Below, in pieces: positions 1 through 6,700 of a stretch of 6,700 nt of DNA. Made by a program: the position numbers and the translations under genes. The notes beneath the pieces were generated by a model. It worked only from the letters and a program-made list of their open reading frames with translations, searched no databases and was not told where the DNA came from. This DNA comes from a virus. How positions within the stretch are numbered: the first letter of the stretch is position 1; each line of letters opens with the position of its first letter. Where the stretch lies: IMG/VR virus record IMGVR_UViG_3300045988_151348; one strand, given 5' to 3'.

Positions 1-95
1 GCTCGTTGAGGAGGGCGTCCGTCAAAATCCTGCCTTTGTGCAAAACGGAGAAAATGTTGCAAAAACGGGTCAAATAGGCGATATCGTATCCCCAT
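1..95. repeat. Left arm of a ~95-bp inverted repeat that closes the window (partner 6605-6700)
   Basis: The reverse complement of 6646-6700 equals 1-55 exactly. Positions 56-95 keep matching 6605-6645 with 3 substitutions (56, 71, 89) and one 1-bp indel. Similarity stops at CCCCAT (90-95) / ATGGGG (6605-6610). The arm contains direct TGYKGCAAAA-type motifs at 37-48 and 55-69, with a third at 105-121 just inside the arm. Confidence 0.95.
81..95 (-). other. Inverted, unoccupied third copy of the prophage att core
   Basis: The minus strand reads ATGGGGATACGATAT, 14/15 identical to the direct repeat at 1633-1647 and 6605-6619. It is followed outward by CGCCTATTTGACCCG, the same flank that follows attR (TCGCCTATTTAACCCG). 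Confidence 0.6.
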
Positions 96-258
96 TCGCG
101 GATTTGTGTTGCAAAATCAGGTGTTTTCGGGTGTTTCTCGATCCACTTACCGTGGCATGCCGTTCCCGTAACTGAACCGGGAACTCACCTTGGCCCACCA
201 TCAATTGCACGCTCATATTACACCCGGCTTTCCCGCCCGTCAACCGCTTTGGCCGATT

Positions 259-310
259 TGTAACTCACCTGTAACATTCCCGTATTTTTGTTACACCGTT
301 TGTTACACCG
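259..310. promoter_or_regulatory. Operator-like array: two direct TGTAAC half-sites facing two GTTACA half-sites
   Basis: TGTAAC lies at 259-264 and 270-275 (11-bp period). GTTACA lies at 290-295 and 302-307, inside a perfect 12-bp tandem repeat TTTGTTACACCG (287-298, 299-310). The overall dyad is centred near 283. No adjacent gene is visible, so the function is unknown. Confidence 0.4.
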
Positions 311-688
311 CAGCGAGTGATTCTAAATGAGGGGCACACAGAGGCCTTTTGTTGCACGGCAAACGGCAACGCGCCCCTCACCCCGCCGCACCCCGCGCGG
401 CAGGGCGGCATCTCTCGGCGGACCTATTTATAGGTAGGCCGCACGGCGGGGCTTTGGTGCCCGCCGCCGTGCAACTCTGCGTGCATTTTACCTGGGCGAT
501 TCTCTTTCCGAGCAGCCGCACTTCCGAAACCCCGCCGCAGAGCGGCAGCGGCCGCAAGAAGCAGATCAAATCGAAAGCCGCAATAAGAAACTGCACACAC
601 TCCTTTGCGCAGCGCGTGCAGTACCGTTTTCGCAGGGGTTGACAATGCGGGGGTCAAGGGGCTTGCCCCTTGCGCTCTCTTGGGGTTT

Positions 689-727
689 CAAAGGGGTCAT
701 TCTCTACGGTAGAGAATGGCCCCTTTG
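689..727. other. Long perfect-type hairpin (19-bp stem, 3-nt loop) downstream of hsp20
   Basis: CAAAGGGGTCATTCTCTA-CGG-TAGAGAATGGCCCCTTTG with one G-T wobble. A second hairpin, CAAGGGG-CTTG-CCCCTTG, lies at 655-672. No U-tract follows on either strand, so this is not a textbook intrinsic terminator. Confidence 0.6.
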
Positions 728-732
728 GTCGT

Positions 733-830
733 GCCGCCGTCAGGCGGCAAATGTGGCGCCGCTGTCAAGCGGCAAATGTGGCGCCGCTGTCAAGCGGCAA
801 ATGTCGCACCGCCCTCAGGCGGCAGATCTC
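733..830. repeat. Four tandem ~25-bp units, each with a short GC stem-loop, abutting the hsp20 stop codon
   Basis: The units start at 733, 758, 783 and 808. Units 2 and 3 (GCCGCTGTCAAGCGGCAAATGTGGC / ...GTCGC) differ at one base. Each unit holds GCCGC-N6-GCGGC or a variant. The last unit overlaps the TGA of hsp20 (829-831 on +). They may act as a 3' stabiliser or terminator for the minus-strand transcript. Confidence 0.85.
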
Positions 831-1269
831 ACTCGATCGCCAGTCTCCGGCTGCCGGAAACCTCGACATCCTTCTTCGGCAGCGTCAGGCTCAGCACGCC
901 GTCGTTGTAGCTGGCCTTGATGCCCTCGGCCTTGACGCCGGAGATATCGAAGCTCCTCGCGTAGCTGCCGTAGCTGCGCTCGCAGCGGACGTAGCTCTTG
1001 TCCTTCTCCTCGTGCTCGTTCTTGCGCTCGGCCTTGATGGTCAGGTTGTCGCCGTCGATGTCGATGGCGATGTCCTCCTTCTTCATGCCGGGCAGATCGG
1101 CCTCGAGCAGGTAATGGTCGCCCTTGTCCTGAATGTCGGTCTTGAACGTGCCGACGTCGCCGAGGAAGTCGCGGTTGCCGAAGAACGCGCGCTCCAGCGC
1201 CTCCATGTCGCGGAACGGGTCATAGGTGGTCATGTGGTTATTGTTGCGGTAAGGTCTCAGTTCAAACAT
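829..1269 (-). CDS. hsp20: Small heat-shock protein, Hsp20/alpha-crystallin family (146 aa)
   Basis: The translation has the alpha-crystallin core typical of clostridial Hsp18-type proteins (FKTDIQDKGDHYLLEADLPGMKKEDIAIDIDGDNLTIKAERK...RSFDISGV...IKASYNDGVLSLTLPKK). A GGAGG Shine-Dalgarno (complement of 1278-1282) lies 8 nt before the ATG at 1269-1267. Codon usage is GC-rich. Confidence 0.93.
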   Translation of the reverse strand: MFELRPYRNNNHMTTYDPFRDMEALERAFFGNRDFLGDVGTFKTDIQDKGDHYLLEADLPGMKKEDIAIDIDGDNLTIKAERKNEHEEKDKSYVRCERSYGSYARSFDISGVKAEGIKASYNDGVLSLTLPKKDVEVSGSRRLAIE

Positions 1270-1397
1270 AATGAATACCTCCGAAAATTCGAGATTTGGA
1301 AAGCCTCGGGAGCTTGCCTTCCTTTGCTTTTCTTGACTCAGAGTCTACCCCGGAATTGTGTCCAAAGATACGCATTTGTGTGAACGGACTATGAATT

Positions 1398-1424
1398 TTA
1401 GCACTCTCGCTCTAAGAGTGCTAA
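1398..1424. promoter_or_regulatory. CIRCE element (HrcA operator)
   Basis: TTAGCACTC-TCGCTCTAA-GAGTGCTAA is a perfect match to the consensus TTAGCACTC-N9-GAGTGCTAA. It lies 128 bp upstream of the hsp20 start codon and 208 bp from the prophage attL core. Confidence 0.9.
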
Positions 1425-1474
1425 AAGCGTCGGATTTTGTTGCATTTGACGGGCAGCCTGCCCCAAAACCGTCC

Positions 1475-1496
1475 ATGTCTACCCGATGTCTACCCG
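1475..1496 (+). repeat. Perfect tandem 11-bp repeat ATGTCTACCCG x2 (GTCTACCC iterons 2 and 3 of 5)
   Basis: GTCTACCC occurs at 1477-1484 and 1488-1495. The same 8-mer in the same orientation also occurs at 1343-1350, 1546-1553 and 1558-1565. Confidence 0.8.
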
Positions 1497-1543
1497 CCGA
1501 AACGCCTGGGGCGCAAGGGTTTGCGGGTTTTCCGAGAGGGTCG

Positions 1544-1567
1544 CCGTCTACCCTTCCGTCTACCCAA
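1544..1567 (+). repeat. Tandem 12-bp repeat CCGTCTACCCTT / CCGTCTACCCAA (GTCTACCC iterons 4 and 5)
   Basis: The repeat is directly visible. It lies 66-89 bp left of the attL core. A short hairpin, CGCAA-GGGT-TTGCG (1512-1525), sits between the two iteron pairs. Confidence 0.8.
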
Positions 1568-1630
1568 TTTTTCGCGCCGATTCCCGAAGCGCCTGCTATT
1601 TCTGCGAAAATTTTTGAAATTTCTGAAAAT

Positions 1631-1655
1631 GTATGGGGGTACGATATCCCCATAC
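1631..1655. other. attL junction: perfect 25-bp palindrome containing the 15-bp att core (1633-1647)
   Basis: GTATGGGG-GTACGATAT-CCCCATAC has 8-bp arms and a 9-nt spacer. The GC-rich to AT-richer composition change occurs here. The core ATGGGGGTACGATAT is repeated exactly at 6605-6619. Confidence 0.75.
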
Positions 1656-1670
1656 GAAGAAGGTGATTTC

Positions 1671-2684
1671 TTGCCATGCTATCATCCGCTTAAAGCCTTT
1701 GTTTTAGGTGAAAAAGACGGTAAACGGTTGCTCAAGGTGACGTGCTATGAGGTAGACCATCTCGAGCGTGCTGGTGAAGGTTTTGCGTGTTGCACACATC
1801 CCGCTTATGGCCGTCTCGGTGATGTTACGGAGTTCATCGAAATTCCCTGCGGAAAGTGTTCCGGCTGTCGGCTTCAGAGATCGCGTGAGTGGGCTAATCG
1901 TTGTATGCTCGAGCTTGAATACCACAAGTCGAGTTACTTCGTCACTCTGACTTATGATGATGCTCATGTTCCGATTCATTATTATTCCGATCCGGAGACC
2001 GGTGAGGCCCTGCCGAGTATGTCTCTTGTGAAGCGAGATTTTCAACTTTTTATGAAGCGTCTCCGGAAGAAATTCGGTGAAGGTATTCGATTTTTTGCAT
2101 CTGGAGAGTATGGTTCTCTGACGTTTCGCCCTCACTATCATGCAATCATTTTTGGATTGGAGCTTGATGATCTTGTTCCCTATAAGCGATCTGCGCAAGG
2201 TTTTCAATATTTTAATTCTGTGTCACTGCAGGACGTCTGGCCGAATGGCTTTGCTGTTGTTGCTCCGGTGACTTGGGAGACCTGTGCTTATACTGCCCGT
2301 TATGTCATGAAGAAGCTTACCGGCCCTGAAGCTGAGTTCTACGAGAATTTTAATATTCTTCCTGAGTTTTCGCTTATGTCGCGGAAGCCCGGTATTGCCC
2401 GAAAGTATTACGAGGATCATCCCGACATATATGAACATGAGTTCATCAACATTTCGACTGAGAAAGGAGGTAGGAAGTTTCGACCTCCGAAGTATTATGA
2501 TAAATTGTTTGATCTCGATTGTCCGGAAGAATCTGCCAAGCTTAAAGCTGTTCGTCAGAAGATGGCAGCTGAAGCTCAGAAAGCAAAATTACAAAAAACC
2601 ACACTTAGTTATTTAGACCAGCTTGCCGTTGAAGAACGGAATCAGCTGGCCCGAATAAAATCATTGAAAAGGAGTTGTATCTAA
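1671..2684 (+). CDS. VP4: Replication initiation protein VP4 (HUH rolling-circle endonuclease)
   Basis: Motifs: N-terminal LPCYHPLKAF; Cys cluster CGKCSGCRLQRSREWANRC; motif 1 YFVTLTYDD; HUH motif HYHAIIF (HYH at 2133-2141); catalytic YTARYVMKK (Tyr codons at 2289 and 2301). I place the start at TTG 1671, preceded by GAAGGTGA (1657-1664). ATG 1629, on the host side of the junction, is an in-frame alternative. The 1437 start in the ORF track runs into GC-rich host DNA and is unlikely. Confidence 0.9.
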   Translation: MPCYHPLKAFVLGEKDGKRLLKVTCYEVDHLERAGEGFACCTHPAYGRLGDVTEFIEIPCGKCSGCRLQRSREWANRCMLELEYHKSSYFVTLTYDDAHVPIHYYSDPETGEALPSMSLVKRDFQLFMKRLRKKFGEGIRFFASGEYGSLTFRPHYHAIIFGLELDDLVPYKRSAQGFQYFNSVSLQDVWPNGFAVVAPVTWETCAYTARYVMKKLTGPEAEFYENFNILPEFSLMSRKPGIARKYYEDHPDIYEHEFINISTEKGGRKFRPPKYYDKLFDLDCPEESAKLKAVRQKMAAEAQKAKLQKTTLSYLDQLAVEERNQLARIKSLKRSCI

Positions 2685-2797
2685 TGCGTAAACCTATGCG
2701 TCCCAAGAAAGACAAGAAGGTCTTTCGCCGTACTGCTGCGAAGTCCAAGAAGATTAACATTAACCCGACTGTTTTCCGTGGAGGTATCCGGCTTTGA
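2684..2797 (+). CDS. Small basic DNA-binding/packaging peptide (phiX174 J / gokushovirus VP8-like), 37 aa
   Basis: MRKPMRPKKDKKVFRRTAAKSKKININPTVFRGGIRL is strongly Lys/Arg-rich. An AAGGAG Shine-Dalgarno lies at 2669-2674. The ATG overlaps the VP4 stop (TAATG, 2682-2686). It is below the size cutoff of the ORF track. Confidence 0.8.
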   Translation: MRKPMRPKKDKKVFRRTAAKSKKININPTVFRGGIRL

Positions 2798-2958
2798 AGT
2801 TTGAATTGACTGTTGGTGTTTATGACGGTGATGATCTTGTTGATACTGTTTGTTATGTTGTTCCCGCTGAGCCTTTGGCTCGTATTTTTGCTCAGATTCC
2901 TGAGGATTCCGTTGTTGTTTCGGTAAGTATTGAAGGTGTAAAGGAGTTGTACGAATGA
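2794..2958 (+). CDS. Hypothetical small acidic protein, 54 aa (TTG start)
   Basis: MKFELTVGVYDGDDLVDTVCYVVPAEPLARIFAQIPEDSVVVSVSIEGVKELYE. GGAGGT (2780-2785) lies 8 nt upstream. The TTG overlaps the preceding stop (TTGA) and its own stop overlaps the next ATG (ATGA, 2955-2958). Without this ORF, a compact genome would have 157 nt of non-coding DNA here. I do not recognise a family. Confidence 0.5.
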   Translation: MKFELTVGVYDGDDLVDTVCYVVPAEPLARIFAQIPEDSVVVSVSIEGVKELYE

Positions 2959-3206
2959 AATACGGTGTTTATTCTATCCGCGATGCCCGTACGGGCTTTC
3001 TTCCGCCTACGGTTGATCAGAACGATTCTTCCGCGATGCGGAATTTCGCTCATGCCTGTATGCAGAAGGAAAGCCTTCTGTTTTCCCACATTGAGGATTA
3101 TGCCCTTTGTAAGATCGGCGAGTTTGACAATGAGACTGGCACGATTTTGACGCAGCTCCCCGTGGTTATTTTGGATGGTACGTCCATCCAGAGAAAGGAT
3201 GTTTGA
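2955..3206 (+). CDS. Conserved small microvirus non-structural protein (possibly VP5-like), 83 aa
   Basis: An AAGGAG Shine-Dalgarno (2941-2946) lies 8 nt before the ATG. The N-terminus MKYGVYSIRDARTGFLPPTVDQNDSSAMRNFAHAC resembles, from memory, a small protein common in gokushovirus genomes between VP4 and VP3. The functional assignment is tentative. Confidence 0.7.
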   Translation: MKYGVYSIRDARTGFLPPTVDQNDSSAMRNFAHACMQKESLLFSHIEDYALCKIGEFDNETGTILTQLPVVILDGTSIQRKDV

Positions 3207-3208
3207 TT

Positions 3209-3709
3209 ATGTATGATGAAAAGCTTAGATTCGCTACTCAGTATCGTCCGAGAACTCGTTTCCCTTCAAATCTTGGTGAGCGCGAAAGGATTCTCTATCA
3301 GCCTAAGTTTGATGAAAATGGAGTTATGGATCTCGTTGAGTCTGGCCGAGAAGACCTTTACGATTTCATTCAATCGCACGCAGAGTCTGTTGACATCCAC
3401 GTGATTCTTGCTCGATATCAGAATGGCGACATTGACGCGCTTTCGCGTGTCCAGGGCGCTTATGGTGATTTTTCCAATATGCCCACGTCTTATGCTGAAC
3501 TCTTGAACAGGGTTAATGAAGGTCAGAGTTTTTTCAATTCTCTTCCGGTTGATATTCGCGCGAAGTTCAATCATAATTTCGCGGAGTTTATGGCTGGTAT
3601 GGACAAGCCTGATTTCCTTGACAAGCTCGGAATCAAGCCCGAGCGAGAGTCTGACCCGTCCCAGGAGGAAAAACCGGCTGTTGAGCCGAAAAAGGAGGTT
3701 ACGGAATGA
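3209..3709 (+). CDS. VP3: Internal scaffolding protein VP3
   Basis: Its position immediately upstream of VP1 and its sequence character fit VP3 (DLYDFIQSHAESVDIHVILARYQNGD...GDFSNMPTSYAELLNRVNEGQSFFNSLPVDIRAKFNHNFAEF, acidic/Lys-rich tail). ATG 3209 lies 9 nt after AAAGGA. TTG 3203, which overlaps the previous stop as TTGA, is an alternative start. The stop overlaps the VP1 ATG (ATGA, 3706-3709). Confidence 0.85.
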   Translation: MYDEKLRFATQYRPRTRFPSNLGERERILYQPKFDENGVMDLVESGREDLYDFIQSHAESVDIHVILARYQNGDIDALSRVQGAYGDFSNMPTSYAELLNRVNEGQSFFNSLPVDIRAKFNHNFAEFMAGMDKPDFLDKLGIKPERESDPSQEEKPAVEPKKEVTE

Positions 3710-5403
3710 ACCGCAATGTTGAATCCCATTTCGCGCTTAATCCCACGAATATCGATATCCGGCGTTCGACGTTTGATCGCTCGCATTCTCTTAAGACTTC
3801 GTTTAACGTTGGTGACATTGTACCTTTTTTCGTTGACGAAGTATTACCGGGAGATACGTTCAACGTGGACACATCCAAAGTTGTGCGTTTGCAGACGTTG
3901 CTTACTCCGGTCATGGATAACATCTATCTTGACACATATTTCTTCTTCGTACCGAACCGGCTTACTTGGAGTCATTGGAAGCAGTTCAACGGTGAGAATA
4001 CGGAATCTGCTTGGATTCCTCAGACCGAGTATGAAATACCTCAAATTACTGCTCCTGCTGATAGCGGATGGTCTGTTGGAACTATTGCCGATTATCTCGG
4101 TGTGCCTACCGGCGTTCCTAATCTTTCCGTTAGTGCTCTTCCCTTCCGAGCTTATGCCTTGGTAATGAATGAGTGGTTTCGTGATGAAAACCTATCTGAC
4201 CCGCTCGTTGTTCCCGTCGATGATGCTACTGTAGCCGGTGTGAATACCGGTACGTTTGTGACCGATGTTGCGAAAGGCGGTCTTCCTTATAAGGCCGCTA
4301 AGTATCACGACTATTTTACAAGCTGTCTTCCGTCTCCCCAGAAAGGCCCGGATGTTTTGATTCCCTCGGCCACGTCCGGCGAGTATCCTGTCGTTACCCG
4401 TGAACAGCCTCATGATCCCGGTGGATTTGTTTTAACTGGTCTTTCTAATATTTCTTTTGCTTCTGGAGATCGACCGGTTAATATCTATGATTCTCTTGCT
4501 TTCAAGCCTGTTTCTGCTGGTTCTAATTATGCTGGCATTACTGGTTTAAGTGGTGGTGCTGATAAGCCCGGTTTTGATCCTGTTAACCTTTATGCTGTTG
4601 CTTCCGGTGGTCTTGGTGCTTCCATTAATCAGCTTCGCATGGCGTTTCAGATTCAGAAGCTCTATGAGAAAGACGCCCGTGGTGGTTCCCGATATATCGA
4701 GATTCTTAAGTCTCATTTCGGTGTGACTTCTCCCGATGCCCGTCTTCAGCGTCCCGAATATCTCGGTGGTAACCGTGTCCCCATCAATATTAATCAGGTT
4801 GTCCAGCAGTCGGCTACGGCCTCCGGCGAGACTGCACAGGGTACTGTCACCGGTATGTCTGTCACTACGGATACGCATTCCGATTTTACCAAATCTTTTA
4901 CTGAGCATGGCTTTGTCATTGGCGTTATGGTTGCTCGTTACGATCATACTTATCAGCAGGGCCTTGAACGTTTCTGGTCTCGTAAGGATCGCTTTGACTA
5001 TTATTGGCCTGTTTTTGCTAACATCGGTGAGCAGGCTGTGAAGAACAAGGAGATTTTTGCTCAAGGTCCGTCTGTTAAGGATTCTGCTGGTGCTGTCATC
5101 GATGATCAGGTTTTCGGTTATCAGGAAGCGTGGGCCGATTACCGCTACAAGCCGTCCCGCGTCACTGGCGAAATGCGTTCTCAGTACGCGCAGTCCCTTG
5201 ATGTTTGGCATTTGGCTGATGACTATTCTGCTTTGCCTATGCTTTCGGATTCGTGGATTCGTGAGGATAAGACAAATGTGGATCGTGTGCTTGCAGTCAC
5301 ATCTTCTGTTAGCAATCAGTTGTTTGCCGATATCTACATCAAGAACCGGACTACCCGTCCGATGCCGATGTACTCTATCCCCGGTCTGATCGACCATCAT
5401 TGA
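3706..5403 (+). CDS. VP1: Major capsid protein VP1 (Microviridae F-protein family), 565 aa
   Basis: Hallmark N-terminus HFALNPTNIDIRRSTFDRSHSLKTSFNVGDIVPFFVDEVLPGDTF. Also FFFVPNRL, ALPFRAYALVMNEWFRD, INQLRMAFQIQKLYEKDARGGSRYIEILKSHFGV..D.RLQRPEYLGG. A long Gly/Ser-rich insertion (roughly 4380-4620) matches the surface-loop insertion typical of gokushoviruses. An AAGGAGGT Shine-Dalgarno lies at 3692-3699. Confidence 0.97.
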   Translation: MNRNVESHFALNPTNIDIRRSTFDRSHSLKTSFNVGDIVPFFVDEVLPGDTFNVDTSKVVRLQTLLTPVMDNIYLDTYFFFVPNRLTWSHWKQFNGENTESAWIPQTEYEIPQITAPADSGWSVGTIADYLGVPTGVPNLSVSALPFRAYALVMNEWFRDENLSDPLVVPVDDATVAGVNTGTFVTDVAKGGLPYKAAKYHDYFTSCLPSPQKGPDVLIPSATSGEYPVVTREQPHDPGGFVLTGLSNISFASGDRPVNIYDSLAFKPVSAGSNYAGITGLSGGADKPGFDPVNLYAVASGGLGASINQLRMAFQIQKLYEKDARGGSRYIEILKSHFGVTSPDARLQRPEYLGGNRVPININQVVQQSATASGETAQGTVTGMSVTTDTHSDFTKSFTEHGFVIGVMVARYDHTYQQGLERFWSRKDRFDYYWPVFANIGEQAVKNKEIFAQGPSVKDSAGAVIDDQVFGYQEAWADYRYKPSRVTGEMRSQYAQSLDVWHLADDYSALPMLSDSWIREDKTNVDRVLAVTSSVSNQLFADIYIKNRTTRPMPMYSIPGLIDHH

Positions 5404-5414
5404 GAGGTGATCTA

Positions 5415-6239
5415 ATGACTACTGGTAAGGATGCTGCTCAGATTCAGAGCGTTCCTGCTGTTGGTAATTTGGATTCTGCTCTTTCCCGTATTACGAGGAC
5501 TGCTTCAGAAAACACCGCTAAAAGCGCTCAGATGGCTTCTGAGCAACGCGATTGGCAGGAAAGGCAAAATGCCTTGGCTATGCAATTTAACGCTCAGGAG
5601 GCTGCTAAAAGCCGTTCTTGGCAGGAATACATGAGCAATACTGCGCACCAGCGTGAAATTCGTGATCTTAAGGCAGCCGGTTTGAATCCGGTTTTAAGTG
5701 CTATGGGAGGTAACGGCGCTGCCGTTACCTCCGGCGCTACCGCTTCCGGCGTTACCTCTGCCGGAGCTAAAGGCGAGGTTGATACCTCTGCTAATGCTGC
5801 TTTGGTTCAGGTTCTCGGTTCTATTCTTTCTGCACAGACTCAGCTTCAGACCGCTAACGTTAATGCTCGGACGCAAGAGGCCGTTGCCGATAAGTATACC
5901 GCGATGGAAAAACTTGTTGCTCAGATTGGCGCCGATGCTTCTAAATATGGTGCTGAGCTTGGTTATGCTGGCTCTAAGTATAATGCCAATATGCATTATG
6001 CTCTTGGTAAGTATCAGACTGATAAAGGATTTGAGAATCAGGTTTTTCTTGAGCAGAATTATCCTTCTAACTATGTTCAAGCTGTTAATTCTATTCTCAA
6101 GGCTCTTGGTCTTGATGTTACAGGAGGTTCTACCTCCGGTGAAGGTTCTGTTTCTGCTGAACAGTATGCTAAACTTATGGAAAAGTATAATGCTGCTCTT
6201 CTTGGTTCAGGTCCTAAACGTTCTAAGCATCAGAGATAA
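5415..6239 (+). CDS. VP2: Minor capsid / DNA pilot protein VP2
   Basis: It has the conserved VP2 core WQEYMSNTAHQREIRDLKAAGLNPVLS, followed by a Gly/Ala/Ser-rich region. GAGGTG (5404-5409) lies 5 nt before ATG 5415. TTG 5400, which overlaps the VP1 stop as TTGA, is an alternative start. Confidence 0.9.
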   Translation: MTTGKDAAQIQSVPAVGNLDSALSRITRTASENTAKSAQMASEQRDWQERQNALAMQFNAQEAAKSRSWQEYMSNTAHQREIRDLKAAGLNPVLSAMGGNGAAVTSGATASGVTSAGAKGEVDTSANAALVQVLGSILSAQTQLQTANVNARTQEAVADKYTAMEKLVAQIGADASKYGAELGYAGSKYNANMHYALGKYQTDKGFENQVFLEQNYPSNYVQAVNSILKALGLDVTGGSTSGEGSVSAEQYAKLMEKYNAALLGSGPKRSKHQR

Positions 6240-6241
6240 AG

Positions 6242-6283
6242 AAAACAGAAAACTCCGGAGCTGTGCTTCGGAGTTTCTGTTTT
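6242..6283 (+). terminator. Intrinsic-terminator-like hairpin after VP2
   Basis: AAAACAGAAAACTCCGGAGC-TGT-GCTTCGGAGTTTCTGTTTT forms a ~20-bp stem with one bulged A and one G-T pair. It ends in TTTT and starts 3 nt after the VP2 stop codon. Confidence 0.75.
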
Positions 6284-6321
6284 GTAACCAAGCGTGAGCG
6301 CGGTTAGCGAATAGATATGCA

Positions 6322-6341
6322 CCAGCGAGCGCCAGCGAGCG
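6322..6341 (+). repeat. Perfect 10-bp tandem repeat CCAGCGAGCG x2 in a GC-rich patch of the phage intergenic region
   Basis: The repeat is directly visible. A related AGCGTGAGCG occurs at 6291-6300. The patch (about 6291-6345) is clearly more GC-rich than the rest of the phage. Confidence 0.7.
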
Positions 6342-6345
6342 GACA

Positions 6346-6378
6346 CAGCCCCATTACTCTCTTGATGTAATGGGGCTG
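6346..6378. other. 12-bp-stem hairpin in the phage intergenic region (candidate origin or protein-binding structure)
   Basis: CAGCCCCATTAC-TCTCTTGAT-GTAATGGGGCTG has a perfect stem and a 9-nt loop. The arms (CCCCATTAC / GTAATGGGG) are near-copies of the att palindrome arms (CCCCATAC / GTATGGGG). Confidence 0.8.
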
Positions 6379-6416
6379 AGTGACACCACGATATGCAAAA
6401 TGCTCTCTTTAGTTTA

Positions 6417-6444
6417 TTGACAAGCTATGAATATATGATATATT
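6417..6444 (+). promoter_or_regulatory. Near-consensus sigma70/sigmaA-type promoter with extended -10
   Basis: -35 TTGACA (6417-6422), 16-bp spacer, TG (6436-6437), -10 TATATT (6439-6444). It lies about 30 nt upstream of the ATG at 6475, which is preceded by AAGGTG (6464-6469). Confidence 0.7.
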
Positions 6445-6474
6445 AATGAATATAATAAACTGTAAGGTGATTAA

Positions 6475-6582
6475 ATGAAAAATGATGATAAAGATAAAAT
6501 GCTTGATGATTTTTGTTTACAGATGCTTTTGCTTGTTGGAGCTGGTGTTGCTCTAGTTGTTATTATTTGTTCTTTTCTTTGA
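6475..6582 (+). CDS. 35-aa peptide with a charged N-terminus and one predicted transmembrane helix
   Basis: MKNDDKDKMLDDFCLQMLLLVGAGVALVVIICSFL. There is a good Shine-Dalgarno 5 nt upstream and a strong promoter directly upstream. The hydrophobic stretch of about 20 residues is long enough to span a membrane. It is below the ORF-track cutoff. Confidence 0.6.
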   Translation: MKNDDKDKMLDDFCLQMLLLVGAGVALVVIICSFL

Positions 6583-6604
6583 TTTGTCCTCCTGAATTTC
6601 TGTG

Positions 6605-6619
6605 ATGGGGGTACGATAT
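6605..6619 (+). other. attR core, exact copy of 1633-1647
   Basis: ATGGGGGTACGATAT. Weaker similarity continues to the left (TGAATTTCTG at 6593-6602 versus TGAAATTTCTG at 1615-1625). To the right the sequence becomes the inverted-repeat arm shared with 1-80. Confidence 0.75.
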
Positions 6620-6700
6620 TCGCCTATTTAACCCGTTTTTGCAATATTTTCTCCGTTTTGCACAAAGGCAGGATTTTGACGGACGCCCTCCTCAACGAGC
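6605..6700. repeat. Right arm of the window-closing inverted repeat (partner 1-95)
   Basis: See the left arm. The outer 55 bp are identical and the inner ~40 bp are slightly diverged. Confidence 0.95.

Follow-up and report, generated by a model that had tools for sequence, protein, structure and literature searches.

The window analysed here (the whole 6,700-nt stretch of the virus record IMGVR_UViG_3300045988_151348) is bounded by a collapsed inverted repeat, which is formed by the starts of two cell-surface (SLH) genes and whose core is probably the recombination site used by the host for the shuffling of these genes and parasitised by a microvirus without an integrase. In the proposed mechanism, host recombination at the core, by inversion or deletion, would re-pair the SLH genes with two types of flanks, named T and P, and each re-pairing would switch the SLH protein that is expressed. 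A microvirus with a palindromic attP would insert at the P-type sites with the aid of a putative host recombinase, and small rolling-circle (RCR) elements would in this way be parasites of the host SLH-gene shuffling system.

Organization of the Locus

The loci compared in this work were found through the exact hsp20 protein of the window, and they comprise many long contigs (L001-L010) and the isolate Oscillibacter sp. MSJ-31 (L011-L012). In every such locus, the 1.5-kb segment bearing hsp20 is located between two large genes (900-1100 aa) which read outward and contain, according to Pfam, N-terminal SLH domains at residues 25-66 and beyond. Each copy of the repeat is composed of a 15-bp core, a leader of ~178 nt and the first ~750 nt of the coding region, that is, the signal peptide and the SLH domains. 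Most of the compared contigs are metagenome assemblies, in which mis-joins across the near-identical 180-nt leader may occur.

Positions 1..80 of the window (minus strand) are the first 80 nt of the conserved leader of the T-side SLH gene, which reads leftward out of the window. On the right, positions 6620..6700 (plus strand) belong to the leader of the SLH gene at the P side; this gene is of type A and is read rightward, away from the window. The ATG of the SLH gene lies 193 nt from the start of the core and ~99 nt beyond each end of the window. For instance, in L002, which is 99.6% identical to the window, position 1 of the window is position 11271 and the SLH gene starts at 11370. The arm sequence is found in more than 100 copies across 110 loci.

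Each leader contains the motif TTTTGCA(A/C)CA (36-64, 107-116, and 6637-6665) two times, and a single copy lies in the T flank at a distance of 12 nt from the core (six matches against 1.25 expected). The leader segment CATTTTCTCCGTTTTGCACAAAGG has a 25-nt copy upstream of other P copies as well (L012 3328-3353 and L111 8850-8873). At the other end of the SLH genes, a convergent gene of 191-202 aa with no Pfam match is located 3′ of every SLH paralogue in L001-L010. These small genes are paralogous to each other (97.7% over 640 nt in L004), which indicates that the duplicated unit exceeds the SLH gene.

Positions 96-1632 are host DNA, with a GC content of 50-63% up to ~1650 and 36-51% beyond. 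The cargo of the invertible segment is hsp20 (829..1269, minus strand, 146 aa; PF00011, E = 3e-23). Its promoter-like site, TTAGCA-18-TAAAAT (1395..1424, minus strand), which like all promoters in this work is a consensus match only, overlaps a perfect CIRCE element, that is, the HrcA operator (TTAGCACTC-N9-GAGTGCTAA, 1398-1424). Thus, a small heat-shock gene with predicted control of the HrcA type sits within the invertible segment. Directly downstream of the hsp20 stop codon there is a 19-bp palindrome (689-727), and after it come four tandem units of 25 bp (728-852), each a GC hairpin of the form GCCGCC-N4-GGCGGC. The copy number and the sequence of these units differ among strains, and they may insulate hsp20 from the T flank or terminate transcription between the two.

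The two flanks of the segment are distinct. The T flank (96..298, minus strand) exists in one copy in every examined locus and is 98-99% conserved. It contains a sigma-70-like predicted promoter, TTGACG-17-TAATAT (215..243, minus strand), which is aimed at the first core and the left SLH gene and has an unchanged spacing to the core in 60 out of 64 T flanks. The P flank (1464..1632, plus strand) is multi-copy (several copies are found in 20 kb) and has four GTCTACCC boxes. Together with a fifth box at 1343, just upstream of the P flank, there are five such boxes (1343-1565), all on the plus strand, where 0.09 would be expected by chance. They are arranged as two pairs spaced by 11-12 nt and one box further upstream, and this arrangement is conserved in every P-flank copy. 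The consensus promoter scan of the P flank and the leader gave no promoter-like site facing the gene. From these sequences we infer that the T flank would be the expression site, and that the P flank would be either a silent or regulated upstream region or an accessory arm needed by the recombinase.

The Core and the Position of Strand Exchange

The core, ATGGGGR-TACGATA-T, is 15 bp long and is located at the inner edge of the repeat. In the preliminary description, each arm closed inward with an att core, and both arms do so, as the reverse complement of 81-95 is ATGGGGATACGATAT and positions 6605-6619 are ATGGGGGTACGATAT. The att character of the core is also real, because the same sequence forms attP in free phages and attL and attR in lysogens.

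There are three copies of the core in the window. The first one (81..95, minus strand; reverse complement ATGGGGA-TACGATA-T) is the T site, which is intact and unoccupied. The second (1633..1647, plus strand) is attL, formed by the P flank, ATGGGGGTACGATAT and the phage sequence CCCCAT, and it is in direct orientation to the right copy. The third (6605..6619, plus strand) is attR, which joins the end of the phage through ATGGGGGTACGATAT to the arm. This attR (6615-6624) has an extra T after the core (TACGATAT-T-CGCC, that is, ATAT-T-CGCC) compared with more than 80 other sites, and at core position 7 it carries the G of the host type. The extra T could impair excision or inversion at this site.

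The junctions of the phage were determined in forty viral contigs in which the core is followed by CCCCAT. In free circular microviruses, attP consists of the end of the phage, ATGGGGA-TACGATA-TCCCCAT and the Rep side, and is a perfect palindrome. In all 24 integrated copies with a visible left junction, attL is composed of the P flank, ATGGGGG and the rest of the core, and CCCCAT. At the visible right junctions, attR is composed of the end of the phage, ATGGGGA and the rest of the core, and the arm (CGCCTATTT). Core position 7 is G in the host and A in the phage, and its base goes with the left flank; the bases at positions 15-16 go with the right flank. These flank-linked polymorphisms place the strand exchange inside TACGATA.

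Inverted half-sites of 7 bp around an overlap of 7 bp are a layout typical of tyrosine recombinases, and judging from this sequence layout, the putative host enzyme acting at the core is probably a tyrosine recombinase. No gene of this family (PF00589) was found within 10 kb on either side of the segment in ten loci, and the serine recombinases present in the same regions are part of variable mobile elements. A stretch of 20 kb holds three to four cores, which occur in both orientations and each adjoin an SLH leader, and they are not a single chromosomal dimer-resolution site. The core shows no XerD arm of the TTATGT type and is not dif-like, when compared by eye with the dif sites of E. coli and B. 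subtilis. A weak resemblance to a XerC arm with a spacer exists at the end of the P flank; this candidate dif-like site was rejected, since the exchange maps to TACGATA and the XerD arm is missing. The scan for tRNA and tmRNA genes was negative for the window, and thus the core is not a tRNA att site. Rfam gave no match at gathering thresholds for the window and L007.

The cores of L002 (9623-9637 and 11175-11195) have one or two extra bases each (GATAATCGCC and GATAATTCGCC), despite the 99.6% identity of this contig to the window. L002 may be a long-read assembly, and these bases may be systematic base-calling errors at a GATATC motif, which might hint at methylation.

Other Partners of the P Flank and Host-Only Events

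The P flank is the left partner in every integration and in every junction at a secondary (pseudo-) site that was seen. A Rep_trans replicon (PF02486, phrog_27843) is placed to the right of P and the core, and its truncated remnant is found in several loci. In detail, the element at P and the core is located in L111 (9036-10024), and remnants are located in L007 (1-496), L005 (20277-20441) and at the ends of L112 and L113. Most copies retain a stub of 58 aa only, and among the viral contigs truncated remnants were found but no full-length Rep_trans element. In L111, the Rep_trans ORF extends into a palindromic core in inverted orientation (ATGGGGATACGATATCCCCCC, around 9907-9927). The microvirus attR can be joined to a Rep_trans remnant, and this forms a tandem array. 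In L007, at 100-200 on the minus strand of the locus, a perfect TTGACA-17-TATAAT lies 3′ of the Rep_trans remnant and is followed by a non-coding stretch that looks structured.

In two further cases, P and the core are joined to other sequences. The one partner is a truncated ICE-like gene, with TACGATAC directly followed by TCTCGACC, and the other is an internal site of an SLH coding region, with TACGATAC directly followed by CATCAGC. An event that involves host DNA exclusively separates L002 from L006, both at least 99.6% identical to the window, as 6.5 kb between two copies of P and the core are deleted in one of them. Based on the SNPs of the flanks, the crossover of this deletion is located between core positions 7 and 15.

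Shuffling of SLH Genes

The preliminary description had pointed out that the geometry of the repeat would allow inversion. This is the case, as a simple inversion of the hsp20 segment distinguishes L005 from L007, according to their gene order and sequence comparison. Both orientations and the alternative pairings of genes and flanks are seen between samples, and not within one clone. Heterogeneity within a sample was considered for CDYU01 and was rejected, because the T-bearing contigs L109 and L110 are overlapping neighbors with 0 mismatches.

In order to type the SLH genes, the variable parts of 81 arms were clustered. Type A adjoins P in 8 loci, plus 4 with the phage, and T in 19 loci, and type B adjoins P in 2 loci and T in 11. 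Types D, F, and G are also present at both flanks. Genes of the same type at different flanks are 97.6% identical at 196-450, 95.6% at 451-700, and 95.5% at 701-940. The respective values for different types at the same flank are 88.9%, 79.2%, and 71.5%. The identity of the repeat at 196-940 follows the type of the gene and not the flank, and the exchanges by which genes change flanks therefore lie upstream of nt 196, within either the core or the leader.

With an identity of 96-97% everywhere, the leader is uninformative on the position of the exchange. The leader SNPs at +11 and +26 are found in all four combinations at both flanks, and no association of leader SNPs with the type of the gene or the flank was found. 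Leaders are slightly more alike within than between genomes (p = 0.05). The mosaic SNPs and this likeness make it likely that homologous exchange or gene conversion has to some extent taken place in the leader, and the L005/L007 inversion cannot be assigned to the core. The arms are uninformative near the core, and gene conversion has apparently made the two arms of L007 alike (99.3% identity). In conclusion, exchange at the short core holds for the phage integration, for the pseudo-site junctions and for the L002/L006 deletion, and the inversion is placed only upstream of nt 196.

These data also bear on an alternative in which everything is due to homologous recombination, that is, RecA-dependent exchange between the paralogous 5′ parts of the SLH genes, with the core as a mere attachment site of the phage. 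Such an explanation is in accordance with the length of the repeat (~1 kb) and its identity (88-99%), with the mosaic leader haplotypes, with the weak signal of concerted evolution, and with the lack of a recombinase gene within 10 kb on either side in ten loci. Nevertheless, it is considered unlikely. In more than 100 copies, the core is the exact point at which the homology of the P and T flanks stops, and the coding part of the repeat goes with the gene instead of the flank. The L002/L006 crossover falls within 8 bp at the extreme end of 183 bp of homology, and the non-homologous pseudo-site junctions have only TACGATA in common. In addition, a phage without an integrase would still require a host enzyme that recognizes the core. 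The preferred explanation thus remains site-specific exchange at the core by a putative host recombinase.

The Microvirus Prophage

The prophage (1648..6604, plus strand) sits exactly in the core and has a unit length of 4972 bp including one core. Its genes are Rep (1671-2684), whose TTG start at 1671 is 24 nt downstream of attP, a 37-aa ORF (2684-2797), ORF5 (2955-3206), the scaffold (3209-3709), capsid F (3706-5403), and the pilot gene (5415-6239), which is followed at its 3′ end by a strong terminator-like hairpin (6250..6276, plus strand). The assignment to Microviridae is based on capsid F, Rep, pilot, scaffold, and ORF5 within ~5 kb (Pfam and PHROG matches) and on the existence of a free circular counterpart. 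Among the free genomes, OP549876.1 (5050 bp, human) comes closest, with a capsid identity of 98%. No ORF of the prophage matched an integrase or recombinase family.

The best promoter-like site of the phage, TTGACA-16-TATATT (6417..6444, plus strand), has 11 out of 12 matches to the consensus and is located ~190 nt upstream of attP. A hydrophobic ORF of 35 aa (MKNDDKDKMLDDFCLQMLLLVGAGVALVVIICSFL, 6475-6582) is placed between this site and attP/attR. It has no family match and is conserved in the free relatives of the phage, and its product could be a membrane or lysis peptide. In the orientation of the prophage, the promoter-like site reads through this ORF and attR into the SLH leader. Since the predicted promoter lies upstream of attP and the start of Rep downstream of it, integration splits the promoter from rep and the structural genes, and by this geometry the phage promoter would be redirected into the SLH leader.

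The preliminary description also saw in this arrangement a second, empty integration site. Its core at the T site is indeed intact, but its role as a site of integration is doubtful. The T flank is joined to an SLH arm in 58 out of 58 metagenome contigs and to the phage in none, and the 24 integrated phages of the viral contigs with a visible left junction are all at P-flank sites. In the viral and metagenome contigs examined, no junction of T, core, and phage was found.

A bolder extension, held tentatively and with a rather low probability, is that the microvirus not only borrows the recombinase of the host SLH shufflon but has its lysogeny wired into that switch. The integrated rep and structural genes would lie behind an apparently promoter-less P flank, and the prophage would be silent without a repressor. 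The phage promoter reading into the downstream SLH gene would alter the cell surface. An inversion by the host between the T site (81-95) and attL (1633-1647) would bring the T-flank promoter before rep and result in induction. Such an inversion would account for the lack of recovered junctions between T, core, and phage.

The position of attP relative to Rep allows one more explanation, in which the phage Rep mediates the integration. The core would be the rolling-circle origin, an HUH Rep would nick and join at host sites of similar sequence, and the host rearrangements would be by-products of infection. In its support, the single-stranded attP folds into a 9-bp stem with a 3-nt loop (-7.7 kcal/mol, z = -2.7) just 24 nt upstream of the Rep start, and both types of elements at the core are rolling-circle replicons. 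This explanation is nonetheless very improbable for several reasons. The Rep families REP_ORF2-G2P and Rep_trans are unrelated, and both are found with the same core. Integration gives reciprocal products, and on either side of them the polymorphisms are linked to the flanks. Phage-free strains, an isolate among them, also have conserved cores upstream of their SLH genes, and rearrangements of the host alone occur at the core.

The Ends of the Window

In terms of assembly, the window is a de Bruijn unitig with k=55, derived from an Oscillibacter of the human gut. The initial claim that 1-95 is the reverse complement of 6605-6700 was confirmed by alignment and with a repeat finder. Bases 1-55 are identical, and the differences of the arms are G/A at 56, C/T at 71, T/C at 89, and one extra base after 80 (three substitutions and one indel). 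A 95-nt repeat with four differences inside 6.7 kb is far above the chance expectation.

The 55 identical bases had been tentatively attributed to the k-mer overlap of the assembler, and the comparison shows this to be correct. The architecture of the window and an exact 55-nt terminal inverted repeat are found in three independent contigs of 6.6-6.8 kb (L027, L082, and L086). The exact terminal repeat is 55 nt in L061 and L075 too, and 127 nt in L096, and circular phage contigs have direct terminal repeats of 55 nt. As the first mismatch of the arms is at 56, the window consists of a unique inner path and one shared k-mer per end. The longer inverted repeat that was supposed to have collapsed at the ends does exist, since ten long contigs and the isolate MSJ-31 carry it in full (945-1060 bp, 88-99% identity; e.g., L002-L010 and, with both arms, the isolate contig L011). 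In the near-identical strains L002, L006, and L008, the identity of the arms persists further outward. A practical lesson is that terminal inverted repeats of length k on short contigs can mark invertible segments.

The open frame up to the TAG at 75-77 had been described correctly, along with its Met/Ile change (ATG/ATA at 54-56) and its synonymous Val (GTC/GTT at 69-71). Its interpretation was wrong, as the arms are the non-coding 5′ leaders of divergent, outward-reading SLH paralogues. The idea that the arms are the 3′ ends of convergent paralogues, suggested by a frame that runs from each edge up to a stop codon and shows one conservative and one synonymous change, or that the second arm is a fold-back or MDA artefact, retains practically no probability, because the flanking genes of all full-length loci begin ~99 nt outside the window and read outward, and the same inverted layout is found in the isolate genome and in dozens of independent assemblies.

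Comparison with Known Systems

To our knowledge, the action of XerCD at dif-like sites has been the sole explanation offered for the lysogeny of microviruses, and the hosts concerned were nearly all Gram-negative. The locus described here suggests a second route, in which a microvirus common in the human gut would parasitise the crossover site of the surface-gene shuffling of Oscillibacter. If this is true, a host is assigned to a widespread group of gut microviruses, a previously undescribed system of SLH/S-layer variation exists in Oscillospiraceae, and the integration of a phage, possibly also its induction and the conversion of the cell surface, is tied to the phase variation of the host. 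The literature search showed no phage that uses a phase-variation or shufflon site, no microvirus prophage in Oscillibacter, and no such system in this genus. In a survey of 2022, the isolates of Gram-positive bacteria (Firmicutes) reported to carry microvirus prophages came from only two genera (PMC9239249).

The IMEX are ssDNA phages without an integrase which use the host XerCD at dif, such as CTXphi, the microvirus proviruses of Bacteroidales (PMC3091885) and the gokushovirus prophages of E. coli (PMC7062461). Similarly to them, the present element is a small rolling-circle phage without a recombinase gene, with a short attP that resembles the host site and with reciprocal attL and attR. 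Different elements are also stacked in tandem at one site, in this case the microvirus beside the Rep_trans remnant. On the contrary, the present site is a 7-7-7 (or 9-3-9) palindrome, in which no XerD-type TTATGT arm is recognized by eye. It is multi-copy within 20 kb in both orientations, is always placed at the boundary of an SLH leader, and bounds rearrangements of the host.

In the sap locus of C. fetus and in slpA/slpB of L. acidophilus, opposed S-layer homologues with long conserved 5′ regions surround an invertible segment of a few kb that bears the promoter. The exchange in C. fetus sap is RecA-dependent and happens inside the conserved 5′ coding region. The present locus is similar in its opposed surface genes and in the conserved 5′ regions that flank a segment with a predicted promoter. 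It differs from C. fetus sap in that the coding repeat stays with the gene and the mapped exchanges lie in a 7-bp core upstream of the leader.

The vpma, vsp, and vsa systems of Mycoplasma (Xer1 and HvsR; PMC2268961) are comparable in that a family of surface genes has a conserved 5′ untranslated region which holds the recombination site. In those systems, as is predicted here, one unique flank bears the promoter, and site-specific inversions re-pair the genes with it. More than 100 arms have an identical core and a leader conserved at 96-97% before paralogous surface genes, as multigene inversion systems require. Unlike vpma, the present loci have no adjacent recombinase gene, the proteins are anchored to the wall through SLH domains, the host is clostridial and there is a second, multi-copy flank (P). 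For the present locus, a switching of expression as in vpma is a prediction.

The RecV switches of C. difficile, such as cwpV (PMC2784873), are similar in combining a cell-wall protein locus of a Firmicute with DNA inversion, and they indicate that the recombinase need not be linked. In cwpV, a single short invertible element lies between the promoter and the gene, whereas in Oscillibacter whole genes swap their flanks and a phage uses the site.

Follow-up and report, generated by a model that had tools for sequence, protein, structure and literature searches.

A complete gokushovirus integrated at a repeated recombination core in the chromosome of a human-gut Oscillibacter

Gene content of the integrated element

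The window (the whole 6,700-nt stretch of DNA that was analysed) contains an exact 15-bp direct repeat, ATGGGGGTACGATAT, at positions 1633–1647 and 6605–6619, with a start-to-start distance of 4,972 nt. An earlier sequence-only reading had taken this repeat to bound a complete gokushovirus-like microvirus. Both the repeat and the unit size were recovered, and profile searches returned family matches for the core proteins. All phage genes lie on the + strand and make up the full gokushovirus set (VP4, J-like, VP5, VP3, VP1 and VP2), so the one-strand gene block of that reading now has family support, with the second of its small ORFs turning out to be VP5.

The first gene encodes the VP4 replication initiator, an HUH Rep of 337 aa read from a TTG codon (1671–2684; PF23343, E = 1.4e-17; phrog_942, E = 1.6e-131). 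Integration places a host ATG (1629) in the VP4 reading frame, and gene callers that start there give a product of 351 aa. It is followed by a predicted J/VP8-like small basic DNA-binding peptide of 37–40 aa (2675/2684–2797; phrog_10695, E = 4.5e-8), which is 85–100% identical in relatives, and by orf54 (2794–2958), a variable slot of no known family that is missing from most relatives. Downstream are VP5 (Phage_ORF5; 2955–3206; PF20577, E = 3.2e-22; phrog_1670), the VP3 internal scaffolding protein (3203–3709; Chlamy_scaf PF09675, E = 1.8e-40) and the 565-aa VP1 major capsid protein (3706–5403), whose residues 17–561 match Phage_F (PF02305, E = 8.6e-165). VP1 shows 98% identity to the VP1 of OP549876 and 86–98% to thousands of microvirus VP1s. 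The VP2 DNA pilot protein (5400–6239) matches phrog_5158 (E = 8.9e-81) and many other pilot-protein PHROGs. The last ORF, orf35 (6475–6582), encodes a small hydrophobic peptide that is conserved at 89–97% identity in relatives.

Every core gene is full length, and VP4, VP1 and VP2 align end-to-end with free circular relatives with 0 stops or frameshifts, as had been claimed from the sequence. The combination of a Phage_F VP1, VP4, a VP2 pilot protein, a Chlamy_scaf VP3 and VP5 is of the gokushovirus type, and family searches among the phage ORFs detected no additional structural families (phiX-type external scaffold or spike). The unit size of 4,972 nt compares with 4.8–5.1 kb in circular relatives and fits a Microviridae circle of 4–6 kb. 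Assignment to Gokushovirinae B is by proxy, through genomes 87–89% identical (MG945853, MG945387 and MG945205) that Kirchberger et al. 2022 (PMC9239249) label 'Family 3, Gokushovirinae B' in their Table S1; one of these, MG945205, has a CRISPR link to Flavonifractor. The phage genome corresponds to positions 1648–6619, a complete and apparently functional gokushovirus.

Three signals were located on the + strand of the region between VP2 and the right-hand repeat. A terminator-like hairpin of 12 pairs with a T run follows VP2 (6250–6276). A conserved intergenic hairpin, CCCCATTAC-N9-GTAATGGGG (6343–6381), lies 180–265 nt upstream of the core and shows two-sided compensatory changes across relatives; it is a candidate complementary-strand origin or accessory protein site. 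At 6417–6444 is a predicted sigma-70-type promoter (TTGACA-16-TATATT with TG, 11/12), the phage's only one near consensus; it is conserved in two relatives (L002 and L003).

The host locus and its repeated core

The host, from the human gut, is a near relative of Oscillibacter sp. MSJ-31 (Clostridia, Oscillospiraceae), with 97.6% nucleotide identity over the hsp20 region, in line with the earlier proposal of a high-GC clostridial Firmicute. The hsp20 gene (829–1269, - strand) encodes a 146-aa small heat-shock protein (PF00011, E = 3.1e-23), and 2019 blocks of the searched collection contain an identical protein. An exact CIRCE operator, TTAGCACTC-N9-GAGTGCTAA, lies upstream of it (1398–1424). 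The description of the site as a heat-shock locus was thus correct as to hsp20 and CIRCE, but the meaningful landmark is a repeated core upstream of a gene for an S-layer homology (SLH) protein. Similarly, a switch of composition and codon usage exactly at the repeats was only partly upheld. Codon usage differs strongly (GC3 of 0.905 in hsp20 vs. 0.34–0.55 in phage genes). Bulk GC, by contrast, does not change at the repeats, because the host intergenic region 1270–1632 is already at 49% (vs. 46% in the phage).

The SLH gene itself lies beyond the window, which includes only the first 81 nt of its leader (6620–6700, + strand); in empty-site loci the gene starts about 180 nt past the core. Positions 1–95 (- strand) belong to the start of the leader of another SLH gene, which is oriented divergently, and are the inverted-repeat partner of 6605–6700. 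In L005–L014 this sequence recurs at about locus position 111xx, ahead of a gene whose product has an SLH domain (E about 1e-16). As a result, the window ends (1–81 and 6620–6700) form a 98% inverted repeat, which the earlier reading had overlooked and which exists because two real paralogous SLH leaders are present. A third copy of the ATGGGGGTACGATAT-type core, inverted and with one mismatch, lies at 81–95 (ATGGGGATACGATAT on the minus strand), so that three core matches at ≤1 mismatch were seen in the window vs. 0.01 expected from shuffles.

To the left of the core is a repeated host module (1464–1632, + strand). It contains a palindrome, GAAATTTC, and GTCTACCC as a direct repeat in four copies, and no promoter of the sigma-70 type was recognised within it. 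The module measures about 170–185 nt, of which 158–184 nt are conserved at 92–95% between copies, and at least three copies per genome were found, beside hsp20, a polysaccharide deacetylase gene and a 129-aa/OAD-beta locus. The core sits between this module and the conserved leader of the paralogous SLH genes. It occurs in 2–3 or more copies per 20-kb locus and in three or more genomic contexts. Copies lie in both orientations and are separated by housekeeping genes (asnS, dCMP deaminase, OAD-beta and hsp20), and three left contexts are joined at the core to four or more kinds of right-hand partner.

Strains that are 98–99% identical differ by deletion or inversion at cores. The junction of one host deletion (L010) changes parental SNPs between core positions 7 and 15, and a segment of about 850 nt bounded only by 15-bp inverted cores has opposite orientations in L143 and L057. 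The inversion of the hsp20 segment between L009 and L011 is no evidence for a site-specific enzyme, because inverted SLH 5' regions of about 945 nt allow homologous recombination; some module and arm combinations likewise imply homologous exchange or gene conversion inside the module. Moreover, an inovirus-like prophage encoding Rep_trans and Zot occupies the same core. The presence of an unrelated ssDNA phage at the same site argues for one host enzyme acting on both, rather than a separate Rep from each phage.

Attachment sites and reciprocal exchange

The phage attP is a 21-bp imperfect palindrome just upstream of VP4, composed of the left arm ATGGGGA, the overlap TACGATA and the right arm TCCCCAT. 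The host attB has the arms ATGGGGG and TCGCCTA around the same overlap and shares 15–16 bp with attP. In the window, attL (1633–1653, core 1633–1647) joins the host left arm ATGGGGG through TACGATA to the phage right arm TCCCCAT, while attR (6605–6625, core 6605–6619) joins the phage-side left arm through TACGATA to the host right arm T(T)CGCCT. Two deviations were noted: an extra T beside the overlap in attR (TACGATATTCGCC), and G where A is usual at core position 7 of the phage-side arm.

Both parental sites were recovered apart from each other. The intact attP junction was found in free circles from GenBank (L001 and L002), in 14 IMG/VR genomes and in one Logan circle (L163); 7 of the 14 IMG/VR genomes have terminal direct repeats of 18–121 nt, consistent with circular assembly. 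The circle junction predicted by the sequence-only reading was present in free circular genomes with 2 substitutions in its 35-nt string, and the nearest such genomes are about 90% identical, not identical, to the phage of the window. An empty attB was found at the homologous position in nine 50–500-kb contigs encoding an identical Hsp20, which matches the predicted empty site; L012 differs from it by a single-base deletion.

Related prophages occupy the same kind of site in at least 13 other assemblies. They include L005, on a 246-kb NCBI contig (GCA_047248745.1), lysogens at the hsp20 copy (L029, L053, L056, L085 and L160–L162) and lysogens at the polysaccharide-deacetylase copy (L110, L122 and L158). 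Among the matches listed from metagenomes, the phage-type arm CCCCAT was present in 9 of 124 module–core junctions; eight of these are microvirus attL sites, and the remaining one (L116) joins another element. The crossover was mapped in seven prophages with both ends, excluding that of the window (L005, L029, L085, L110, L158, L160 and L161). All seven have the phage left arm, with A at core position 7, in attR, and five have the host left arm, with G at that position, in attL; attL of the other two (L160 and L161) carries an extra base, GGGGGA. These arm polymorphisms place the crossover inside TACGATAT and show that integration is a conservative, reciprocal site-specific exchange between phage attP and the host site. 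Together, the two hybrid junctions, the matching empty site in related hosts and the matching free-circle junction identify the element as a genuinely integrated prophage.

The recombinase, alternative explanations and known systems

Pfam-type and PHROG family searches matched none of the eight ORFs of the element to a recombinase family. Since the phage encodes no recombinase, we infer that a host-encoded enzyme carries out the exchange, and consider it probable that the complete gokushovirus entered the Oscillibacter chromosome in this way. Such an enzyme would exchange attP with a host core within TACGATAT. The arm–overlap–arm geometry suggests a tyrosine recombinase, with inverted arms, a 7-bp overlap and exchange within the overlap, although a serine recombinase with a 2-bp crossover inside the same core interval could act instead. 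No conserved recombinase was found within the 20-kb neighbourhoods; those seen in the flanks examined, large serine recombinases and transposases, are strain-specific and belong to other mobile elements. The strategy would resemble that of integrative mobile elements exploiting XerCD/dif (IMEX), in that the element has no recombinase of its own, but at a site that does not look like dif: the best ungapped alignments of the core to known dif types (B. subtilis, E. coli and difSL) match 12–15 of 28–31 positions, which is chance level.

The enterobacterial EC6098 gokushovirus prophages use a single 28-bp dif (11+6+11), with XerC/XerD dependence shown genetically (Kirchberger & Ochman 2020, eLife, PMC7062461). 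The present element could be their Firmicute equivalent, the core being the host dimer-resolution site and its extra copies by-products of repeated IMEX integration. This canonical XerCD/dif explanation would fit a phage without integrase, a core with one conserved and one degenerate arm, an attP adjoining the VP4 N-terminus as in some enterogokushoviruses, and the sharing of one site by a gokushovirus and an inovirus-like element, these being the two kinds of phage with a record of exploiting XerCD/dif (PMC7062461). It is nevertheless unlikely, given the chance-level likeness to dif, the presence of at least 5–6 copies of the core in 20 kb, oriented both ways and interspersed with housekeeping genes, where an IMEX target would be a single chromosomal dif, and the embedding of the core in SLH leaders. 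Integration by VP4 itself, nicking a hairpin-forming attP as an origin and transferring the strand to origin-like host sequences, appears improbable. It conflicts with the clean reciprocal hybrids that keep 15 bp of identity at both junctions and with the host inversion and deletion mediated by the same core where the microvirus is absent. Moreover, an unrelated inovirus-like phage encoding Rep_trans uses the same core, and it is doubtful that Reps of two unrelated families would share one target sequence. What speaks for VP4 is the hairpin-capable palindrome directly upstream of its gene, together with the ability of HUH enzymes to catalyse strand transfer (IS91, IS200/IS605 and AAV Rep) and a weak likeness of the core CGATAT to TGATAT at the phiX174 origin nick site.

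Two further alternatives concern the state of the element rather than its enzyme. A fixed, inactive or domesticated remnant, no longer excising or making virions, is quite improbable: all core genes are full length, both att sites keep the core, strains with identical Hsp20 vary in whether the site is empty or filled, and different phage variants occupy it in different samples. The extra T in attR could impair excision, but the same extra-T or T-to-A variants are also seen in host strains that carry no phage (L006); the G in the phage-side arm also occurs in free genomes (L150). An assembly chimera, joining a free microvirus to host DNA through the shared 15-mer, would be compatible with the short source contig (6,844 nt, MEGAHIT), its ends in inverted repeats and a join at a short repeat. 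A repeat of 15 bp is, however, far below the k of 127, and the terminal inverted repeat reflects the SLH paralogues. Both junctions were also present in a second run processed by a different pipeline (L016, Logan), and related but non-identical prophages with matching hybrid junctions were found on contigs of 9–246 kb from unrelated studies and assemblers. The recurrence of the hybrid junctions in independent assemblies, including the 246-kb NCBI contig and many metagenome contigs, effectively refutes a chimera and bears out the earlier claim of real integration.

Like EC6098, the gokushovirus of the window is integrase-less and small (about 4.3–5 kb), carries a short mimic of a host recombination site in or beside the VP4 N-terminus, is flanked by direct site copies, and has coexisting free circular and integrated forms with no known repressor. 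It differs in that its site is unrelated in sequence to dif, has an apparent 7-bp overlap and is multi-copy in both orientations upstream of SLH genes; its host is a Firmicute, not a proteobacterium. The suggestion that microvirus lysogeny is little documented in such hosts was overstated, since Kirchberger, Martinez & Ochman (2022, mBio) had already described microviruses integrated in isolates of Firmicutes, with Oscillibacter sp. PC13 and Flavonifractor assemblies among the sources given in Table S1 (PMC9239249). The close relatives of the window phage belong to the same virus group there (Family3_GokushovirinaeB). In the body of that paper only isolates of Erysipelatoclostridium and Mammaliicoccus are singled out; some prophages are said to have 'undefined insertion boundaries', and no att sites, boundaries or mechanism are given for the entries above (PMC9239249), whereas here the two junctions, the empty site, other loci used for insertion and the interval of the crossover have been delimited. 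Prophages of this kind, an Oscillibacter entry included, were catalogued in 2022, but without their att site or mechanism. The Bacteroidetes Alpavirinae proviruses (Krupovic & Forterre 2011) are likewise integrase-less with host recombinases proposed, and differ in microvirus family, host phylum and target sites.

The core has parallels in other systems. The Vibrio phages CTXphi, VGJphi and TLCphi, discussed in PMC7062461, are IMEX ssDNA phages without integrase that use a host recombinase. The likeness lies in a target common to a filamentous phage and a microvirus, with arrays or remnants accumulating at the site, and the difference in a target that is not dif-like and lies in the leader of surface-protein genes. 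Surface proteins are switched by DNA rearrangement in the sap promoter inversion of Campylobacter fetus, the vsa/HvsR system of Mycoplasma pulmonis and shufflons. There, as here, different surface-protein genes come to lie behind one upstream module, the join being a short conserved site or a conserved 5' region, with inversions and deletions between copies in closely related strains. Phages are not known to integrate there, and the present core differs in having no dedicated recombinase found in the flanks and in that part of its shuffling may be homologous recombination.

The position of attP also suggests how the prophage might be kept quiet. In the circle, the predicted promoter at 6417–6444 reads via orf35 and attP into VP4; in the prophage, it faces the SLH gene. 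Because attP lies between the one strong predicted promoter of the phage and VP4, integration disconnects that promoter from the phage operon, which could, as a weaker inference, provide a simple route to quiescence without a repressor. Integration would also point the phage promoter towards the SLH gene.

An integrated gokushovirus beside hsp20

The 15-bp direct repeat ATGGGGGTACGATAT (core string ATGGGGRTACGATAY), previously read as bounding an integrated microvirus, was found to be exact at both 1633–1647 and 6605–6619, with a spacing of 4,972 nt. At one mismatch or fewer, three copies of the core were present in the window vs. 0.01 expected from shuffles. The third copy, inverted at 81–95, had been missed by the sequence-only reading, as had the 98% inverted repeat formed by the two window ends (1–81 and 6620–6700; 1–153 and 6692–6844 in L015, the contig that contains the window). 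Profile searches returned family matches for the proposed one-strand microvirus block, which comprises, on the plus strand, VP4 (1671–2684; PF23343; phrog_942, 1.6e-131), a J-like basic peptide of 37–40 aa between VP4 and orf54, orf54 itself (2794–2958; no family), VP5 (2955–3206; PF20577), VP3 (3203–3709; Chlamy_scaf, 1.8e-40), VP1 (3706–5403; Phage_F, 8.6e-165), VP2 (5400–6239; pilot-protein PHROGs), and a 35-aa hydrophobic ORF after VP2 (6475–6582). VP4, VP1, and VP2 were alignable end to end with the proteins of free relatives, in agreement with the claim that the core genes are intact. The virus was assigned, by proxy via close relatives, to the gut Gokushovirinae B. The stretch between the J-like gene and VP5 is variable: orf54 was present in the window, in the Logan contig L016, and in the prophage contigs L160–L162, and most relatives lacked it or carried a replacement. 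In addition, a host ATG at 1629 lies in frame with VP4 across attL, so that gene callers lengthen VP4 by 14 codons in lysogens (351 vs. 337 aa).

The heat-shock locus beside the block was likewise borne out, with hsp20 (829–1269, minus strand; PF00011) and an exact CIRCE (1398–1424) in the left flank. The composition switch said to fall exactly at the repeats held for codon usage, with a GC3 of 0.905 in hsp20 vs. 0.34–0.55 in the phage genes, but not for bulk GC: with 49% GC already in the host intergenic region, there is no change at attL. The host flank was 97.6% identical to Oscillibacter sp. MSJ-31 (Bacillota, Clostridia, Oscillospiraceae), confirming a high-GC clostridial Firmicute host, and the identical Hsp20 was indexed in 2019 blocks of a public assembly collection. 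From the hsp20 3′ end into the downstream region (728–852), four tandem 25-nt units GTCGTGCCGCCGTCAGGCGGCAAAT each form a small GC hairpin; this repeat region varies in length among strains, placing the core at locus positions 11103–11329 across the hsp20 loci L005–L014.

The window corresponds to positions 73–6772 of L015, a MEGAHIT contig of 6,844 nt assembled from a human-gut metagenome (ERZ918902), and the apparent integration had to be weighed against a chimeric assembly. Both junctions were recovered again in L016, which derives from another run (ERR636364). Microvirus genomes deposited in GenBank from pig, chimpanzee, and human samples were 87–90% identical over >80–90% of the element, and two of them (L001 and L002) carried ...CTGTG-ATGGGGATACGATATCCCCAT-ACAAAGAAGG..., which is the predicted circle junction (containing CTGTGATGGGGGTACGATATCCCCATACGAAG) with two substitutions. 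The circle junction was also found in one circular Logan contig and in 14 IMG/VR genomes, seven of which had terminal direct repeats of 18–121 nt, fitting circular assembly. The predicted empty site, ...GAAAATGT-ATGGGGGTACGATAT-CGCCTATTTGACCC..., was present at the homologous position in nine host contigs (50–509 kb) with an exact Hsp20; in one of them, L012, it equals the prediction minus one T. Furthermore, a 246-kb contig (L005, GCA_047248745.1) carried another phage variant (4,872 nt, 89–92% identical) at the same site, and more prophage contigs of 5–34 kb came from unrelated studies (L029, L053, L056, L085, L110, L122, L158, and L160–L162). The repeated junctions, the free circle junction, the empty site, and the independent lysogens exclude a chimera and establish a real prophage.

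Reciprocal exchange at the core and anatomy of the target

The attP of the free phage is ATGGGGA-TACGATA-TCCCCAT, with two inverted arms of 7–9 bp around an asymmetric center, and the host site is ATGGGGG-TACGATA-TCGCCTA. Both ends were available for seven prophages besides that of the window (L005, L029, L085, L110, L158, L160, and L161). Core position 7 was the phage-type A at attR in all seven and the host-type G at attL in five; L160 and L161 (and also L162) carried an extra base there (GGGGGA). This pattern is reciprocal, as expected of conservative site-specific recombination, and places the exchange to the right of position 7, within the shared TACGATAT. Integration is thus site-specific and reciprocal at the 15-bp core. 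The orientation was the same in all prophages: module (the repeated host stretch left of the core), VP4 through VP2, core, and S-layer homology (SLH) gene. The window attR has G at core position 7, and free genomes with G are known (L150).

Small indels are concentrated at the borders of the overlap. The extra attL base of L160 (6380), L161 (5480), and L162 (1102) lies at the arm/overlap boundary (GTATGGGGGATACGATAT), the window attR has an extra T on the opposite side of the overlap (TACGATATTCGCC), and the empty sites of L006 show a T-to-A change and an extra T. The phage sequence left of the core (GAATTTCTGTG at 6588–6604 of the window; TGAAATTTCTGT at 5420–5435 of L029) resembles the host module end TGAAATTTCTGAAAATGT; either the recognized site extends further to the left or the phage acquired host sequence at some earlier time. 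Moreover, a hairpin at 6343–6381, CCCCATTAC-N9-GTAATGGGG, recurs at the homologous place in some 25 relatives, where changes on the two sides compensate each other (GGCCC/GGGCC, GACCC/GGGTC, and GCCCATACA/TGTATGGGC), and its arms are similar to the (G)TATGGGG motif of the att-site arms.

On each side of hsp20, the host carries one of two divergent paralogs (920–1,190 aa; SLH domains at the N terminus, E about 1e-16). The leaders of these genes, together with their 5′ coding regions, make up an inverted repeat of ~945 nt with cores at its inner ends, which explains both the terminal inverted repeat of the window and the assembler stop on both sides. The module left of the occupied core is ~170–185 nt long with four GTCTACCC repeats; further copies lie beside a polysaccharide-deacetylase gene and at a 129-aa/OAD-beta locus. 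These direct repeats (1478–1570 in the window), arranged as two pairs around a GC-rich stretch of ~50 nt, are kept in all module copies and could be candidate sites for a regulator or for an accessory or arm-binding domain of a recombinase. A promoter scan found no plus-strand sigma-70 promoter in the module, so that calling it a promoter is an assumption. Nothing credible came from an Rfam scan of the window; the module matched no known RNA family, and the att region contained no tRNA or tmRNA.

Module–core junctions were classified from a metagenome-contig scan (at least 120 loci and at least 124 junctions) together with the earlier loci. With hsp20 as the left context, the right partner was SLH in at least 34 cases, DUF4317 in at least four, 'tgatactc' in at least three, and the phage-type CCCCAT in at least six. 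The corresponding counts were at least 28, none among the matches listed, at least 21, and at least two for the deacetylase context, and at least 17, eight, five, and one for the 129-aa/OAD context. Among the matches listed in the metagenome scan alone, the phage-type arm CCCCAT occurred in 9 of 124 junctions, eight of which were microvirus attL. The lone 129-aa/OAD entry (L116) has a partner other than the microvirus, which leaves the microvirus in at least two of the module copies. The right partner in L116 (reverse strand, from 1146) is of a third kind: it opens with the phage-like CCCCAT arm (ccccatataatacgtctg...), after which comes high-GC coding sequence, and it may be another element using the site.

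A second phage, host rearrangements, and a probable host recombinase

The frequent right partner 'tgatactc' proved to be the 5′ end of a Rep_trans gene (PF02486; phrog_27843, 3.5e-71), which is full length in the contigs L143 and L057 and cut to 51–66 aa in most strains. In L057 it occurs together with a Zot-like assembly ATPase and small hydrophobic proteins, a combination indicating an inovirus-like prophage at the module–core site (L057 1–3450; L143 395–1340). In L050 (reverse strand, 100–1000), the rep stump runs for about 58 codons and then continues in frame into a membrane-protein gene, giving a chimeric ORF of 298 aa.

The same core also serves host rearrangements. The hsp20 locus L010 is 98.6–99.4% identical to L009 except for the absence of 6.5 kb that separate a directly repeated pair of module–core copies. 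At the deletion junction, the change from one parent's SNPs to the other's occurs between core positions 7 and 15. As this switch falls in a 7-bp identity window bounded by mismatches, RecA-type recombination is implausible. In addition, a rep segment of ~850 nt bounded only by inverted 15-bp cores is oriented one way in L143 and the other way in L057, as judged against the module on one side and the flank 'Z' on the other. This invertible segment (L143 465–1353; L057 755–1631, reverse strand) is without long inverted repeats. An hsp20-segment inversion between L009 and L011 also has its breakpoints at cores. There, the inverted SLH 5′ regions of ~945 nt are homogenized and a crossover near the outer ends of these repeats fits equally; homologous recombination suffices, and this inversion was rejected as proof of site-specific recombination.

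The occurrence of a gokushovirus and a filamentous phage at one integrase-independent site is the pattern of XerCD/dif exploiters (PMC7062461). Two phage types at one core favor a host enzyme over two unrelated phage Reps, and profile searches found no recombinase likeness among the phage ORFs. The exchange is thus probably performed by a host-encoded recombinase, and the arm-overlap-arm geometry suggests one of the tyrosine type. The Rep_trans protein was rejected as this host recombinase, being only 51–66 aa in most strains and part of the inovirus-like prophage. When every ORF of ≥150 aa in some 130 host loci was clustered, no conserved recombinase appeared in the 20-kb neighborhoods of the sites: apart from housekeeping and SLH genes, the clusters contained only IS transposases and large serine recombinases belonging to unrelated mobile elements. 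A recurrent '297-aa' cluster proved to be a spurious antisense ORF through the module, and recurring genes of ~200 aa beside SLH genes, considered as small invertases, had no Pfam match. The core showed no similarity to the known dif types compared (B. subtilis dif, E. coli dif, and difSL) and differs from dif in being multi-copy, in both orientations, and among housekeeping genes. No canonical dif motif occurred in about 1 Mb of redundant host loci, which says nothing of the host's true dif.

The only near-consensus phage promoter (6417–6444; 11/12 with TG) is located some 160 nt upstream of attP, and VP2 is followed by a predicted strong terminator-like signal. As attP is situated between this promoter and the VP4 operon, integration would cut VP4–VP2 off from the promoter and turn it towards the SLH gene. 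This separation could, as a weak suggestion from the sequence, keep the prophage quiet and alter surface-protein expression. A wider reading, possible but doubtful when all of its parts are taken together, is that a multi-copy, non-dif, site-specific system of Oscillibacter with the core ATGGGGR-TACGATA-Y links alternative SLH genes to a small set of upstream expression modules. The gokushovirus and the inovirus-like phage, unrelated and integrase-less, would have independently copied this core to lysogenize; a prophage between module and S-layer gene would both separate the phage operon from the phage promoter and rewire the expression of a surface protein, maybe the phage receptor.

Relation to known lysogeny and host range

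To our knowledge, such microviruses have almost no cultured host, and microvirus lysogeny has been demonstrated by experiment only in Enterobacteriaceae, via XerCD/dif. Integrase-less microvirus lysogeny is established in Bacteroidetes, Alphaproteobacteria, and Enterobacteriaceae (PMC7062461), and complete microvirus prophages have been reported in Firmicutes isolates (Kirchberger et al., 2022; PMC9239249). Oscillibacter sp. PC13 and Flavonifractor assemblies are among the sequence sources given in Table S1 of the latter study. Finding a microvirus in Oscillibacter is therefore not in itself new, and the earlier doubt whether microvirus lysogeny is well documented in such hosts overstated the novelty. 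Our literature search found nothing specific on Oscillibacter microviruses or S-layer inversion systems. We also found no description of the base-exact att sites, of a multi-copy non-dif target in front of SLH genes, of the use of this target at two loci, of an inovirus-like phage sharing it, or of host rearrangement at the same core; these features are apparently undescribed.

The main value of the locus is a directly testable gut Firmicute–gokushovirus system. It provides base-exact prophage ends, attP and attB sequences, and two alternative insertion loci, and a cultured, near-identical host with empty sites exists in Oscillibacter sp. MSJ-31; the phage could thus be resurrected in a gut Firmicute, like EC6098 in E. 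coli. The data suggest that dif is not the only host recombination site open to integrase-less ssDNA phages, and that the chosen site lies in front of S-layer-type genes. If true, lysogeny, surface variation, and possibly receptor expression would be linked in a very common gut commensal.

In a scan of one genome per species, the junction motif was found three times in MSJ-31; the other matches were only two small contigs labeled as MAGs of other taxa, plus chance matches. With the module/core junction confined to these, the recombination system looks lineage-restricted. The two contigs, L017 (labeled a Bacteroidales MAG) and L022 (labeled Peptococcaceae), carry the Oscillibacter module and core at 94–95% identity and are probably mis-binned Oscillibacter contigs.

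Follow-up and report, generated by a model that had tools for sequence, protein, structure and literature searches.

A gokushovirus-like prophage at a surface-layer gene switch and its possible silencing by separation of promoter and operon

In a gokushovirus-like prophage, the attachment site lies between the element's only near-consensus promoter and the genes for replication and virion structure. Because att sits between this promoter and VP4, these genes are cut off from it on integration, and we favor, with modest confidence, a model in which the prophage is silenced by the separation of promoter and operon and released on excision. The prophage (bases 1648–6619) is intact, measures 4,972 nt and lies in a stretch of 6,700 nt, the whole of which was analysed and is called the window below. 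It is bounded by a 15-nt core, ATGGGGGTACGATAT, present as a direct repeat whose copies (1633–1647 and 6605–6619) are 4,972 nt apart (Table 1).

In the proposed cycle, the element would be a temperate gokushovirus-like microvirus of an Oscillibacter-type host, with neither a recombinase nor a recognisable repressor. In its circular double-stranded form, a sigma-A-type promoter located just past the VP2 terminator and the ori-like hairpin would drive transcription through the membrane-peptide gene, across att and from VP4 (Rep) to VP2, stopping at the terminator (6250–6276) after almost a full turn. A conservative site-specific recombinase encoded by the host would exchange strands within TACGATATC, the partner being a host P arm followed by the core. 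Integration would sever Rep and all structural genes from their sole promoter and put them behind host DNA that is promoterless on that strand, so that the prophage would be quiet through topology and not through a repressor. Excision would rejoin promoter and operon; induction would be excision. We infer that the lytic operon is transcriptionally silent when integrated and comes on only after the recombinase has excised the circle, and that the promoter itself is active in the lysogen. Silencing by separation appears structurally well founded, as judged from the sequence features described below.

Table 1. Features of the window, with the evidence used for each
Feature	Position	Strand	Evidence
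Host X' arm, 5' untranslated region leading leftwards to SLH gene A	1–80	-	98% complementary inverted copy of 6620–6700
Unoccupied Q-linked core copy, ATGGGGATACGATAT	81–95	-	inverted-repeat list
Host promoter-like site, TTGACG-17-TAATAT, Q end	215–243	-	sigma-70 scan
Host hsp20 gene, on invertible segment	829–1269	-	PF00011 HSP20, E = 3e-23
hsp20 promoter, TTAGCA-18-TAAAAT with TG, pointing away from prophage	1395–1424	-	scan
Host P arm, 170-nt repeated left arm	1464–1632	+	repeat copies, 92–96% identity, same host contigs
attL, host-type core (G at position 7) joined to phage right half-site CCCCAT	1633–1653	+	junction comparison
VP4, rolling-circle replication initiator (Rep)	1671–2684	+	phrog_942, E = 1.6e-131; PF23343
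Three small genes, each overlapping its neighbours	2684–3206	+	phrog_10695, phrog_1670, ORF coordinates
37-aa basic protein	2684–2797	+	ORF list, PHROGs
Accessory 54-aa ORF	2794–2958	+	ORF list
VP5	2955–3206	+	ORF list, PHROGs
VP3 scaffold	3209–3709	+	phrog_1642; PF09675/PF02305 matches within 3209–6239
VP1 major capsid protein, Phage_F type	3706–5403	+	PF02305; phrog_514, E = 8e-230
VP2 pilot protein	5415–6239	+	phrog_5158 and pilot-protein families
Intrinsic terminator at operon end, 12-bp stem then T run	6250–6286	+	top terminator match of scan
Ori-like hairpin, CTTGAT in loop	6343–6381	+	inverted repeat; ssDNA fold -14.2 kcal/mol, z = -6.3
Only near-consensus promoter, TTGACA-16-TG-n-TATATT, extended -10	6417–6444	+	sigma-70 scan, conservation in relatives
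35-aa membrane peptide gene, first after promoter	6475–6582	+	ORF, hydropathy, codon conservation
attR core, phage DNA before, host X arm after	6605–6619	+	direct repeat, junction comparison
Host X arm, 5' untranslated region of SLH gene B	6620–6700	+	longer host contigs

Gene content and circular relatives

The genes follow the gokushovirus order (VP4, 37-aa protein, VP5, VP3, VP1, VP2), and the nearest records, at 84–90% identity, are entered as Microviridae or Gokushovirinae sp.; no external scaffold or spike gene was found among the window ORFs with Pfam and PHROGs. The element appears to belong to the Gokushovirinae-like Microviridae, Family 3 sensu PMC9239249. None of its eight ORFs matched a recombinase or repressor family in Pfam or PHROGs. 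From VP4 to VP2 the genes overlap or lie at most 11 nt apart, and a conserved terminator, which is retained in relatives with paired stem changes in the alignment, closes the series. VP4 starts with TTG, 4 nt past the Shine-Dalgarno sequence AAGGTGA (1660–1666); relatives keep this Shine-Dalgarno and start with TTG or GTG at the same position. The accessory 54-aa ORF was found in only about 4 of 48 relatives.

The genome has a single non-coding region, within which the terminator, a block at 6277–6342, the ori-like hairpin and the promoter are strongly conserved. The hairpin is present in all aligned relatives; its CTTGAT loop appears to resemble the phiX174 nick site, and by this analogy we take it to be the putative replication origin. 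An Rfam scan of the whole window (E up to 1) gave only two sub-threshold chance matches; att, the promoter and the P arm gave none. The parent contig (L011, 6,844 nt) comes from a human-gut metagenome and is covered nearly completely by the window.

Rebuilding the circular junction (6180–6619 joined to 1648–1760) produced a sequence that aligns end to end, unbroken and at 84–88% identity, with microvirus genomes that are circular in GenBank and come from the faeces of chimpanzee and pig. The att palindrome also stands immediately before VP4 in one more circular GenBank genome, from a vaginal secretion, and in many contigs of IMG/VR and of metagenomes; terminal overlaps occur in several of these contigs. 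The preliminary description of this DNA had deduced that the circular form would run from the promoter through the transmembrane ORF and att to VP4 and on to the terminator. About 25 distinct relatives in the free circular state show this arrangement, with terminator, ori-like hairpin, promoter, small hydrophobic ORF, att and VP4 in that order. Wherever a circular relative carries att, the site separates VP4 from the promoter and its peptide gene. In relatives that lack att (L015, L016, L018 and L019), the peptide stop and the VP4 start are about 17 nt apart, a distance so short that VP4 cannot have its own promoter in the spacer; att is a cassette of about 45 nt inserted into this spacer. The best pairs of free and integrated copies are 90–94% identical, and a search for one genotype in both states did not turn up a circle that would be the direct product of excising this very prophage.

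The first gene after the promoter has a Shine-Dalgarno sequence, AAGGTGA, at 6464–6470 and encodes a 35-aa peptide with a 19-residue hydrophobic window (Kyte-Doolittle 2.84). Across 19 distinct relatives, its codons 1–27 show 49 synonymous versus 11 non-synonymous changes, and because synonymous changes exceed non-synonymous ones we regard the ORF as a real gene whose first 27 codons are under purifying selection. The same slot is filled by four unrelated hydrophobic peptides across the relatives, those without att included, and the peptide therefore does not serve a lysogeny-specific function. Neither this peptide nor the three alternative ones matched a family in PHROGs or Pfam. Its small size and its transmembrane segment would be compatible with a single-gene lysis protein; the family searches showed no homology to anything. 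A promoter that remained fully active after integration would lead to constitutive synthesis of the membrane peptide, which would be a problem for a lysis protein: constitutive single-copy expression would have to be sub-lethal, or the promoter controlled. For an exclusion factor, continued expression in the lysogen would make sense.

Promoter and crossover site

We scanned both strands of the whole window for sigma-70-type sites. The site at 6417–6444, already singled out in the preliminary description as near-consensus, ranked first with 11/12; a match with at most one mismatch at its spacing is expected 0.04 times per window. The module is shared by 23 relatives. None of them departs from the -35 hexamer, the TG or -10 positions 1, 2 and 6; in two the spacer differs by one base, and regular variation is confined to -10 positions 3–5. 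Relatives with other modules have a promoter-like site of their own in the same place.

The only rival on the + strand at 10/12 is located at 3549, inside VP3 (TTGATA-17-CATAAT). In relatives it loses its -35 and its essential final T through drift at synonymous sites, the final T in most of them, and it is not conserved as a promoter. This candidate was not mentioned in the preliminary description, which had listed TTGACA hexamers near 3390, 3617 and 3930 as lacking a usable -10, correctly on our reading. Neither the scan nor the relatives revealed a conserved internal promoter between VP4 and VP2; the weak sites at 3549 and 4994 could allow basal expression in this particular phage. Upstream of the prophage, no + strand sigma-70-like site reaches 8/12 in 1270–1700 or 9/12 in 1–1700, as expected from the earlier statement that the left host flank holds no convincing promoter on this strand. 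The scan also found no terminator-like + strand site in 1322–2868, and in the circular form the interval from promoter to VP4 is free of terminators except for a weak stem inside the peptide ORF.

After de-duplication, 18 attL, 17 attR, 25 attP and 17 empty P-linked sites remained as distinct sequences. All 18 attL consist of host P arm, core, CCCCAT and VP4, and all 17 attR of the end of the peptide ORF, core and a host arm. These junctions uphold the placement of attP between the transmembrane ORF and VP4 and its two consequences for the prophage: the promoter and the transmembrane ORF read outward in 17/17 attR, and the VP4–VP2 genes lie behind host sequence, with VP4 following a promoterless host arm in 18/18 attL. 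Core position 7 is G in 14/17 empty P sites and 16/18 attL and A in 24/25 attP and 16/17 attR. This position goes with the left arm, and everything from position 17 on goes with the right arm, which places strand exchange within TACGATATC.

The usual attP is a 21-bp palindrome of 9-3-9 layout (ATGGGGATA-CGA-TATCCCCAT), which as single-stranded DNA has a predicted fold of -10.3 kcal/mol (z = -4.8). ATGGGG/CCCCAT is common to the ori stem and att. The layout of attP is that of a core for conservative site-specific recombination, and the enzyme must come from the host, since the phage has no recombinase of its own. Three to four core copies occur within 20 kb of single host contigs, upstream of SLH genes and elsewhere. 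A dif site was rejected as att: nothing in the whole window came within 3 mismatches of the 28-bp consensus (XerC arm, 6-bp spacer, XerD arm TTATGTHAA), and the core is present in several copies. Phage Rep, an HUH nuclease, was likewise set aside as the integrating enzyme, given that the junctions are conservative and reciprocal, with exchange in a 9-bp identical spacer, and that the same core shuffles host arms in phage-free genomes. In the gene tables of ten host contigs, no tyrosine recombinase was found within 10 kb on each side of hsp20; the recombinases near hsp20 in these contigs are large serine recombinases only, amid other mobile-element genes. By the P-Y site of Oscillibacter sp. 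MSJ-31 there is no recombinase either, the ORFs being housekeeping genes (OAD beta, purB, purA).

Host locus and choice of integration site

Outside the prophage, the window is host DNA of about 60% G+C. The preliminary description had treated these flanks as plain host DNA; host DNA they are, but not anonymous, since they carry a specialised recombination core upstream of SLH genes. The exact Hsp20 protein is present on many host contigs, and the longer of these show hsp20 on a 1.5-kb segment between two divergent genes for proteins of 920–1074 aa. Each of these proteins is built like an S-layer protein, having a signal peptide and, at the N-terminus, SLH domains. At their 5' ends the two SLH genes form inverted repeats of about 945 nt, each ending at a core copy, and the 95-nt inverted ends of the window are the inner tips of these repeats. 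The SLH gene ATG lies about 195 nt from the core, for gene B beyond the window. On one side the core is preceded by a Q arm (the reverse complement of the window from position 96 onward) and on the other by a P arm; more copies of P arm plus core precede additional SLH genes and a short unrelated ORF (Y arm). The 21-nt pattern of P arm plus core matches Oscillibacter sp. MSJ-31, and the host is therefore most likely Oscillibacter or a close Oscillospiraceae relative.

The evidence for inversion consists only of comparison between strains: between L002 and L007, two contigs free of phage, the flanks on either side of the hsp20 segment have changed orientation with respect to it, and alignments stop exactly at the two cores. 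Among strains, moreover, SLH alleles swap P-linked and Q-linked positions. We interpret attB as the probable crossover core of an SLH (S-layer) gene inversion switch around hsp20. The only sigma-70-type site leading from the hsp20 segment, via the Q-linked core, to an SLH gene is the one at 215–243, with invariant hexamers and a variable spacer in 16 Q arms. The other two sigma-70-type sites of the segment lie on the minus strand directly upstream of hsp20. One of them overlaps TTAGCACTC-N9-GAGTGCTAA (1398–1424), which we take to be the CIRCE operator of the HrcA/CIRCE system. A sigma-70 scan of the P and X arms for an SLH promoter gave nothing at 9/12 or above and one 8/12 match at the junction, in L002 only. 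If the logic of the Lactobacillus acidophilus slpA/slpB inversion (PMC3666127) is applied, it is the Q-linked SLH gene that would be expressed, with the P-linked genes as silent cassettes.

The P arm carries four GTCTACCC repeats and an AT-rich tail. With five occurrences in the window versus 0.09 expected, GTCTACCC may represent accessory recombinase sites or regulator boxes; in addition, the motif GA(A)ATTTCTG is common to the P arm and the phage left arm. The phage is always found at P-linked cores, whatever the right arm. One prophage (L085) sits at a P-Y site, from which we conclude that the P arm, not the right arm, matters. Junctions of a Q arm with phage numbered 0 among all contigs, 0 in IMG/VR and 0 in 241 million metagenome records, and empty Q-linked and P-linked sites occur at equal frequency in the same loci.

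In the lysogen, promoter, peptide gene and putative origin are left at the far end, where the phage promoter faces the X arm of an SLH gene. No terminator in the SLH direction was found in this arm, and on the phage side the scan lists only a weak stem inside the peptide ORF; the SLH cassette that the promoter faces is probably silent. These features suggest a bolder reading, which we hold tentatively and consider doubtful: the phage would have taken over the crossover site of the host S-layer switch, integrating only at promoterless P copies, and would in one step silence its own operon and put its strong constitutive promoter some 420 nt ahead of an S-layer cassette that is normally silent, with no intervening terminator. 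If so, lysogens would show a different surface layer, and if the S-layer is also the receptor, superinfection immunity would follow.

Alternative explanations and known systems

The separation of promoter and operon may be incidental, with att simply placed where insertion is tolerated and a leaky, short-lived carrier state set by the equilibrium of the host recombinase, expression from weak internal promoters or read-through, and no real silencing. The genome offers a single non-coding region, most of it strongly conserved, free forms reach about 1000–1400x coverage in some samples, and the lysogeny of recombinase-less gokushoviruses has been called transient, with continuous excision (PMC7062461). 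We nevertheless consider this explanation unlikely: the internal promoter candidates are not conserved, prophages with intact genes occur on many independent contigs from different samples, and in three lineages whose att sites are unrelated, att appears to adjoin rep at its 5' end (PMC7062461, PMC3091885, this window). Because three unrelated att sites hold the same genomic position, the placement of att would be selected and not accidental.

A somewhat less probable explanation puts the operon under host control. The P arm would then act as a promoter or leader of non-consensus type, regulated through GTCTACCC activator boxes, and would ordinarily serve any gene brought next to it by recombination. 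After integration it would drive VP4–VP2 in response to some host signal, and the phage promoter would drive the SLH gene. It would account for the exclusive use of P-linked sites, never Q-linked ones, whether the right arm is X or, in L085, Y. It would also fit the nature of the P arm, a conserved 170-nt cassette with a highly non-random repeat that fronts, at the Y arm, a short gene whose Shine-Dalgarno lies only 45 nt from the core, and that contains a weak extended -10-like sequence, TGcGAAAAT (1603–1611). However, this sequence is not strictly kept, other P copies having GAAAGT or GAAATT, and no sigma-70-like match of at least 8/12 exists in the P arm or at the junction, although the host has canonical promoters elsewhere (at hsp20, in the Q arm, and a perfect TTGACA-17-TATAAT by Y). 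Negligible, and in our view refuted, is an assembly artefact in which the inverted contig ends and phage–host junctions are chimeric. The window and its parent contig L011 do end in a 95-nt inverted repeat, but its two arms differ by a few bases and match the upstream regions of divergent SLH genes on ten long host contigs, and the same attL and attR junctions recur across dozens of contigs of independent origin, one of them (L001) a 247-kb contig from an NCBI assembly.

Silencing by separation, the reading that we prefer, bears on the question of how temperate microviruses, whose five to eight genes include no recognisable repressor or integrase, stay quiet: the promoter–att–operon layout, conserved in dozens of genomes both free and integrated, offers a testable answer, with topology as the switch. 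Given att by the rep 5' end in three lineages, such a switch may be general. The window also provides a well-delimited microvirus prophage in an Oscillospiraceae host, and a recombinase-less phage at a non-dif host site associated with variation of the surface layer, a connection between phage lysogeny and a locus that is likely to encode a receptor.

The closest functional parallel is Tn916. Experiments have established that physical separation from Porf7 keeps its transfer operon silent in the integrated element (Celli and Trieu-Cuot 1998, via PMC11658703). Both elements have an outward promoter at one end and a promoterless operon at the other (here by sequence criteria only), and in both the two would be joined only in the excised circle, tying expression to excision (here as a proposal). 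Unlike Tn916, which has its own integrase and excisionase, the phage encodes no recombinase, and neither the insulating left-end terminator T1 nor the antiterminator RNA canT of Tn916 was seen here. The element here is moreover an ssDNA virus of 5 kb, in which the choice would be between lysogeny and the production of virus. In lambda sib retroregulation, too, att lies between a gene and a cis control element, and integration alters expression by separating them. What is separated from int in lambda is a 3' RNA-processing site, and lambda still relies on the CI repressor. Here, by contrast, a promoter would be parted from the whole lytic programme.

With regard to borrowed recombination, E. 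coli enterogokushovirus and Bacteroidetes microvirus proviruses exploit XerCD/dif (PMC7062461, PMC3091885). They resemble the present element in being integrase-less and temperate, in borrowing a host recombinase, in having att by the rep 5' end and in integrating and excising passively. Gene order in enterobacterial gokushovirus prophages starts at VP4, the phage dif lying occasionally inside the VP4 N-terminus (PMC7062461), and a partial Bacteroidetes provirus lacks the 5' part of Rep and the upstream region including att (PMC3091885). Passive Xer-mediated integration is described in both papers, and promoters, repression and prophage silencing are not discussed in either (PMC7062461, PMC3091885). 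The att here differs in being a 21-bp palindrome with no similarity to dif, and its host site is multi-copy within 20 kb and part of an SLH switch, whereas integrative elements that exploit XerCD/dif (IMEX) use a single terminus target. The host, a Clostridia-class Oscillibacter, is also unlike those of the XerCD/dif microviruses.

The host locus itself has counterparts among surface-layer genes. In Campylobacter fetus, the sap genes switch the S-layer by chromosomal inversion. The slpA/slpB genes of Lactobacillus acidophilus are switched in the same manner (PMC3666127). As in these systems, opposed surface-layer genes flank a segment with a single outward promoter, and both orientations exist in nature. 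Here the core is 15 nt long and also occurs at additional cassettes, it serves as a viral attB, and the invertible segment carries hsp20.

As of 2020, gokushovirus prophages were known from Enterobacteria only (PMC7062461), and as of 2022, microvirus prophages in Firmicutes had been reported only from Erysipelatoclostridium and Mammaliicoccus (PMC9239249). Excision-coupled expression, known from Tn916, and the borrowing of a host recombinase, known from Xer-exploiting elements, are established principles; what is new is their combination in a microvirus, with a non-dif att at the core of a surface-layer switch and a host of the class Clostridia.

Rep start, small genes and the free phage

At attL, the left junction of the prophage, the host left arm (P arm) and the 15-nt att core meet to create an ATG at 1629 that is in frame with VP4, the rolling-circle Rep gene (region 1629-1673). 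Gene callers therefore lengthen Rep to 351 aa across attL, as on L011, the parent contig of the window. Sequences of relatives indicate that VP4 starts at a TTG or GTG at 1671, together with a Shine-Dalgarno sequence, and in prophage copies the junction ATG is thus an annotation trap for Rep length.

Two small-gene positions vary among relatives. A 54-aa ORF is an accessory insertion, because only about 4 of 48 relatives have it. In the first slot after the phage promoter, relatives differ in the small hydrophobic peptide that they encode: there are four types (A-D, 34-41 aa), unrelated to one another, and relatives lacking the att cassette also have one. The slot is a gene-replacement hot spot, and the peptides are candidates for lysis or exclusion functions.

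The free form was found at very high coverage in sample set ERZ1024469, including a concatemer exceeding unit length, which indicates active replication or virions. Coverage was ~1000x for L067 (7,621 nt) and ~1400x for L071 (5,015 nt).

Short repeats in the phage and the P arm

The motif ATGGGG/CCCCAT is common to the stem of the ori-like hairpin (strands GCCCCATTAC and GTAATGGGGC) and to the att palindrome (half-sites ATGGGGATA and TATCCCCAT); this sharing may reflect chance or a common protein-binding motif. A direct repeat, ATGAATATA, spans the phage promoter's -10 region, and a second perfect TATAAT lies nearby. The repeat could be an operator-like element, or merely AT-rich sequence.

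On the + strand of the window, GTCTACCC occurs five times (0.09 expected). Four of the copies lie within the 170-nt P arm, which is present wherever the phage integrates, as two pairs with a start-to-start distance of 11-12 nt. They may serve a recombinase as accessory sites or be boxes for a regulator.

Features and their coordinates (window positions unless a contig is named)
Feature	Position	Remark
Window inverted terminal repeat	1-95; 6605-6700	
Palindrome, 19+19 nt	689-727	downstream of hsp20
Four tandem 25-nt units	728-852	directly after the palindrome; every unit is a GC-rich hairpin (GCCGCNGTCARGCGGC)
GTCTACCC copies	1343, 1477, 1488, 1546, 1558	
att palindrome	1633-1653	
54-aa ORF	2794-2958	between 37-aa basic protein and VP5; no family match
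Ori-like hairpin stem	6343-6381	
ATGAATATA repeat	6428-6436; 6447-6455	
Second TATAAT	6451-6456	
Peptide slot	6475-6582	same slot in L001, L017, L059
Y arm	L005 20277-20441; L007 1-496; L061 around 2138	
SLH inverted repeat	L002 8696-9637; 11175-12120	

Host arms and the hsp20 locus

The alternative right arm (Y) encodes a 51-aa Cys/Ser/Thr-rich ORF (MKYVVKMDYCTMAFTSGTCSLQALSNC...) 45 nt from the core; in Oscillibacter sp. MSJ-31 this ORF adjoins purB and purA. P-Y sites, where the core joins both arms, are occupied by a prophage in one case (L085). Contig L060 (SFPF01000122.1) also carries an Oscillibacter-type P-Y junction; its label as a Bacteroidales MAG is probably due to mis-binning.

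The terminal repeat of the window is the tip of a larger inverted repeat of ~945 nt; this larger repeat consists of two SLH (S-layer-type) genes that lie on either side of hsp20 in divergent orientation. Compared between strains, the hsp20 segment is present in both orientations, with the 15-nt cores as breakpoints, and the locus looks like a surface-layer gene switch.
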